From Chloroflexota bacterium (lineage in GTDB: Bacteria > Chloroflexota > Dehalococcoidia > Lucifugimonadales > UBA3495): DNA of 49,484 nucleotides. Shown one piece after another: positions 1 through 49,484 of this stretch. Within the stretch, counting starts at the first letter, position 1; the number at the start of each line of letters is the position of its first letter. The DNA is taken from the NCBI GenBank assembly GCA_022570905.1, contig JACZYV010000002.1, forward strand, positions 1 through 49,484. The letters are read 5' to 3'. The position numbers were made by a program, and so were the translations under genes. The notes below the pieces were generated by a model. It saw only the letters and a list, made by a program, of their open reading frames with translations. It was not told where the DNA came from and made no database searches.

Positions 1-121
1 CCATCCTAGCCTTCCCCCTTGCGAGAGGGAAGGGACTCGTTCTCTCCTCCTGGAGGGGAATGATTGGGGCGGGGTTGAAGGCCTCTTGGGGAACACGCCA
101 CCGATGAGGAGGCCAGACGGG

Positions 122-616
122 TTATTGGACCGTGATGGTCCCTGTCATGGAAGGATGGATACTGCAAAAATATGGGAACGCGCCCGAACTGTTGAATCTG
201 TGGCTGAAGGTACCGTTCTGACTGATCGCGGAACTATCGAATGCGCCGTCGAAGTTGGGCGATATCCCGGAGGTGGAGGTGTGCGCAGCGCTATCCAGGT
301 TGGTCCAGGTAACAGTTGTGCCGGCGGAGATAGTGAAACTCTCCAACGCGAAACTTTTGATCTGGGATGCCCTGGTCTGGCCCCCTGATGTTGCCCCGGG
401 GGTCGGCGTTGGCACCGAGCTGGAACCGCCGCCGCAGGCCATAGCCGCAATCAGACCCATCGATGCCAGCCCGCCGAACAGCGCTTGGCGCCATGAGAAT
501 GGTTTAGCCGCGGGATTTGTTCCGCCCCTTTGACCGTGCTCGATTCGGCTCATTTTTCCGAGGATTCCTTTTTGCCCGTCGGGCCAAATATAATTCATTC
601 CCCCGTCAAATTCCAC
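122..616 (-). CDS. Cupredoxin (amicyanin/plastocyanin-like type-1 blue copper protein), probable lipoprotein
   Basis: The C-terminal FCSIHPSMTGTITVQ gives a Cys-x2-His-x2-Met copper ligand loop, with an upstream His in SAAHTSTS. An N-terminal hydrophobic stretch ends in the lipobox-like AAMAC-GGGSS. The start is uncertain (GTG 616 or ATG 553). Confidence 0.75.
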   Translation of the reverse strand: MEFDGGMNYIWPDGQKGILGKMSRIEHGQRGGTNPAAKPFSWRQALFGGLASMGLIAAMACGGGSSSVPTPTPGATSGGQTRASQIKSFALESFTISAGTTVTWTNLDSAAHTSTSGISPNFDGAFDSSAISQNGTFSHRFNSSGAFPYFCSIHPSMTGTITVQ

Positions 617-632
617 TCAGCGTGGGCAGGTT

Positions 633-1805
633 TTACGGCGCCGGCGTGGCGGTCGTGGGAGCCGATGGCGCCGGGGTCGGCAACACGCCCTTTCTGGAAA
701 CGAAATAATAGGGGTCCGGCTGAAGCAACATCTGGCTCACGAACAGGTCCAGCGCCTGGTCGGAGAAGTAAACGTAGTAGGGCGAAATCGAAACCCGGGA
801 AGGCCTTACGCTGTCCAGGAAGTAGCCCCATTTGTCTATCCTGCCATCCAGCGATGGCGAGGCCCGCACAACATAGCTGGCCACGTTGGCCTCGTCGACA
901 TAGTTGTCGGCTAGTTGGTCGAAGGGTCCGTCATAGTAGTCGTTGATCGTCGCGTTTTGGCCGCGGATGGCCACCAGCACCTTTCTGGCGTCGTGGGCGC
1001 GGTCAACCCAAAATGCGAATCCGCTCCGCCGCCCCACCAAAATATCCTCACCGTGGGGCATCAACACATCGGGCAGAGGCACCTCTTCGTTCAGCACCCA
1101 ATTGAAGTAATTACGCTCGGTATTGAACAGCAGGATGAAGTTGTAACCTGACTCATCGTAGGTCTTCTCGATGTATTCTTCGCTCTCGCCAAGTTCGAAG
1201 AGGGCCGGAGGCTCTTGGCTGATCTGGTTCAAGTTGAAGATTACCTCTTTACCGTCGAAGCGGACCTTGAATGTGAACCTGTCCAACTCTTCGATCCTCA
1301 ATCCGTCGGCGTCGGTGAAGAATTTGTTCCGGACCAAGCGGGGCTCGGTGACGTAGGGCGACTCCTTGAACTCGAAGTAGGCGAAAGACAACACGCCGCG
1401 CTCACGCCGGCCCGCCGCCAGACGGATGTTGCCCCACAATTGCTTACCGTCGACGAAGAGTTTGAAGTAGTAATAGTTCTCGGTTGGGTAGACAACGACT
1501 TCGTCGGGCAGGCTGGAGAATACGAAGGTGAATACCTCATCCACATTCTCCACGTCAAGGGCTTTGCTTCGGAGGCCCTCCAGCCATCTCTGGTTGAAGA
1601 CCAGGTAGGGCTGGTCTCCGGTGGTGACGTTGGCGGCCGGAGGAGGAGCCGGCGTTCTGGTGTTGGCGGAAACCGCCGGCGCGTCCCCGGAGCCGGCTTC
1701 AGGGCTGGAAGCCGCTCCTCCGCCGCATGCGGCCAGCGCCAGCAGACCAAAACCAATGGGAGCCAGGAACCGTCCCCTGCCTGTGATGGATATCGTGAGA
1801 TTCAT
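633..1805 (-). CDS. Uncharacterised lipoprotein (~390 aa), no domain recognised
   Basis: Long ORF with high GC3. ATG 1805 is preceded by GGAGAAGGG. The signal peptide ends in LALAAC-GGG (lipobox) and is followed by a Pro/Ala-rich linker. The C-terminus is also Pro/Thr/Ala-rich. Confidence 0.7.
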   Translation of the reverse strand: MNLTISITGRGRFLAPIGFGLLALAACGGGAASSPEAGSGDAPAVSANTRTPAPPPAANVTTGDQPYLVFNQRWLEGLRSKALDVENVDEVFTFVFSSLPDEVVVYPTENYYYFKLFVDGKQLWGNIRLAAGRRERGVLSFAYFEFKESPYVTEPRLVRNKFFTDADGLRIEELDRFTFKVRFDGKEVIFNLNQISQEPPALFELGESEEYIEKTYDESGYNFILLFNTERNYFNWVLNEEVPLPDVLMPHGEDILVGRRSGFAFWVDRAHDARKVLVAIRGQNATINDYYDGPFDQLADNYVDEANVASYVVRASPSLDGRIDKWGYFLDSVRPSRVSISPYYVYFSDQALDLFVSQMLLQPDPYYFVSRKGVLPTPAPSAPTTATPAP

Positions 1806-1874
1806 CGGTCCAACCCTTCTCCGTACCACCCCACGCCACTGTCCCGGCGGGGTAGGGCAGGGGAAATAACCGAC

Positions 1875-1903
1875 ATTATCTTACCCCTCTAGAGGTTAGT
1901 CGA
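1875..1903 (-). promoter_or_regulatory. Candidate sigma70-type promoter for the lipoprotein/cupredoxin pair
   Basis: The minus strand reads TCGACT - 17 nt - GATAAT, about 70 nt upstream of ATG 1805. Confidence 0.3.
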
Positions 1904-1967
1904 GGAGCAGTCCGCCACGGGCGGCGCCGGCCCCGGACCGGTTGATTCCACCGTCGCCAGTCCGGGA

Positions 1968-2183
1968 TCAGTTCGATCCCGAGTGTACTGCATCGTGGGA
2001 GCCCACCGCTTCGTGGTCCGACAGGAAGGCGTCATGGGAGCCGGCATCGTAATGAGACGATAGCGCCGGATCGTGGGAGGCAGTCTCGTCATGGTTGGAG
2101 ATCACCGCGTCATGAGAGCCAACATCGTAGTGCCTCGACAACGCGACGTCGTGGGAGCCCACCTGGTCGTGGGCGGACAACAC
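1968..2183 (-). CDS. His/Asp-rich tandem-repeat protein (minimal ORF from GTG 2183; the repeat frame stays open upstream to 2480)
   Basis: Repeated SHDxxLSxH[YF]DxG units. It is the only frame open across the whole repeat array. Differences between units in the SHD core are synonymous in this frame. No Shine-Dalgarno precedes GTG 2183. Confidence 0.5.
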   Translation of the reverse strand: MLSAHDQVGSHDVALSRHYDVGSHDAVISNHDETASHDPALSSHYDAGSHDAFLSDHEAVGSHDAVHSGSN

Positions 2184-2312
2184 GGAATCGTGGGAAGCCG
2201 TCTCATAGTGGGCCGACAGGGCAACGTCGTGGGACCCGCTTTGGTCATGGCCCGACAGGAAAGCGTCGTGGGATCCCGCATCGAAGTGGGTCGAGAGCGT
2301 GGCGTCGTGGGA
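1971..2312 (-). repeat. Head-to-tail 39-bp tandem array, 8 full units plus a 30-bp partial unit
   Basis: The core GGC TCC CAC GAC (plus strand gtcgtgggagcc) recurs every 39 nt. Confidence 0.9.
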
Positions 2313-2353
2313 ACTGCCGGATAGGGCTGCGGGAGGTGCAATGGTGAGCGATG

Positions 2354-3061
2354 CTAGCTTTGTGAAACGATCTCGCCGTCCACCAGGTCCAGACGTCTCC
2401 GCGCCGTGGCCGCCAGGTCCAGGTCGTGGGTGGCCACGATCACGGTGGCCCGGCGGGACGCAGCAACCTCGCCCAGGGTCTCAGCGATGGACCGGGCGGT
2501 GGCGGTGTCAAGTTCACCGGTGGGCTCGTCGGCAAATACCACCTCAGGCCCAGCCACCAGCGCCCTGGCGATGGATACCCGCTGTTGTTCGCCGCCGGAG
2601 AGTTCAAAGGGACGGTGGCGGGCGCGGGTGCCCAGCCCCACCGCCCGCAGGGCCTCGTGGGCCCGCTGCCTCCGTTCCCGCCAGGACATGCCGCCGATGT
2701 GCAACGGCAATTCCACGTTTTCCTGGGCGGACAGCAAGGGCATGAGCCCGAATGATTGAAAAACGAAACCGATCTTATGCCGCCGCATCTCCACCAGGTC
2801 CGCCTCCCGCATCTCCGCCAGATCATCGCCGTGGAAAAGCACCGTGCCCGTGCTGGGACGGTCCAGCCCGGAGAGCAGATTGAGCAGCGTGGTCTTGCCG
2901 GAACCGGACCGGCCGGTTACCGCCAGGAATTCCCCCTGTTCGACGGTTAGACTGATGGCCGACAGGGCCGTCACGGCGGTGGCGCCTGACCCGAAGACCC
3001 GGCTTACATCCAAGGCCGTGAGCACCGGCCCGTTGGTTCTATTGGCTTGCATTACATCCAT
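2354..3061 (-). CDS. ABC transporter ATP-binding protein, MacB/LolD-type (ATPase 2)
   Basis: Walker A GRSGSGKTT, LSGLDRPSTG, signature [15 protein letters not shown], Walker [14 protein letters not shown]-loop ATHD. Confidence 0.9.
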   Translation of the reverse strand: MDVMQANRTNGPVLTALDVSRVFGSGATAVTALSAISLTVEQGEFLAVTGRSGSGKTTLLNLLSGLDRPSTGTVLFHGDDLAEMREADLVEMRRHKIGFVFQSFGLMPLLSAQENVELPLHIGGMSWRERRQRAHEALRAVGLGTRARHRPFELSGGEQQRVSIARALVAGPEVVFADEPTGELDTATARSIAETLGEVAASRRATVIVATHDLDLAATARRRLDLVDGEIVSQS

Positions 3062-3104
3062 TAACCTTGACTAGTTGGCCATCACTGGTTGGTTCCATTG
3101 GGGG

Positions 3105-4052
3105 TTAACCCCGGCTCCTGTGCTGCCGGGGGTTGGAGCCCGGCGGGTCGATGGTGATCTGGCTGCCATCCGACTTGATCCTGGCCAGGCCCCCACGGCG
3201 GAAGCGCTCGGCCAATTCCGTTGGGAGCTGGAGCCGGCCCGCCTGGTCCACAACCACGTATTCTTCTTCCACGGTGCCGCCATCACGCCGGTAATCGGGC
3301 CGGGAGAAAGTCTCGGAGCCGATTCGTCCGTCCCGGATATGGACCACGCGGTCCACAAACTGGGAAACACCCTGATAGTGGGTTACGGTGACCACGGTTA
3401 TGCCGTAGGAGCGGTTCAAGTCGCGGATCATCTGAAAGATGCTGTCCGCGTTCTCGGTGTCCAGCTCTCCGGTGGGTTCGTCGGCCAAAAGCAGGGGAGG
3501 CTTGTTGGCCAGACCCACGGCGATGGCGGCCCGTTGCTGTTCACCGCCGGACAACTGGTAGGGAAAGCGCTTTCTTTTGTCGGCCATATCCAGAGACACC
3601 AACAACTCGTCCGACCAGGCACGGCGCGCTTTTGCCGGCTGTCCGGACAGCGCCATGGGCAGTTCGATGTTGTCGGCGACGGAGAGGTAGGGCAACAGGT
3701 TCCGCGCCGTGGCCTGCCAAACAAAACCCACCTCCGAGCGCCGGTACATCACCAGGTCGCTGTCGGAGACGTCCAGCAGGTCTCGGGAGCCGACCAACAC
3801 CTGGCCCGCCGAGGGCCGGTCCAGGCCGGCCAGGATGTTGAGCAGCGTGCTTTTGCCGCTGCCGCTGGCCCCGATGACGGCGATCAATTCGCCGGATTCC
3901 ACGCTGAGGTCCAACCCCCGCAGGGCCACCACCTCCAAGTCGGCGCGTTTGTAGATCTTGAAAAGATCACGGCAATCGATGTACGGACCCGAAGCCCGGG
4001 CGGCCGCGCCGGTATCTCCACGGTATTCCCGATATTCATCAACCTGGGTCAT
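3105..4052 (-). CDS. ABC transporter ATP-binding protein, MacB/LolD-type, with a C-terminal AbrB/SpoVT-like extension (ATPase 1)
   Basis: Walker [50 protein letters not shown]. An extra ~85-aa tail contains [19 protein letters not shown]...[15 protein letters not shown] lies 8 nt upstream of the ATG. Confidence 0.9.
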
Positions 4053-4087
4053 CTAGCGTCTCCCATGATATATAAGGGGGAACTGGG

Positions 4088-7000
4088 TCATCCCGCATCT
4101 CCCATCCTGAGTACCTGCTGCACTTGTATCTTTGAGCTCAACCACGCCAGCCAGACCACCGTTACCACGGTGACCACCGCCAAAACCAGATAGGACACCG
4201 AGAGCGTCAACCAATCGGTGGTGAATGCCATGGGCGGCGTAACGCGCTCTCCTTCTTCGGCCACCTCCATCAGGGGCAAGAGGCTCGATCCGATCAGTTG
4301 GCCTACCCACGTTCCCAGGGCCACGCCGCATAGAACGATCAAGAATAGATTAAACCATACGATACCCCGTAATTGTCCGCCGGTCGCGCCCAGGGTCCGC
4401 AGCAGGGCGAACTCGGTCTGACGTTCCTTGGTGTCAAGGAACGAGAACAACATCACTCCCGAGCCGCTGGCCAGGGCCACCGCCAAGAACAAAAGCACCA
4501 GAAGGGCGCCCCAACCGGCGTTCACCAACGGTTGGTCCACCCGCGACGCCACCATGGCCTCCGCGTCAAATACCTCCCTGATGCTGACGCCCAACCGCTT
4601 CATTGACTCGTTGACCCGGCCGGCATCTCCCGCATCTCCCAGGTTATTCGACGCGCCAGGGACCGGCACGCCGGGGGTAGAGGTCAGGTCGATCCATATC
4701 TCGTTGGCTCCGGACAGGGGTATGCGGCTGTGTTGATTGGACGCGGCCGCAAACCTTTCCAGGTCCACCACCACAAAGGGTTTGTCCCCCGGGTCCAGCG
4801 TTGGGAAATAATTGGCCACGGCGGCGATGTTGACCAGCACGGAAAAGGTGGACAGCCCCAAGATCACGTCTTCGCCCACGGAGGCATCGGCCAGCTTCAA
4901 GAACTCTTCGTTGACCACCGCCGGAACCGGGGCCTCCGTTGGACCGGGTCTCAATCCCCGCATGCCGACGCCGCCGCTGGCCCAGCTGAACCGCATGGAT
5001 AATGGGAACTGGCCGCCCCCCGCCGACCCGCTGGTCTCCAGGGCGTATAGGCCCGGCCGCGAGAAGTCTTGGATCACCGACCAATCCTCCGGCGATCGAA
5101 AATCGGCCAAGGTCACCGGTCCGCTGGGAGTCAACGCCTCCAGTCTTCCCAGGAACACTGCTCCCAAATCGTCCGACCCAAAGGTGCGGAATCGGTCGGT
5201 GACTTGCAAGGACTGAAGCGTGAAGGGAGGAACCAGAGAGATGCTGCGCGCCTCGTTGGTGAAACGGCGCCCGACGGCAACCACCGGCGACAGGTCGGAT
5301 TGGATCTTGTTCCAGCCCTGCTCTCCCAAATCACCCACCCAAGTGTCGAAATACAGTCCTTGAGCGTCACGCAGCCTGGCCCATAGGTTGGCCCCCGAGT
5401 CGAGCCCGGCTGGTTGCACCCAGATGGACAGACCGGTCACGTCAGCGGGCAAAACCAAACCTTGGGGGCCTTCCGGCCCGTCCAACAGCAACTGGGCCAA
5501 CTCGTTGATCGACTTCCCGCCGGCCAGGTCGTCCCTGAACCAGGCCACATCCGCGATCCGGGAAGCGTCCACCGCCAGAACCGCGGCCGAGGAACTAAAC
5601 CCAGTGGTGGTGATCTGCCCGTTGGTGCGGTACACGTCCGCGGCGTGGAGCACCTCCGGGAATTTCCGCACTTCTTCGGCGAACCTTCCGCCAGGTCTAG
5701 CGCTGGAAACCCCGCTGTGACGGATCCTCAAGTCAGCTCCCGCCGCGTATAGGGCCCGCTCCTTCTGACTCCGTTCCAATGTCGAACTGAAGGCACTGCC
5801 GATGACACCGAGAGCGGTGGCCAAGGTCAGCAACACGATCAAGATACCCGGCACCATTGGGTCTCGGGATACATGGCGCAGCGAGTGCACCAACCAAGAC
5901 GGAGCGAAGGGACCGGCCAGCCGCGAAAGAAGCATGGCGAACCACGGGAATATCCGCATGACCACCAACCCGACCGCCAGAAGCCCCAGGACCGGTCCCA
6001 ACATCAGGCTGTAGTCGATCTCCAGTTCCCGGCTGCCCACCGATTGGACCAGGAACGAACCCCGGCTTTGGATCTGCCACCAAAGAAGGCCGATGAGGGC
6101 CAGCAGCAGGAAGTCCAGGTAGTAACGATGCAGGAAAGACGCCGTGGGAGGCCGGGCCCCGGTCTGCCTCGCTTCCACGATGCCCTGTCTGGCCGCCGCC
6201 AGGGTGGCCACCGTGAACACCACCACCGCGAGAATCCCTCCGGCCAGCCCCAGCAGAACGGCTCCTTGAGACACAGTTACCGGCACACCGGATAATTGGT
6301 CGGCCCCCCCGCCCAAACTGAAGAAAACGTTGCCTAGGACCCTGACCACTCCCATGGCCAAGAACGGTCCAATTATCACCGCCGGGATACCCAGCAGCAG
6401 ACCCTCTCCCAGTCCTAACATGCCCACCTGCGCCGTGGTGGCGCCCCGGCTTTTCAGCATGGCGATCTCGCTGGAGCGGGAACGGACGATCAAGCCGGCC
6501 ACCAAAGCCAGATAATAAAGCAGGATCCCGGTGATCAGAAACACCACCAGAAACAGGGGCACCCTGGCCAACAATAATTGCTCGTCGAAGTCGGTCAGCA
6601 GGTTGTCCAGCCGGATGGAGAAGCTGGAATTCTTCAGATTGAATCTGATGTTATTCTCGGCCCGGAGGATGGTCTCCCGCAGGTCCCCCACATCTCCGGC
6701 CCGCAGTCCCTCCCGGTCCAGGTAGTAGAACCAGGTGACATCGGTGTACAGGGTCGGATACTCGCCGAGCACCCGGTTCAAGATGGCCTCTTCGCTGGTG
6801 AACAACGGCACGATGGTCCACCGGTCGTTCTTGACGCTGAAGTCCTTTTTGACCCGATACCAGAACTCGTCATCCGGGTCGACAAGCTCAAAAACCCCGG
6901 ATATCCGCACCGGCATGGAGGGCGGGTCGGTGAACGACGCCGCCGGGAAGACGTCCATCGTCTGGCCGACCTCCAGGCCCAGCAGCTCCAGGCCCAGACC

Positions 7001-7525
7001 GTCCACGGCGACGTCCACCGGAGTGCCCGGTGGCGCGGCGGCGTTTAGCGCCCCCGGCCAACTCCCCTGTGTCAGCGTGACCCGGTCCGGCGCGAAACCC
7101 GACATATAAATGATGGACCCCCTGGGCCGGATATCGTTGTCCAACTCCAGTTGCGGGTGCCCCTCGAAATAAAAGGTGGCGGTGTCCAGCACCCGTGCCT
7201 GTTCTTTCACATATGGAGCGAAGGGGGCGGATATCTCGTCTTGGGCGAATCTCAGCCGTTCCTGGTAAACCGCGCGGCGTCCCGAGGTCGTGGACGGCTC
7301 ATCCTGGCTGCTGAACGACCGCATCGAGATATTGACCTCTTCGGGGGGAGCCTGGAGCAGCGTGTGGCGCAGCGAAGCGTTGGACAATAGGTCGGAGAAG
7401 ATCACGCCGCTGGCCATCAGCGCCACCGCCATGAGGATGCCGCCAAAAAGCACGGCCTCCAAACGCCAGCCGGAAACGGCTCTCCGGACGGCCATCACGT
7501 AGGCGAACCGGATCATGGGCATCAT
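4088..7525 (-). CDS. FtsX-family ABC permease, fused double-FtsX type (1145 aa, ~10 TM, two large extracytoplasmic domains)
   Basis: By eye, the hydrophobic spans follow the pattern TM1, ~300-aa hydrophilic domain, TM2-7, ~420-aa hydrophilic domain, TM8-10. The start overlaps the upstream stop by 1 nt (TGATG). It is a paralog of 7525..10881. Confidence 0.8.
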   Translation of the reverse strand: MMPMIRFAYVMAVRRAVSGWRLEAVLFGGILMAVALMASGVIFSDLLSNASLRHTLLQAPPEEVNISMRSFSSQDEPSTTSGRRAVYQERLRFAQDEISAPFAPYVKEQARVLDTATFYFEGHPQLELDNDIRPRGSIIYMSGFAPDRVTLTQGSWPGALNAAAPPGTPVDVAVDGLGLELLGLEVGQTMDVFPAASFTDPPSMPVRISGVFELVDPDDEFWYRVKKDFSVKNDRWTIVPLFTSEEAILNRVLGEYPTLYTDVTWFYYLDREGLRAGDVGDLRETILRAENNIRFNLKNSSFSIRLDNLLTDFDEQLLLARVPLFLVVFLITGILLYYLALVAGLIVRSRSSEIAMLKSRGATTAQVGMLGLGEGLLLGIPAVIIGPFLAMGVVRVLGNVFFSLGGGADQLSGVPVTVSQGAVLLGLAGGILAVVVFTVATLAAARQGIVEARQTGARPPTASFLHRYYLDFLLLALIGLLWWQIQSRGSFLVQSVGSRELEIDYSLMLGPVLGLLAVGLVVMRIFPWFAMLLSRLAGPFAPSWLVHSLRHVSRDPMVPGILIVLLTLATALGVIGSAFSSTLERSQKERALYAAGADLRIRHSGVSSARPGGRFAEEVRKFPEVLHAADVYRTNGQITTTGFSSSAAVLAVDASRIADVAWFRDDLAGGKSINELAQLLLDGPEGPQGLVLPADVTGLSIWVQPAGLDSGANLWARLRDAQGLYFDTWVGDLGEQGWNKIQSDLSPVVAVGRRFTNEARSISLVPPFTLQSLQVTDRFRTFGSDDLGAVFLGRLEALTPSGPVTLADFRSPEDWSVIQDFSRPGLYALETSGSAGGGQFPLSMRFSWASGGVGMRGLRPGPTEAPVPAVVNEEFLKLADASVGEDVILGLSTFSVLVNIAAVANYFPTLDPGDKPFVVVDLERFAAASNQHSRIPLSGANEIWIDLTSTPGVPVPGASNNLGDAGDAGRVNESMKRLGVSIREVFDAEAMVASRVDQPLVNAGWGALLVLLFLAVALASGSGVMLFSFLDTKERQTEFALLRTLGATGGQLRGIVWFNLFLIVLCGVALGTWVGQLIGSSLLPLMEVAEEGERVTPPMAFTTDWLTLSVSYLVLAVVTVVTVVWLAWLSSKIQVQQVLRMGDAG

Positions 7526-10500
7526 CAGATGCCACCCCGCAGGACCTCGGCGGTGTTGAGCCGCCGGGCGGCCACCACGGCGAAAGCCACCGACAGGGCC
7601 GAGGCCGCCACCATTCCGGTCAAAACTCCGGCCATCAACCAGCCCCTAACGGACGGCAAAAGCGGCGGCACTGGGTCGTTTCCTTGAGGCGTCAGGTCCA
7701 CAAGTTCCAGCACCTCCAGTCCCGGCCAATAACCCATGGCGGCCCCGGCGGCGATGGCCAACACGGCGATGATCAACCGCTCCGTGGCCAGGGACAGAAA
7801 GAATTGGCGGTGCGAGAACCCCAGCACCCGGACCACCGCCAGGTCCATCCGGCCCATCCGGACCGACACCAAGGCGTGAACGGTCAGCGTCAGCAATACG
7901 GCGATACCGATGGCCACCATGCTGAAGATGGTCAGGCCGTCCCAGCCGCCGCCCGCCAGAGGGTTCCGCCCGGCCAACGACGCCACGGCTTCGGCGTCCC
8001 GCACGGAGACCAGTCCGGGTATCATGTCTGCTATATCTTCGATGACCTGCTCACGGTCCGCCGCTGCGTCCAGGGCCAGCCACATCTCGGCGGGCCGGCC
8101 TATAACGCTCACCGGCAGGCGTCTGGCGTACTCTCGAAAGTCGGACAGGTCCAGCAAGAAAAATGGCCGCCGGTCGGGTCTCAGCGTCGGGAAGTGGCTG
8201 ACCACGCCTACGAACTGCACCGGAACGGCCAGACTGCCCAACTTCACCCGCACCTGTTGACCAACCTGGAAGCCGGGACCACCGATGGCCGGGAGCGGGA
8301 ACGGACCCGGCGGCAGATGAATCCCCCTCTGACCATTGGCGATCGGCTCCTTCCAGGAGAACTGAAGGCCTGACCCCCCGGTCCGTGCGCTGATGCCGGC
8401 CCGCCGGGCCACGTCGGGAGTTTTACCCTGGTTGGCCAACGGCGCCCAGGGAGTCAGGCTCTCGAATCCCTCGATCACGAGTCCTTCCGTCCCCAATGAC
8501 GGGCCGAACGCGGTGATGTCGTCCAGGTGCAGGACCCCGTCTGACAACCGGTTGGACGGGGTGGTTGAGAAGAACAGCCCGACCAGCTCAAATGGCGGCG
8601 AGGCCAGGCCGGTATCGGGGAGGTCCCCGGTGAACAGCCTCCATGGTCCATCAACCGCCTTAACATCGCCCTCGTCCGCATCTGATGACTCCGGGACTTC
8701 CAGCTCCAATATGTTGCCCATGGAGATGGTGCGGTAGGAGCCGGTGGCGGTCATCACCCTGGCCCACATGTTCACGCCGAACTGCAGGTTCTTTTCGAAC
8801 AAAACGCCGCTGTCTACCCACACGCCCAGGGACACAGTGTCCTCCGGCAGTGGTATGCCGGTGCCGGAGAGGTTGGACGGAAAGGGTCTGGGCCGAAGAA
8901 GCCTGCTGATCCCTTGCAGACCTCCGGGAAAAAAGTCATCCCTGAACCAGGCGGTTTTCGCCAGCGCCCGGGGGTCCACCGCGAACAGGTCCACGTTCTG
9001 GCCAAGAGGACCGTCCAGAAGGGTGACCGAGTCGCGCATGATGGCGGTGACCGCCGTCACTCCCGTTATCTTTTCCAGTTTCTCCGGGGCGTCTTCGGGC
9101 AGGGCAGGGCCTCTCACCACCATGTTTCCGCCAACTCTGTAGCGGGCCTGGTCGCTCTGGTTCTGAGACAAACTGGACTGGAAGGTGGCTCCAAAGACCC
9201 CCAACGCCGTCGCCAACATCAGGATCACCGCCAATGAGCCGTGGGGAATTGGGTCTCTGGCCAAGCGCAAGAGTGAGAACTGGAACCAGGCGGCGCCGGC
9301 CCGTGTTCCGGCCCAGGCCAGCAGCCGGACCACCAGCGGCAACACGCGCAGCAGCAGGACGGCCGCCGCGAAAAGCCCCAGCACCGGTCCTAGGATCAGG
9401 GTCGGGTCCACATTGAGTCCCTGAGACGCCAGTCCTTCGGCCACGAACCCCTCACGGCCCTGCACCTGGAACCAGATCACAGCAACCGTAAGCACAGCCA
9501 GTATGTCCAGATAATAACGGTGCAGGAAGGGGACCGACGGGGGTCTGGCCCTGGACAGCAATGTCTCCAATGTGCCCATCCTGGCCCGGCCCGTGGCGGT
9601 GACCAGCAGTACCGCCAGGGCCATCACGCCCCCTAAAATCCCCATCCAAAACATATCTCCGGCCAGTCCCAGTGGAATGGGATCGGCGAACTCACCACCT
9701 GGATTGATGGTGTCCAAAAGCAGGGTTTTTACGATGACCCAGGCCAAGAACGGGCCCACCACCATGGCGGCAAGGACCACCACCGACTCCGCCATGGCCA
9801 GCACGCCGCTCACTTGAATCACGCTGGCGCCCCGGCTCCGGAGCAAGCCGGCTTCCTCAGCCTGACTCCGGCCCAGGGTCCCGGTGATGAGAGCCAGAAA
9901 ATAGAGGACCACCACCACGACCAGTGATAGGTACAGATACAACGGGATCCTGGCCAGGGTAAGCGCTTTTTCGAACTCCTCGATGGTGCGGCCCAGCCGG
10001 CTCAGCACCAGGGTGCGCGGGTATACCTTGTTCAGATCGGTTTCCAGGCCGAGGACCTGCCGTTTCACGTCGCTGGCGTTGCCGGCGGTCAGTTTACCGG
10101 CGTCCAAGAACAGGTAGAACCCGAAGTCGCCCACCAACGTCGGATAGCGGGCCCCGATACCCTGGAAGAAGTCGTCTTCGGTCACAAACAGAGGCACCAC
10201 CACCGACTCGCCAACGGGAACGATGTCGAAGTATATCGGCGCGCCCATCCAGTATTCCTCCCGGGCGTCGATGGGGTCGGCCACGCCCACTATCTTGAAA
10301 GTGATGCGCTCCGACGACCCCCGGCGGGGAATCAGGAATACCCGGTCTCCAACAAAATAACTCAGTTTGCGGGACGTCTCCGAGCCGACGACTACCTCGA
10401 TGTCCCCTTGGCCTTCCGGGTCTTGGAACGCTCCACTCTTAGGCCAACGCCCTTGCGTGAGAACCGAGTGTTCGGTGAAGCCGGTGAGGAAAAACGGGCG

Positions 10501-10881
10501 GCCCGACGGTGAGCCAAGCACCGGCTGTGTTGGTGTGTTCAGCAGGGTCAGATTCGGCTGGGTCCGCCCGAACCGCTCTGTGCTCCGCAGCATCTCTCCC
10601 AAGCGGTCGTTGGACGCCTGCTCGACCAGGTTTTTCAAGGGCAGGTAGTCCACCCTCCCCAGGGGCCGGTTTTGAGCCGTGACCTGGGCGTTATGGACCT
10701 CGGGGCTGAATGAGGCTACAGAGTGGCGCAGCCCGGCTTCGCCCAGGGCGCGGGAGTACAGGGCCCCAGTGGACATGATCGTCACCGAAGCCAAGATGCC
10801 AAAAGAGGTGACCGCCAGCAATAGCCAGGAATGGCGCAGCCGCCGGCGCAACAGCCAAGTTACCAGGGACAGAAGCTGCAT
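7525..10881 (-). CDS. FtsX-family ABC permease, fused double-FtsX type (1118 aa, ~10 TM, two large extracytoplasmic domains)
   Basis: Same topology pattern as 4088..7525, including the shared HRYYLD(I/F)L motif before TM5. GGAGGG lies ~13 nt upstream of ATG 10881. Confidence 0.8.
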   Translation of the reverse strand: MQLLSLVTWLLRRRLRHSWLLLAVTSFGILASVTIMSTGALYSRALGEAGLRHSVASFSPEVHNAQVTAQNRPLGRVDYLPLKNLVEQASNDRLGEMLRSTERFGRTQPNLTLLNTPTQPVLGSPSGRPFFLTGFTEHSVLTQGRWPKSGAFQDPEGQGDIEVVVGSETSRKLSYFVGDRVFLIPRRGSSERITFKIVGVADPIDAREEYWMGAPIYFDIVPVGESVVVPLFVTEDDFFQGIGARYPTLVGDFGFYLFLDAGKLTAGNASDVKRQVLGLETDLNKVYPRTLVLSRLGRTIEEFEKALTLARIPLYLYLSLVVVVVLYFLALITGTLGRSQAEEAGLLRSRGASVIQVSGVLAMAESVVVLAAMVVGPFLAWVIVKTLLLDTINPGGEFADPIPLGLAGDMFWMGILGGVMALAVLLVTATGRARMGTLETLLSRARPPSVPFLHRYYLDILAVLTVAVIWFQVQGREGFVAEGLASQGLNVDPTLILGPVLGLFAAAVLLLRVLPLVVRLLAWAGTRAGAAWFQFSLLRLARDPIPHGSLAVILMLATALGVFGATFQSSLSQNQSDQARYRVGGNMVVRGPALPEDAPEKLEKITGVTAVTAIMRDSVTLLDGPLGQNVDLFAVDPRALAKTAWFRDDFFPGGLQGISRLLRPRPFPSNLSGTGIPLPEDTVSLGVWVDSGVLFEKNLQFGVNMWARVMTATGSYRTISMGNILELEVPESSDADEGDVKAVDGPWRLFTGDLPDTGLASPPFELVGLFFSTTPSNRLSDGVLHLDDITAFGPSLGTEGLVIEGFESLTPWAPLANQGKTPDVARRAGISARTGGSGLQFSWKEPIANGQRGIHLPPGPFPLPAIGGPGFQVGQQVRVKLGSLAVPVQFVGVVSHFPTLRPDRRPFFLLDLSDFREYARRLPVSVIGRPAEMWLALDAAADREQVIEDIADMIPGLVSVRDAEAVASLAGRNPLAGGGWDGLTIFSMVAIGIAVLLTLTVHALVSVRMGRMDLAVVRVLGFSHRQFFLSLATERLIIAVLAIAAGAAMGYWPGLEVLELVDLTPQGNDPVPPLLPSVRGWLMAGVLTGMVAASALSVAFAVVAARRLNTAEVLRGGI

Positions 10882-11093
10882 GAAGCTTAGCGGCCCTCCA
10901 GGTCACCGGCGAACGCCGGCCCCCTGGCGGCGGTCTTCGGTTTGGGCTCAGTGTTCGGTGGGGGCGATGCCCCATGAATATCGATTACCGGCATAACAGT
11001 GTTGGATTATACGATGTTACCGGGGATTACGGATTAGGCCGGGTCCAATGGCGGGTTTTTGGCCTCCGGCTAAACTGAGACTGGCCGAGGGGT

Positions 11094-11131
11094 GGAAAAT
11101 CCCCCTTGGTCCCCCTTTACGAAAGGGGGAG
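11094..11131 (+). repeat. Small GC-hairpin repeat element, copy 1
   Basis: Sequence GGAAAATCCCCCTTGGTCCCCCTTTACGAAAGGGGGAG. It has an internal hairpin CCCCCTTT/AAAGGGGG. Confidence 0.7.
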
Positions 11132-11185
11132 ATGGCTGTCCCCCGTCCACGGTTCAAAAGACAGCGGTATTAAATAGACAACGAG

Positions 11186-11219
11186 ACCCCCCTTTGTAAA
11201 GGGGGCCTGGGGGATTTCC
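11186..11219 (-). repeat. Small GC-hairpin repeat element, copy 2 (inverted relative to copy 1)
   Basis: The reverse complement reads GGAAATCCCCCAGGCCCCCTTTACAAAGGGGGGT, which is near-identical in layout to copy 1. Confidence 0.7.
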
Positions 11220-11289
11220 GGCCCGCCGGCAGCCAAGTTGAGCCCGGCAACACCCGGGAACTCCGGACCACTGCCAAGCTAAGGCCCCA

Positions 11290-11298
11290 TGCTATAAT
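11290..11298 (+). promoter_or_regulatory. Candidate extended -10 promoter element (TGcTATAAT) for the SDR gene
   Basis: TGCTATAAT lies ~75 nt upstream of ATG 11374. The -35 is weak (CTGCCA). Confidence 0.35.
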
Positions 11299-11373
11299 CC
11301 CGCCCACCGGTCAAAGGCCGTAATTAGGCGTGCCTGAGACCCCTAGATTCGGCACTATCTACGAGGTCCAACC

Positions 11374-12123
11374 ATGAAGCGTCTGGAAGGCAAAACAGCC
11401 CTGGTCACCGGCTCCGGCCGCAACATCGGCCGGGCCATCATCCTGAAACTGGCGGAAGAGGGCGCCAACGTCGTGGTGAACGCCCGGAGCAACAAGGAAG
11501 AAGCGGAATCGGTGGCCGCCGAGGCCCGGGCCCTGGGCGTGGAAGCCCTGCCATTCATCGCCGACGTTTCAGACCACCAGCAGGTGACAAACATGTTCGC
11601 CGCCGCCGCGGAGCAGTTCGGCGGGGTGGACATCCTGGTCAGCAACGCCGCCATCCGGCCCCACCAACCATTCACCGAGGTCACCCTGGAAGAATGGCAG
11701 CGGGTCAGGGGCGTGGTGCTGGACGGGGCGTTCCACGTTGCCCATGCGGCCATCCCACACATGGAGAAGAACGGCTACGGGAGGGTGGTGTTCTTCACCG
11801 GAGACGGCGCTTTCAAGGGGACTGCCCAGCGCTCCCACGTATCCGCCGCCAAGATGGGGGTCATCGGCCTGGCCAGGGGACTGGCCTCTGAGTTCGCGCC
11901 CAAGAACATCCGGGTGAACGTCATCTCTCCGGGGCGCATCGACACCACCAGAGACCTCAGTTGGTACCCCCAGGGCGGTATGCGCGATACGGCGGACATC
12001 CCAATAGGCCGCCTGGGCACGGTGAACGATATTGCGTCGGCCTGCCTGTTCCTGATCACCGACGAGTGCGGCTTCATGACCGGTCAGACCCTGCACGTGA
12101 ACGGCGGGACCGACTTCTTCTAG
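11374..12123 (+). CDS. Short-chain dehydrogenase/reductase family protein (divergent active-site motifs)
   Basis: TGSGRNIGRAI Rossmann motif, NAA, IRVNVISPG. The expected YxxxK region reads HVSAAK. Confidence 0.8.
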   Translation: MKRLEGKTALVTGSGRNIGRAIILKLAEEGANVVVNARSNKEEAESVAAEARALGVEALPFIADVSDHQQVTNMFAAAAEQFGGVDILVSNAAIRPHQPFTEVTLEEWQRVRGVVLDGAFHVAHAAIPHMEKNGYGRVVFFTGDGAFKGTAQRSHVSAAKMGVIGLARGLASEFAPKNIRVNVISPGRIDTTRDLSWYPQGGMRDTADIPIGRLGTVNDIASACLFLITDECGFMTGQTLHVNGGTDFF

Positions 12124-12144
12124 GCCCCTCGCTCGGGTAGCCAC

Positions 12145-12819
12145 CTAGCTCCTGAAGCGGAACTCTTTCAGGTCATCGGCGATGATGAGCTTGGCCTCGG
12201 TCTGCTCCTGAATCTCCTCGGGGCTCCAGCCTGGGGCATGCTCAACCAGTTTGAATCCCTGGGGCGTGATCTCAAAGAGGCCCAGGTCGGTGACCAGCAT
12301 CTTCACCACGCCGGGGGCGGTGATGGGCAGGCTGCACTTTTTCAACAGCTTGAGCCCACCGTCGCGGGTGGTGTGTTCCATGGCGATGAACACCCGCTTG
12401 GCGCCGGCCGCCAGGTCCATCGCCCCGCCGATGCCTCCGCCCTTGCGGCTGGGGATGCGCCAATTCGCGAAGTCGCCGTTCTCGGCTACTTCATAAGCGC
12501 CCATCACGGTTACGTCGATCATGCCGCCGCGAATCATCATGAATGAGTCGGCGTGGTGCACGCAGGCCATACCGGGCAGGGGGGTAACCTTCTGTCCGCC
12601 GGCGTTCACCAGGTGCCGGTCCTCCTCACCTTCCTTGGCCAACGGCCCATAACCAATGACACCGTTCTCAGCGTGATTGATGATCTCTCTGCTGGGATCC
12701 GAATAGTTTGAACACAACGTGGGCATGCCGACGCCCAGGTTAACGATCCAGCCGTCTTGAAATTCCATGGCCAGCCGGTCACACATCGCTTGTCGTTCCA
12801 ATTTCACCTTTTCGGCCAT
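12145..12819 (-). CDS. Family I CoA-transferase subunit B (3-oxoacid/3-oxoadipate CoA-transferase beta-like)
   Basis: NLGVGMP and the AENG motif (catalytic Glu position). Paired with a subunit A gene immediately upstream. GGAG lies 8 nt upstream of the ATG. Confidence 0.85.
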   Translation of the reverse strand: MAEKVKLERQAMCDRLAMEFQDGWIVNLGVGMPTLCSNYSDPSREIINHAENGVIGYGPLAKEGEEDRHLVNAGGQKVTPLPGMACVHHADSFMMIRGGMIDVTVMGAYEVAENGDFANWRIPSRKGGGIGGAMDLAAGAKRVFIAMEHTTRDGGLKLLKKCSLPITAPGVVKMLVTDLGLFEITPQGFKLVEHAPGWSPEEIQEQTEAKLIIADDLKEFRFRS

Positions 12820-12843
12820 TGTTGTTCTCCGTGTTTGAGGTTC

Positions 12844-12895
12844 GAGCGATCAGCTATCAGCTTGCTGTCCGCTGAATGCTGATCGCTGATCGCTC
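12844..12895. repeat. Intercistronic 18-bp inverted repeat (17/18 paired) built from GATCAGC/TATCAGC heptamers
   Basis: GAGCGATCAGCTATCAGC, a 16-nt loop, then GCTGATCGCTGATCGCTC. It sits exactly between the subunit A stop and the subunit B ribosome-binding site. Confidence 0.85.
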
Positions 12896-12896
12896 G

Positions 12897-13595
12897 CTAG
12901 ACCCAGATGCCGTCTTCGGGGATGCGGACCAGCCGGTCGACGTAGATGCTCGGCACGTGGATGGCGTCGGGGTCCAATTCACCGGCTTCGACGATGTCGT
13001 TCTCCACTTCAACTATAGTGACCTTGGCCGCCATGGCCATCAGCGGATTGAAGTTGCGTTGGGTCAGCCGGAACACCAGATTACCCAAGGTGTCGGCCTT
13101 CCAGGCCCGGATCAGTCCGTAGTCTCCGTGCAGCGGGAACTCAAGCACATGCATGCGGCCATCGATCTCCCGATGCTCTTTGCCCTCGGCCAACTCGGTC
13201 CCAACCGACGTCGGAGTGTAGAACCCGCCGATCCCGGCGGCGGCGCACCGAAGGCGCTCGGCCAATGTCCCTTGGGGCACCAACTCGGCTTCAATCTCGT
13301 CGTTGTTGTACATGCGGGTGAAGGGCGTCACCTGAGATGGGTGGGTCGCGGCGGTGAAGGCGCAGATCATCTTCTTCATCTGGCCGGCTTCCACCAAGGT
13401 GCCGATGTCAACGTGCTCGTCGATCGTCCCAGCGTTGTTAGACACTCCAGTCAGCCCTTTGGCTCCCTGGCGGTTCAATGCGGCCAGCAGGTTCCTGGGC
13501 ACGCCCACGCCGCCGAATCCGGGACTGAAGATCGTGACGCCGTCGGGAATGTCCGCCACGGCGTCATCCATGCTTTTGTAGATCTTATTCTTCAT
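12897..13595 (-). CDS. Family I CoA-transferase subunit A
   Basis: N-terminal KIYKSMDDAVADIPDGVTIFSPGFGGVGVPRNLL is typical of ScoA/AtoD/PcaI-type alpha subunits. Confidence 0.85.
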   Translation of the reverse strand: MKNKIYKSMDDAVADIPDGVTIFSPGFGGVGVPRNLLAALNRQGAKGLTGVSNNAGTIDEHVDIGTLVEAGQMKKMICAFTAATHPSQVTPFTRMYNNDEIEAELVPQGTLAERLRCAAAGIGGFYTPTSVGTELAEGKEHREIDGRMHVLEFPLHGDYGLIRAWKADTLGNLVFRLTQRNFNPLMAMAAKVTIVEVENDIVEAGELDPDAIHVPSIYVDRLVRIPEDGIWV

Positions 13596-13786
13596 GAATA
13601 ACCTTAAACCAATGGAGTCTGGATCAGCCCTGTCTGGGGCGTGTTAAATATTACCGCAGACCGGTGCGCCACGCCATAGGCGCGTCTTTGTCCAATTATT
13701 TTTTGGTTTCGACTTGACAACGGGATTGAATATACCAAGAATTCATGTATCTTAATCCCGAACACCGTTATGGCTGGAGATACACC

Positions 13787-14845
13787 ATGGTAGCCTCAGA
13801 CCACCGGACCTACGTTTATATCGGCCTGGCCGGAGAAGGCGAATACATCGGCGAAGGCGGTATCGTCCGCCGCGCCGACGGCGAAGAACAGTGGACGCAA
13901 ATCTCCAATGGCCTCCCGGACCATCCTCAGGTCCGGGCCTTGGCCATTCGGCCCGACGACCCCAAGATCGTTTTCGCCGGCACCGACAAGGGCGTCTTCC
14001 GCTCCAAAGACCGTGGAGAGAACTGGGAAGCGTTAGATGACGCCGGCGCCGGTCAAGAGGTATGGTCGCTGACCATCCATCCCGATAATCCGGACGTGAT
14101 CTTAGCCGGATACGACCCCTGCTCCATCTCGCGCTCCCAGGACGGCGGCGACACCTGGAAGATGATGGACACCAGCCAGGTGGTCTACCCCTTTATCACG
14201 ACCTATATGCCCCCCACCGCCAAGCGGGTCATCGGCATGGCGTTCGACCCCTCCGACCCCAAAGACATCTACGCCGCCATTGAAGTCGGCGGTCTCTTGG
14301 CCAGCCGTGACGGCGGCGAGACCTGGGTGTCGGTGATCGACGGCCCATACATCAAAAACAACACCCTGGACCTGCACCAGGTCGAGGTCAGCGCCGCCGC
14401 ACCGGGCACGGTGCACATCGCCACCCAGACCGCCATGTTCCGCAGCCGGGACAAGGGCGCGCGCTGGGAGCACGTGCAGGTGGAGGAGATGTTCCCCGGC
14501 GGTTCGTATTGCCGCGACCTGCTGGTCGCGCCCGACGACCCCAAGACCATCTACCTGGCGGCCGGCGCCGGCGGCGGGGCCGCGCCTCCGGACACCGTTC
14601 AGGAGGGCGCACTCTTCCGCAGCCGCGACGTGGGCGAGACCTGGGACCGGCTGGACCTGGGCGAAACCGTGCCGGGCCGCATGATGGCCATCGCCATCGA
14701 CAACGCCGCGCCGGAACACATCTACTGCGCGGCCTACAGCGGAGAGGTCTACAGCAGTTCAGACGGCGGCAGTAACTGGACCAAGAGCATGCTTCCGGGA
14801 GAGAGTTCCCGTTATCTGCACGTCTATCCGATGGTCTGCGGTTAG
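13787..14845 (+). CDS. BNR/Asp-box repeat beta-propeller protein (sialidase-fold or Ycf48-like)
   Basis: Six SxDxGxxW boxes: SKDRGENW, SQDGGDTW, SRDGGETW, SRDKGARW, SRDVGETW, SSDGGSNW. ATG 13787 has GGAG 6 nt upstream. The ORF-track start 13745 sits inside a promoter-like TTGACA-17-AAGAAT. Confidence 0.75.
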   Translation: MVASDHRTYVYIGLAGEGEYIGEGGIVRRADGEEQWTQISNGLPDHPQVRALAIRPDDPKIVFAGTDKGVFRSKDRGENWEALDDAGAGQEVWSLTIHPDNPDVILAGYDPCSISRSQDGGDTWKMMDTSQVVYPFITTYMPPTAKRVIGMAFDPSDPKDIYAAIEVGGLLASRDGGETWVSVIDGPYIKNNTLDLHQVEVSAAAPGTVHIATQTAMFRSRDKGARWEHVQVEEMFPGGSYCRDLLVAPDDPKTIYLAAGAGGGAAPPDTVQEGALFRSRDVGETWDRLDLGETVPGRMMAIAIDNAAPEHIYCAAYSGEVYSSSDGGSNWTKSMLPGESSRYLHVYPMVCG

Positions 14846-14951
14846 CCCTTCCGGCACAAGCGAAATCCGTCGGCGAACCGCAAATCGTTTGCCTGGTCAA
14901 TCGTCCAATAACTCCCGCCCTACAGGCACGTCCAAAATACAGGAGACTGAA

Positions 14952-15575
14952 TTGACAAGTAATTCGATCGACCGTGCGACCTACAGCGTTGGCGAAGGCG
15001 CCCTGGACCTAATGGTCCTGGAAAAGGCCGAGTTCCCAGAATTGTTCCGTGGTCATCAGGTGGTCCGGGAAGGGTCGCTGGACAACGAGACCCTGGCCCA
15101 GAATGGGTTCGACGGCAGCACCGCTGAACGCTTTGCCAACGCCGGCCGGGTGACAGGCGTGATGCGGGAGTTGGGGCCCACCTCCAACATGGCGATGGCC
15201 GACGGGTTCGACTTCATGGCGGCCTCGGTGGTGCACCTGTTCGACACCCCGGACTCGGTCCATGCGTGGATGCACGACATCTTTCTGAAGGACTTTGAGG
15301 AGCGGGTGGGCGAGAGCGTGGGCCAGGGTCACCAATTGGTGTCCGCCACGCGTCTGGACCCCAAGGGCTTCTTCGACGAGGCGGTGGGCCTCAGGGTGTT
15401 GCAGGGCGGCATCGACGGCCTGGTCTCCTCCACCGTAGTGGACTTCCGGGTGGGCCGCCTATTGGGAGTGGTATTCATCGGCGCCGTGGGCGACCACGAC
15501 CGCCTGGACCAGGTGGTTAAGCTAGGCCAGACCCTGGAGAAACGCATGGTCAGCGTGGTTTTGGGGTCGACTTAG
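14952..15575 (+). CDS. Hypothetical protein
   Basis: ORF with coding-like GC3. TTG 14952 is preceded by AGGAG with a 6-nt spacer, which is better than the track start 14889. Confidence 0.55.
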   Translation: MTSNSIDRATYSVGEGALDLMVLEKAEFPELFRGHQVVREGSLDNETLAQNGFDGSTAERFANAGRVTGVMRELGPTSNMAMADGFDFMAASVVHLFDTPDSVHAWMHDIFLKDFEERVGESVGQGHQLVSATRLDPKGFFDEAVGLRVLQGGIDGLVSSTVVDFRVGRLLGVVFIGAVGDHDRLDQVVKLGQTLEKRMVSVVLGST

Positions 15576-15723
15576 GGGGCTAGAGAGAATCCCACTGTTT
15601 GCGGAGAGGCCGGACCCTTTGCCCGATCTGCCACCCTTCGCTACACTCAGGGTCTCGTTGTTTGCCGGGGGCCTTGTTTTGGACCTGCAGCCACCTTTCT
15701 CAGTGGAGCGACTAGATTCGTGT

Positions 15724-16800
15724 TCACCCCTCCCGTATCAGCCGGGCCGCTTCGTCTCCCATCTCTGAAGTTGTTGCCGTGCCGCCCAGGTCGGCGGTCA
15801 GGATAGTGCGCTGCTCCAGGCAGCGGGCCACGGCTTTGTCCACCCTTTCTGAGGCTTCCTGTTCTCCCAGGTGGTCCAACATCATGGCCACCGCGGAGAC
15901 CGTCGCCAGGGGATTGGCGATGCCCTTGCCCATGATGTCGAAGGCCGCGCCGTGGACCGGCTCGAAAAGGGACGGATATATTTTCTCCGGGTTGATGTTG
16001 GCGCTGGGCGCCAGGCCCATGCTGCCGGTCACCACCGCCGCGATGTCCGAGAGGATGTCGGCGAACAGATTAGAGGCCACCACCACGTCGAATTCTTCGG
16101 GCCAGCGCACGAAGTCCATGCAGGCCCGGTCCACCAACAATGACTCGGTCTCTATCTGAGGAAAGTCGGCCGCCACGTCCACGAAGACCTCGTCCCAGAA
16201 GACCATGCCGAAGGCCTGGGCGTTGGACTTGGTCACCGAGGTGACCTTGTTGCCCTTGTTGCGGCTCACGCAGTACTCGAAGGCGGCGCGGATGATGCGC
16301 TCGGTGCCCCGGCGGGTGAATATATTGGTCTGGATCACCGTTTCATGGATTGTTCCGGGATAGAGCCGCCCGCCCACCGGAGCGTATTCGCCCTCGGTGT
16401 TCTCCCGGAAGATGACCATGTCGATGTCGCCGGCTTTCTTGCCGGATAGGGGCGACTGCACTCCGGGATGGAGGTAAGCGGGCCGGATGCACACTCCCTG
16501 GTCGAAACTACGCCGCATGGGCAGCAGCAGGCCGTGCAAGGTGATGTGGTCCGGAATATCAGGGTCTCCCACCGCGCCGAACAAGATGGTGTCGAAAGCT
16601 TTCAGGGTCTCGATGCCGTCGTCCGGCATGAGTTTCCCGGTCTCCCGGTAGAATGCGGACCCCCAGGGGAACTCGGTGAACTTAAAGCTCAGCCCTCCGG
16701 TCACGCCGGCCACGGCCTCGAGGGCCTTTCTGCCTTCCTCGATAACCTCCAAGCCCACCCCGTCGCCGGGAATAACCGCCACTTTGTATTCTGCCATCAC
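15724..16800 (-). CDS. D-malate/tartrate dehydrogenase (decarboxylating), isopropylmalate dehydrogenase family
   Basis: End-to-end resemblance to DmlA/TtuC as I remember them: YKVAVIPGDGVG, FRENTEGEY, VVASNLFADILSD, PSLFEPVHGAAFDI, GIANPLAT. Confidence 0.8.
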   Translation of the reverse strand: MMAEYKVAVIPGDGVGLEVIEEGRKALEAVAGVTGGLSFKFTEFPWGSAFYRETGKLMPDDGIETLKAFDTILFGAVGDPDIPDHITLHGLLLPMRRSFDQGVCIRPAYLHPGVQSPLSGKKAGDIDMVIFRENTEGEYAPVGGRLYPGTIHETVIQTNIFTRRGTERIIRAAFEYCVSRNKGNKVTSVTKSNAQAFGMVFWDEVFVDVAADFPQIETESLLVDRACMDFVRWPEEFDVVVASNLFADILSDIAAVVTGSMGLAPSANINPEKIYPSLFEPVHGAAFDIMGKGIANPLATVSAVAMMLDHLGEQEASERVDKAVARCLEQRTILTADLGGTATTSEMGDEAARLIREG

Positions 16801-16824
16801 GGTCCTTTTTTTATCTTTCGATGA

Positions 16825-17769
16825 TTAGACGTCCACCCGCTGCACACCGCCGCCCAACAGCCGGAAATGATAAATCTCGTGGGCGTCTGGAAAGGCCTCT
16901 TTGGCCTTGTGATAGGTCGATTTGCCCCGCCGTTCCCTGGCGTCCAAGAGCACGCCCATAATGGTGCCGCTGTGCCCAACGTTGATCCCCACCGCGCCAA
17001 CCGATTCCGCGAACTCCTTAACCTCGGCCAGCCGGGGCTTGGCGAGGACGTTCTGGCTGGCCTCGGCGCTGATGCTGGCGCCCTGGCCCACCAGCGCCGG
17101 GTCCTGGTTGGCTATTCCCTGCCGCAGCAGGCGCAGGGCCTCCGTGGTCTGTTCGTCAACGGCCTGCCAGCGCTGGAAGCGGTCGACCATGTTGAATTGC
17201 ACGGTGTCCACGGTGCCTCCCAGGTCCAGGGCCACGATCTCCATGGGAGGCGGCGGACCCAGGCTCTCGCGGATGCTGCCGGCACGGTGGTCGAAGAGGG
17301 CGACTCCAGGGATCATGATGCCGTCGGTGGGTTCGATGGACAGGGCGATCTGGGCGATCTGATCGGGCGTTAGCTCCTGGCCCAGAGCCAGGCCGGTGGC
17401 GGCGATGGCCGCGGCCAGATCGGCGCTGCTGCTGGCCATGCCCTTGCCCCGGGGAATGGGGTTGTTGATGGTCAGCCGGGCGAGGACCTTGCTGTTTTTC
17501 AGATGCGAAAGCGTGCGGCGAACGGCGGCGGCGGCTTTATCACAATCCTCGGGCGCTTCAACGCCGGGGCCGCCGGAATAGATATCGACTTTGACCCTGG
17601 AGTAGAAGTCCACCGGGCAGGTGACCAGGAAGTGGACCCCGTCCATCACGCCCTGGGCCAGTTCACCACAGACGCCGGGCGCACGGACCGTGGCGCTGCC
17701 CAGCAGCACGCCTGCGTCTCCTTCTTCTTCTTCTGAATCTTCTGAGAAATCGCCGTTTGGTGAGGCCAA
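16825..17769 (-). CDS. pduX: GHMP-family L-threonine kinase (PduX-like, cobalamin biosynthesis)
   Basis: CGELAQG, TCPVDFYS, PRGKGMASSSADLAAA, SIEPTDG, LFDH, PPPP and NVGHSGTIMGVLLD match the PduX pattern. An acidic N-terminal tail is also present. Confidence 0.75.
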   Translation of the reverse strand: MASPNGDFSEDSEEEEGDAGVLLGSATVRAPGVCGELAQGVMDGVHFLVTCPVDFYSRVKVDIYSGGPGVEAPEDCDKAAAAVRRTLSHLKNSKVLARLTINNPIPRGKGMASSSADLAAAIAATGLALGQELTPDQIAQIALSIEPTDGIMIPGVALFDHRAGSIRESLGPPPPMEIVALDLGGTVDTVQFNMVDRFQRWQAVDEQTTEALRLLRQGIANQDPALVGQGASISAEASQNVLAKPRLAEVKEFAESVGAVGINVGHSGTIMGVLLDARERRGKSTYHKAKEAFPDAHEIYHFRLLGGGVQRVDV

Positions 17770-17794
17770 GGGGTCCTACTTCACGCGTGTTGGT

Positions 17795-18364
17795 TTAATC
17801 TGAAGGTTTGATCTTCGTTGGTATTCCCGCGACCACCAGGTACACCTCGGTGGCGGCGGCGGATATCCGCTGGTTAACCATCCCCAGGAGGTCTTGAAAG
17901 CGGCGGCCCAAGGGCTCGGGAGGCACCAGGCTCAGTCCCACTTCGGCGCTAACCATGACGAACGATTGTGAGGAAATGGCCACCAGAGCCAGAAGTTTTT
18001 CCGTCGCTTGCATCACGATTTCTTCTGTCGCCTGATTGGTTTCTTTTTCGTGGTCCACCAGCAGGTTGGCCACCCAAACATCCACTGAGTCGATGATCAC
18101 CGCGCCTGGGCTTTCGGCCCCCTTGAGCAACGGAGTCAATCTCTCCGCCAGTTTCGTGGGCTCCTCCAGAGTTGACCAATGCCGCGGCCTGGATTCTTGG
18201 TGCCGCCGAATACGCTCTTTCATGTCGTCATCGACCGCCAGTCCCGTGGCGACATACAGCGCGGTGTGGCCGGATAGCTGACTTAGCGACCCGACCCTGC
18301 TTTCGGCGAAGGCGCTCTTTCCGGACCTTACTCCCCCCAGCACCAAACAAAGCTGGGAGGCCAT
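17795..18364 (-). CDS. cobU: Adenosylcobinamide kinase / adenosylcobinamide-phosphate guanylyltransferase
   Basis: P-loop LVLGGVRSGKSAFAE, ~190 aa. The start overlaps the cobQ stop (TAATG). Confidence 0.85.
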   Translation of the reverse strand: MASQLCLVLGGVRSGKSAFAESRVGSLSQLSGHTALYVATGLAVDDDMKERIRRHQESRPRHWSTLEEPTKLAERLTPLLKGAESPGAVIIDSVDVWVANLLVDHEKETNQATEEIVMQATEKLLALVAISSQSFVMVSAEVGLSLVPPEPLGRRFQDLLGMVNQRISAAATEVYLVVAGIPTKIKPSD

Positions 18365-19911
18365 TAATCCCCGGCCGCATCGTAGTCGCGGCTAAGCCCG
18401 GATACCCGGTAAACCAGGTCCATATCGATGCTGGAGCGGACCCAGTCGGCCAGTTTGTCGTATTCCCGGTCCTGGTCCATCTCAGCGGTTACCTCCGGCA
18501 GCGTTACGCCCTTGCGGCGGGCCAATTCCCGGAGCATGGCGCCACGAAGCTCGCCGTTGTGGAAGAGGCCGTGGATATAGGTGCCCATCACGCTGCCGGA
18601 CGCGTCCATGGCCCCCTCAAGATCGCCGTTACCAGTCACCGGCGCATCGGCGCGGTCCTCGATGCAAAATGGGGAAGTGAATCTTTCCCCCACGGTCCTT
18701 CCCATGTGTATCTCGTACCCTTTGACCGGCATTCCGGAAGCGCCCGCCAACAGGCCGGTGGCCGCAATAACCCGCCCGGTGATGCGGTGCGTCTCTTTGC
18801 TCCCCTCAAACACGGTGGTTAGATCGAGCAGCCCCAGGCCATCCAGTTCTGAGATAGACGACTCGATGTGATCGGGGTCGCTGACCTTGGTTCCCAGCAT
18901 CTGATAGCCGCCGCAGATCCCCAGCACCGCCGCGCCGCCGCCGTGCAGGTCCTTGACGGCCTGGCTCAAGCCCCGTTCGTTCATCCAGGCCAGGTCGGGG
19001 ATGGTGGTCTTGGTGCCGGGGATGATCACCAGGTCGGGACGGCCCAACTGGGTGGGCGAGTCCACGTACCGCAGGTTTACGCCTGGGTGGCGCGCCAGGG
19101 GATCGAAGTCGTCGAAGTTGGAGATATGCGGCAGCTGGAGCACCGCCACGTCCAATACCGACTGGGGCGCGGCCTCCACGGCATCTTCCAGGGCTACTGA
19201 GTCCTCTTCAGGTATGTGTATGTCTCGATAGTAATGGATCAGCCCCGCCACCGGGATGCCGGTGCGCTCCTCCAGCCAGGTGATGCCGTCGGTGAGCAGG
19301 CTCGGGTCGCCCCGGAATTTGTTGATGATGAACGCTTTGACGATCTCCCTTTCCTCGGGCTCCAGAAGCTCCAGCGTGCCCACCAACGCAGCGAACACCC
19401 CGCCGCGGTCGATGTCGCCACAGAGTAAAACAGGGGCATTGGCGTAGAGCGCTACCCGCATGTTCACGATCTCATTGGCCTTTAGGTTGATCTCCGCGGG
19501 GCTGCCGGCGCCCTCGACGACGACGATATCAAAGTCCTCGCGTAGACTGTCCAAAGAGGTGCGCACGGCCTCCCAGAGTTGGGGCTTGAGGGCGAAGTAA
19601 TCTTTGGCCTTGGCCGACAACAAAGGACGGCCCATCACGATCACCTGGGAGATGTGGTCGGCCTCGGGTTTCAGCAGCACCGGGTTCATCTCGACCCGGG
19701 CCTCGACTCCGGCGGCGTCGGCCTGGACCGCCTGGGCCCGTCCGATCTCACCGCCGTCGGCAGTCACATAGGAGTTGTTGGACATGTTCTGGGCCTTGAA
19801 AGGCGCGACACGAAACCCGTCCTGGCGGAATATGCGGCAGAAAGCCGATACCAGCACGCTCTTCCCCACGTGGGAGGCAGTGCCCTGGACCATCAATACC
19901 TGTCCGGCCAT
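18364..19911 (-). CDS. cobQ: Cobyric acid synthase
   Basis: N-terminal MVQGTASHVGKSVLVSAFCRIF, a C-terminal glutamine amidotransferase domain (GICGGYQMLG, IHG), 515 aa. Confidence 0.9.
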   Translation of the reverse strand: MAGQVLMVQGTASHVGKSVLVSAFCRIFRQDGFRVAPFKAQNMSNNSYVTADGGEIGRAQAVQADAAGVEARVEMNPVLLKPEADHISQVIVMGRPLLSAKAKDYFALKPQLWEAVRTSLDSLREDFDIVVVEGAGSPAEINLKANEIVNMRVALYANAPVLLCGDIDRGGVFAALVGTLELLEPEEREIVKAFIINKFRGDPSLLTDGITWLEERTGIPVAGLIHYYRDIHIPEEDSVALEDAVEAAPQSVLDVAVLQLPHISNFDDFDPLARHPGVNLRYVDSPTQLGRPDLVIIPGTKTTIPDLAWMNERGLSQAVKDLHGGGAAVLGICGGYQMLGTKVSDPDHIESSISELDGLGLLDLTTVFEGSKETHRITGRVIAATGLLAGASGMPVKGYEIHMGRTVGERFTSPFCIEDRADAPVTGNGDLEGAMDASGSVMGTYIHGLFHNGELRGAMLRELARRKGVTLPEVTAEMDQDREYDKLADWVRSSIDMDLVYRVSGLSRDYDAAGD

Positions 19912-19960
19912 TTAGATAAACTACCTTATTTGTTCAAACGTCTCACGGCCAAGCGGTCCG

Positions 19961-20593
19961 TTAACCCAGCATCCCGTGATTCACCGTGCCGTTTATGTGG
20001 GAAGTGTCGTTGAACAGACGCAGCACCGCGTTGTCCTCGTAAGTGTCGACCATCGTTAGACCGCAGTTGCCGAACACGAACGACCAGTTCCCCTCCAGGG
20101 GCATTCCCAGCAACGAAACCATGGCCGCCCGGAGAACGCCGCCATGGCTGACCACCAGCACGGTCTCGTTCAAATGATTGGACCTGATCTCATTGAATAT
20201 CTCCGTCATGCGTGCGCTGACGTCCCGGGTGGTCTCCCCGCCCTTGGGAGCGTAGCTAAGGTTTTTCTCCAGGTACCTGGGGTACTCTTCCGGAAACTGA
20301 GCCTTGATCTCGGCCAGCGTCAGTCCCTCGAATACTCCTTTGTGGTACTCCCGGAGCTTGGGGGTCTCATTCAGGACGATATCCCGCCCGCCCAATGCGA
20401 TCCTGGCGGTCTCAGAGCTGCGTTTCAGGTCGCTGGTGTAGGCAACGTCGATGGCTAGACCGGCCAGCCGTTTCCCAAGCGAACGCGCCTGCTCCGCGCC
20501 TTTCTCCGAGAGCCCTATATCGGTATGACCTTGGATCCGTCCTTGAGCGTTCCAGTCTGTTTCGCCATGACGGACGATTAAAAGCATGCCCAT
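19961..20593 (-). CDS. cobC: Histidine phosphatase family protein, probable alpha-ribazole phosphatase
   Basis: RHGETDWN catalytic motif. It leads the cob gene string. ATG 20593 is preferred, because the longer track ORF runs into AT-rich intergenic sequence. Confidence 0.7.
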   Translation of the reverse strand: MGMLLIVRHGETDWNAQGRIQGHTDIGLSEKGAEQARSLGKRLAGLAIDVAYTSDLKRSSETARIALGGRDIVLNETPKLREYHKGVFEGLTLAEIKAQFPEEYPRYLEKNLSYAPKGGETTRDVSARMTEIFNEIRSNHLNETVLVVSHGGVLRAAMVSLLGMPLEGNWSFVFGNCGLTMVDTYEDNAVLRLFNDTSHINGTVNHGMLG

Positions 20594-20737
20594 TCTGGTG
20601 GATATTCTAAACACGATGCACTTGAAAGTACACCGATTACTGTTTTTAATGGTGTCAGGATGTTTGGCATACCATATATAGATGAGGCTACGCAGTCTCA
20701 TTACTTGCCATAATTTAAGAAACTGGCATACTATATG

Positions 20738-20766
20738 TTGACATGCTCTAATATCCGGGATAGAAT
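20738..20766 (+). promoter_or_regulatory. Near-consensus sigma70 promoter (TTGACA-17 nt-TAGAAT)
   Basis: Read directly: ttgaca tgctctaatatccggga tagaat. It lies ~30 nt upstream of the GGGAGG/ATG of the small ORF at 20798. Confidence 0.6.
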
Positions 20767-20797
20767 ATCTCGACCCTAAAGATGGGAGGTGTGTCTA

Positions 20798-20938
20798 ATG
20801 GAAGCCTATTGTGTGAAGTGCAGGAGCAAGCGCGAGATCAAGAACCCTCAGAAGATCACCATGAAGAATGGGAAGCCCGCTACTTCGGGGACGTGCCCGA
20901 CATGCAGCACTAAGGTATTTCGCATCGGGGCCGCTTAA
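20798..20938 (+). CDS. Small zinc-ribbon protein (46 aa, DUF5679-like), absent from the ORF track
   Basis: Sequence MEAYCVKCRSKREIKNPQKITMKNGKPATSGTCPTCSTKVFRIGAA, with two CxxC pairs. GGGAGG lies 8 nt upstream. A promoter precedes it and a terminator follows. Confidence 0.75.
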   Translation: MEAYCVKCRSKREIKNPQKITMKNGKPATSGTCPTCSTKVFRIGAA

Positions 20939-20960
20939 CAGCGGCCCTCGGCTTTTCTTC
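20928..20960 (+). terminator. Intrinsic terminator after the small zinc-ribbon gene
   Basis: GGGCCGC ttaaca GCGGCCC followed by tcggCTTTTCTTCTT. Confidence 0.6.
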
Positions 20961-21173
20961 TTCGCTGATCGAGGGCTCAGTACCGGCGGTCCGGTTTTTG
21001 GACCTGGCCGTTAGTCCTCGCCTAACCATCAGGACCTGGCCTGTTGCAGCCACCCTACGTGGTGTGTAGGGAAGTGTGTGTTGGGTGGCTGTCAGCAGTG
21101 ATGTCAGATCGGTTTGGTAATTATCTGCCTAAACCTGGTTTAGGGTCCCTTAACCTCGGGACAAATCTTCGAG

Positions 21174-21214
21174 GCGCTGGGTTGCGGGTCATCCGCGACA
21201 ACAGTGCGTTTTTT
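21174..21214 (+). terminator. Terminator-like stem-loop plus U-tract with no upstream ORF
   Basis: GCGCT gg GTTGCGG gtcat CCGCGAC aac AGTGC g TTTTTT. Confidence 0.4.
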
Positions 21215-21267
21215 AATCAGGCTTAAACCCTGCGCCAACCGGCGCGGGTGCGGCAAACAATCGCATT

Positions 21268-21304
21268 GTGGCCGGAGGACCCTCCCCTTCGGCCACGTTT
21301 TTTT
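21268..21304 (+). terminator. Terminator-like stem-loop plus T7 tract with no upstream ORF
   Basis: GTGGCCG, a 15-nt loop, CGGCCAC, g, TTTTTTT. Confidence 0.5.
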
Positions 21305-21482
21305 GATTTCCCCTCAGCTTTTCCTTACTATCAAGTTTCCCTTCTTCCCTTCCCTCTAAGCCTTTCGTCCTGCCTAATTTGTCATCCTCTGTGCTATCAT
21401 GGCGGCTCACGTCGAACATCACAATTTTGAGCGCGTTTTATCCTATGCCACGTATGGGCATCAAGACGAACAAGAGGTAATC

Positions 21483-21782
21483 ATGACACAGCAATCAAGC
21501 TGGCAAGACCTGCTGGAGAACAATACTCCGGACTTGATGAAAGCAGTGGGCGGCGCCAGGGAATCGGTCATGGCTGATGGAGCCCTTTCAAACAAGACAA
21601 AGACCCTGATGACCATGCTCTGCGACGCTTTATTGGGCCACGATGGCGGCGTGACCACCATCGCCAACCGGGCGCGGGCCGCGGGCGCCACCGAAGAAGA
21701 GATCGCCGAGACAGTGGGCGTGGCATTTCTCATGGGCGGGCTGCCGGCCCTGGTCACCGCCGCCAACGCCTTCAAACGTTAG
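21483..21782 (+). CDS. Carboxymuconolactone decarboxylase (AhpD-like) family protein
   Basis: ~99 aa reading ...ALSNKTKTLMTMLCDALLGHDGGV...EEEIAETVGVAFLMGG, typical of the CMD family. AAGAGG precedes ATG 21483. Confidence 0.65.
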   Translation: MTQQSSWQDLLENNTPDLMKAVGGARESVMADGALSNKTKTLMTMLCDALLGHDGGVTTIANRARAAGATEEEIAETVGVAFLMGGLPALVTAANAFKR

Positions 21783-21857
21783 TCATGTTCAGATAACACT
21801 TCTCAGGCTACACCGTGTCTCCAGCATGATTCACTCAAAGATTCTGAGGTGCATGCA

Positions 21858-22772
21858 ATGGCGCAGACCGAACCCATCGTGTTCTTCAACGGCGAACTGA
21901 AGCCCGAGTCTCAGGTGGGCATATCCATCCGAGACCGGGGCTACCTCTATGGCGATGCGGTCTTCGACGCCGCCCGCACGTTCAATGGAACACCTTTCCG
22001 GCTCCCGGAACATGTGCACCGTCTGTACGACTCGCTGCGCTACCTGCGCATCGACCCGGGCATGGAACCTGCGGAGATGGAGGACTGGTCCCGGCAGGTG
22101 GTGGAGCACAACTACCGGCTGCTCCCGCCCGGCCAGGACATGTGGGTCATGCAGCGCATCAGCCGGGGCATCGAGCCCATCCTGCCCGGCGACGAGATGC
22201 GGCCCACTGTGTTGATCGAGACCCACCCCATCCCCTTCGCCCGGCGGGCCCCCTTATACCGGGACGGAGCGGCCATCTTCACACCATCCGTGCCGCGGAT
22301 CCCACCGCGGTTCATCAGCCCGCGCGCCAAGACGCACAACTATCTGAACCTGATCCTGGGTGACCTGGAAGCCCAGGCCAGCGACCCGGACGCCTGGGCC
22401 GTGCTGCTGGACGAGGCCGGCAATCTCACCGAGGGACGGGGCTCCAACATTTTCTTGGTGAAGGACGGGACCGTCGCCACTCCCAAGGGGCAGTTCGTTT
22501 TGGAGGGCATCACCAGGGGCGTCGCCATGAACTTGGCCAGCGGCCTGGGCATGCCTGTAGAGGAAAAGGACCTGGACCTGTATGACGCCTACACCGCCGA
22601 CGAAGCCTTCTTGACTTCGACCAGCCTGTGCATCTGCCCCATATCTTCGGTGAACGGCACTCCCGTTGCCGGTGGCAAGACCCCCGGCGTGATCACCCGC
22701 AGGCTGATGGACGCCTTCAGCGACCTGGCCGGCATGGACTTTGAAGAGCAGTACCTAGCCCACCTGGAGTGA
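21858..22772 (+). CDS. Class IV aminotransferase (branched-chain/D-amino-acid aminotransferase family)
   Basis: The N-terminal FFNGELKP...ISIRDRGYLYGDAVFDAARTFNG..FRL.EHV.RLYDS pattern is typical of fold-type IV PLP enzymes. GAGG lies 8 nt upstream of ATG 21858. Confidence 0.8.
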   Translation: MAQTEPIVFFNGELKPESQVGISIRDRGYLYGDAVFDAARTFNGTPFRLPEHVHRLYDSLRYLRIDPGMEPAEMEDWSRQVVEHNYRLLPPGQDMWVMQRISRGIEPILPGDEMRPTVLIETHPIPFARRAPLYRDGAAIFTPSVPRIPPRFISPRAKTHNYLNLILGDLEAQASDPDAWAVLLDEAGNLTEGRGSNIFLVKDGTVATPKGQFVLEGITRGVAMNLASGLGMPVEEKDLDLYDAYTADEAFLTSTSLCICPISSVNGTPVAGGKTPGVITRRLMDAFSDLAGMDFEEQYLAHLE

Positions 22773-22819
22773 ACTCTTAAATCGGCGCTCGTATCACGCG
22801 TGTACACGGAGAGACCATA

Positions 22820-23719
22820 ATGTCTGACCAGATTGCCAACATCACCGATTCTCCGGCAGAGAAACTGGCCGGCGGTTTTGGGTTCACCGAAGGCCCCCTG
22901 TGGCATCCCGACGGCTACTGGTTGTTCGTTGACATCCGGAAGCTGATGATCCACAAGATGTCCACCAACGGCCAGGTTGAGGTATTCCGGGAGCCCAGCT
23001 TCGGGACCAACGGCATGACTTTCGACCGGCAGGGCAACTTGGTGATCTGCGAGAGCGACAATCGCCAGATCATGCGCCGCCGGTTGGACGGTTCCTATAC
23101 GCCCATCGCTACCCATGTGGACGGCAAACGGCTCAACCGTCCCAACGACGTGGTGGGCCGCTCCGACGGGACCATTTATTTCACCGATCCGGGCGGACGC
23201 CTCTCAGATGAAGAGCGGGAGCTGGACTTCAGCGGGGTGCACCGCATCGCACCTGACGGCACGAACTCAGTGGGCACGACCGAGACCGAATATCCCAACG
23301 GCCTGGCCTTCTCTCCCGACGAACGCATCTTATACGTGGCCATCACCCGCCGTGACAGCCGCTGCCTGGAGGAGAAAGAGAAGAAGCAGGTGTGCGAACA
23401 CCAACTGATCCGGGCCTTTGACGTGGCCGCCGACGGCAGCCTGAGCAACAACCGGGTCTTCGCCACCATGTATTCGGCCGAGGACGGCGTTCCCGACGGC
23501 ATGAAGGTTGACCTGGAAGGCCGCGTCTACTGTACCGGCCCCGAGGGCTGCTGGGTGTTCGACGCCTCGGGCAACCACCTGGGCATCATCCGGCTTCCGG
23601 AGATCCCCGCCAACTGCGCCTGGGGCGGACCGGACAACCGCACCATGCTGTTCACCGCCCGCACCTCGGTCTTCAGCATGCGCATGAAGACCCCAGGCAC
23701 GCCCATTCCCAGAGACTAA
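22820..23719 (+). CDS. SMP-30/gluconolactonase/LRE family protein
   Basis: GFTEGPLWHPDG, NGMTFD..GNL, RPNDVV..SDGTIYFTDP, PNGLAFSPDE, PDGMKVD..G. Confidence 0.85.
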   Translation: MSDQIANITDSPAEKLAGGFGFTEGPLWHPDGYWLFVDIRKLMIHKMSTNGQVEVFREPSFGTNGMTFDRQGNLVICESDNRQIMRRRLDGSYTPIATHVDGKRLNRPNDVVGRSDGTIYFTDPGGRLSDEERELDFSGVHRIAPDGTNSVGTTETEYPNGLAFSPDERILYVAITRRDSRCLEEKEKKQVCEHQLIRAFDVAADGSLSNNRVFATMYSAEDGVPDGMKVDLEGRVYCTGPEGCWVFDASGNHLGIIRLPEIPANCAWGGPDNRTMLFTARTSVFSMRMKTPGTPIPRD

Positions 23720-23769
23720 TACCCATCAAAGACTGAATCCCGCTGAGGGTTGAGACTAAAAGAAACGCC

Positions 23770-24900
23770 ATGCCCAGTTATGACGCGATCGTTATCGGGG
23801 TCGGCGGCATGGGAAGCGCCGCCGTCTACCATCTGGCCAAGCGAGGATGGAAGGTCCTGGGGCTGGAGCAGTACGGCATCCCCCACGAACTGGGGTCATC
23901 CCACGGCCATTCGCGGATGATCCGCTACACCCTCCAAGAACATCCTTCGTACGTGCCGCTGGTGCGCCGGGCCTACGAGTTGTGGCATCAGTTGGAGGAC
24001 GCCGCCGGAGAGAAACTGGTGGTCACCACCGGCTCGGTCCGGGCCGGCCCGCCCGATAGCCGTTATTTCTTAGGCGCCAAGGAGGCCTGCGACCGGCACG
24101 ACATCCCCTACGAGATATTGACCAGCTCTGAGGTAAACAAGCGGTTTCCCGGCTACCGGTTTCCCGAAGAGGTCACTTCGGTCTACCAGGCCGACGGCGG
24201 CTTCCTGCTGCCGGAGCGGTGTATCGTGTGCCACGTCCAAGCCGCCGAAGAAGCCGGGGCTGAGATTCATAGTCTGGAAACGGTGCTGGACTGGGAAGCT
24301 CAAGGCGAAGACGTGCGCGTCCGCACTGACCGGGACACCTACACAGCGGGTAGATTAGTGGTCACGGCCGGGGCCTGGGCCGCCAAAATGGTTCCCCAAG
24401 TGGCCACCTGCGCGGTGCCTGAGCGCCAAGTGCTGGGCTGGTTCCAACCCACACGCCCGGAGCTCTTCCGCCCGGAGACCTTTCCGGTCTTCGGTATCTC
24501 GACCGAAGAGGGACGCTTTTACGGCTTTCCCGCCTATAGCATCCCCGGATTCAAGATCGGCCGCTCTCACCATCTGCTGCAGCAGGTAGACCCGGACCTG
24601 ATGGACCGTGACGTTCACGCCGAAGACGAAGCTGTGTTGCGGGGTTTCACCAGCCGCTATTTCCCATTGGCCGCGGGACCGGCGCTGACTCTGAAGACCT
24701 GCATGTACACCAATACACCGGACGAGCACTTCTTGATCGGCGTACTGCCGGACCATCCCCAGGTTTCGGTGGCCGCCGGCTTCTCGGGCCACGGGTTCAA
24801 ATTCGCCAGCGTGATCGGCGAGATCATGGCTGACCTGGCGCAGAACGGCGAGACGGCCCATGACATCGGCCTATTTCGGCTGGACAGATTCAGCGCCTAA
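23770..24900 (+). CDS. solA: Monomeric sarcosine oxidase / N-methyl-L-tryptophan oxidase family flavoprotein
   Basis: YDAIVIGVGGMGSAAVYHLAKRG dinucleotide fold, the CMYTNTPDEHF covalent-FAD Cys region, GFSGHGFKFASVIGE. Confidence 0.85.
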   Translation: MPSYDAIVIGVGGMGSAAVYHLAKRGWKVLGLEQYGIPHELGSSHGHSRMIRYTLQEHPSYVPLVRRAYELWHQLEDAAGEKLVVTTGSVRAGPPDSRYFLGAKEACDRHDIPYEILTSSEVNKRFPGYRFPEEVTSVYQADGGFLLPERCIVCHVQAAEEAGAEIHSLETVLDWEAQGEDVRVRTDRDTYTAGRLVVTAGAWAAKMVPQVATCAVPERQVLGWFQPTRPELFRPETFPVFGISTEEGRFYGFPAYSIPGFKIGRSHHLLQQVDPDLMDRDVHAEDEAVLRGFTSRYFPLAAGPALTLKTCMYTNTPDEHFLIGVLPDHPQVSVAAGFSGHGFKFASVIGEIMADLAQNGETAHDIGLFRLDRFSA

Positions 24901-25002
24901 CCCGTCCAACTCAGGCTGTAAGCCAAACCTCTGGTCTCCAATAATCCGACCGCACGTTGTCGCCGGAGCCGCTTGTGAGCGAATCGCAGCCGATGATATG
25001 CT

Positions 25003-25965
25003 GTGCTTGCCCTTTCACAGTTGACCATCGCCACAGATCAGACAGGCAGGATTCCTCACTGGGACGCCATGATGCAAATGGAACATCTGACCATCCACGA
25101 GACCCCGGACAGGAAGCTGAAGCACCTGGTGATCGTCTTCGGGGGCTGGGCGGACGCGGCGGAGAGCGCGACCAGCGCCATAAAATTCCTACAGCGGAAA
25201 CTACACGCAAAGAAATTCGCTGAGATCGACCCGGAGGAGTTCTACGACTTCTCCCAGACCCGCCCTCACACTTCGCGGACCAGAGACGGAAAACGCAGGA
25301 TCCATTGGCCGGCCAACGAATTTTCGTATCTTACAGACACCAACTCCGAATCGGGAATCATGGTCTTCGTGGGCGTTGAGCCCAACTTGAAGTGGCGCAC
25401 CTTCTCCAAGACGGTGGCCAAGGTGGCCAGGGAGCATGGCGTCGAGTCTGTGATTCACATTGGAGCGCTGTTGGACGCGGTCCCACACACCCGCCCAGTT
25501 AAACTCAGCGGCACCGCCAGCGAGCCCAAGCTCAACGAGTTCCTGGAAAGCCAGGGCATCCGGCCGTCCAACTACCAAGGCCCGACGGGGATAAGTTCGG
25601 CCATCATGGATGCTTGTATCAACGAGGGGATGGAGTACACATCCATCTGGGGCCACACCTCTCACTACCTCCAGGCAGCGCCCAACCACAGAGTGGGCTC
25701 TAACCTTTTGCAGATACTCGTCAAGCTGCTTGACCTGCCCCTGGACCTGACGGAACTGAAATCAGCGGCCGAAATCTTTAATGAAGAGGTGGCCAAAGCC
25801 GTGGCCAGGGACGATCAGATCAGCTCCTACGTCGCCAAGCTGGAAGGCCAGTACGACGAAGCAGTTGCCGCCATCGAGATTCCGGACCCAGCCGAATTGG
25901 TCCGGGACTTGGAGAAGTTCCTCCGGGGCGAGCAGCGCCGTCCGCCAACCGACCCATCTGACTAG
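25003..25965 (+). CDS. PAC2 (proteasome assembly chaperone 2-like) family protein
   Basis: LVIVFGGWADAAESA..., VGVEPNLKW, HIGALLDAVPHTRP, NYQGPTGISS. The start is uncertain (GTG 25003, or ATG 25069/25072/25078). Confidence 0.6.
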   Translation: MLALSQLTIATDQTGRIPHWDAMMQMEHLTIHETPDRKLKHLVIVFGGWADAAESATSAIKFLQRKLHAKKFAEIDPEEFYDFSQTRPHTSRTRDGKRRIHWPANEFSYLTDTNSESGIMVFVGVEPNLKWRTFSKTVAKVAREHGVESVIHIGALLDAVPHTRPVKLSGTASEPKLNEFLESQGIRPSNYQGPTGISSAIMDACINEGMEYTSIWGHTSHYLQAAPNHRVGSNLLQILVKLLDLPLDLTELKSAAEIFNEEVAKAVARDDQISSYVAKLEGQYDEAVAAIEIPDPAELVRDLEKFLRGEQRRPPTDPSD

Positions 25966-26107
25966 CTACGGCCTCGGTATCACTCCAGCTACCGCCCAAA
26001 TGCCGCTGTTCCACTGGAATCGGACAGTTATGTCGGCTCAGAATCCCGGCCACGCCAGCCTCATCCACGCTGTGGCTAATAACGATTAGTTCGTAAATCC
26101 AGCCTAT

Positions 26108-26136
26108 TGACTTGATAAACTCGATAGTATATATCT
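26108..26136 (+). promoter_or_regulatory. Candidate promoter for the binding-protein/ABC importer operon
   Basis: TTGACT followed 15-17 nt later by the TATATA/TATATC run, in the only AT-rich patch upstream of 26356. Confidence 0.3.
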
Positions 26137-26355
26137 ATCTAACGATTTGGGAGGCTATGTTTGCCGCCCTCTATATTGCTATGCGGGTGATGTCTGGGCA
26201 TGAAATCCGCCGCAAGATGGACCGGCGGGTATCTCTGGGAAGTGATTCACGGTTCATCGAAACCTGGCGAGTCCCAGATTGCCCTCCTGATTAAATTTCG
26301 TTCCCGGACAATGGCTCACCGCAACCCCAAAACTCTAGATTAGAGGCTTACCATC

Positions 26356-28194
26356 TTGAATCACTGGTTGAAGAACCCCAAACTTATGATCCTAGGACCC
26401 TTGGCTCTCCTGCTGGCCGCTATCTTGGCCTGCGGGTCGTCTGCAACCGCGACGCCCGTACCGGCCTCGCCAACGGCGGTTCCGGCGGCCCCCACGGCCA
26501 CGGCGCCGACTGCGGTGCCATCGACCGGTGGCGGTCCGGCACCGACGGCAGTGCCTGTTCCGACCGCAATGCCCACTGCGGCGCCGCCGCCCCCAGCTGC
26601 AGCCAAACCTTCCGGCTCGTTAAATGTAGGCCAGAAAGAGTTGGGGCCCTACGTAGGCAACCCCAAATTGATCGGCAACCCCCAGATCTTCTTGAACAGC
26701 GCCATACCCATCACCGAGACCCTGGGGATGTATAACTTCGACAACGGCCAGGTGGGTCCAATGCTGGCCGAAAGTTGGGACGTCTCCGCCGACGGACAGG
26801 TATGGACCTATCACATCCGCGACGATGTCGAATTTCACAAGGGCTTCGGCAGGATGACGGTTGAAGACGTTGTCTTCTCCTTCCGCCAAGTCGCCGACAG
26901 CACCAAACACGCCAGATCTGCCAACGCCTTAGAGATGTTCTTCGCGGAAAACGGCAGCCAGACGACCCCCGATGACTTCACCTGGGTGGTCGATACCGGC
27001 GTGCCCTTCTCCGAGATACCGATCTTAGAATTACTGGGGACTCCCCGGGCGGTCGCCGCTTGGGTCGTCAGCAAGAAGCAGTGGGACCAGGACGGCGAAG
27101 ATGAGGCTAACTTCAACACGGCCGCCACCGGTCCTTGGGAGATCGACGAGGCAAGAACCGGTGAGTTCTGGCGGATGAAGGCCGTGGAGGGCCACTGGCG
27201 CCAGACTCCCGCATTCGCCGAATTGACATTCCAAGAGATCCCCGAGGAGTCTGCCCGGCTGGCCGGCTTCAAGACCGGCCTCTTGGATACCTTTGTCATG
27301 GCTCTAGATACCATCTCAGAGGTGGAAACCGTTCCTGGCGCCCAGTTGATGCAGGTACCCAACGCCGTACAGGCCGGACTGAACTTCTACGGCCAACTTT
27401 ATGTGCCTGCCCGGGGTGGAGATGGAGAGTCTTGGCCAGCCTACAATCCCGAGAACGCATGGGTGTCGCCAAACAGTGACATCACCTCCCCGGAATGGGC
27501 CAACGCCCGCAATGTCCGATTGGCCATGTCGATAGCCATCGACCGCCAATCGATCATCGACAATCTGCTATTGGGGTTCGGACACCAGCTGACCCTCAAA
27601 GACTGGATGGGTTTTGAGGACCGCCTGCCCTCTCCTCAAGAGACCTGGCCCTACGACCCCGAGCGGGCCAAGAAGCTCATAGCCGAGGCCGGCTTCCCCA
27701 ACGGATTCAGCGTCACGCTGACGACGGCCATCCGCGGAGCGCCCTCCGAGGTGGAGGCCTGTGAGGCCATCGCCCAGTACTGGGATACCATCGGGATAAA
27801 TGTCAACTTCCAGAATGTTCCTTACGGGACATACCGGCCAACGGCGGTCGCACGCACCTATCAGGGAATGTCCTGCCATAATGTGGGCGCGCGTCTGGCC
27901 CCGATCCAGGGGATGGCCAGCTTCCTAAACAGCGGGAATTTCAGTTGGGGCTCCGAACACCCCATCACTGAAGAACTGATTCCCCTAGCGCAAAAATCCG
28001 TGCTCACGGTCGACCGCGTAGCCTTCGAGGACCAGATCGCCAAGTTCTATATCGAAGAGGTCTTCGCCGAGACCGGCCTGTATGTGGTAGATAACGTCTG
28101 GCCGGTTGGCCCGAATATCGCCCCATGGGGTGATTTCATCAAGCAGGGCGACCTCCGTCAGATCAATGGGTATGAGTACATGGTGCCTCGCTAA
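26356..28194 (+). CDS. ABC transporter substrate-binding lipoprotein, family 5 (peptide/nickel type), paralog 1
   Basis: 612 aa. Signal peptide MNHWLKNPKLMILGPLALLLAAILAC-GSS, then a Pro/Ala/Thr linker and an SBP_bac_5-like body. TTG start with AGAGG upstream. Confidence 0.85.
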   Translation: MNHWLKNPKLMILGPLALLLAAILACGSSATATPVPASPTAVPAAPTATAPTAVPSTGGGPAPTAVPVPTAMPTAAPPPPAAAKPSGSLNVGQKELGPYVGNPKLIGNPQIFLNSAIPITETLGMYNFDNGQVGPMLAESWDVSADGQVWTYHIRDDVEFHKGFGRMTVEDVVFSFRQVADSTKHARSANALEMFFAENGSQTTPDDFTWVVDTGVPFSEIPILELLGTPRAVAAWVVSKKQWDQDGEDEANFNTAATGPWEIDEARTGEFWRMKAVEGHWRQTPAFAELTFQEIPEESARLAGFKTGLLDTFVMALDTISEVETVPGAQLMQVPNAVQAGLNFYGQLYVPARGGDGESWPAYNPENAWVSPNSDITSPEWANARNVRLAMSIAIDRQSIIDNLLLGFGHQLTLKDWMGFEDRLPSPQETWPYDPERAKKLIAEAGFPNGFSVTLTTAIRGAPSEVEACEAIAQYWDTIGINVNFQNVPYGTYRPTAVARTYQGMSCHNVGARLAPIQGMASFLNSGNFSWGSEHPITEELIPLAQKSVLTVDRVAFEDQIAKFYIEEVFAETGLYVVDNVWPVGPNIAPWGDFIKQGDLRQINGYEYMVPR

Positions 28195-28251
28195 TAGAGT
28201 GGGAAACCAAAGGGAATCACTAGAGAGTAAAGAATCTCTATAAAAACCAAA

Positions 28252-28288
28252 CTGCCCCCGGAAGCCCGTTCAGGTATTCCGGGGGCAG
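28252..28288. other. Perfect 12-bp stem hairpin between the two binding-protein genes
   Basis: CTGCCCCCGGAA, a 13-nt loop, TTCCGGGGGCAG. There is no U-tract on the plus strand. Confidence 0.7.
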
Positions 28289-28331
28289 CGGCTCACCACG
28301 ATTCCAAACACGGTTCGGAGGGAAGTCCGTC

Positions 28332-30158
28332 TTGAATCACTGGTTAAAGAATCCCAAAATCATGATCTTAGGGCCGTTGGCGCTCCTGCTGGCCGCTATC
28401 TTGGCTTGCGGTTCATCCGCGACAGCGACGCCCAGACCGGCGGCGCCAACCACAGCGCCGGGAGCGCCCGCTCCGACCGCGATGGCGCCGACCGCGGTTC
28501 CATCAGGCGGAGCAACGGCAGTGCCCGCTCCCACCGCAGCACCCACCGCGGCGCCGGCGGTGATGGTCAAACCCTCCGGCACGATCAACGTGGGTCAGAA
28601 GGAACTGGGGCCCTACTTCGGCAGCCCCAAACTATCGGGTAACCCCCAGATATTCCTGAACAACGCGGCGCCCGTCACCGAGACGCTCGGCATGTACGAC
28701 TTCGACAGCAACAAAGTCGTCCCGATGCTGGCTGAAAGTTGGGACATCTCCGCTGACGGCACCACGTGGACCTATCACATCCGCAAGGGTGTCCAGTTCC
28801 ACAAGGGCTTCGGCGAGATGACCGTTGCAGACGTAGTCTTCTCTTTCGAACAGATACGGGACAGTGAGAAACACGCCAGGGCTTCCAACGCCAGGAAGAT
28901 ATTCTTCGCCGACGATGGCAACCAGACGACCCCCGATGATTACACCTGGGTAGTCAACTCCGGCGTGGCGTTCTCCGATATACCGATCCTCGAACTCTTG
29001 GCGACTCCCCGGGCCACCATAGCCTGGATCGTGAGTAAGAAGCAGTTTGAACAGGATGGCGAGGATGAAGCCAACCGCAACACCGCCGCCACCGGTCCTT
29101 GGGAGATAACAGAATGGCGCACCGGTGAGTTCTGGCGGATGGCCGCCGTGGAAGACCACTGGCGTCAGACTCCCACCTTCGCCGAGTTGGTGGAGTGGGA
29201 GATCCCCGAAGAGTCTGCCCGGGTAGCCGGTTTCAAAACTGGAAACCTGGACACATTCGTGATGGCTCTGGACTCCATCACCGAGATTGAGAAAGTTGAG
29301 GGCGCCATGCTGCTGCAGGTGCCCAACGCCGGACAGGCCGGACTGAACATCTACGGCCAGACCTACCTGCCCGCCCGCGATGGAGGCGGAAAGTCATGGC
29401 CCAACTACAACACCGACCTCCCGTGGGTATCTCCAAATAGTGACGTCAATTCCGCGGAGTGGGAAACCGCCCGGAAGGTCCGGGAAGCCCTCTCTATCTC
29501 CATCGACCGTCAGACGATCGTTGACGAATTGCTGCTGGGATTCGGCCACCCGCTGGCCTTGAGAGACTGGGGCGGACCTGACGAAGCCCGCCTGCCCGCC
29601 AGAATGGTCTGGGATTTCGATCCCGAACGGGCAAAGAGCCTGTTGGCCGAGGCCGGATATCCCAACGGATTTAAACTCACCCTGTCGCCGGCCCTTCGCG
29701 GGGCGCCTTCCGAGGTGGAAGCCTGCGAGGCTATCGCACAGTACTGGGACGACATTGGACTAGATGTCACTTTCCAGAACATTCCCTACGGCACCCTGCG
29801 GCCTACGTTCGTGGCCCGCACCTATGAAGGGATCTCCTGCCACTCGGTGTCCATCCGATTGGCGCCGGTCCAGGGATACGCCAACTACCTGAACGACTCG
29901 GTGTTCAGCTACGGCACCGAGCACCCGTTCTTGGAGGAGAAGATTCCGATAATTCAAACGACCACGGACCGGGTCGCTCGAGAGGCCTTGGAGCTTGAGG
30001 TCGCCGACTTCATGTTCGACAACATATTCGGTGAGACCGGCTTGTACGTGTTCGACAATATCTGGCCGATCGGACCGAAACTCGGGACTTGGGAAGGTTT
30101 CATCAAGCAAGGCGACCTCCGGCAGATCAATGGGTACGAGTACATGAAGCCTCGCTGA
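28332..30158 (+). CDS. ABC transporter substrate-binding lipoprotein, family 5, paralog 2
   Basis: 608 aa. The signal peptide is near-identical to paralog 1 (MNHWLKNPKIMILGPLALLLAAILAC-GSS), and the two proteins are colinear throughout. TTG start with GGAGGG upstream. Confidence 0.85.
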   Translation: MNHWLKNPKIMILGPLALLLAAILACGSSATATPRPAAPTTAPGAPAPTAMAPTAVPSGGATAVPAPTAAPTAAPAVMVKPSGTINVGQKELGPYFGSPKLSGNPQIFLNNAAPVTETLGMYDFDSNKVVPMLAESWDISADGTTWTYHIRKGVQFHKGFGEMTVADVVFSFEQIRDSEKHARASNARKIFFADDGNQTTPDDYTWVVNSGVAFSDIPILELLATPRATIAWIVSKKQFEQDGEDEANRNTAATGPWEITEWRTGEFWRMAAVEDHWRQTPTFAELVEWEIPEESARVAGFKTGNLDTFVMALDSITEIEKVEGAMLLQVPNAGQAGLNIYGQTYLPARDGGGKSWPNYNTDLPWVSPNSDVNSAEWETARKVREALSISIDRQTIVDELLLGFGHPLALRDWGGPDEARLPARMVWDFDPERAKSLLAEAGYPNGFKLTLSPALRGAPSEVEACEAIAQYWDDIGLDVTFQNIPYGTLRPTFVARTYEGISCHSVSIRLAPVQGYANYLNDSVFSYGTEHPFLEEKIPIIQTTTDRVAREALELEVADFMFDNIFGETGLYVFDNIWPIGPKLGTWEGFIKQGDLRQINGYEYMKPR

Positions 30159-30247
30159 AACTCGTAAATATACGAGGCAACTGATCAGTCCGGGGTGATC
30201 CACGCAACGCTATCCAGCGTACATATGTAAAAGGGGTTCCAAACCAG

Positions 30248-30739
30248 GTGCAATCGTCTCCCGATAGGGACATAAGAGAAAAGGTGGGTCCATTCTTGGT
30301 CCCCGTCGGGCGAACGGTTGTAGGGGTGGTCTTAGGCGTAATCCTGAGCATGATTGGCATAGGAACCGCCTGGGCCTTATTTATATTTTTTGGGTTTCAA
30401 TCGATCGACGTGTGGCTGGGGTCTCTGTTCTTCGGGGCAGGGTTCGGCGCCGGAACGGCCGCATTTGTCGCCTGGCTGCACCTCGATCGTGAGAAAAGTT
30501 TAGTCTTAGCGCTAACAGCGGTGGTCGTCGTGGGAGCCGGAGTCGTTGGCGCCTGGGGTGGATTTGAATATGGATCGACGGTAGAGGTTGAATGTTGCGC
30601 GATGCCGACTAAATCGCCAATCTACTACACGGCTTTAGGGTCAACTGTGGGGGCGAACGCCGCGGGCCTCGCATTCGCGATAGCCCGGGCGCTCGTAACC
30701 AGGAAAACTCCGACTCAATTTCACAACGCTGTGCACTGA
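30248..30739 (+). CDS. Hypothetical small membrane protein (~4 TM)
   Basis: 163-aa ORF with Gly/Ala/Val-rich hydrophobic spans. It sits between the binding-protein genes and the permease genes. Confidence 0.5.
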   Translation: MQSSPDRDIREKVGPFLVPVGRTVVGVVLGVILSMIGIGTAWALFIFFGFQSIDVWLGSLFFGAGFGAGTAAFVAWLHLDREKSLVLALTAVVVVGAGVVGAWGGFEYGSTVEVECCAMPTKSPIYYTALGSTVGANAAGLAFAIARALVTRKTPTQFHNAVH

Positions 30740-30751
30740 CGGTTAGACAAA

Positions 30752-31669
30752 ATGCAGAAATACTTGGTACGCCGGTTCCTTCTCGCCTTGGTAACCCTGC
30801 TCTCGGTGTCTCTGATCATCTTCATCATGAGCCGAGTCTCAGGAGATCCCAGACATATCTACCTGGACGACTACTCAACCCAGGAAGACTGGGACCGCAT
30901 GGGAGTTGTTTTAGGCTTGGACAAACCCTATTATCAGCAGTACGGCATCTTCCTCAAGGGCGCTGTCCGGGGTGACTTTGGAATATCGGTAAGAGAAGCC
31001 CGCCCCGTAACCGAAGTCGTCCTCGAGCGTGCGCCCGCGACCTTGATGTTAGGTGGTGTGGCCTTTACCTTTTCGTTGCTGGTGGGGGTGCCGCTGGGCA
31101 TCTTGTCAGCAGTAAAACGTGGCACGATGTTGGATTGGTTTGGAAAAATCGTGGCCCTGATCGGGCAGTCGGCTCCACCATTCTGGATGGGCATCATGTT
31201 GATGTTCTTCTTCGCGGTGAAGCTGGGCATGGTCCCGCCATACGGAAAACAGGAATGGAATAGCATAATTCTCCCTGCCGTGACTTTGGGGTGGTACTAC
31301 GCCGCCGCAAATCTACGGCTGGTCCGGTCCGCCATGTTGGACGTGCTGGACTCGGAGTACATCAAGCTGGCGCGGGCCAAGGGTGTTAACTCCAGAACAA
31401 TCATCTTGAAGCACGCTTTCCGGAACGCCCTGATTCCACCACTCACCTTCGCCGGGGTCACCATTGGCGCCCTGGTGACCGGTTCTTTGGTTGTAGAGAC
31501 GGTGTTCGCCTGGCCCGGCCTGGGCAGGCTGGCAATCGAGGCGCTGTTTGCCTTCGATTACCCGCTGCTTCAGGGAGTAGTGATAACATTCACATTGCTG
31601 TACGTTACCGCGGCGTTCCTCGTGGACGTGCTTTACGCTTACATAGACCCTAGAATCCGGTACGCCTAG
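30752..31669 (+). CDS. ABC transporter permease (DppB/OppB-like)
   Basis: 305 aa, N-terminal MQKYLVRRFLLALVTLL, and an EAA-like loop (YIKLARAKGVNSRTIILKHAFRNALIP). Confidence 0.85.
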   Translation: MQKYLVRRFLLALVTLLSVSLIIFIMSRVSGDPRHIYLDDYSTQEDWDRMGVVLGLDKPYYQQYGIFLKGAVRGDFGISVREARPVTEVVLERAPATLMLGGVAFTFSLLVGVPLGILSAVKRGTMLDWFGKIVALIGQSAPPFWMGIMLMFFFAVKLGMVPPYGKQEWNSIILPAVTLGWYYAAANLRLVRSAMLDVLDSEYIKLARAKGVNSRTIILKHAFRNALIPPLTFAGVTIGALVTGSLVVETVFAWPGLGRLAIEALFAFDYPLLQGVVITFTLLYVTAAFLVDVLYAYIDPRIRYA

Positions 31670-31685
31670 GAAGTAGGAGCAAGAG

Positions 31686-32726
31686 ATGGCAGCAGATCTT
31701 AGCGGAATCGTAATTGCACCACCTACCCGTCGGCAAAAAGCAGCCGGAATCTACCGACAGTTTAAGCGCTTGCCTATGTTGCCGGTATTCATCCTGTCTC
31801 TAGTTGTGATTGCCGGGGTATTCGCGCCCCTATTAGCGCCCCACGACCCGGAGAAGGGCGAACTTCGAGAGCGGAACATCCCTCCGGCCTGGTCAAACGG
31901 TACACAGGCCGTCAAGATCGTGGTCCAGCGATTGTCGATCAACGAAAGGACCACCAGTGTCACGTTGAGCGACGCCCAGAAGATCGATCCAAACATCCAG
32001 CTAGGCGATCAGATCGAGGTCTATACAAGGCCGGCCGGTAGCACCAAGTTCCTCTTAGGCACCGACCATCTGGGCAGGGACGTTCTTTCCCGCGTGATCT
32101 ACGGCGCTAGAATCTCGCTGATAGTGTCCATCGTCACCTTGGCGGTGGGTGGCACAATCGGCGTCACTATGGGTCTGATGGCCGGTTGGTACGGTGGCAT
32201 CGTTGACGAGGTCCTGATGCGTCTCGTCGATATCAAATTAGCTATTCCTTTGATTCTGATTGCCCTTGTGCTGGTGATTACACTGGGTCAGTCGTTATGG
32301 ATCATAGTTACCGTGCTCTGTTTGTTTATATGGCCAAGATTCGCCCGCCAAGTGCGGGGCGAAGTGCTGCAACTTAAGCACATGGACTACGTGGCCCTGG
32401 CCAAGGTCTCCGGCGCCTCAACGGCCCGGATCCTGTTCATACACATATTCCCCGGAACCATAAACACCCTGATCGTGGTGGCGACTCTCCAAGTGGGTAT
32501 CGTGATTTTACTGGAGTCGACCCTCAGCTTTCTGGGGGCCGGAGTCCCGCCTCCCACGCCGGCTTGGGGTTCTATGATTGCCGACGGACGTGACAAGTTG
32601 GCCGGAGGGGTTTGGTGGATCTCCACCTTCCCCGGCATCGCCATCATGTTGACCGTTATGTCGCTGAACCTCTTTGGCGACTGGCTCCGAGACACCTTGG
32701 ACCCGCGCTTGCGGCAATTGGAGTGA
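31686..32726 (+). CDS. ABC transporter permease (DppC/OppC-like) with an extended first external loop
   Basis: HLLGTDHLGRDVLSRVIYGARISL motif and YVALAKVSGASTARILFIHIFPG. There are ~70 extra residues after TM1. Confidence 0.85.
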   Translation: MAADLSGIVIAPPTRRQKAAGIYRQFKRLPMLPVFILSLVVIAGVFAPLLAPHDPEKGELRERNIPPAWSNGTQAVKIVVQRLSINERTTSVTLSDAQKIDPNIQLGDQIEVYTRPAGSTKFLLGTDHLGRDVLSRVIYGARISLIVSIVTLAVGGTIGVTMGLMAGWYGGIVDEVLMRLVDIKLAIPLILIALVLVITLGQSLWIIVTVLCLFIWPRFARQVRGEVLQLKHMDYVALAKVSGASTARILFIHIFPGTINTLIVVATLQVGIVILLESTLSFLGAGVPPPTPAWGSMIADGRDKLAGGVWWISTFPGIAIMLTVMSLNLFGDWLRDTLDPRLRQLE

Positions 32727-32778
32727 CCGGAAAAGCCCTACTCGATTGGCGCAACGATTCAAGGAATCAGAGGTTTAA

Positions 32779-33768
32779 ATGGTCACGGAAACCAGAATAA
32801 ACACGGAGACTGTTTTAACGGTCGAGGACCTGCGGACTTACTTCACGACCCGCTGGGGGACGGTGAAAGCCGTTGACGGGATCTCCTTCGACCTGCGCAG
32901 GGGCGAAACCCTGGGAATCGTCGGAGAGTCGGGCTGCGGCAAGTCCGTGACCATGCTCTCGCTCATGCGGTTGATTCCCATTCCGCCCGGACGCATCGTT
33001 TCGGGAAAGATAATCCTAGACGGCGATGACATCCTTCAGATCTCCGAGCAGGAGATGGCCCGAATCCGGGGCAGCAAGATCGCCCTCATCATCCAGGACC
33101 CCATGACCTCCCTGAACCCGGTTTTCTCCATCGGGAACCAGGTAGAAGAGGCCATAAAGATTCACCAGGACATACCGAAACGCTCGGTGACGGCAAAGGC
33201 CCTCGAAATGCTGCGAAAGGTCAACATCCCCGCTGCAGAATCCCGAATGAAGGACTATCCCCATCAGATGAGTGGCGGTATGCGCCAAAGGGTCGTCGGG
33301 GCCATCGGCATCTCATGCCAACCCCAAGTGCTCATCGCCGACGAACCGACCACGTCACTGGACGTAACCATTCAGGCCCAATACCTGAAGCTGCTCAAGG
33401 ACATACAGCGGGACGATAACCTCTCGATAATCTTCATCACCCACGACTTTGGCATCGTCGCCAAGATGTGCGACCGTGTCGCGGTGATGTATGCCGGGCG
33501 CATCGTCGAGCACGGCAGCGTTAGAGACATCTTCAACAACCCGTCCCATCCCTACACCGAAGCGTTATTGGCCTCAGTTCCAAAGATGGACCGGGACGTT
33601 GACCGGCTGTACTCGATCGAAGGCCAACCCCCTCCCCTCCATGACCTGCCGGTAGGTTGCGCCTTCGCGAACCGATGTCCCGTAGTGATGGACAAGTGCC
33701 TGGAACAATATCCAGATTCGATGGCGGTGGCTGACGGCCATGTCGCCTCATGTTGGAAGTTGGAATGA
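32779..33768 (+). CDS. ABC transporter ATP-binding protein (DppD/OppD-like)
   Basis: [28 protein letters not shown], and a C-terminal oligopeptide-type extension ([18 protein letters not shown]). Confidence 0.9.
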
Positions 33769-34769
33769 CCACTATAGAATCGCCCGCCCCTACCACCCAG
33801 CGCGGACAGGTATTGCTCGAAGCCAAAAACCTGAAGAAATACTTCCCGGTGACCAAGGGATTGTTGATCTCTAGAATTACCGGCTACATCAAAGCAGTGG
33901 ACGACATCTCCTTCGAGCTACGCGCCGGTGAAACCCTGGGAGTCGTTGGCGAGTCCGGCTGTGGCAAAAGCACCACCGCAAAGATGATGCTGATGCTTGA
34001 GGAGCCCACCGAGGGCAGCATCCTCTTCGAGGGCCAGGACGTCCACCATACCTCGTCCGCCGTTAGAAAGTCGTACCGGAGTTCGGTGCAAGCGGTATTC
34101 CAGGACCCGTGGAGTTCGCTGAACCCCCGCATGCGGGTCAAGGACATCATCGCCGAGCCAATGGTCATCAACTGGGACATCACCCGGGCCGAACAGCAAG
34201 AGCGCGTGATAAAACTGTTGAATGACGTCGGCTTGAACGAATACCACCGCAACCTCTTTCCCCATGAGTTCTCCGGTGGGCAACGCCAAAGGCTGGCCAT
34301 CGCCCGGGCGCTGGCTTTGAACCCCCGGGTCATCGTGCTGGACGAGCCGGTGTCGGCTCTGGACGTTTCCATCCGGGCCCAGATCATGAACCTGCTGAAA
34401 GACCTGCAGGCCGAGTACAACGTAGCCTACATGCTGATCGCCCACGACCTGGCCACGGTCCGCTACATGTGCACCTGGGTGGCGGTCATGTACCTGGGGC
34501 AGATCGTGGAGCTCTCCCCGGTGAAGGAGCTGTTTACCAATCCGTCCCACCCGTACACCAAGGCCCTGATGTCGGCGGCGTTGCCCTCCCATCCCGACAT
34601 GGAACAGGAGGAGATAATCCTCCAGGGCGAGGTCCCCTCGCCGCTGAATCCACCGTCGGGTTGCTACTTCCACCCCCGTTGCCCCGCCGCCATGGACCGT
34701 TGCTCCGTGGAAAAGCCCGAGACTAAAGAGATCTCGCCTGGGCACTCACTTAGTTGCCACCTGTTCTAA
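33765..34769 (+). CDS. ABC transporter ATP-binding protein (DppF/OppF-like)
   Basis: [49 protein letters not shown] 33765 overlaps the upstream TGA (ATGA). Confidence 0.9.
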
Positions 34770-34798
34770 AGTTCCCGATACCAAGATAGGGACCTAAG

Positions 34799-34834
34799 AA
34801 AACCGGGAGGCTAAGCCTCCCGGTTTTCTATTTT
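34799..34834 (+). terminator. Strong intrinsic terminator ending the importer operon
   Basis: AAAACCGGGAGGC taa GCCTCCCGGTTTT ctaTTTT. Confidence 0.85.
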
Positions 34835-34906
34835 CAGCCAAGCGGGTGCTAAGATCTTCACCTATGCCGGACCGGTAACCAATTCCGTCCTCAACGAATA
34901 AAAACC

Positions 34907-35704
34907 GTGCCTAAACCCAACGTTAATAAAAGGGCCCCCAGGACCAAGAGCAAGGCCGATATCGCCCGGACCATCGAGATGATGACCGCGCAATACGGCC
35001 CATTCTCCCAGGAACCACGCCTGCCGCCCACCGACGAGATGGTCTTCACCATCCTTTCCCAGCACACCTCCGACATCAACTCCAGCCGGGCGTACCGCCG
35101 CCTGATGGACCGCTTCGTCACCCTGGAAGAGGTGGCCTCAGCCGAGATAACGGACATAGAAATGGCCATTGCCCCCGGAGGACTGGCCAAGATCAAGGCC
35201 CCCCGCATCAAAGAAGTCTTGAAACGGGTCCTGGAGCTGAACGGTTCGCTAGACCTGTCGTTCCTGCGGGAGATGCCCTTGAACGATGCCAAGGCCTGGC
35301 TCCGGCAGCTACCCGGCATCGGCCCAAAGTCGGCCGGAATCGTGCTAAGCTTTTCCCTGGGCATGCCGGCCATGGCGGTAGACACCCACATCTACCGGGT
35401 GTGCCAACGCCTGGGGGTCATCGGCCCCAAAGTGAGCGTGGACAAGGCCCACGATATACTGGAGGACAAGGTCGATCCTGGAGAAGTATTCAACTTCCAC
35501 ATCTCGTACATCAATCACGGCCGCCAGGTGTGCCGGGCCCAACGGCCCTTATGTCCCGAGTGCGTGGTTGGGGGGCTCTGTCCCTCTCGAAAGAAGTTCA
35601 TGAGCAAGGCGGACCTAGCCACATTGGCCGCCCAAGAAGAACAAACTTTGGCCGGAACGGGCGGGGCGCCCACGCCCCACGTTCCCCAATCTGAAACCCC
35701 GTAA
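34907..35704 (+). CDS. Endonuclease III-like HhH-GPD DNA glycosylase with a 4Fe-4S cluster loop
   Basis: ILSQHTSD, LPGIGPKSA helix-hairpin-helix, VDTH, and the Cys cluster CRAQRPLCPECVVGGLC. Confidence 0.8.
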   Translation: MPKPNVNKRAPRTKSKADIARTIEMMTAQYGPFSQEPRLPPTDEMVFTILSQHTSDINSSRAYRRLMDRFVTLEEVASAEITDIEMAIAPGGLAKIKAPRIKEVLKRVLELNGSLDLSFLREMPLNDAKAWLRQLPGIGPKSAGIVLSFSLGMPAMAVDTHIYRVCQRLGVIGPKVSVDKAHDILEDKVDPGEVFNFHISYINHGRQVCRAQRPLCPECVVGGLCPSRKKFMSKADLATLAAQEEQTLAGTGGAPTPHVPQSETP

Positions 35705-35720
35705 ACGAAGGGTAAGCGAC

Positions 35721-36752
35721 ATGAAAGTAGGGATCATCAACATCACCGGTTACGCAGGAAGCGAGTTGGCCCGCATCCTGTACCGTCACCCTGAGGTGGA
35801 AGTAACCTCGGTCACGGGCAGAAGCGCCGCCGGGCAGAAGTTGCACGAGGTGTTCCCCCACCTGACCGCCATAGACCTGACCATTGAGCCGGAACTGAGC
35901 GGCAGTCTGGACCTGGTGTTCTCGGCCCTGCCCCACAAAGCCAGCGCTGAGGCCTGCATTCCGGTGCTGGAACAGGGTGTGAAGGTCATCGACATCAGCG
36001 CCGATTTCCGCTTGAAACAGGCCGATGAGTATGAGGAATGGTACGGGGTGGCCCACCCGGACCCCACCTACCTTGAGGAGGCCGTCTACGGCCTAACCGA
36101 ACTGCACCGCGAGGACGTTAAGAATTCCCGCCTGGTCGCCAACCCTGGCTGCTACCCCACCAGCGCCATCTTGGGCCTGGCCCCGGCGGTGGCCGCGGGG
36201 GTCATCACTCAAGACATCATCGTCGACGCCAAATCGGGGGTGTCGGGCGGCGGCCGGAGCCTGAACATGACCAACCATTTCTCGGAGGTGAACGAGAACG
36301 TCTTCGCCTACGCGCTGGAAGGCCACCGGCACTTGCCTGAGATAACCCAGGAACTGACTCCACTGGCCAAGAAACCGCTCAATCTGACTTTCTTGACCCA
36401 CCTGGTTCCCATGACCCGGGGCATATTAAGTTCCTGCTACGCAACCCTGACCGAGCCGGATAGATGGGCCGGTGACGAAGGTCATGAAAAGATGCTGGAC
36501 CTGTACCGGGATTACTATGCAGACGACCCGTTCGTGCGGGTGGTGCCCATTCCTCCCCAAACCAAACAGACCTTGGGCAACAACCTGTGCCTGGTCCACC
36601 CTGCCATCGACCAACGCACGGGACGATTGATCGTCATAAGTTGCTTGGACAACCTGGTGAAGGGGGCCGCCGGGCAGGCCGTGCAGAACATGAACGTGAT
36701 GTGCGGATTCCCGGAGGAAACATCCCTGGAGGCGTTGGCGGTATATCCGTAG
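35721..36752 (+). CDS. argC: N-acetyl-gamma-glutamyl-phosphate reductase
   Basis: MKVGIINITGYAGSEL, the NPGCYPTS active-site Cys motif, DNLVKGAAGQAVQNMN. Confidence 0.9.
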   Translation: MKVGIINITGYAGSELARILYRHPEVEVTSVTGRSAAGQKLHEVFPHLTAIDLTIEPELSGSLDLVFSALPHKASAEACIPVLEQGVKVIDISADFRLKQADEYEEWYGVAHPDPTYLEEAVYGLTELHREDVKNSRLVANPGCYPTSAILGLAPAVAAGVITQDIIVDAKSGVSGGGRSLNMTNHFSEVNENVFAYALEGHRHLPEITQELTPLAKKPLNLTFLTHLVPMTRGILSSCYATLTEPDRWAGDEGHEKMLDLYRDYYADDPFVRVVPIPPQTKQTLGNNLCLVHPAIDQRTGRLIVISCLDNLVKGAAGQAVQNMNVMCGFPEETSLEALAVYP

Positions 36753-36755
36753 CCC

Positions 36756-36790
36756 AGCAGCTTTCAGCCGACAGCTATCAGCTATCAGCC
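36756..36790. repeat. Heptamer tandem tract (CAGCAGC TTTCAGC CGACAGC TATCAGC TATCAGC)
   Basis: Read directly. It shares the TATCAGC/GATCAGC unit with the hairpin at 12844-12895. Confidence 0.7.
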
Positions 36791-36853
36791 AAGCCTGATT
36801 TATACCGTCACGCTTCTACCAATAGGATCGGCGCTATAGTAGAATATGCCTGT

Positions 36854-36931
36854 GCCCCGGTCGTCTAGCCCGGTTAGGACGCCACCCTTTCAAGGTGGAG
36901 ATCATGGGATCGAAGCCCATCCGGGGTACCA
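36854..36931 (+). tRNA. tRNA-Glu (anticodon UUC), CCA encoded
   Basis: Cloverleaf read by eye: acceptor GCCCCGG/CCGGGGT (G1-U72 wobble), D arm GTCTAGCCCGGTTAGGAC, anticodon arm CCACC-CTTTCAA-GGTGG, T arm ATGGG-ATCGAAG-CCCAT, then ACCA. Confidence 0.85.
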
Positions 36932-36947
36932 AAACAGGTAAAAAAGG

Positions 36948-36977
36948 AACCCCGCGGTTTGTGCCGCGGGGTTTTTT
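36948..36977. terminator. Intrinsic terminator after tRNA-Glu, possibly bidirectional
   Basis: AACCCCGCGG tttgtg CCGCGGGGTT TTTT. An A5 run lies on the 5' side, facing the convergent tlpA-like gene. Confidence 0.75.
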
Positions 36978-37036
36978 GATTCTGGAGGAATTCGCATGAC
37001 CCGGCAAGCGTTCGCGCACCGGATGTGGAGGGCCCG

Positions 37037-37681
37037 TTAGCCCCCGCGATCCGCTCCCACTGACGCCTCGGCCGCCAGAAGTTCCCGGGTTGCCCGAGCC
37101 AGGAAGCTGGCGTCGATGGCGCCCGCTTTTTTCTCGAAGATCTTGCCATCGGAGGTAATGAACACGGTGGTTGGCATGGCCGTTACGCCGTATTTTCGAG
37201 GCACGCTGCCGTCATCGGTCCAGCCTGCCGGATAAGTCACGCCCAACTCCCGCAGCAGGGATTCGGCGTCGCTACGGGAGCCCAGACCGGTGAAGATCCC
37301 GATGTCGATGCCCAACAGCATGATATCGTCCTTGAACTCCTCGTAGAACACTTGGAACTGGGGCATCTCGGCCCGGCATGGCGGGCACAATCCGGCCCAA
37401 AAATTCAGCACCAAGGGTTGACCCTTGAGACTGGCCAGGTTGCCTTCGCGGAAGCCTATCTCATCGATTCCCTGGAACAGACTGAACTCGAAGTTAGGAG
37501 CGTCAGAACCCTCACCGCTGCTGCCGCTGCTTGAGGCCACCGCGAACACGATGACCGCCACGACGGCGATCGAAGCCAACGTTCCCAGCCCGTAACTGAT
37601 GAATTTCTTCTGCTGTTTCCGTGCGCCCTGCCGGGCCCCGGCTGAGACACGGCCGCGCTTTCTGCTTCTACGATTGGCCAA
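37037..37681 (-). CDS. TlpA/ResA-like membrane-anchored thiol-disulfide oxidoreductase (thioredoxin fold)
   Basis: NFWAGLCPPCRAEMP CxxC motif and an N-terminal basic segment plus TM anchor. TTG start with AAGGAGG 7 nt upstream. Confidence 0.8.
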   Translation of the reverse strand: MANRRSRKRGRVSAGARQGARKQQKKFISYGLGTLASIAVVAVIVFAVASSSGSSGEGSDAPNFEFSLFQGIDEIGFREGNLASLKGQPLVLNFWAGLCPPCRAEMPQFQVFYEEFKDDIMLLGIDIGIFTGLGSRSDAESLLRELGVTYPAGWTDDGSVPRKYGVTAMPTTVFITSDGKIFEKKAGAIDASFLARATRELLAAEASVGADRGG

Positions 37682-37749
37682 TTCCGGACCTCCTTAAACG
37701 TGAACGGACCGTGGACGGACATTGATGTGATGCCGTCAATCGCTGGGAG

Positions 37750-38490
37750 GTGCGGCTATGGCCCCCTTGCCCAGCTCAGGTTATGGTTTCTGGCGCGCCG
37801 GTTCTTGTCCCTATTCCGGCCACCGTGCTATCATTGCCTCAGCCTCGAATCACGGCCCAAACCGGTCTAAACCAAAGGCCGGAGCCCCTTCCCCAGGCTC
37901 GAGATCTGCATTTGAACAACCAGCAAGACCGTCAGGTCTATCTATCCGTGGACGATCCCTTCACCGGTAGTATTCTCAGCGATATCCTGGGAAATCTTAC
38001 GGGCGCATCCCCGAGACCATCTGTTGAAGATTGGCTGATGGGAATAGCGCAAGCAGCCCTGGATGTGGCGCTGGACGGTACAGAGGCGTCGCAGATCAGC
38101 CTGCTTATCACCAACGACGACACGGTTCACGGCCTGAATGCCCGGTTTCGAGGACTGGACGAGGTGACTGACGTGCTGTCTTTCTCCCCGGACTACCCCG
38201 GCCACTGGGAAGGCGAAGGGGGACCGCCCCGGGATCTGATCGGAACCGGCGGCTTCGATTTCGTCTTGCCGCCCGGCGAGCCTTCTCCCCTGGGAGAAGT
38301 GATTGTGTCCTACCCCCAGGCGAAACGTCAGGCGGAAGAGCGGGGCGCGCCCCTTGAACATGAGTTGGCCCTTCTGGTAGTACATGGGGTGCTGCATCTC
38401 ACTGGACACGACCATGTGGGACCTGAAGAAACGGCGCTGATGCAGTCCAAGGAGCGCACAGCTCTGGCAAAACTGAACATTTCAGAGTAA
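37750..38490 (+). CDS. ybeY: rRNA maturation endoribonuclease YbeY (5' end probably shorter than the ORF)
   Basis: TDVLSF and the zinc motif HGVLHLTGHDH. The true start is probably between 37912 and 38038, because the upstream part is Pro-rich and non-homologous-looking. Confidence 0.8.
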   Translation: MRLWPPCPAQVMVSGAPVLVPIPATVLSLPQPRITAQTGLNQRPEPLPQARDLHLNNQQDRQVYLSVDDPFTGSILSDILGNLTGASPRPSVEDWLMGIAQAALDVALDGTEASQISLLITNDDTVHGLNARFRGLDEVTDVLSFSPDYPGHWEGEGGPPRDLIGTGGFDFVLPPGEPSPLGEVIVSYPQAKRQAEERGAPLEHELALLVVHGVLHLTGHDHVGPEETALMQSKERTALAKLNISE

Positions 38491-38554
38491 ATCCCAGAAT
38501 AAAACCGTCGGGGACAGAACAGACGGCAAGAAACACGATGGAGACACGCCAATC

Positions 38555-40255
38555 ATGACCGGCCAGGCCATAAACGAACCTGCCTCCCCCGCCCAGGTCT
38601 TCTACCGCAAGTGGCGGCCTTCCAGCTTCAGCCAACTGGTGGGGCAGGACCACGTCTCCAGCACACTGCGCCAGTCCATCAAGCAGGGGCGGGTCTCCCA
38701 CTCCTACCTGTTCTGCGGTCCCAGAGGCAGCGGCAAGACCACCACCGCCCGGATCATAGCCAAAGCGGTGAACTGCCTCGATACCCAGGACGGCGACCCC
38801 TGCAACGCCTGCGCCAACTGCGTGTCGATCAACCGCGGCCAGTTCATGGACATCATCGAACTGGACGCCGCCAGCAACCGGGGCATCGACGAGATACGCG
38901 ATATTCGGGAGAAGGTGAACTTCGCCCCCGCCCAGGGAATGCGCAAGGTCTACATCATCGACGAAGCCCACATGCTGACCGACGCGGCCTCCAATGCCTT
39001 CTTAAAGACACTGGAAGAGCCGCCTCCCCACGTCATCTTCATCCTGTGCACCACCGAAGTCCACAAGATCCTGCCGACCATCATCTCCAGATGCCAGCGG
39101 TTCGACTTCCGCCGCATCGCCTCAGATTTGATCTACGGCCGCCTGGCCGACATCGCCGAAGCCGAAGGCGTCAGTGTCGAGCCGGAGGCGCTGCGGTTGG
39201 TGGCCCGCCACTCCGCCGGCAGCCTGCGGGACGCCGAAAACCTGCTGGAACAACTGGTGGTATCTTCCCCCGAAGGCGCCGGCGGCGTCACGTTGAAGCA
39301 GGTAGAAGAACTTTTGGGCCTGGACAACGGAGAAAGTTCTCTGGAATTGGTCAAATACCTGCTCATGGGTAATACGTCGGCCGCGCTGTCGGCGGTGAAC
39401 CGGGCCGTCTGGGGGGGCACCGACCTACGTCAACTGCACAAACAGACCATAGAGTTGCTTAGAGCCGTGATGCACCTGCAATGGGGCTCAGAAGACGCTG
39501 TGGACCTTTCTGAAGATGTTACCGCCCAACTCAGGGAGTTGTTGGGCAACATGCCGTCGTGGCGCGTAGTCAGAGGGCTGAAGATTTGGGGGGACGTCAA
39601 TATGCGCTATGACGCGCCGTCCACACTTCCCTTGGAGTTGGCGGTGGTGGAGATCTGCGAAGACACCGCCCCTCCGGCAACACAGCCCGCTCCGGCCGCG
39701 CCGCCCGCCCGGACCGCAGCCCCGGCCCAAGCAAGCCGCGCCCCTAGTGGGAACGCCCCCGCCCAGTCTCCGGCACGGCGCCGTGCTCCAGATGAGCCAC
39801 GCCCAGCCGCGGCAAGACCCGCAGCCAGCGCTCCAGCACAACCCACCAGCCAACGCCGGCCGGCCCCGGACCCCGGACCCATCTCCGAGCTTGGCGCACA
39901 ATGGCTGGCGGCCGTCAAAGTGCTTAACCGTCAAAAGGGCAAGAAATATAACCTGGGAGCCCTGCTTCGCGACTGCAAGGCCAACGCAGTCTCTCTGGAG
40001 GGCAACACCCTGGTGTTGGGCTTCTCCAACAAAGCCAACCTGGAACGGATGCAAGAAGAGATGGATGACCCTGGGTCCCGCCGTCAGGTGAGCGAGGCCG
40101 TTACCGCCTCGTTTGGGGCGACCTATGAGTTCCGGCTCACCATGGCCAACGGAAGCGGGGCCACCGCCAACACGGTGAAAACCGCGCAACAGAGTTCCCT
40201 GGTCCGCACGGCCCTGGGTATGGGCGCCAGGGTCCTAGAGGAGATCGAAGAATGA
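38555..40255 (+). CDS. dnaX: DNA polymerase III subunit gamma/tau
   Basis: YRKWRP, GPRGSGKTT, the zinc module CLDTQDGDPCNACANC, IIDEAHML, SRCQRF, and a Pro/Ala-rich linker. Confidence 0.9.
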   Translation: MTGQAINEPASPAQVFYRKWRPSSFSQLVGQDHVSSTLRQSIKQGRVSHSYLFCGPRGSGKTTTARIIAKAVNCLDTQDGDPCNACANCVSINRGQFMDIIELDAASNRGIDEIRDIREKVNFAPAQGMRKVYIIDEAHMLTDAASNAFLKTLEEPPPHVIFILCTTEVHKILPTIISRCQRFDFRRIASDLIYGRLADIAEAEGVSVEPEALRLVARHSAGSLRDAENLLEQLVVSSPEGAGGVTLKQVEELLGLDNGESSLELVKYLLMGNTSAALSAVNRAVWGGTDLRQLHKQTIELLRAVMHLQWGSEDAVDLSEDVTAQLRELLGNMPSWRVVRGLKIWGDVNMRYDAPSTLPLELAVVEICEDTAPPATQPAPAAPPARTAAPAQASRAPSGNAPAQSPARRRAPDEPRPAAARPAASAPAQPTSQRRPAPDPGPISELGAQWLAAVKVLNRQKGKKYNLGALLRDCKANAVSLEGNTLVLGFSNKANLERMQEEMDDPGSRRQVSEAVTASFGATYEFRLTMANGSGATANTVKTAQQSSLVRTALGMGARVLEEIEE

Positions 40256-40551
40256 ACCGAAACATGATGCGTCAGGCGCAGAAGCAACTGGCCCAACTGC
40301 AGAAGATCCAGGAAGAGCTGGAGACTCTCACCGTTGAGGGAAGCGCCGGCGGCGGTGCGGTGAAAGTGGTCATGACCGGCAAACAGATCGTGGAGTCCGT
40401 GACCATCGAGCCCGAGGCTGCCGAAGAAGTGGACCTGCTCCAGGAGATGGTCCTGGCGGCGGTAAACGATGCGTCCACCAAAGCCCAGGAACTGGCCGCC
40501 CAGAAGATGAGCGTGGTCACCGGCGGCATGAACATCCCGGGGCTTTCTTAG
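40252..40551 (+). CDS. ybaB: YbaB/EbfC family nucleoid-associated protein
   Basis: 99 aa reading MMRQAQKQLAQLQKIQEEL...VEGSAGGGAVKVVMTGK. ATGA overlap with the dnaX stop. Confidence 0.9.
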   Translation: MNRNMMRQAQKQLAQLQKIQEELETLTVEGSAGGGAVKVVMTGKQIVESVTIEPEAAEEVDLLQEMVLAAVNDASTKAQELAAQKMSVVTGGMNIPGLS

Positions 40552-40557
40552 TATAAT
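40529..40557 (+). promoter_or_regulatory. Candidate internal promoter (TGAACA-17 nt-TATAAT) at the ybaB 3' end
   Basis: A consensus -10 TATAAT starts 1 nt after the ybaB stop, 25 nt upstream of ATG 40582. Confidence 0.4.
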
Positions 40558-40581
40558 TATTCCAAGCTAGCAGCAAACATC

Positions 40582-41361
40582 ATGACGATCACTTCATTGG
40601 CAAACGAGATTGGACTTCCTTCGCTCAATAAAGCCTTGGTCAAGGGATTTCCTCACGAACATGAGGCTTCCGTTAAGAAGGCGTCGGGCTACATCGCAGA
40701 CCGGATCAGCGAAGACACGATCGTTGCCGAAGACATAGATTCTTTCATCAACGATACTCTTAACCTTCTTCCAAAATCCAAACGGCCAGACGTTTTGGAG
40801 TTTCTATTAGCCAAGAAGGGGATACTTCTCTGCCAGGCAGGCGCCATCGAAAATGGCCTCAAATTCTATGACGAGGCGTTGGCGGTAAAAGAGACACCAT
40901 CCACTTGGGCGCTCAGAGGAACGGCTTTGCTTCAGGTAGACCGCCTAGAGGAGGCATTTGACGCTTTCGGAAAGGCCTTTGATCTACGCCAGGAGTTTGG
41001 GGCCCAGAAACGATCGTACTTAAACGATTTGATCCTCGCTTGGAGCGGCAGCGCACTACTTCGCGGACTCGGCGGAATCCTCGATCAGAACGTCTCAGAA
41101 GCCCAAAAAGGGGTGGAAGAATTCCTCGGCGTTTCCTCCAAAGCCAACGCCGAAGGTCTCGGTACCTCGTTGATGCAACTAGCTGTGGATGAGACTGCTA
41201 CCGCAAACTTGAAAGCCGCTTTAGAAGAACTAGAGCTTATGGTGAGACTTTTATCGATCAAAGACCCATTTGAGGGTTGGCGGGAATTATCCAAGGAGAT
41301 CAGCAAGGTGTGGCCAAAGGGTGTTTCCGCGGTGGACGCTATTCGAGAGCAACGTGATTAG
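40582..41361 (+). CDS. Hypothetical alpha-helical protein with TPR-like repeats; possible PIN partner
   Basis: 259-aa ORF in a lower-GC segment. TPR-like stretch GLKFYDEALAVKETPSTWALRGTALLQVDRLEEAFDAFGKAFDL. The stop abuts the PIN gene start (TAG TTG). Confidence 0.6.
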   Translation: MTITSLANEIGLPSLNKALVKGFPHEHEASVKKASGYIADRISEDTIVAEDIDSFINDTLNLLPKSKRPDVLEFLLAKKGILLCQAGAIENGLKFYDEALAVKETPSTWALRGTALLQVDRLEEAFDAFGKAFDLRQEFGAQKRSYLNDLILAWSGSALLRGLGGILDQNVSEAQKGVEEFLGVSSKANAEGLGTSLMQLAVDETATANLKAALEELELMVRLLSIKDPFEGWRELSKEISKVWPKGVSAVDAIREQRD

Positions 41362-41775
41362 TTGGAATCGATAGTCGTTGATTCAAGCATTATCGTCGCT
41401 TCTTTTTTAGCGAATGAGAAAAACCACCAACATGCGCTGGAATATATCAACGGCCTCGAGCGTGGTGACTACACCTTCCATTTGCCCATGCTGGCGAGCA
41501 TAGAAGTGACATCTGCGATACGGAGACGAGCAACCCGAAATTGGATCGCGCTCGTGTCTACGTGGAATAAAAGTGTGGCGGACTGGGAGCGAGACGATAT
41601 GTTGATTATGTATCCGCTTGACCGAGACCGCATGAATAAAGCATCGGATATCGCGGCACGATACGGGTTTAGAGCCCAAGACTGTATTTTTGCAGAACTC
41701 GCACTGGAGTTAAACGTCCCGTTCAAGACCTTCGACAAAGAACTCTTGGAGCGGTTCCCCACGGCTTCAGAATGA
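41362..41775 (+). CDS. PIN-domain protein (VapC-like ribonuclease)
   Basis: Acidic tetrad candidates are D7 (VVDSS), E48 (SIEVTS), D107 (AQDCIF) and D126 (TFDKE), at ~137 aa. TTG start. The stop overlaps the recR ATG (ATGA). Confidence 0.7.
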   Translation: MESIVVDSSIIVASFLANEKNHQHALEYINGLERGDYTFHLPMLASIEVTSAIRRRATRNWIALVSTWNKSVADWERDDMLIMYPLDRDRMNKASDIAARYGFRAQDCIFAELALELNVPFKTFDKELLERFPTASE

Positions 41776-42386
41776 CTCAAGAAAACATCTCCGGAGCAGC
41801 CCCTTCCTTGGCCCGGCTGGTGCAGGAACTGAACCGGCTGCCGGGCATTGGCCCCAAAAGCGCCCAGCGCCTGGCGTACTACATCATTCGGCTGCCCGAC
41901 GAAGACGCCTACGCCCTGGCCGACGCCGTGACCTCCGTCAAGCAGAATATCGTCTTTTGTGAGGAGTGCCAGAACCTGACCGACGCCTCACCATGCCAGA
42001 TCTGCTCCGACCCCCGCCGGGACCGGACCATGCTCTGCGTGGTTGAGGACCCCCTGGATGTCCTGGCCATGGAACGCACCCGGAGCTTCCGCGGCCTGTA
42101 CCATGTGCTCCATGGCGTCATCTCGCCGATCAACGGAGTCGGGCCCGACCAGTTGAAGCTGAAGGAACTATTCACCCGTCTGGCCCTGCCGGAGGTGACC
42201 GAGTTGGTCGTGGCCACCAACCCTACTCTAGAAGGCGAGGCGACGGCCATGTACATCCGCCGCCATCAGGGCCGGGACGACCTGCGGATCACCCACCTTG
42301 CCAGAGGGCTGCCCGTGGGAGGATCATTGGAATATTCCGACGAGACCACGTTGACGCGAGCATTTCAGGGCAGGCAGGAACTCTAA
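41772..42386 (+). CDS. recR: Recombination protein RecR
   Basis: LPGIGPKSAQRLAYY HhH motif, zinc finger CEECQNLTDASPCQIC, and Toprim (VVEDPLDVLAME...ATNPTLEGEATA). Confidence 0.92.
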   Translation: MTQENISGAAPSLARLVQELNRLPGIGPKSAQRLAYYIIRLPDEDAYALADAVTSVKQNIVFCEECQNLTDASPCQICSDPRRDRTMLCVVEDPLDVLAMERTRSFRGLYHVLHGVISPINGVGPDQLKLKELFTRLALPEVTELVVATNPTLEGEATAMYIRRHQGRDDLRITHLARGLPVGGSLEYSDETTLTRAFQGRQEL

Positions 42387-42462
42387 TCATGACCAAGTTT
42401 ACCCGGTCGATTCAGGGCCGCCGGAAGATTTAAGCCAAGAGATTCGATCCGGAGCTTCAACC

Positions 42463-43242
42463 ATGGCCCCTCCCAGGACCTATCGCTGCGAAGCCATCAT
42501 CCTCAGCTACACGCCGCTGGGCGAAGCCGACCTGTTGGTCACCATGTACACCAGGGATCAGGGGAAGGTTCGGGCCGTGGGCAAAGGGGCGCGGCGGTCG
42601 ACCAGCAAACTGGTGGGCCACCTTGAGCCTTTGACCGTCGTCAAGATGTCCATGGCCCACGGCCGCAACATGGACATCATCTCCCAGGCGGAGGTTGTCA
42701 GGAGCTTCTCAAAACTGAAAGAAGACCTGATGGGCATCTCCAAGGGATTGTACCTGGCTGAGTTAGTGGACGGGTTCGGAGCCGAGGCCAGCGCCAACCC
42801 CGAACTGTTCCGGCTGATGATCGATACCCTCCGGGCCTTGGAGGCCGATCCGGCCTCGGACATGCCCCTGCGGTTCTTCGAGTTCCACCTGCTGCAGGTG
42901 TCCGGGCTGATGCCAGAACTGTATCACTGCGTTGAATGCCGCATTGAATTGGAGCCTGATGCCCACCGTTTCAGCCCCAACGTGGGAGGCACTCTATGCC
43001 TGGATTGCAGCCCTGACGATGCCCATCTGCGGCCGTTGTCACTCCGCGCTTTAAAGGTGCTGCGTCTCTTGGACCGTAGCGAGATTGCCGAGGCCTGTAC
43101 ATTGTCTCTGGACGACAGCCTGGCCGCCGAGTTAAAAAGCCTGCTTTCCACCACCGTAAGCTACTGGCTGGGTAAGGAAATTCGTTCTAACGCGTTCTTG
43201 GAACGCCTACACAAAGAGTCCCTTCCTGAGGTATACATTTAG
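42463..43242 (+). CDS. recO: DNA repair protein RecO
   Basis: OB-fold N-terminus (EAIILSYTPLGEADLLVTMYTRDQGKVRAVGKGARR) and zinc motif CVEC...CLDC. Confidence 0.88.
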   Translation: MAPPRTYRCEAIILSYTPLGEADLLVTMYTRDQGKVRAVGKGARRSTSKLVGHLEPLTVVKMSMAHGRNMDIISQAEVVRSFSKLKEDLMGISKGLYLAELVDGFGAEASANPELFRLMIDTLRALEADPASDMPLRFFEFHLLQVSGLMPELYHCVECRIELEPDAHRFSPNVGGTLCLDCSPDDAHLRPLSLRALKVLRLLDRSEIAEACTLSLDDSLAAELKSLLSTTVSYWLGKEIRSNAFLERLHKESLPEVYI

Positions 43243-43324
43243 GGCCTATGGCTCATTTTTGAGCGGGGCCCGCGGTTTCACGCCTAAAAACAGGGCTGCC
43301 GTTCCTTGATATGAAGGGTAAATT

Positions 43325-44899
43325 GTGTTTGCCAAGATATTGATCGCCAACCGGGGCGAGATCGCCTGCCGGATCATTCGCACCTGTCAGAGGTTGGGCA
43401 TAAAGACCGTCGCCGTCTACTCGACGGTTGACCAGGAAGCGCTACACGTCAAGTTGGCCGACGAGGCCTACTTGATTGGCGAAGCTCCCCCCCACGACAG
43501 CTACTTAAACATGGGAAAGATACTGGACGCCGCCAAAGCGTCCGGCGCCCAGGCTATCCATCCCGGCTACGGTTTCCTCTCTGAAAATGCCGGATTCGCC
43601 CGTCTCTGCCAGGAGTCGGGCATTTGCTTTGTTGGGCCGGACGCTGATGTCATGGAAAAGATGGGAGACAAGCTCCGCTCCCGGAAGCTGGCCCGCAAGG
43701 CCGGGCTCCCGATACTCCCGGGCACCGACGCGGCCGTGGACAATGAGCACGCCGCTACCAAAGCTTGGGAACTGGGCTTCCCGCTGATGGTCAAAGCGGC
43801 CGAGGGCGGCGGCGGCATCGGCATCCATATCATCGAGTCCCAAGAAGAATTGATGCCCCTTATCGAGCGCACCCGGCAGGTTGCGCAGAGCGCCTTCGGC
43901 AGTCCCCGCCTGTTCTTCGAGCGTTACCTGAAAGACGCCTCCCACATCGAAGTCCAACTCATCGGCGACCAGCACGGCAATTTGGTCCACCTCTACGAAC
44001 GGGACTGCTCCGTGCAACGGCGCAACCAGAAACTGGTGGAGGAAACCTCCGCGTCGGCCAAGCTGACGCCACGGTTACGCCGGCGGGTCTGCAGCCTGGC
44101 GGTCAAGCTGGGAAAATTCATCGGATACACCAGCACGGGCACCGTTGAGTTTCTGGTGACCGCCGACGGCAGCGTCTTCTTCCTGGAGATGAACACCCGG
44201 CTACAGGTGGAGCACGGCGTGACCGAGATGGTGACCGGGTTGGACCTGGTGGAACTACAACTCCTAGTCGCCGCCGGAGAGCACCTGCCCATCAGCCAAG
44301 ACGACGTCTCCGTCAATGGACACGCCATCGAGGTCAGGATCTACCCGGAAGACCCCGAGACTTTCATGCCCGACGCCGGAGAGATAACAGACCTGCATCT
44401 GCCTGAGGGGGAGCACATCCGCATCGACTCCGCGCTTTGCAACGGCTACATCGTTGGTTTAGACTATGAGCCGCTGATGGCCAAGATAATGGCCTGGGGA
44501 GAGGACCGGAATCAGGCGGTAAAAACCCTGCAGACGGCCCTCTTGGAATTCCGGCTGGAAGGCGTTAAGTGCAATGTCCCGCTGCTGAGGGACATACTGG
44601 CCACCAAGGAATTTTTGGCCGCCGCCCACCACACCGGCTCCATGCCCATATGGTTGGAAGAATTCAAAAACCGCTCTCAGAACAATGGCGTCAACGGAAA
44701 GATGCATAAGAATGGCAACGGACATAAGAACGGCCAAGAGAACGGCGAGCGCGAGATCGCCGCGGCCATCGGTGTCTCCCTTGCCATGGCCATGAAATCC
44801 GCTCACCCCTTGGCGCCGTCCGCCTTCAACCCTTGGCGGTTGTACGGGCGCCGGGAGCAACTCCTCTCCCGGTCAATGGGGAACCGGAGTTGGCGGTAA
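43325..44899 (+). CDS. accC: Biotin carboxylase (acyl-CoA carboxylase alpha-type) with a low-complexity C-terminal extension
   Basis: KILIANRGEIACRIIRT, GYGFLSEN, MVKAAEGGGGIGI, EMNTRLQVEH. GTG start. The tail is NGVNGKMHKNGNGHKNGQENGE. Confidence 0.88.
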   Translation: MFAKILIANRGEIACRIIRTCQRLGIKTVAVYSTVDQEALHVKLADEAYLIGEAPPHDSYLNMGKILDAAKASGAQAIHPGYGFLSENAGFARLCQESGICFVGPDADVMEKMGDKLRSRKLARKAGLPILPGTDAAVDNEHAATKAWELGFPLMVKAAEGGGGIGIHIIESQEELMPLIERTRQVAQSAFGSPRLFFERYLKDASHIEVQLIGDQHGNLVHLYERDCSVQRRNQKLVEETSASAKLTPRLRRRVCSLAVKLGKFIGYTSTGTVEFLVTADGSVFFLEMNTRLQVEHGVTEMVTGLDLVELQLLVAAGEHLPISQDDVSVNGHAIEVRIYPEDPETFMPDAGEITDLHLPEGEHIRIDSALCNGYIVGLDYEPLMAKIMAWGEDRNQAVKTLQTALLEFRLEGVKCNVPLLRDILATKEFLAAAHHTGSMPIWLEEFKNRSQNNGVNGKMHKNGNGHKNGQENGEREIAAAIGVSLAMAMKSAHPLAPSAFNPWRLYGRREQLLSRSMGNRSWR

Positions 44900-45330
44900 C
44901 CACCCTTCGAATCAAGGTTGGGGATAACTGGTATAACGTCGAAGTAGGTGAACTGACCCATTCCCCGGTCCAGGTCACCGTTGAAGGCGAGACCTTCTTG
45001 GTGGAAGTCGAGGGCCTACCCCGCCAACTCCCGGCCCGCCCCCGCCGCGGACGAACCCAGACCCCGGGCATCGTGGTCCCACCCCCACCCACCCGTGGCT
45101 CTGCCGCCAGCGGACCGGAGAACATCATCGCGTCCCCACTGTCCGGACGGGTCATCTCCATCCTGGTCCGGCCTGGCGACCAGGTCACAGCCGGCCAGGA
45201 AGTGTGCGTGGTTGAAGCCATGAAGATGGAGCAGAGCATCCGCGCCACCCGTGACGGCGTCGTCAAGGAAGTCCTGGTCCAGCCCATGGACTCGGTCCGC
45301 ACCAACGACCCTCTGATCGAACTGGAATAG
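44890..45330 (+). CDS. Biotin carboxyl carrier protein (biotinyl domain)
   Basis: EAMKMEQSI biotinylation motif and a Pro-rich linker. The start is TTG 44890 (overlaps the accC stop; the N-terminus then reads MAVTTLRIKVGDNWYNVEV) or TTG 44833. Confidence 0.8.
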   Translation: MAVTTLRIKVGDNWYNVEVGELTHSPVQVTVEGETFLVEVEGLPRQLPARPRRGRTQTPGIVVPPPPTRGSAASGPENIIASPLSGRVISILVRPGDQVTAGQEVCVVEAMKMEQSIRATRDGVVKEVLVQPMDSVRTNDPLIELE

Positions 45331-45487
45331 CCCCCTCCTCAACATATTCCCAGGGCGGCCCTGGTTTTCAGATCCTCGCGTGCGTTAGTTACCCTCTTGT
45401 ATTATCATGGGCTGATTAAATCCAGGAACGTGTTTCCCCTGGCTTGGGCGCTCCCTTATCTCTGGCGGTAATCAGGAGGGTAAAACC

Positions 45488-47032
45488 ATGAAATACGACT
45501 ACATCGTGGTGGGCGGCGGTTCCGCGGGATGCACGATCGCCACCCGTCTATCCGAAGACCCGTCCAAGTCGGTCCTGTTGCTGGAAGCAGGCCCAGACTA
45601 TCCCGACTTCGACCATCTACCGGACGACATCAAATACGGCAACAACATTTGGCTGTCGGCCTACGGCCCCCACAGTTGGGATTACGTGGCCCAGGTGACT
45701 CCGGAGCAGCCAAACCTGACCATTCCCAGGGGCAAGGCCACCGGCGGCTCCAGCGCGATCAACGGGCAGGTGCTATTCCGGGGCATCCCCGAGGACTACG
45801 ACGGCTGGGCGGCCATGGGAAACGACGAATGGGGTTTCACCAAGGTCCTCCCCTACTTCAACAAGCTGGAGACCGACCTGGATTTTAGCGGAGATTTCCA
45901 CGGCTCCGACGGCCCGGTGCCCGTGCGGCGCTATCCCCGCAGCGAGTGGCTGCCTTATGCCAAGGCCTTTGAGGACGCCTGCGTCGCGGTGGGGTACGAG
46001 ATAGACGAGGACATGAACCATCCGGAGTCCACCGGAATCTCTCCCAGGGCCAGGAACACCATCGACGGCGTGCGCATGAGCATGGCTTTGAATTACTTGG
46101 ACATGGCCCGCCACCGGTTGAACTTCAACATCCGGGGAGGCGTGACTGCCCGGCGAATCTTATTCGAAGGCAAACGGGCCGTGGGCATCGAAGCCGAAAG
46201 CGGCGGCGAGATATTCACGGTGGAAGGGGACCAGATCGTGGTCTGCAACGGCGCGGTCGCATCGCCCCAGTTGTTGATGCTCTCGGGCATCGGGCCGGCC
46301 GAACACCTCAGGTCCTTGGGGATAGACGTGGTCCACGACTCACCCGGAGTCGGCCAGAACCTGCGCGACCATCCCTCCGCCGCCGTTCTGTACCACGCAA
46401 CCGGTGACCGGCCCGACGTTCAGGCTCCGGTGATTCAGGTGGGCCTGCGCTACACCGTGGAAAACTCCAACCTACGGAACGACATGCAGATCAGCCCCAT
46501 GCTGATGACCAGCGAGCACCGTCCCGCTCAGGTTGAGATCGATGACGACAAGAATTACATCGGTCTCAGCGCCAGCCTGCAGTTGGCCCTGGGCAAGGGT
46601 GAGCTAAAGCTCACTTCGACAGACCCCAACGTGCAGCCTTTCTTGAATTACAACTATTTCCAGGAGGAGGAAGACCTGCGCCGCATGCGGGAGGCGGTGC
46701 GTCTATGCATCCAGATCTGTGAACAGCCCGCCTTCAACAACATTCTCTTGGATCTGGTGAACCCCACCGAAGCCGACCTGGTTTCGGACGAGACTCTGAA
46801 TGCCTGGCTGATGCGGAATACTGGGACCTCGCACCACATCTCAGGCACTTGCAAGATGGGCCCCGACTCCGACTCGATGGCGGTGGTAGACCAGTTCTGC
46901 CATGTACGCGGCGTCGAGGGACTGCGCGTGGCCGACGCCTCGGTGATGCCGGACTGCATCCGGGCCAACACCAACGCCACCGTGATCATGATCGGCGAGA
47001 AGGTGGCCGACTGGATCAAAGAGGGCCGCTAA
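45488..47032 (+). CDS. GMC family oxidoreductase (choline dehydrogenase-like)
   Basis: YDYIVVGGGSAGCTIATRLSED, GKATGGSSAINGQV, C-terminal HHISGTCKMG...VRGVEGLRVADASVMP. AGGAGGG ribosome-binding site. Confidence 0.88.
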   Translation: MKYDYIVVGGGSAGCTIATRLSEDPSKSVLLLEAGPDYPDFDHLPDDIKYGNNIWLSAYGPHSWDYVAQVTPEQPNLTIPRGKATGGSSAINGQVLFRGIPEDYDGWAAMGNDEWGFTKVLPYFNKLETDLDFSGDFHGSDGPVPVRRYPRSEWLPYAKAFEDACVAVGYEIDEDMNHPESTGISPRARNTIDGVRMSMALNYLDMARHRLNFNIRGGVTARRILFEGKRAVGIEAESGGEIFTVEGDQIVVCNGAVASPQLLMLSGIGPAEHLRSLGIDVVHDSPGVGQNLRDHPSAAVLYHATGDRPDVQAPVIQVGLRYTVENSNLRNDMQISPMLMTSEHRPAQVEIDDDKNYIGLSASLQLALGKGELKLTSTDPNVQPFLNYNYFQEEEDLRRMREAVRLCIQICEQPAFNNILLDLVNPTEADLVSDETLNAWLMRNTGTSHHISGTCKMGPDSDSMAVVDQFCHVRGVEGLRVADASVMPDCIRANTNATVIMIGEKVADWIKEGR

Positions 47033-47060
47033 CCATACTTGCCAATGGGACCAGCCGGGG

Positions 47061-47507
47061 TCACCGGTCCTGCCAGTCCGGCGTCTCCTCGTTGACGCAG
47101 TGAAGGAACACGAAGGCGGAGGTCCGGCCCAAACCGGCAAAGGGCCGCGTTAAAACCTTGACGCGGCCGTAGTAGTCCAGGTGGTCCAACGACCTCAAGT
47201 AGGCATGAAACGAGCCGTGCTGTTCGATCAGGTCGAGCATGGTGCGGGCATTCTCAACCGTTGCCACGATCTTGCGCCGGTTGCGGACGATGCTCCGGTC
47301 CTCGAAGAGGCGCTCCAGGTCGTCGGGCCCGTAGGAGGCCACCCGGCCCAGATCAAATCTGTCGAAGCTCGTCACAAAGCCTTCCCACTTCTCCCTTATA
47401 ACCGGCCAACTGAACCCGGCGCGGAAGACCGCCTTGGTCAACTGTTCAAAATAGCCGTCGTTGCCTTCCGGCGTGATTTTTGGCGGTCTTTCCAGGGCTC
47501 TTCTCAC
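47061..47507 (-). CDS. DNA-3-methyladenine glycosylase I (Tag)-like protein
   Basis: YFEQLTKAVFRAGFSWPVIREKWEGF...FD, SIVRNRRKI and ENAR resemble the Adenine_glyco family. GTG start with AAGGGAG upstream. Confidence 0.6.
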   Translation of the reverse strand: MRRALERPPKITPEGNDGYFEQLTKAVFRAGFSWPVIREKWEGFVTSFDRFDLGRVASYGPDDLERLFEDRSIVRNRRKIVATVENARTMLDLIEQHGSFHAYLRSLDHLDYYGRVKVLTRPFAGLGRTSAFVFLHCVNEETPDWQDR

Positions 47508-47655
47508 TCGAACGGTCTCCCTTAATTACCTTTTGGCCGCTGTTCAGTATAGTTTCAGGCTGGCCCGATTCCAATCTGGCGAAAGGAATGACGAAACGCC
47601 GGAAAAATTAGGTTCCGGGGATATCTCATTCCAACTACCCCAACGCTCAATGATA

Positions 47656-47664
47656 TGTTATATT
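47656..47664 (+). promoter_or_regulatory. Candidate extended -10 element (TGtTATATT) upstream of the LysR gene
   Basis: Read directly, ~36 nt upstream of ATG 47700, in the divergent intergenic region. Confidence 0.3.
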
Positions 47665-47699
47665 GGCGACCGTGATGCCAAAGGGGGAGGCAACGCCAG

Positions 47700-48647
47700 A
47701 TGGAACTGCGGCAGCTTGTCAGTTTTTACCACGTTGCTCAGCTGCGAAGTGTCTCTAAAGCGGCCCGCACACTGGGATTGGGCCAGCCAACGGTAACAAC
47801 CCACCTTCGCAAGCTGGAAGACGAGTTTGAAATTATTCTCTTCGACCGCATTAAGCGGCCGATTCAGCTTACCTCGGAAGGGTCGATCTTATTGGAACTG
47901 GTAACCCCAGTGGTCCAAGCGGTGGACGCGCTGAAGACGCAGATGGACTACAGCGAGCGCCGGGGATCGTTTGTTGTGGGCGCTTACCCGGACTTGGTTA
48001 CGCACCACCTCCCTCCGGGAATCCAGGTCTTCAGCAAGGCCTACCCGGACGTGCGTATACAGCTGATGGCCCGTCCCTACACTCCGCTGCTGCGCCTGGT
48101 TAGGTCCGGCGAGATTGACCTGGCGTTTTGCGCTCCGCCGCCCTTGGACGACCAGGCGCTGGACTTCCAAGAGTTGTTCAAGTACGACGTTGTGCTGATG
48201 ACCCCACTGAACCATCCGTTATTGCAGCAAAAAAATGTTAGCTTGAAGGAGCTATCTCCCTGGCCCATGATCCTTTCGGGACCCGAAAGCCTCACCCGCC
48301 AAAAAGTAGAGCAGGAACTCAGGAACCAAGGCGTGACTTGGGACGTGGTGCTGTCCTTGGACGATACTGAGTCCATAAAACGCTACGTCGAGACCGGTAT
48401 GGGAGTGGCGGTCTGCGCCGATTTCACCCTCCACCAGCAAGACCACGACCGTCTGGGTGTGGTGCGGTTGGACCACATCTTCGAGTCCTCGGTGATCGGG
48501 GTTTGCACATTGAAAGGAAAGTTCCTGGGGCAAGCTGTTCGGAACTTTATCGAGGTGCTTTCCGACGAGATGCGGGGGTTTCACGCCGACTTGGCCGGCT
48601 GGGAGCACCCAACGGTCAAGGAGCGAGCCCAGGCAAAGGTCAAATAA
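47700..48647 (+). CDS. LysR family transcriptional regulator
   Basis: N-terminal wHTH MELRQLVSFYHVAQLRSVSKAARTLGLGQPTVTTHLRKLE, ~315 aa. GGGGGAGG ribosome-binding site. Confidence 0.9.
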   Translation: MELRQLVSFYHVAQLRSVSKAARTLGLGQPTVTTHLRKLEDEFEIILFDRIKRPIQLTSEGSILLELVTPVVQAVDALKTQMDYSERRGSFVVGAYPDLVTHHLPPGIQVFSKAYPDVRIQLMARPYTPLLRLVRSGEIDLAFCAPPPLDDQALDFQELFKYDVVLMTPLNHPLLQQKNVSLKELSPWPMILSGPESLTRQKVEQELRNQGVTWDVVLSLDDTESIKRYVETGMGVAVCADFTLHQQDHDRLGVVRLDHIFESSVIGVCTLKGKFLGQAVRNFIEVLSDEMRGFHADLAGWEHPTVKERAQAKVK

Positions 48648-48741
48648 TCTCTCTCCCTCCCTCGGATCAGGCTCTCCTCTGGTTTGCAGCGATGGCCCTG
48701 CGTCCCATGGTCATCTTGAGATAAGCGCAGGGTTTCGTTTT

Positions 48742-48777
48742 GCCGCGCCGGGTGCCGCGCCGGGCGCCGCGCCGGCA
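48742..48777. repeat. 12-bp direct repeat x3 (GCCGCGCCGGGT / GCCGCGCCGGGC / GCCGCGCCGGCA)
   Basis: Read directly in the lysR-downstream intergenic region. Confidence 0.85.
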
Positions 48778-48800
48778 TCGGCTGACACTTGGAAACTCCT

Positions 48801-48813
48801 TATCTTCCTGATA
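48801..48813. promoter_or_regulatory. Candidate LysR-type T-N11-A box (TATCTTCCTGATA)
   Basis: Dyad ATC-N5-GAT within T-N11-A, ~125 nt upstream of ATG 48939. Confidence 0.25.
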
Positions 48814-48938
48814 CCACCGCATTCTTTCACGGCGCGTCCCAAACCCTCCCCGGGATGACCAATGTGTGATGCCCCTTGAGTCTTGCCCGCCAAAGACCGG
48901 ATAATAGGGCCGATACGCCCATCCAGCCTGAGGTTTTT

Positions 48939-49484
48939 ATGTCAACCGGTCCTCCCCGAAAGCAGCTCAACGTAACCGTGATCGGCGCCGGCATCGTGGG
49001 CGCCGCCATCGCTTATTCCCTGGCCAGGCGCGGCGTCGCGGTGACCGTGATCGATAAAGGAAGGCCCGGCGGCGGGGCCACCAGCCACTCCTTCGCCTGG
49101 ATCAACGCCACCGCCAAGCATCCGGTCTCCTACCACGACTTCAACCGGCGGTCGCTGGGCATGTGGGACCGGTTCGCCAAAGGCCTCGACGTGGATGTCG
49201 GGTTGCGGTGGGGCGGGCAGCTGGAATGGGCCTCCACTGAAGAGGGCGCCGCCGAACTGGAGTCCCGCGCCGGCCAGCTCCAAGCCTGGGGCTACCCCTG
49301 CCAGATGCTTGACGGCGCCCAGATGGCCCAACTGGAACCCGGACTATCTCCCCGGCAGGTTACGGCGGCGATCTACTGCGAATTGGACGGCATGGTCGAA
49401 CCCACCTTAGTTGCGGAGGCCTGCATCCGGGCCGCGGCCAAACACGGCGCGGCGGTCAAGCTGGAAACCGCGGTCACCGGACTG
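48939..49484 (+). CDS. FAD-dependent oxidoreductase (DAO family; D-amino-acid/glycine oxidase-like), 3' end runs off the window
   Basis: MSTGPPRKQLNVTVIGAGIVGAAIAYSLARRGVAVTVIDKG dinucleotide-binding fold, then GGATSHSFAWIN. The frame is open to the window end. It is not in the ORF track because no stop is reached. Confidence 0.8.
   Translation, partial: MSTGPPRKQLNVTVIGAGIVGAAIAYSLARRGVAVTVIDKGRPGGGATSHSFAWINATAKHPVSYHDFNRRSLGMWDRFAKGLDVDVGLRWGGQLEWASTEEGAAELESRAGQLQAWGYPCQMLDGAQMAQLEPGLSPRQVTAAIYCELDGMVEPTLVAEACIRAAAKHGAAVKLETAVTGL

Follow-up and report, generated by a model that had tools for sequence, protein, structure and literature searches.

A start-less His/Asp-rich repeat array in a Chloroflexota contig, probably the remnant of a gene for a large secreted protein

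A short tandem array near one end of a Chloroflexota contig encodes a His/Asp-rich 13-residue repeat in a frame that has no conventional start. The best explanation is that it is the 3' end, no longer functional, of a gene that once encoded a large, secreted repeat protein rich in His and Asp; we give this reading a probability of about 0.7. On this reading the start-less frame is a case of ordinary gene decay, in which promoter, start codon and signal peptide were lost. The window (the whole stretch analysed, 49,484 nucleotides) lacks the ATG, signal peptide, N-terminal cap and spacer that relatives carry at the same locus. A preliminary description of this DNA had named a 5'-truncated relic among several options, and it is this option that comparison with relatives backs.

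1. The array and its surroundings

The array is part of a conserved block of minus-strand genes. The features are given from upstream to downstream on that strand.

7525..10881, minus strand: large paralogous permease of 1118 aa that opens the conserved block
4088..7525, minus strand: FtsX/MacB-type permease, 1145 aa
3105..4052, minus strand: first ABC ATPase of the conserved block
2354..3061, minus strand: second ABC ATPase, complete (Pfam ABC_tran, E = 1.2e-35)
2313..2353, minus strand: junction from the ATPase stop codon to the first SHD unit, 41 nt, reading ASLTIAPPAALSGS in the SHD frame
1971..2312, minus strand: SHD array, the probable remnant, with eight 39-nt units and a 30-nt terminal partial unit (SHDAVHSGSN)
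1970..1968, minus strand: TGA stop of the SHD frame, directly 3' of the terminal partial unit
1875..1903, minus strand: promoter-like site TCGACT-17-GATAAT, a consensus match only, lying between the array and the lipoprotein gene
633..1805, minus strand: conserved 390-aa lipoprotein ('lipo398') with lipobox LLALAAC, following the array
122..616, minus strand: cupredoxin lipoprotein, amicyanin/plastocyanin-like, last gene of the conserved block

The head-to-tail layout of eight 39-bp units plus a 30-bp partial unit (2312..1971) is as first described. The array translation was reproduced exactly, and a recount again gave 18 His and 19 Asp/Glu per 114 residues. The cupredoxin gene reported downstream is real (Pfam Copper-bind, E = 2e-6). 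Window units follow the pattern SHDxxLSxHxDxG, with the consensus S-H-D-x-x-[LI]-S-x-H-[FY or D/E]-[DEQ]-x-[GA]. All eight full units fit S-H-[DE]-x-x-hydrophobic-S-x-H-x-[DEQ]-x-G, in tandem and without spacers. Position 10 is aromatic (F/Y) in units 1, 3, 5 and 7 and acidic (D/E) in units 2, 4, 6 and 8, so that the true period is 26 residues. S1, H2, D3, S7 and H9 are retained in every unit, an observation that stands as a counterpoint to decay. Tandem Repeats Finder reported just 2.5 copies (2136-2234, 66% matches) because the units share only ~65-78% identity; the full array was resolved by a seed-and-extend repeat finder and in-register layout. The SHD translation matched nothing in Pfam (E <= 0.01), NCBIfam or the sequences of the PDB. 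An AlphaFold2 model of the remnant, built on a 5-sequence alignment, has a pLDDT of 49 and no secondary structure, and is uninformative.

The adjoining lipoprotein matched nothing in Pfam or NCBIfam. Its AlphaFold2 model (pLDDT 78, pTM 0.70) retrieved nothing from the PDB by Foldseek at E <= 0.001 and gave no functional clue.

2. Reading frame and past selection

The SHD frame is open from 2480 to 1968, and its first in-frame ATG, GTG or TTG codons are GTG 2183 and TTG 2180, with none upstream of GTG 2183. In these respects the preliminary description stands. It had also taken the SHD frame for the only one open across the array, which is wrong: a plus-strand frame is open from 1946 to 2344. 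This second frame has no start codon before 2336 and a pN/pS of 1.5, and is therefore not coding.

Differences between units in the invariant SHD core were said to be synonymous in this frame, and the counts over the units do show a bias toward synonymous sites. Pairwise differences at codon positions 1, 2 and 3 number 109, 93 and 193. Read in the SHD frame, the window units give a pN/pS of 0.43, against 1.27 and 1.85 in the remaining sense frames. In the core codons S1, H2, D3, S7 and H9 all 58 pairwise differences are synonymous. For the five terminal units dN/dS is 0.10 against the closest intact relative (L026) and 0.14 against a 5'-truncated one (L023), figures that come from 186 nt with saturated dS (0.8-1.2) and uncertain unit orthology. 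The window's own branch, obtained by hand from pairwise dN and dS in a three-taxon split, has a dN/dS of ~0.11. The idea of a coding repeat under selection, of the purifying kind, is thus supported, both by homologous proteins in the same frame and by the dN/dS of ~0.1 between orthologous units. As a sign of present function the intact frame is a weak argument, because in-register deletions between units fall on unit boundaries and keep the frame automatically.

The preliminary description had further proposed a frameshift, either biological or due to an assembly indel, by which the array is fused to the C-terminus of the ATPase; it was considered here as a programmed -1 event or a sequencing indel. 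The SHD frame does lie at -1 relative to the ATPase gene (2354..3061), and it meets no stop codon along the final 42 codons of that gene. At this GC content, however, an open run of this length is expected by chance in about 1 of 3 cases (an estimate from base composition), and the overlap read in the SHD frame (DPGRGCCVPPGHRDRGHPRPGPGG...) is unlike anything in the family. Positions 2357-2500 contain neither an X XXY YYZ heptamer nor a homopolymer of >=4 A/T (>=5 C/G). The window ATPase, 88% identical in amino acids to that of L026 and 83% to that of a second syntenic relative (L001), shares its final residues, DGEIVSQS, with L026 and terminates at the same residue as the L001 protein, which leaves no hidden indel at this end. 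Three relatives (L001, L026 and L008, the last with an ATPase of similar length) have a separate SHD gene after the ATPase, and no homologue with an ATPase-SHD fusion was found. Family members with an intact N-terminus are exported and the ATPase is cytoplasmic. A fusion is highly improbable.

3. The intact locus in relatives

In relatives the block runs permease, permease, ATPase, ATPase, SHD gene, lipoprotein, cupredoxin, and both permeases are of FtsX type and ~1100 aa long. The window array occupies the matching position, after the second ABC ATPase gene and before those for the lipoprotein and the cupredoxin. Its translation matches four family proteins in HMMER at E 3.6e-25 to 1.9e-6. 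All family matches found so far come from abundant deep-ocean SAR202 and other Dehalococcoidia/Chloroflexota. Over 530 family units S1 is present in 100%, H2 in 99%, S7 in 99%, H9 in 90% and G13 in 70%; His accounts for 15% of the residues and Asp+Glu for 21%, Cys is absent, and Lys/Arg are nearly so. Full arrays run from tens to >80 units of 13 residues (>1100 aa), and in L009 the aromatic/acidic alternation at position 10 holds over 81 units.

All SHD proteins with a recovered N-terminus, except the 5'-truncated L022-L025, have their own ATG, a signal peptide and a DHGxEE cap. This N-terminal module opens with a basic n-region, continues through a hydrophobic segment 15-20 residues long to A-x-A, and ends in D-H-G-x-E-E-SHD (examples are P0002, P0004, P0005, P0010, P0012, P0014, L008, L009, L014, L016 and L026). 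In close relatives the signal peptide and cap occupy ~45 codons after a spacer, which in syntenic relatives measures about 220 to 475 nt. From the ATPase stop codon to the SHD ATG there are 322 nt in L001 and 475 nt in L026; the window has 41 nt to its first unit. The 475-nt spacer of L026 includes a conserved promoter-like element and leads to an SHD gene of ~980 aa. The element, 38 nt long, was found in L001, L002, L013, L021 and L026 and is absent from the whole window with <=3 mismatches allowed. Upstream of the SHD gene the relatives also have a conserved leader of ~230 nt, in which Rfam recognized nothing at the gathering threshold (six loci) or at E <= 1 (L026).

The 3' end of the locus, in contrast to the missing 5' module, is canonical in the window. 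The C-terminal cap SH[DE]xxHS-xx(x)-stop is present (SHDAVHSGSN) and the lipoprotein gene comes next. The L026 gene ends in SHDAFLSNHEASGSHDAVHSGSS and the window in SHDAFLSDHEAVGSHDAVHSGSN, each followed by the stop codon. Other caps before the stop are SHDAVHSGSS in L026, SHDAVHSGSN in L023, SHDTVHSEQGP in L010 and SHDAAHSELNK in L019, and L007 reads SHESVHSEQ.... The lipoprotein gene, whose product is 82% identical between the window and L026, also lies 3' of the array end in L007, L010, L012, L018, L019, L020, L022-L025, L026 and L027.

4. The junction and the proposed deletion

Before the first unit the window SHD frame has no start codon of its own, no signal peptide and no DHGxEE cap. 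The 41 nt that separate this unit from the complete ATPase gene are too short to hold them. The junction translation ASLTIAPPAALSGS resembles neither a signal peptide nor the cap. Upstream of the first unit the frame reads ...RFTKLASLTIAPPAALSGS, a stretch that lacks both a start codon and a hydrophobic core. Searches of the window by tblastn with six family N-termini matched repeat units only, with neither a signal-peptide relic nor a second array elsewhere in it. The blastn homology to L026 stops 4 nt beyond the ATPase stop codon and picks up again in the array. The likeness of the junction to the relatives' post-stop spacer is marginal (32/1000 and 222/1000 shuffles reach the observed score), and as this likeness is not significant the breakpoints are not mapped to the base.

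Two finer readings of the junction were tried and set aside. A microhomology join at TTCCCAC, in a common ACCTCCC...TCCG..TTCCCAC pattern, is suggestive only: shuffling gave no significance, and the pattern did not reappear in a MAFFT alignment. The peptide IAPPAALSGS was considered as a diverged N-terminal cap (compare TPPAFTDHGADE in L009), but its tblastn score came from the SHD unit and the DNA comparison was unsupportive.

The following course of events is proposed from these comparisons. (i) A deletion would have removed everything from ~40 nt past the ATPase stop codon to the interior of the array. (ii) One or more further in-register deletions between units would have shrunk the array to 8.8 units. 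(iii) The frame would have stayed open since the deletions respected unit boundaries. (iv) The remnant is probably still transcribed within the operon RNA, as the minus strand showed no terminator from the ATPase gene to the array. (v) It would yield no normal product, for want of a usable start and an export signal. A start-less coding repeat at this site would be explained by deletion, and unusual translation is not needed.

The units at the end of the window array line up in order with those that close the L026 and L023 arrays. Its units 2-4 best match early units of L023, and its units 7-9 the L023 terminal units, which speaks for internal loss. Such an early-to-terminal jump is also the shortcut typical of assembly collapse, and the genome may instead hold an intact long SHD gene of which the assembler skipped the spacer, the signal peptide and most units. 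The array stands at the ends of two contigs each in three bins (L007/L008, L009/L010 and L011/L012), garbled frameshifts occur only within the array in the long-read assemblies L026 and L027, and the low dN/dS would fit a collapsed but truly intact gene. A collapse, however, needs two shared k-mers, and the left breakpoint sits in unique post-ATPase sequence; the relatives' post-ATPase sequence resembles a unit boundary over ~7-12 nt only, far below a normal k. The window units, just 65-78% identical, are easily assembled. Real deletions at the same locus also recur, with identical truncated proteins (P0004, P0029) from 3-5 independent samples. An artefact of this kind is judged improbable. 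Neither the homologue searches nor a scan of metagenome contigs with window-specific peptides found a second assembly with the same ATPase-41 nt-array junction, so that the deletion is known from one contig only. An exact-product look-up of the window ATPase returned no record.

5. Decay among close relatives

The closest relatives have decayed at this locus independently, and in several forms. In L001, L013 and L021 the signal peptide is kept with only 2-4 units, followed by an out-of-frame run into a start-less cupredoxin ORF. In L022-L025, which come from different samples, the arrays are 5'-truncated, with 167, 305, 551 and 577 codons, and the lipoprotein gene carries an in-frame stop and a frameshift. 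Unit number thus differs among close relatives, from 2-4 in L001/L013/L021 to about 11 to 57 in register in L022-L026. The array frameshifts of L026 and L027 were considered as pseudogenisation, which was rejected: the breaks look like garbled long-read consensus and are confined to the array.

The preliminary description had looked to orthologous loci for an answer. In relatives with an intact N-terminus the array has its own start, it is not fused to the ATPase, and its unit number is variable. Decay of the SHD frame in homologous loci had been named as evidence against a coding repeat under selection, and here the outcome is divided: the nearest relatives do decay, through different deletions and out-of-frame read-through. 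The low dN/dS (~0.1) means that the truncation is recent or that the remnant is still constrained. The truncation is probably recent relative to the divergence from the nearest sampled relatives.

Continued constraint would be expected if the remnant were still translated. Re-initiation after TAG 2354-2356 could occur at ATT 2340-2342 (12 nt downstream), CTG 2258, CTG 2219 or GTG 2183, giving a cytoplasmic peptide of 71-124 aa kept as a metal buffer. The 114 intact codons with all core residues, the low dN/dS, the closeness of the ATPase stop codon to the ATT and the RNA that is probably made fit such a peptide. The candidate starts are poor, however: none is preceded by a Shine-Dalgarno-like motif, and AUU and CUG reach ~1% or less of the initiation obtained with AUG in E. 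coli. Starting translation at ATT or CTG, as first suggested, is unsupported. Family proteins with an intact N-terminus are all exported, and a product that stayed in the cytoplasm would be misplaced. The window's architecture is seen in no homologue, in-register deletions explain the intact frame without selection, and the gene-calling pipeline behind the protein collection predicted no gene at the array. Present translation is unlikely, if the least so of the alternatives considered. The case for a non-functional remnant carries a wider caution: an intact frame with synonymous-biased units records past selection and in-register deletion, and is not proof of present expression.

6. The parent protein

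The lasting value of the locus lies in the parent family, a large and highly regular His/Asp/Ser repeat protein without a match in Pfam, NCBIfam, the PDB or the literature. These giant 13-residue-repeat proteins of marine SAR202 Chloroflexota seem to be undescribed; a literature search on the SHD repeat found nothing relevant. The family's conserved operon also carries genes for a cupredoxin, for a lipoprotein from an uncharacterised family (>500 members) and for an ABC transporter of atypical kind. The most likely parent is a poly-His/Asp protein that binds metal outside the cytoplasm and acts together with these three neighbours. A metal-binding role, which the preliminary description had suggested on similar grounds, is reasonably inferred from composition and the conserved cupredoxin linkage.

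A more specific picture can be offered tentatively. The giant (>1100 aa) SHD proteins of SAR202/Dehalococcoidia might form a metal-dependent solenoid or a disordered 'metal sponge' with up to ~160 His and as many carboxylates, and at the cell surface they might capture or store Cu, or some other trace metal, for the cupredoxin. They might be serviced by the unusual hetero-pair of ~1100-aa FtsX permeases and the lipoprotein, and their gene might be under frequent expansion, contraction and loss. If SHD proteins do bind metals, they bear on trace-metal acquisition in the dark ocean and are a possible source of designable metal-binding repeats. SHD arrays systematically break or garble assemblies, which leaves the family largely invisible in gene catalogues.

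7. Comparison with known systems

RTX proteins are one point of reference. Like SHD proteins, they are exported and carry a short unit containing Gly and Asp, repeated head to tail in long arrays, with two units per structural period (18 residues in RTX; the SHD super-period is 26), and their gene adjoins an ABC transporter. RTX arrays are unfolded without metal, which could likewise account for the low-confidence AlphaFold2 model of the SHD array. The differences are considerable. The RTX unit is a GGxGxDxUx nonapeptide that forms a Ca2+-binding beta-roll, whereas the SHD unit has 13 residues, is His-rich and lacks GGxGxD; the SHD translation had no match at E <= 0.01 in Pfam, HemolysinCabind included. 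RTX proteins use a C-terminal T1SS signal and an HlyB-type transporter. SHD proteins use an N-terminal Sec-type signal peptide, and their operon has a transporter of FtsX/MacB type.

A very high content of His and Asp/Glu is shared with His-rich proteins that bind metal or haem: Plasmodium HRP2 (AHHAHHAAD repeats), Helicobacter Hpn/Hpn-like and SilE/PcoE. HRP2, too, is secreted and built of tandem repeats. SilE/PcoE act as metal sponges in the periplasm, and their genes lie beside those for copper/silver efflux; the SHD gene lies near a cupredoxin gene. Unlike these proteins, the SHD family resembles no Pfam, NCBIfam or PDB entry in sequence. Its His residues stand singly within a fixed S-H-D ... 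S-x-H-x-D frame rather than in HH runs, its members are far larger (>1100 aa), and its metal binding is only putative.

The window locus itself compares with 5'-truncated pseudogenes, in which promoter, start and signal peptide are lost and the downstream frame is intact. It also resembles coding repeats that contract by unequal recombination or slippage, where unit number varies and sister lineages undergo independent deletions. From ordinary gene remnants it differs in no essential; only the degree to which the remnant units are preserved is unusual.

The repeat array and its reading frame

The His/Asp-rich array is best read, with a probability of about 0.7, as a recent remnant of a longer gene, truncated at its 5' end and internally contracted. 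The layout given in the preliminary description is confirmed on the minus strand:

2312..1971, minus strand: array of eight head-to-tail 39-nt units plus a 30-nt partial unit
1970..1968, minus strand: TGA stop of the array's frame, directly after the partial unit

The translation reported earlier also matches exactly; its 114 residues include 18 His and 19 Asp/Glu. As had been described, the frame is free of stops from 2480 to 1968, and its earliest canonical starts are GTG 2183 and TTG 2180, both within unit 4. The synonymous bias among units holds as well. Third codon positions carry most of the variation (109/93/193 pairwise differences per codon position), the frame's pN/pS among units is 0.43, against 1.27 and 1.85 for the two other sense frames, and at codons S1, H2, D3, S7 and H9 all 58 pairwise differences are synonymous. 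Along the array, unit position 10 is by turns aromatic (F/Y) and acidic (D/E), so that the real period is 26 residues. The frame had been called the only one open across the array, which is wrong: a plus-strand frame is stop-free from 1946 to 2344. This antisense frame is Arg/Gly/Pro-rich. Its first start lies no earlier than 2336 and its pN/pS is 1.5; it is a side effect of the GC-rich repeat and not a gene.

A family of exported repeat proteins

Among 5.8 billion clusters, the translated array matched four proteins, with E-values from 3.6e-25 to 1.9e-6, and profile searching across 1.84 billion representatives gave about 15 convincing members of the SHD family, named from the S-H-D opening of the unit. 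No member has a name, Pfam domain, NCBIfam model or PDB relative, and a literature search on these proteins found nothing relevant; the family appears to be undescribed so far. Scans of species-representative genomes and metagenome contigs located 15 SHD loci, whose named sources are without exception marine SAR202, Dehalococcoidia or Chloroflexota bins. All members with an intact N-terminus open with a basic n-region; a hydrophobic core (15-20 residues) and a small-x-small site come next, and the cap motif D-H-G-x-E-E then leads into the first unit, as in the homologue P0002 (MRFNPALAKPTRLFLVVALVLGALAGQVLTRPVHA/DQGPKESHD...). The consensus drawn from 530 units reads S(100%) H(99%) D/E(78%) x x [LIFVM] S(99%) x H(90%) [D/Y/F/E/W] [D/E/Q] x G(70%). 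His makes up 15%, Asp+Glu 21% and Ser 20% of these units; Cys is absent and Lys/Arg almost so. In locus L009, an ORF with a signal peptide starts at nt 6939 and leaves the contig still open after >1114 residues and >80 units, and the ORF of L016 has >1149 residues. Three bins each hold a split array at the ends of two contigs, which indicates that the array breaks short-read assemblies.

Near the 3' end of the array in one Chloroflexota bin (L012 1-1000), the unit changes to a shorter repeat of ~9 residues, (S)YHDPALSD(S/A), with SHDPVISD variants; the family thus has at least two kinds of unit. The arrays of distant relatives (L026 ~8040-8260, L008 ~4700-4900) are interrupted by a conserved island of ~50 residues outside the repeat (...AYEDIHDPAYSQELESAVEFGSDGSVVHTETVSAYYQDPRHEPSLS...), and the truncated ORF of L023 starts just within it.

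The conserved operon

Searches of relatives by tblastn with the window proteins identify one conserved block, in the order permease (~1110 aa), permease (~1140 aa), ABC ATPase (~310 aa), ABC ATPase (~240 aa), SHD gene, lipoprotein (~390 aa, no known domain) and cupredoxin lipoprotein. The window, which is a single contig of 49,484 bp, carries all members within 10881-122 of its minus strand, among them:

4088-10881, minus strand: two paralogous FtsX-type permeases of ~1100 aa each, ~28% mutual identity
633-1805, minus strand: lipoprotein gene downstream of the array, from an unnamed family of >500 members

The permease pair and the ATPases are an unusually large hetero-oligomeric MacB/LolCE-like transporter. 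In all syntenic relatives the two large permeases accompany two different ABC ATPases and stand beside the SHD gene. The lipoprotein family has many invariant residues (e.g. NYYDGPFDQLADNY) and no Pfam or NCBIfam model. Its AlphaFold2 model is confident (pLDDT 78, pTM 0.70) and matches no fold in the PDB at E <= 0.001.

Absence of the 5' module in the window

In syntenic relatives, 322 nt (L001), 475 nt (L026) or about 220 nt (L008) separate the stop of the second ATPase from the SHD gene. In five close relatives the spacer keeps a promoter-like element of 38 nt, TTGACT-N17-TACGCT, together with a conserved ~230-nt leader ahead of the SHD gene:

L001 9747-10000: promoter-like element and leader
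L026 6631-6895: promoter-like element and leader
L002, L013 and L021: promoter-like element and leader

The leader has no Rfam match and may be an unknown cis-regulatory RNA. One of its hairpins shows a compensatory change (ACGGT..ACCGT in L001 versus CGGCC..GGCCG in L026).

In the window, the first unit follows the ATPase stop (TAG 2354-2356) after only 41 nt. The promoter-like element was not found anywhere in the window at up to 3 mismatches, the leader is missing too, and tblastn with six family N-termini recovered repeat units only, with no second array. The ATPase is complete. Its C-terminus (...DGEIVSQS*) is the same as in L026 and its final residue is positioned as in L001, so that neither a signal peptide in an overlap nor an indel at the gene end is hidden there. 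The best reference is L026, with 88% identity for the ATPase and 82% for the lipoprotein. By blastn, DNA identity to L026 is 85.5% through the ATPase 3' end; homology ends 4 nt past the stop and picks up again within the array and in the gene for the lipoprotein. The L026 SHD gene has about 980 codons and ends in SHDAFLSNHEASGSHDAVHSGSS, the window array in SHDAFLSDHEAVGSHDAVHSGSN; on this comparison, the window is short of roughly 2.6 kb. The loss is not at the 5' end alone. Window units 2-4 best match early L023 units (78-83%) and units 7-9 match terminal ones (82-86%), which implies at least one internal unit-to-unit deletion. A pattern common to the junction and the relatives' post-stop spacer (ACCTCCC...TCCG..TTCCCAC) hints at a 5' join at a unit-boundary-like TTCCCAC; it is not statistically significant.

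The five terminal units give a dN/dS of 0.10 against their colinear counterparts in L026 and 0.14 against those in L023 (dS 0.9-1.2), and the window branch about 0.11 by a three-taxon split made by hand from pairwise values, all over 186 nt with saturated dS and uncertain unit orthology. Core residues are intact in every window unit. Both observations speak against a pseudogene that died long ago: either the deletions are recent compared with the split from these relatives, or the remnant is still constrained, or the gene is intact and the contig wrong. The open frame itself is no evidence of selection, since in-register deletions preserve it automatically. An assembly artefact is quite unlikely, because the left breakpoint falls in unique sequence, at most about 7-12 nt are common to the breakpoint sequence and a unit boundary, and the window units are merely 65-78% identical.

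Expression of the remnant

The remnant is probably transcribed within the operon RNA, given that the minus strand has no terminator-like site between the ATPase gene and the array and that a promoter-like site lies after the array, ahead of the lipoprotein gene. Its translation by re-initiation or from a non-canonical start seems unlikely. Re-initiation at ATT, 12 nt past the stop, would be inefficient, and the product would be without the signal peptide of full-length family members. No Shine-Dalgarno-like motif precedes ATT 2342, CTG 2258, CTG 2219 or the ACG codons. A frameshift fusing the array to the ATPase is highly improbable; the last 48 ATPase codons contain neither an X XXY YYZ heptamer nor a homopolymer run. 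The 42 open upstream codons in the SHD frame read DPGRGCCVPPGHRDRG... and bear no relation to the family. By our base-composition estimate, such a stretch stays open by chance in about one case in three at this GC.

Decay of the locus in relatives

Among the closest relatives this locus is also decaying, by differing routes. In L001, L002, L013 and L021 (ATPase 82-85% identical to the window over the recovered parts), the promoter-like element, ATG and signal peptide are kept, only 2-4 units are present and the lipoprotein gene is missing. The SHD ORF passes out of frame into the cupredoxin ORF, whose own start and (lipoprotein) signal peptide are gone:

L001 10250-10602: cupredoxin overlapping the shortened SHD ORF tail
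L013 8150-8500: the same overlap
L021 700-1031: the same overlap

In L013 the cupredoxin stop codon is also lost. A conserved frameshift into the cupredoxin was ruled out, since its frame relative to the SHD ORF is -1 in L001 and the other one in L021. The 137-aa product is identical in three independent assemblies, and the arrangement looks like a second, independent deletion at this locus.

In L022-L025 (contigs of up to 1.97 Mb, four samples), the lipoprotein is 89% identical across residues 133-398, the 3' two-thirds, and its gene has both a frameshift and an in-frame stop (ENY*YFKL). The arrays there lack a signal peptide, lie away from the transporter with transposase genes close by, and are open for 167, 305, 551 and 577 codons by sample. 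L026 and L027 retain the full canonical locus, with a few frameshifts in the array only. These fall in garbled long-read sequence (L027 10380-12400, L026 7690-7700; sample ERZ26167216) beside intact neighbour genes. They are probably consensus errors in the repeat and not mutations, and through them SHD genes will appear fragmented in gene catalogues.

Putative function and known analogues

The anomaly flagged in the preliminary description is ordinary gene decay. The SHD family that it reveals is moderately interesting. Composition, strict 13/26-residue periodicity, export and the constant linkage to genes for a cupredoxin, a lipoprotein and an FtsX/MacB-type ABC transporter suggest that the parent family is a putative extracytoplasmic poly-His/Asp metal-binding protein. 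The AlphaFold2 model of the remnant is not confident (pLDDT 49). Nearest in working principle are RTX beta-rolls and the His-rich metal sponges SilE/PcoE, Hpn and HRP2, neither group being homologous to the SHD family.

Follow-up and report, generated by a model that had tools for sequence, protein, structure and literature searches.

Two fused FtsX-type permeases and two ABC ATPases form a conserved operon of YbbP-like architecture in SAR202-type Dehalococcoidia

Introduction

Type VII ABC systems are described as homodimers, as heterodimers, and as fused permeases with one or two outer domains (PMC5985334). The closest described relative of the locus studied here is E. coli YbbAP, in which two YbbA ATPases serve one YbbP permease with Porter and Sabre domains. 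In the YbbAP-type permease, 10 transmembrane helices (TM) are arranged as two 4-TM units joined by TM5-6; an outer domain sits in each of the TM1-2 and TM7-8 intervals, and the coupling helices lie at TM2-3 and TM8-9 (PMC12646458). SAR202 bacteria rank with the most abundant in the dark ocean, and next to nothing is known of the biology of their envelope. In culture, SAR202 cells are monoderm, have no genes for peptidoglycan synthesis and carry an S-layer-like coat (PMC10444878). The window analyzed here, 49,484 nt of a Chloroflexota assembly (GCA_022570905.1, contig JACZYV010000002.1), contains an operon with two permeases and two ATPases. This operon is conserved throughout SAR202 and counts among the clade's largest membrane machines.

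Results

Operon structure

Four minus-strand genes run in one direction between positions 2354 and 10881. In order of transcription they are permA (7525..10881, 1118 aa), permB (4088..7525, 1145 aa), ATPase1 (3105..4052, 315 aa) and ATPase2 (2354..3061, 235 aa). The permA stop and permB start share 1 nt (TGATG), and by their coordinates the permB-ATPase1 and ATPase1-ATPase2 gaps are 35 nt and 43 nt; these ORFs and junctions, reported in the initial annotation, were matched exactly on re-reading of the sequence. The GC3 of the ORFs was 0.78-0.80, as is usual for coding DNA in the window, and the coding capacity of the operon is about 2,800 codons. Each permease had at least 500 homologs, so these ORFs are not chance occurrences. 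A divergent intergenic region of about 490 nt (10882..11373, no strand assigned) lies upstream of permA and is presumed to hold the promoter. A pattern search located two GC-rich hairpins in it that resemble each other (11184-11208 and 11111-11129); the region had no Rfam match, and a hairpin occupied the same position in one related locus only (L069). The four genes are a co-transcribed, self-contained operon of SAR202-type Dehalococcoidia (Chloroflexota).

Permeases and outer domains

Two FtsX stretches were detected by Pfam in each permease, and hydropathy gave both the same layout: 1 TM, about 275-280 aa, 6 TM, about 415-430 aa, and 3 TM. An AlphaFold2 (AF2) model of permB (pLDDT 81, pTM 0.74) had 10 helices and two outer domains, in agreement with hydropathy. 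The 10-TM double-FtsX layout with two large outer domains, first drawn by eye, was upheld. Structure prediction and Foldseek, which the initial annotation had proposed, returned a YbbP-like fold with two external domains for permB: the best match was E. coli YbbP (9ge6_A, E 1e-17, full length), followed by MacB, BceB, LolE/C and HrtB. Because the match to YbbP spans the full length, permB is modeled as a Type VII ABC permease that resembles YbbP and bears two outer domains of the Porter/Sabre type. At the sequence level, the C-terminal FtsX unit had LolF (E 2e-5) and LolC (1e-3) as its closest PDB matches.

The assignment of permA as a 10-TM fused double-FtsX permease follows from its ORF, Pfam, hydropathy and paralogy to permB. 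The two permeases align collinearly by BLASTP with 28% identity over about 1100 aa (E 1e-112) and share the stretch FLHRYYLD, which bears out their earlier reading as paralogs. The HRYYLD motif sits where TM5 begins, on the cytoplasmic side (permB residues 466-471, 6113..6130, minus strand; permA residues 454-459), and R467, Y468 and D471 (permB numbering) showed no variation across 61 sequences. Pfam, topology and Foldseek agree on an FtsX-type unit of 4 TM whose helices 1 and 2 are separated by a large outer domain. Each permease is a pseudo-dimer of two such units linked through TM5-6, and its two outer domains of Porter/Sabre type are mounted on stalks.

Outer domain 1 of permB (residues ~59-305, 6611..7351, minus strand), between TM1 and TM2, is of predicted Porter/Sabre type, based on AF2, the YbbP alignment and matches to LolE and MacB. 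Outer domain 2 (residues ~596-998, 4532..5740, minus strand), between TM7 and TM8, is a Porter-type frame with an inserted beta-rich domain according to AF2 and Foldseek. The corresponding domains of permA span residues ~56-295 and ~589-975. Against the isolated periplasmic domains of LolE and MacB, permB scored E ~1e-3 and TM-score 0.45-0.51 (Foldseek). PF12704 was recorded for several permA orthologs and was undetectable in the window proteins themselves; together with the structural matches, it places a Porter(+Sabre) core domain in this permease family. The outer domains had at first seemed to fit no family. Their core is instead MacB/LolCE/YbbP-type periplasmic, and the claim holds for a beta-sandwich of about 200 aa only.

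This beta-sandwich is inserted in outer domain 2 of permB (residues ~690-875, 4901..5458, minus strand) and was modeled separately by AF2 (residues 650-945 alone, pLDDT 84.6, pTM 0.84). Foldseek searches of PDB and BFVD gave nothing below E 1e-3 and no recognisable lectin or enzyme-binding relative. Residues W702, W715, W738, W815 and W848 are invariant or near-invariant in both paralog families, and matches to a profile of residues 650-945 were confined to permeases with this architecture. The beta-sandwich is a lineage-specific enlargement of outer domain 2.

ATPases

Pfam ABC_tran was found in both ATPases, and their 41% identity confirms that they are distinct paralogs, as originally proposed. 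The top NCBIfam relatives of both were LolD, MacB, YbbA and FtsE, all under the equivalog cut-offs. The ortholog consensus of each retains Walker A, Q-loop, the LSGGEQQR signature, the Walker B D-E and the H-loop, so that the system has cognate LolD/MacB/FtsE-type ATPases with intact catalytic motifs. ATPase2 has no extension. ATPase1 carries a C-terminal tail of about 70 aa (residues ~245-315, 3108..3320, minus strand) with the motif E-Y-L-V-V-D-x-A-G-R-L-Q-L-P-x-E; it is conserved in 37 distinct orthologs. A PDB profile search of the tail gave sub-threshold AbrB/Abh chains (E 0.7-1.6 over 38 residues), Pfam MraZ was hit in 4 of 16 members (E 0.033), and hhalign gave a probability of 52% (E 1.4e-4) against manually entered AbrB/Abh/SpoVT sequences. 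From these sequence comparisons the tail may weakly resemble AbrB/MraZ/SpoVT-like swapped-hairpin domains, a tentative likeness. Domains of the AbrB type require two copies for folding.

Conservation of the arrangement

Of 80 species-level Dehalococcoidia/SAR202 genomes, 75 retained the permease-permease-ATPase-ATPase order and strand, down to 39% permB identity, and further divergent lineages also carry the four-gene order. The arrangement flagged in the initial annotation is therefore more than a local accident. Rarer variants had 2+1, 2+0 or 1+0 permeases and ATPases. The permease pair was found together with no ATPase adjacent at L081/L082; at L088 the pair was present and the contig stops at the second permease. 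The four parts are not strictly inseparable, since L087 has a lone permease and L071 lacks a second ATPase next door. Gene linkage can last for regulatory reasons alone, without physical contact. At L081/L082 only, a histidine kinase and a response regulator lie upstream on the opposite strand. A literature search found no published description of such a 2+2 system; the operon is an uncharacterised variant of the Type VII (MacB/FtsX-fold) class, with two fused permeases and two ATPases.

Discussion

Proposed function

We consider the operon to be a YbbP-architecture Type VII mechanotransmission system with paired permeases that acts as an outer-leaflet extractor, and place the probability of this reading at roughly 0.55. 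The LolD/MacB-type ATPases would bind and hydrolyse ATP on the cytoplasmic coupling helices (TM2-3 and TM8-9), and their cycle would be passed on as motion of the stalks and outer domains. Work would then be exerted at the outer face of the membrane, not in solute passage via a channel. permA and permB probably form an obligate pair: they could be joined in one hetero-assembly or be two interdependent units that both ATPases supply; their 1-nt overlap, and the retention of the pair where no ATPase is adjacent (L081/L082), point to this. FtsEX-, Lol- and MacAB-TolC-type roles are disfavoured because the host is monoderm and without peptidoglycan synthesis. From the same host biology, the likeliest job would be to clear the outer leaflet of hydrophobic or amphiphilic molecules by extraction or expulsion, which is what YbbAP, HrtBA, BceAB and LolCDE do.

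Alternative readings

The genes could instead encode two independent YbbP-like pumps placed side by side by tandem duplications, each made of a permease and one ATPase homodimer. An ATPase1 dimer might, for example, have its tails paired beneath the ATPase domains, much as MetN, ModC and MalK pair their regulatory domains, and an ATPase2 dimer would then sit on the second permease. This would be the simplest reading, since YbbP and BceB need no more than a single homodimeric ATPase, which is what known fused permeases use (YbbA2:YbbP1, PMC12646458). Both ATPases are catalytically canonical, a lone permease occurs at L087, and an ATPase1 homodimer would suit two-copy folding of the AbrB type, given the tentative likeness of the tail. 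However, the order A-B-1-2, not A-1-B-2, has been held over deep divergence, and independent units should have come apart, or been lost one at a time, more frequently than was observed. Partial correlations of evolutionary distances, a weak mirror-tree signal with shared phylogeny as a confounder, were strongest for permA-permB (0.62) and gave no clean split into one permease with one ATPase (permB-atp1 0.52, permA-atp2 0.15, permA-atp1 0.13). Two independent pumps are possible, if on balance unlikely.

In a more integrated form, all four proteins would make one obligate hetero-assembly with four FtsX units and four outer domains, powered by heterodimers of ATPase1 and ATPase2. Two ATPase1 copies would pair by their AbrB-like tails, which would bridge the halves or link the machine to regulation, and the envelope task would be specific to peptidoglycan-less monoderm Chloroflexota. 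We regard this as speculative and rather doubtful; if true, this quaternary organisation would be new to the described Type VII ABC systems.

Less probable still is FtsEX-like mechanotransmission, in which the operon would govern an enzyme outside the cell or the surface layer instead of extracting a membrane compound, with the beta-sandwich as docking site. Type VII systems often use partners such as EnvC, PcsB, TesA and LolA (PMC12646458), the conserved Trp-rich beta-sandwich could serve as a binding module, and SAR202 has an S-layer-like coat (PMC10444878). Yet a conserved partner gene beside the operon is absent, there is no peptidoglycan to remodel (PMC10444878), and the beta-sandwich is without a recognisable lectin or enzyme-binding relative.

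A resistance module against antimicrobial peptides or drugs, of the BceAB/SalXY/MacB kind, is improbable. The structural matches do include BceB and MacB, and JGI names homologs 'ABC-type antimicrobial peptide transport system permease', but these names are COG-level transfers, not tests. BceB has one outer domain and works with the BceRS two-component system, whereas two outer domains are present here and no two-component system was among the recurring flank clusters identified. BceAB moreover protects lipid II-cycle intermediates, while cultured SAR202 lacks peptidoglycan synthesis genes; the MacA/TolC context is likewise absent and the cell is monoderm.

Clustering of flank genes by sequence across the related loci, with a Pfam scan of some window neighbours, gave no conserved accessory gene; other loci have unrelated metabolic genes in their flanks, e.g., cupins, amidases and luciferase-like monooxygenases. 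An envelope system linked to metal or copper, hinted at in the initial annotation from the His-rich repeat ORF, lipoprotein and cupredoxin that adjoin the operon downstream in the window (122-2350), can be dismissed as highly improbable because these genes are not conserved with it. Of 80 related loci, only L011 again has a repeat ORF (an SHD-repeat ORF with a signal peptide) and a cupredoxin downstream of the operon, and only L007 has a lipoprotein fragment. In the window, the repeat ORF lacks any canonical start up to codon ~58.

Comparison with described systems

LolCDE/LolF share the Type VII fold, a Porter/Sabre outer domain and, in LolC and LolE, two different permease subunits. Lol permeases differ in being unfused, 4-TM and about 400 aa, with one ATPase gene, and they need an outer membrane and LolA/B, which are absent from monoderm cells. 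Membership was rejected: the permeases are fused 10-TM proteins scoring 28 bits against the 362-bit lolCE cut-off, and the ATPases scored 206 and 224 bits against 308 bits for LolD (NCBIfam).

ADOP (TIGR03434) of Acidobacteria is likewise a duplicated FtsX permease, of about 800 aa. Its name, 'duplicated orphan permease', would be reminiscent of the 2+0 and 1+0 variants found here. It belongs to another phylum and lacks the giant second outer domain, and the score of 21.3 bits against a cut-off of 622.3 excluded membership.

BceAB(-S) of Firmicutes (PDB 7TCG, 8G3A) has a 10-TM fused FtsX permease, a separate ATPase and a monoderm host (Foldseek E ~1e-8 to 1e-9). It differs in having just one outer domain (at TM7-8), a lone ATPase gene and, as partners, a histidine kinase and a regulator, and in acting on lipid II-cycle intermediates, which are not expected in cultured SAR202 (PMC10444878). 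The two outer domains, and the lack of a two-component system in the recurring flank clusters identified, do not fit a BceAB-type module.

The nearest counterpart is E. coli YbbAP(-TesA) (PDB 9GE6/9GE7/9GE8; PMC12646458), a 10-TM fused double-FtsX permease with two Porter/Sabre outer domains and a separate LolD-like ATPase; hydropathy, AF2 and Foldseek place the same 10 TM and two outer domains here. No TesA-type esterase was present among the recurring flank clusters (clustered by sequence, with some window neighbours Pfam-scanned). permB has only 13% sequence identity to YbbP, which is 804 aa against ~1100 here, and YbbAP has one permease and one ATPase gene (2:1), whereas two of each are present in 75 of 80 loci. 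The SAR202 side adds the ~200-aa beta-sandwich and the ATPase1 C-terminal extension, both defined targets for structural work, and its host is monoderm. Since fold and general mechanism are familiar, a known class is extended and no new one opened. A conserved set of two fused permeases and two ATPases would extend the described Type VII organisations (PMC5985334), and the operon would provide a natural case for testing if heterodimeric ATPases can serve fused permeases.

Operon structure and paralogy

The operon was read as four ORFs on the minus strand, with the two paralogous fused double-FtsX permeases permA (7525..10881, 1118 aa) and permB (4088..7525, 1145 aa) followed by ATPase1 (3105..4052, 315 aa) and ATPase2 (2354..3061, 235 aa). 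The TGA stop of permA overlaps the ATG start of permB (TGATG), and gaps of 35 nt and 43 nt separate permB from ATPase1 and ATPase1 from ATPase2. Pfam assigned two FtsX stretches to each permease and ABC_tran to each ATPase, and GC3 of the operon genes (0.78-0.80) matched that of the remaining long ORFs in the window. A hydropathy scan (window of 19 residues) gave one layout for both permeases: TM1, ~275-280 hydrophilic aa, six TM, ~415-430 hydrophilic aa, and three TM. The permeases aligned over their whole length with 28% identity (E 1e-112) and have the motif FLHRYYLD in common; the ATPases were 41% identical, ATPase1 being longer by ~70 C-terminal residues. All catalytic motifs were kept in the ortholog consensus of ATPase1 and of ATPase2, so neither site looks degenerate at the sequence level. 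The four ORFs and their junctions, the common permease layout, the permease paralogy and the distinct ATPase paralogs, all described in the initial annotation, were thus confirmed, and the two outer (extracytoplasmic) domains per permease were backed by hydropathy in both proteins and by a structural model of permB.

Distribution and gene order

Each permease had at least 500 homologs, and the named ones all came from MAGs labelled Chloroflexota, SAR202 cluster or Dehalococcoidia. When one genome was scanned for each GTDB species, 125 relatives were recovered, the best 80 of which were all Dehalococcoidia, SAR202 or Chloroflexota. The window proteins were mapped on these best 80 of 125 loci by tblastn, and the order permA-permB-ATPase1-ATPase2 on one strand was found in 75 of the 80, down to 39% identity for permB and 32-33% for permA. 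Five loci lacked the full order, four of them being broken by contig ends; locus L071 has permA-permB-ATPase1 (noted variant region 13239-14261) and then an unrelated opposite-strand gene, leaving the long ATPase only. Two permeases plus two ATPases (2+2) were also found in the divergent loci L083/L084 (1218, 1118, 295 and 237 aa), L085 (1039, 1105, 300 and 234 aa) and L086 (1160 aa, a second permease called in pieces of 355 and 430 aa, 298 and 236 aa). Two permeases were followed directly by a contig end in L088 (1243 and 1092 aa) and had no adjacent ATPase in L081/L082 (4020-11699; 1387 and 1136 aa), and a lone permease of 1239 aa was present in L087 (2581-6300). The 2+2 arrangement pointed out initially is therefore the rule, and its most persistent link is the permease pair. 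Two permA-type proteins (P0162 and P0171, 75% and 73% identical to the window permA) lie on separate contigs of a single MAG, SAR202 cluster bacterium Io17-Chloro-G6, which points to a second module copy or else to a bin of mixed strains.

Permease fold

PermB was modelled with AlphaFold2 on an alignment of 61 sequences drawn from the two paralog families; the model (mean pLDDT 81, pTM 0.74) has ten long helices and two outer domains, residues ~59-305 and ~596-998. Foldseek against PDB placed E. coli YbbP first (9ge6_A, E 1e-17, full-length alignment, 13% identity), followed by MacB, BceB, LolE/LolC and HrtB, and by isolated periplasmic domains of LolE and MacB. YbbP is a published fused Type VII permease with 10 TM; its Porter and Sabre domains lie between TM1-2 and TM7-8, its coupling helices are found between TM2-3 and TM8-9, and each YbbP is served by two YbbA ATPases (PMC12646458). 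By the model match and this published layout, the window permeases are YbbP-like in architecture; judged by sequence, they are not YbbP orthologs. In NCBIfam, permB had weak sub-threshold matches only (lolCE/LolE and the ADOP family) and permA matched no family. The family profile, searched against PDB sequences, matched weakly the C-terminal FtsX unit of LolF/LolC/LolE, reached a transmembrane stretch of PsdB, and gave no match for the outer domains. Mean pairwise identity was 0.38-0.46 in the outer domains versus 0.48-0.69 in the membrane parts; the faster evolution of the former fits an outward-facing specificity element, which does not by itself identify the ligand.

Outer domain 2, between TM7 and TM8, is ~200 residues longer here than in YbbP. 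Residues 650-945 of permB, modelled separately (pLDDT 84.6, pTM 0.84), formed a beta-rich sandwich in which W702, W715, W738, W815 and W848 are invariant or nearly so in both paralog families. Foldseek of this model against PDB and BFVD gave no match below E 1e-3, on which ground the label of a carbohydrate-binding or lipid-binding module was rejected; the best sub-threshold matches (flagellar sheath protein, PLAT/C2-type beta-sandwiches and lectins, TM ~0.2) were treated as generic beta-sandwich noise. The segment profile, searched against 1.84 billion representative proteins, matched 974 at E <= 1e-3. In the top 150 of these, each full-length match was a protein of 1040-1390 aa with the segment at the equivalent position, and ten that were looked up (mostly longer variants) included 4 named clusters, all Chloroflexota, SAR202 or Dehalococcoidia. 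As far as the search shows, the segment appears confined to this permease architecture.

ATPase1 tail

Across 37 distinct orthologs, the C-terminal tail of ATPase1 was conserved around the core motif E-Y-L-V-V-D-x-A-G-R-L-Q-L-P-x-E. Matches were sub-threshold to AbrB and Abh chains (E 0.7-1.6) and in Pfam (MraZ in 4 of 16 members, E 0.033), and hhalign against AbrB/Abh/SpoVT N-domains gave a probability of 52% and E 1.4e-4. These consistent, sub-threshold matches suggest a resemblance to the AbrB swapped-hairpin superfamily, as a lead and not an assignment. A tail of the AbrB swapped-hairpin type would need two copies to fold.

One machine or two pumps

PermA and permB are favoured as an obligate pair, with a probability of roughly 0.55. 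Interdependence is favoured by the strict gene order, by the overlap of the permA stop with the permB start, by persistence of the permease pair where adjacent ATPases are lacking, and by a mirror-tree analysis. Partial correlations of pairwise evolutionary distances among the four proteins were highest for permA-permB (0.62), then permB-ATPase1 (0.52), with every other pair at 0.13-0.23; the common phylogeny of the four proteins (raw r 0.92-0.97) makes this a weak test. Two independent pumps are the less likely arrangement, to which the lone permease of one lineage (L087) and an AbrB-type tail, as fits an ATPase1 homodimer, would both lend themselves, but the partial correlations gave no clean pairing of one permease to one ATPase. 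YbbP and BceB are each complete with one homodimeric ATPase (PMC12646458), which also speaks for two pumps.

Flanking and upstream regions

All flank ORFs across the loci were clustered. Recurring clusters included an SDR and a CoA-transferase, upstream in the closer relatives of the window, and luciferase-like monooxygenases, amidases and cupins, typical SAR202 metabolic genes. None of the recurring clusters looked accessory or partner-like, so the module appears self-contained. The initial annotation had taken the downstream genes as hinting at a metal or envelope role; among 80 loci, L011 alone shared the SHD-repeat ORF and the cupredoxin, and L007 alone a lipoprotein fragment. Since these genes do not travel with the operon, they were rejected as parts of the system, and the hint was not supported.

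The repeat ORF (1968-2354, minus) holds nine tandem 13-aa (39-nt) units, S-H-D-x-x-L-S-x-H-(Y)-D-x-G; it is open from right after the ATPase2 stop, and its first canonical start codon is a GTG at 2183. A similar ORF in L011 (15343-15795) has a signal-peptide-like N-terminus and adjoins the cupredoxin. The SHD-repeat protein may be a secreted His/Asp-rich metal binder, of which the window copy may be a remnant. Contigs of six close relatives (L001, L002, L003, L004, L011 and L017) stop 0.2-1.2 kb downstream of ATPase2, consistent with an assembly-breaking repeat or hypervariable stretch there. A 398-aa lipobox ORF (633-1829, minus; likely true start MNLTISITG..., lipobox L-A-A-C-G) had no Pfam match, and the 164-aa cupredoxin (122-616, minus; PF00127) has the lipobox M-A-C-G-G; both are predicted lipoproteins of a monoderm Chloroflexota genome. 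The operon of L083/L084 (1-6650), a divergent SAR202 lineage, has opposite-strand genes nearby that encode a PMT_2-type glycosyltransferase, DUF2298 and an LPG_synthase_TM protein, an envelope-modification neighbourhood not seen in the window's own lineage.

For the long 5' intergenic region, an Rfam scan of 1-12,500 for a riboswitch returned two chance-level matches only, within coding sequence. Promoter and terminator counts were near shuffle expectation, with nothing decisive. The divergent intergenic region contains two GC-rich, near-identical hairpins (11111-11129 and 11184-11208; CCCCCTTT-loop-AAAGGGGG), 230-330 nt upstream of permA. L069 is the only related locus with a copy at this position, and a conserved regulator was rejected on that basis.

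Likely function

By analogy, the most likely mechanism would be to pull amphiphilic or hydrophobic molecules out of the outer leaflet, for which YbbAP, HrtBA and the BceAB lipid pocket are precedents. Alternatively, the beta-sandwich could mediate control of a surface partner. A BceAB-type role in protecting lipid II intermediates is unlikely, because there are two outer domains here and one in BceB; that no two-component system was identified among the recurring flank clusters also counts against it. In culture, SAR202 cells are monoderm with an S-layer-like coat, and peptidoglycan synthesis is not encoded (PMC10444878), which argues against three classic Type VII roles: FtsEX (activation of peptidoglycan hydrolases), LolCDE (lipoprotein trafficking to the outer membrane) and MacAB-TolC (tripartite efflux).

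Comparison with known systems

Database names of the homologs were generic, and full-text literature searches found no publication describing such a system or this SAR202 operon. The organisations of the MacB family in a 2018 review were homodimer (MacB, FtsX), heterodimer (LolCE), and fused forms, with a single outer domain in BceB and two in YbbP (PMC5985334); two fused permeases with two ATPases match none of these. The fold is the familiar one of the MacB/FtsX class, and what appears new is the set of two fused permeases and two ATPases.

What the first reader, a model, noticed from the sequence alone, without database searches (positions are those of the whole stretch)
40529..41775. Lower-GC two-gene cassette (259-aa TPR-like protein plus PIN nuclease) inserted into the conserved dnaX-ybaB-recR operon
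**Established background**
- dnaX, ybaB and recR are adjacent and usually co-transcribed in most bacteria.

**What the sequence shows**
- Here 1.2 kb lies between ybaB (ends 40551) and recR (starts 41772).
- My hand counts of four 60-nt lines inside the insert give about 42-57% GC, against about 67% for one ybaB line.
- A consensus TATAAT begins 1 nt after the ybaB stop, with TGAACA 17 nt upstream.
- Gene 1 (259 aa) is helical, with at least two TPR-like repeats. It ends ...DPFEGWRELSKEISKVWPKGVSAVDAIREQRD.
- Its TAG stop is followed directly by the TTG start of a 137-aa PIN-domain protein with plausible catalytic residues D7, E48, D107 and D126.
- The PIN stop overlaps the recR ATG (ATGA), so recR translation is now coupled to the insert.

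**Inference**
- This looks like a horizontally acquired toxin-antitoxin-like or defence-like pair.
- The upstream partner is three times the size of a normal VapB and has no obvious DNA-binding fold.
- Its C-terminal ~30 residues resemble the short W...S-x-x-E/D-x-I-R-x-x-R tails I associate with PIN-partner antitoxins. That recollection is from memory and unverified.
- This suggests a sensor (TPR) fused to an antitoxin.
- Placement inside a replication/recombination operon could tie its expression to DNA-damage or replication status.
Basis: partly seen in the sequence, partly recalled or inferred. Interest (0 to 1): 0.7.

Follow-up and report, generated by a model that had tools for sequence, protein, structure and literature searches.

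The report
TPR-antitoxin and PIN toxin cassette
Two low-GC genes between ybaB and recR form a VapBC-like toxin-antitoxin pair whose antitoxin carries a TPR repeat domain instead of a DNA-binding domain, and related marine SAR202 bacteria keep, swap or delete this pair at exactly the same spot.

Summary
A 259-aa helical protein (40582-41361) and a 137-aa PIN protein (41362-41775) sit between ybaB and recR. They have the lowest GC3 of 45 ORFs in the window, and the PIN stop overlaps the recR ATG.

- **PIN protein.** It is VapC-like, with invariant D7, E48, D107 and D125 (not D126).
- **259-aa protein.** Its last ~45 residues (…VWPxGVSAVDAIREQR) are its most conserved part. The same tail ends ordinary ~90-aa RHH, AbrB/MazE and Phd/YefM antitoxins that precede homologous PIN genes in other phyla. 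Relatives carry up to 416 aa and five or six canonical TPRs.
- **History.** It is not a recent insertion. At least 20 distinct SAR202/Dehalococcoidia loci carry the pair in this slot, always low-GC and always ATGA-coupled to recR. It is also not housekeeping. Close relatives (RecR 90-91% identical) have empty sites, one site is a deletion scar, and one PIN is internally deleted.
- **Allele exchange.** Sharp identity breakpoints and 2-4-fold excess dS show that the TPR domain and the PIN are exchanged as modules by recombination.

Function is inferred, not shown. This is a new variant of a known kind.

The parts
40252..40551 (+). ybaB, the upstream core gene and left boundary of the variable slot
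   Evidence: Pfam YbaB_DNA_bd, E 3e-27. Nucleotide identity between relatives collapses exactly at its stop codon.
40529..40557 (+). Promoter-like site TGAACA-17-TATAAT, probably not a conserved feature
   Evidence: Matches 10 of 12 positions. The -35 lies in the conserved YbaB codons. A -10-like hexamer is found only in L007/L008 (TACAAT), and the intergenic region (8-34 nt) is otherwise unconserved.
40582..41361 (+). Gene for the 259-aa TPR-scaffold antitoxin-like protein
   Evidence: More than 172 homologues, mostly about 259 aa. AlphaFold2 pLDDT 89.2, 14 helices. Foldseek gives only weak TPR hits. dN/dS 0.13-0.35.
40726..41151 (+). TPR-like helical repeat region (aa 49-190), the hypervariable module
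   Evidence: The profile matches consensus TPR at aa 84-136. Helices pair as 68-85/89-102 and 106-118/122-134. Identity falls to 31% between genomes whose RecR is about 90% identical. Relatives have 5-6 canonical TPRs and up to 416 aa in the same slot.
41203..41361 (+). C-terminal tail (aa 208-259, three helices; core aa 215-259 = 41224-41358), the inferred PIN-neutralising element
   Evidence: It is the most conserved part of the protein, with invariant L223, I226, F230, E239, W244, P245, R255, E256 and R258. It is shared with short RHH, AbrB and Phd antitoxins that sit next to PINs. It is also a recombination breakpoint zone.
41362..41775 (+). Gene for the 137-aa VapC-like PIN nuclease (TTG start abutting the upstream TAG)
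   Evidence: Pfam PIN, E 4e-10. D7, E48, D107 and D125 are conserved. The top Foldseek hits are VapC toxins: 2fe1, 7by3, 7vwo and Shigella VapC.
41460..41770 (+). Recombinant 3' two-thirds of the PIN gene, an allele different from that of the closest relatives
   Evidence: Window versus L007 identity is 80-95% up to about 41450, 48-62% from 41470 to 41760, and 93% again from recR. PIN dS is 1.23 against 0.36-0.63 in the flanks.
41772..41775 (+). ATGA overlap between the PIN stop and the recR start (translational coupling)
   Evidence: Present in 17 of 17 aligned loci, and by gene coordinates in L108, L111, L112 and L114-L116.
41772..42386 (+). recR, the downstream core gene and right boundary of the slot
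   Evidence: Pfam RecR domains. Identity between relatives recovers at its start codon.

Best explanation
**What it is**
- The two genes form a VapBC-type toxin-antitoxin-like module with an unusual antitoxin.
- The PIN protein is a VapC-like Mg2+-dependent ribonuclease.
- Its partner neutralises it through a conserved C-terminal three-helix tail (…LSIKDPFEGWR…VWPxGVSAVDAIREQR). This tail is an exchangeable 'linear neutralisation' element. Elsewhere it is attached to RHH, AbrB or Phd DNA-binding domains. In SAR202 it is attached to a TPR array.
- With no DNA-binding domain, the module does not autoregulate. It is transcribed as part of ybeY-dnaX-ybaB-[TPR][PIN]-recR-recO and is translationally coupled at both junctions.

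**How it evolves**
- It is an old, dispensable cassette held in one fixed slot of a SAR202 subclade.
- Divergent alleles of the TPR module and of the PIN module persist in the population. Homologous recombination anchored in ybaB, the conserved tail, the PIN 5' end and recR shuffles them.
- The cassette is sometimes deleted.

**Likely role**
- The most likely role is in genetic conflict, meaning abortive-infection-type defence or addiction. The variable TPR domain would be the ligand-binding, regulatory part that decides when the tail lets go of the PIN.

**Shown and inferred**
- Shown: homologies, architecture, synteny, coupling, composition, presence/absence and mosaicism.
- Inferred: tail-PIN binding, toxicity, RNA target and the trigger.
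For: **Homology and architecture**
- The PIN is VapC-like by Pfam, invariant acidic residues and fold.
- The tail is the most conserved segment.
- The tail recurs at the C-terminus of RHH/ParD-like, MazE/AbrB and Phd/YefM antitoxins.
- Ten of 11 distinct short-tail antitoxin genes are followed by a PIN. Those PINs are homologous to this one (hhalign 98.4%, 31% identity).
- No DNA-binding domain is detected. The N-domain is TPR-like, and relatives carry 5-6 strong TPRs.

**Operon embedding**
- The same gene order is found in at least 20 distinct loci.
- The PIN-recR junction is ATGA in 17 of 17 loci.
- The TPR/PIN junction is 0, -13, -4, +3 or +6 nt.

**Accessory status**
- L028-L030 are empty sites with RecR 90-91% identical to the window.
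- L029 nests within the occupied clade.
- L031 is a deletion scar that keeps the TPR start and the last ~20 PIN codons.
- The L017 PIN has an internal deletion.

**Allele exchange**
- PIN identity is uncorrelated with RecR identity (rho 0.09), whereas DnaX and RecO give 0.61-0.66.
- dS of swapped modules is 2-4 times the flank dS, with dN/dS below 0.35.
- Breakpoints are sharp.
- L112 pairs a window-type PIN (78%) with a 42% TPR allele.

**Composition**
- GC3 is lower than all four flanking genes in 17 of 17 loci.

**Concept**
- Modular antitoxins with grafted neutralising elements are established (PMC10440598).
- The VapC cleft accepts a C-terminal antitoxin helix (PMC5499597).
Against: - There is no direct evidence of toxicity, of tail-PIN binding or of any trigger.
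- PADLOC finds no known defence family.
- The neighbours are not defence genes, and no relatives occur on viral contigs or plasmids.
- A fixed position in a core operon across a deep clade is atypical for toxin-antitoxin systems.
- dN/dS shows purifying selection, not positive selection, on the TPR domain in the pairs tested.
- The tail has no solved structure.
- The PIN model is only moderate (pLDDT 72.6).
- Most loci come from metagenome-assembled genomes or metagenome contigs, so some mosaicism could in principle be assembly chimerism. However, the breakpoints recur at the same functional boundaries in independent assemblies.
Confidence: 0.6

Rival explanations
1. The pair is a host-serving nuclease complex of the replication/recombination operon. 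The PIN would be a structure-specific RNase or DNase (for example acting on primers, R-loops or repair intermediates), and the TPR protein would be its adaptor to YbaB, RecR, RecO or DnaX rather than its inhibitor.
For: - The position is invariant and the PIN is ATGA-coupled to recR in every occupied locus.
- Both genes are under purifying selection.
- Homologous tail-antitoxin/PIN pairs sit directly upstream of uvrB in Armatimonadota and two genes upstream of recA in a Burkholderiales MAG.
Against: - Close relatives lack the pair entirely, and one site is a deletion scar.
- The PIN is internally deleted in L017 while the TPR gene is intact.
- The TPR domain is only 31% identical between genomes whose RecR, YbaB and DnaX are 85-96% identical. 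That is hard to reconcile with binding a conserved host partner.
- The tail is shared with bona fide antitoxin architectures.
- The fold neighbours are VapC toxins, not FEN- or NYN-type enzymes.
Confidence: 0.12
2. The pair is a purely selfish addiction module that survives by hitch-hiking. By placing its stop codon over the recR start inside an essential-gene operon, it makes imprecise deletion costly. It brings no benefit to the host.
For: - Toxin-antitoxin homology.
- Persistent atypical composition.
- Coupling to recR.
- Decay events: the L017 PIN deletion, and split or truncated PINs in L024 and L025.
- Losses leave either clean spacers or a scar that preserves the recR-coupled end.
Against: - Several deeply diverged alleles of both modules are maintained and recombined under purifying selection. 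This suggests balancing or frequency-dependent selection, as seen for immunity loci.
- TPR arrays expand to 416 aa in some relatives, which is costly for a mere addiction antidote.
- This rival overlaps the best explanation in mechanism and differs only in who benefits.
Confidence: 0.2
3. The pair is a recent horizontally acquired insertion specific to this genome.
For: - Low GC relative to the flanks.
- Empty sites in relatives with RecR 90-91% identical.
Against: - The same slot is occupied in at least 20 distinct loci spanning RecR identities of 68-96%, all with low GC.
- The window's TPR gene has the same dS as its flanks when compared with L007 (0.55 against 0.36-0.63).
- There are no flanking direct or inverted repeats.
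- L031 shows loss by deletion.
Confidence: 0.05

Closest known systems
Type II VapBC toxin-antitoxin systems (VapC PIN toxin with VapB antitoxin; structural neighbours are P. aerophilum PAE0151/PAE2754 of the PIN.COG4113 group, K. pneumoniae and M. tuberculosis VapBC, Shigella VapBC and FitAB)
   Same: - The antitoxin gene lies directly upstream of, and abuts or overlaps, a ~137-aa PIN gene.
- The four acidic residues are conserved.
- The fold is VapC-like.
- The antitoxin's conserved part is its C-terminal helical region. In VapB and FitA this region occupies the VapC cleft (PMC5499597).
   Different: - The N-terminal RHH, AbrB, Phd or HTH DNA-binding domain is replaced by a ~200-aa TPR-like array, so promoter autoregulation is unlikely.
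- There is no conserved promoter of its own. The pair is embedded in, and translationally coupled with, the dnaX-ybaB-recR-recO operon.
- It sits at a fixed locus across a deep clade instead of at scattered sites.
- Sequence similarity to solved VapCs is below detection.
Short 'WPxGVSAVDAIRExR-tail' antitoxins with RHH/ParD-like, MazE/AbrB or Phd/YefM N-domains, next to PIN genes (Burkholderiales, Armatimonadota, Bathyarchaeia and others; unnamed family, no solved structure)
   Same: - The C-terminal tail is the same (67-76% identity over 25-30 aa).
- The downstream PIN is homologous (hhalign 97.5-98.4%).
- The gene order is the same.
   Different: - They are 70-170 aa long with a classical DNA-binding domain.
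- They lack the extra upstream helix motif LSIKDPFEGW.
- They occur in varied genomic contexts.
- Some carry tandemly duplicated tails.
Modular 'linear neutralisation' antitoxins, such as Panacea (PanA) carrying Phd-C, ZBD or PAD1 elements (NetFlax, PMC10440598)
   Same: A small neutralising element is attached to the end of an unrelated globular scaffold that does not itself neutralise the toxin. The scaffold and the element are swapped in evolution.
   Different: The scaffold here is a TPR array, not Panacea. That paper's main text does not mention TPR or tetratricopeptide.
Toxin-antitoxin-derived phage sensors and TPR-sensor immune proteins (CapRel-SJ46 fused toxin-antitoxin; Avs/STAND TPR sensors). 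This comparison rests on my own knowledge, not on a test here.
   Same: A variable protein-binding domain is linked to release of a toxic effector, and the sensor part is hypervariable.
   Different: There is no NTPase or STAND module, no PADLOC match and no defence-island context. The sensing function is entirely hypothetical.
Variable accessory 'hotspots' between conserved core genes (defence or toxin-antitoxin islands). This comparison rests on my own knowledge.
   Same: The flanks are conserved core genes. The cargo is variable, with presence/absence polymorphism and replacement by recombination in the flanks.
   Different: - The cargo is always the same two-gene family, with only alleles differing.
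- The slot lies inside an operon with 4-nt translational coupling to recR.

Membership tests
Type II VapBC toxin-antitoxin system | The toxin is a PIN domain with the conserved acidic tetrad | tested here: met
   PF01850, E 4e-10 and 40.8 bits against a gathering score of 23.6. D7, D107 and D125 are invariant and E48 is at least 90% conserved in 35 sequences. Foldseek top hits are VapC toxins.
Type II VapBC toxin-antitoxin system | The antitoxin gene lies immediately upstream and abuts or overlaps the toxin gene | tested here: met
   TAG is followed directly by TTG in the window. The junction is 0, -13, -4, +3 or +6 nt in 17 loci.
Type II VapBC toxin-antitoxin system | [quoted passage not shown] | tested here: not met
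   There is no DNA-binding domain in Pfam or NCBIfam. The AlphaFold2 model is a TPR-like helical array. The upstream promoter-like site is not conserved.
Type II VapBC toxin-antitoxin system | The antitoxin's C-terminal region binds the toxin and blocks its active site | not testable with these tools
   This is inferred only. The tail is the most conserved segment and is shared with classical antitoxins next to homologous PINs. No multimer prediction was available, and the attempt at a fused-chain alignment failed.
Type II VapBC toxin-antitoxin system | The toxin inhibits growth and the cognate antitoxin rescues it | not testable with these tools
   This requires expression experiments.
Type II VapBC toxin-antitoxin system | Accessory, patchy distribution | tested here: met
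   There are empty sites in close relatives, one deletion scar and allele replacement. The locus itself, however, is fixed rather than scattered.
NCBIfam VapC equivalog (NF047959) | Score above the curated cut-off | tested here: not met
   13.2 bits against a cut-off of 80. This is a divergent PIN subfamily.
Tetratricopeptide repeat (TPR) proteins | 34-residue helix-turn-helix repeats recognised by TPR profiles | tested here: inconclusive
   - The window protein is below threshold (TPR_1, 21.8 bits against 27.8).
- The family profile hits consensus TPR (E 1.5e-18).
- Tail-bearing relatives score up to E 1e-49 with 5-6 repeats.
- The model has paired helices, but the best Foldseek TM-score is only 0.42.
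Known anti-phage defence systems (PADLOC-DB v2) | Match to a defence-system protein model | tested here: not met
   The 259-aa protein has no hit. The PIN has only a spurious Cas2 match at E 0.008.
Core dnaX-ybaB-recR operon component (housekeeping) | Present in all members of the lineage, with divergence tracking the flanking genes | tested here: not met
   L028-L031 are empty. PIN identity is uncorrelated with RecR identity (rho 0.09).
Mobile element insertion (transposon or integrative element) | Flanking direct or inverted repeats, a recombinase, or presence on phages or plasmids | tested here: not met
   There are no meaningful repeats, no recombinase in the slot, and no relatives in IMG/VR or PLSDB.

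The most novel reading that the evidence does not exclude
The ybaB-recR slot is a dedicated, population-level hypervariable immunity locus of SAR202.
- The TPR array of the antitoxin would directly sense a phage protein, or a replication or repair-state protein. On binding, it would release the VapC-like PIN from the conserved tail.
- Balancing selection would maintain many TPR and PIN alleles, and recombination would reshuffle them through the conserved tail and the core-gene flanks.
- Coupling to recR would tie expression to the replication/recombination operon.
- This would be a new class of sensor-antitoxin (TPR-VapB), and a defence hotspot located inside a core operon of one of the most abundant deep-ocean bacterial lineages.
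Probability: 0.25. Interest if true: 0.8.

Novelty: new variant of a known kind. Interest (0 to 1): 0.58.

Why it matters
- **Architecture.** If the inference holds, a VapB-type neutralising tail can be grafted onto a protein-binding TPR array in place of a DNA-binding domain. That extends the known modularity of type II antitoxins. It also offers a natural candidate for a sensor antitoxin.
- **Genomic setting.** The cassette occupies one fixed slot inside the dnaX-ybaB-recR-recO operon and is translationally coupled to recR. It is nevertheless dispensable and is reshuffled between deeply diverged alleles. This is a clear, checkable case of a variable locus inside a core operon.
- **Experimental handle.** It gives a simple test system (PIN, tail and TPR constructs) for a conflict system in SAR202, an abundant and barely tractable ocean lineage.
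- **Annotation.** The WPxGVSAVDAIRExR tail is also a useful marker for finding PIN-partner antitoxins with any N-domain.

Tried and rejected
- **Fused TPR+PIN chain for AlphaFold2, as a stand-in for a complex.**
  - MAFFT misaligned the PIN homologues in a concatenated alignment (A5).
  - I dropped the idea. No multimer tool was available, so tail-PIN contact is untested.
- **Word-based protein search with the 45-aa tail.** It returned only 14 short fragments. The exhaustive phmmer search was the informative one.
- **Sequence-profile searches of PDB.** The PIN family gave no hit at E <= 0.01. The tail gave only a chance match to a de novo protein. Only the fold search linked the PIN to VapC structures.
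- **Defence and family libraries.** PADLOC and NCBIfam gave nothing useful.
- **Mobile-element carriers.** IMG/VR viral contigs and PLSDB plasmids hold no relatives.
- **Insertion signatures and RNA elements.** A repeat search found no insertion signature. Rfam found no RNA element in the cassette.
- **Internal promoter.** I rejected it as a conserved feature after aligning 17 intergenic regions.
- **'Housekeeping gene' and 'recent insertion' readings.** I rejected both on the empty-site, scar, dS and synteny data.
- **Contexts of further short-tail antitoxins.** They sat on contigs too short to test the possible link to DNA-repair genes.
- **Literature.** Searches found no description of a TPR-domain antitoxin partnered with a PIN.
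Full report
**1.

The ORF map shows dnaX (38555-40255), ybaB (40252-40551), a 259-aa ORF (40582-41361), a 137-aa ORF (41362-41775) and recR (41772-42386). The 137-aa ORF starts at a TTG that directly follows the upstream TAG. Its stop overlaps the recR ATG as ATGA.

GC falls from about 0.60-0.63 in the flanks to 0.48-0.53 across the two genes. Their GC3 values (0.55 and 0.56) are the two lowest of 45 ORFs in the window (median 0.76, sd 0.075).

The promoter-like site TGAACA-17-TATAAT exists at 40529-40557.

The second protein is a PIN domain above Pfam's threshold (E 4e-10). The first gives only sub-threshold TPR hits on its own.

One correction is needed. The fourth acidic residue is D125, not D126, which is a lysine.

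**2. What the two proteins are**

*The PIN protein.*
- D7, D107 and D125 are invariant and E48 is nearly so in 35 relatives.
- Sequence profiles find no solved structure.
- An AlphaFold2 model (pLDDT 72.6) has VapC toxins as its best structural neighbours: PAE0151, VapBC from K. pneumoniae and M. tuberculosis, Shigella VapC and FitB, with TM-scores of 0.55-0.6.

*The 259-aa protein.*
- It has more than 172 relatives, nearly all about 259 aa, named at best 'TPR repeat protein'.
- Its model is confident (pLDDT 89, pTM 0.84) and consists of 14 helices.
- Foldseek returns only weak hits, all TPR proteins (best E 8e-3).
- The family profile matches consensus TPRs at aa 84-136.
- It therefore has no DNA-binding fold and no housekeeping family.

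**3. The tail is the key**

In alignments of 24 and 81 relatives, the last ~45 residues are by far the most conserved part (LEELELMVRLLSIKDPFEGWRELxKEISKVWPxGVSAVDAIREQR).

A scan of species-representative genomes found 13 full-length relatives, all in Chloroflexota/Dehalococcoidia/SAR202 MAGs. It also found eight loci in Burkholderiales, Armatimonadota and Bathyarchaeia that match the tail only.

Those eight are ordinary ~90-aa antitoxins, each followed at once by a PIN gene. Their N-terminal domains are RHH/ParD-like in Burkholderiales and AbrB/MazE-like in Bathyarchaeia. The Armatimonadota domain gives only a weak MraZ-like match.

An exhaustive phmmer search with the tail found 103 cluster representatives. 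They fall into two groups:
- long proteins of 190-416 aa with the tail at the very end, several carrying five or six strong canonical TPRs (TPR_1 E down to 1e-49);
- short MazE- or Phd/YefM-type antitoxins ending in WPxGVSAVDAIRExR, some with the tail duplicated in tandem.

Ten of 11 distinct short-tail antitoxin genes have a PIN downstream. Those PINs are homologous to the SAR202 PIN (hhalign 98.4% and 97.5%).

The tail is a PIN-partner module that has been grafted onto different scaffolds. This is the 'linear neutralisation' logic described for modular antitoxins (PMC10440598). It also fits the VapC cleft that accepts a C-terminal antitoxin helix (PMC5499597).

No solved structure contains this tail.

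**4. It is not a recent insertion**

Every full-length relative whose context could be read lies in ybeY-dnaX-ybaB-[TPR-tail]-[PIN]-recR-recO. This holds for 17 distinct loci at first and for L108, L112 and L114-L116 later. L108 carries a 416-aa TPR-tail protein in the same slot.

The PIN stop overlaps the recR ATG as ATGA in 17 of 17 loci. The TPR/PIN junction is 0, -13, -4, +3 or +6 nt. The ybaB-TPR spacer is 8-34 nt and unconserved.

The -35 hexamer is simply the conserved YbaB codons for GGMNIPG. An internal promoter is therefore not a conserved feature.

In all 17 loci both genes have lower GC3 than all four flanking genes. Low GC is a lasting property of the cassette, not a sign of recent arrival.

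No flanking repeats mark an insertion. No relatives occur on viral contigs or plasmids.

**5. It is not housekeeping either**

I ran an unbiased scan with a RecR alignment and annotated the loci with HMMs.
- Three loci with RecR 90-91% identical to the window (L028-L030) have ybaB and recR only 19-57 nt apart.
- One locus at 77% (L031) has a 110-nt spacer.
- All more distant loci (RecR <= 61%) are empty.

In a tree of DnaX+YbaB+RecR+RecO, L029 nests inside the occupied clade of the window.

The L031 spacer is a deletion scar. It begins with ATGACGATA… (MTIGTL, the start of the TPR gene). In the frame that ends at the TGA over the recR ATG, it encodes LPLVTFASLLQGRVPRASR*, which corresponds to the last ~20 codons of the PIN.

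In L017 the PIN has an in-frame internal deletion (57 aa remain) beside an intact TPR gene.

The pair is therefore ancient in this subclade, dispensable and repeatedly lost.

**6. Alleles are shuffled**

Within the clade whose RecR is 87-96% identical:
- the TPR N-domain drops to 31% identity;
- the PIN drops to 43%;
- the tail stays at 76-91%.

PIN identity is uncorrelated with RecR identity (rho 0.09) and with TPR identity (rho -0.11). DnaX and RecO track RecR (rho 0.61-0.66).

This is not just fast protein evolution, because synonymous divergence of the odd modules is 2-4 times that of the flanks.
- Window versus L007: PIN dS 1.23, TPR dS 0.55, flanks 0.36-0.63.
- L002 versus L015: TPR dS 1.79, PIN dS 0.47, flanks 0.5-0.7.
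- dN/dS is 0.13-0.35 throughout.

Sliding-window identity shows sharp breakpoints at four places: the ybaB stop, the start of the tail, about codon 35-45 of the PIN (window ~41460), and the PIN/recR ATGA.

L112 combines a window-type PIN (78%) with a 42% TPR allele in flanks that are 92-94% identical.

Divergent alleles of both modules are thus maintained and recombined. The conserved tail and the core genes serve as recombination anchors.

**7. Mechanism proposed**

*Shown:* a VapC-like PIN; a partner ending in a PIN-associated antitoxin tail on a TPR scaffold; operon embedding with translational coupling; accessory status; modular allele exchange.

*Inferred:*
- The tail binds and blocks the PIN.
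- The free PIN is a toxic RNase.
- Without a DNA-binding domain, the module relies on the host operon for transcription.
- The variable TPR array is the regulatory or ligand-binding part.

I put about 0.75 on the toxin/neutraliser relationship and 0.6 on the whole statement. Whether the benefit is phage defence, stress control or pure addiction is open.

There is no PADLOC match and no defence-island context. The pairs tested show purifying selection on the TPR domain, not positive selection.

**8. Rivals**

- *A host-serving repair or replication nuclease with a TPR adaptor.* The fixed position favours it, as does the observation that homologous pairs sit next to uvrB and near recA in other phyla. 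The empty sites, the scar, the L017 deletion and the hypervariable TPR domain count against it.
- *A purely selfish addiction module hitch-hiking on recR coupling.* It shares the mechanism and differs only in who benefits.
- *A recent genome-specific insertion.* Synteny and dS contradict it.

**9. Novelty**

I found no paper describing a TPR-domain antitoxin partnered with a PIN/VapC. The NetFlax main text does not mention TPR, and the PIN-superfamily classification does not either.

The kind (VapBC-like toxin-antitoxin system, modular antitoxin) is known. The TPR scaffold is a new variant. So is the fixed, recombining, recR-coupled slot inside a core operon.

All functional claims await the simple expression, binding and population-genomic tests listed under next steps.

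Noticed in passing
window 42387-42462: The window has a 76-nt recR-recO spacer. In most related loci recO starts 2-20 nt after recR. Alignment identity to L007, L015 and L114 drops to 7-40% here, which suggests a small insertion or rearrangement.
   Followed up: no
L031:865-974: The 'empty' ybaB-recR spacer is a deletion scar. It keeps the first codons of the TPR gene (MTIGTL…). It also keeps the last ~20 codons of the PIN (LPLVTFASLLQGRVPRASR*), still overlapping the recR ATG.
   Followed up: yes
L017:1759-1932: The PIN gene is reduced to 57 aa by an in-frame internal deletion (N-terminal 17 aa fused to the C-terminal ~40 aa). The upstream TPR-tail gene and the ATGA coupling to recR are intact.
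   Followed up: partly
L022-L026 (Armatimonadota/Capsulimonadaceae), about 5790-6560: A homologous short tail-antitoxin + PIN pair sits directly upstream of uvrB in five loci. The PIN is split in L024 and truncated in L025. In the Burkholderiales locus L020 the pair lies between pgpA and cinA-recA. A possible recurrent association of this family with DNA-repair genes was not tested statistically.
   Followed up: partly
P0227, P0228, P0258, P0259, P0261, P0267, P0268: These Phd/YefM-type antitoxins carry two (in one case three) tandem copies of the WPxGVSAVDAIRxxR tail. This suggests bivalent binding of PIN dimers.
   Followed up: no
L118-L120 (archaeal-type contigs with ribosomal L7Ae/S28e/L24e genes): The MazE-type tail antitoxin P0253 has no PIN downstream. 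The next gene is a convergent GNAT acetyltransferase. It may be an orphan antitoxin.
   Followed up: partly
L028-L030, spacers just upstream of recR: The three clean empty sites share a similar sequence just before the recR ATG (GCGCAC..TC.ATAAATG), although the tree does not place them as sisters. The 'empty' state may itself be an allele that is exchanged.
   Followed up: no
window 37750-38490: The YbeY ORF as listed is 246 aa, with GC1 (0.72) above GC3 (0.62). Relatives are called at 157-199 aa, and similarity starts around aa 25-95. The true start is probably further downstream.
   Followed up: no
window 39600-39900: A Pro/Ala-rich low-complexity linker in DnaX (tau) has GC 0.73. It is poorly conserved in length and sequence among relatives.
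   Followed up: no
window 36854-36928: A single tRNA gene is the only Rfam match in the whole window.
   Followed up: no
L003/L004:1-967 and L112:1-110: DDE transposase genes lie a few kb upstream of ybeY in two of the long-read SAR202 contigs. They are not adjacent to the cassette.
   Followed up: no
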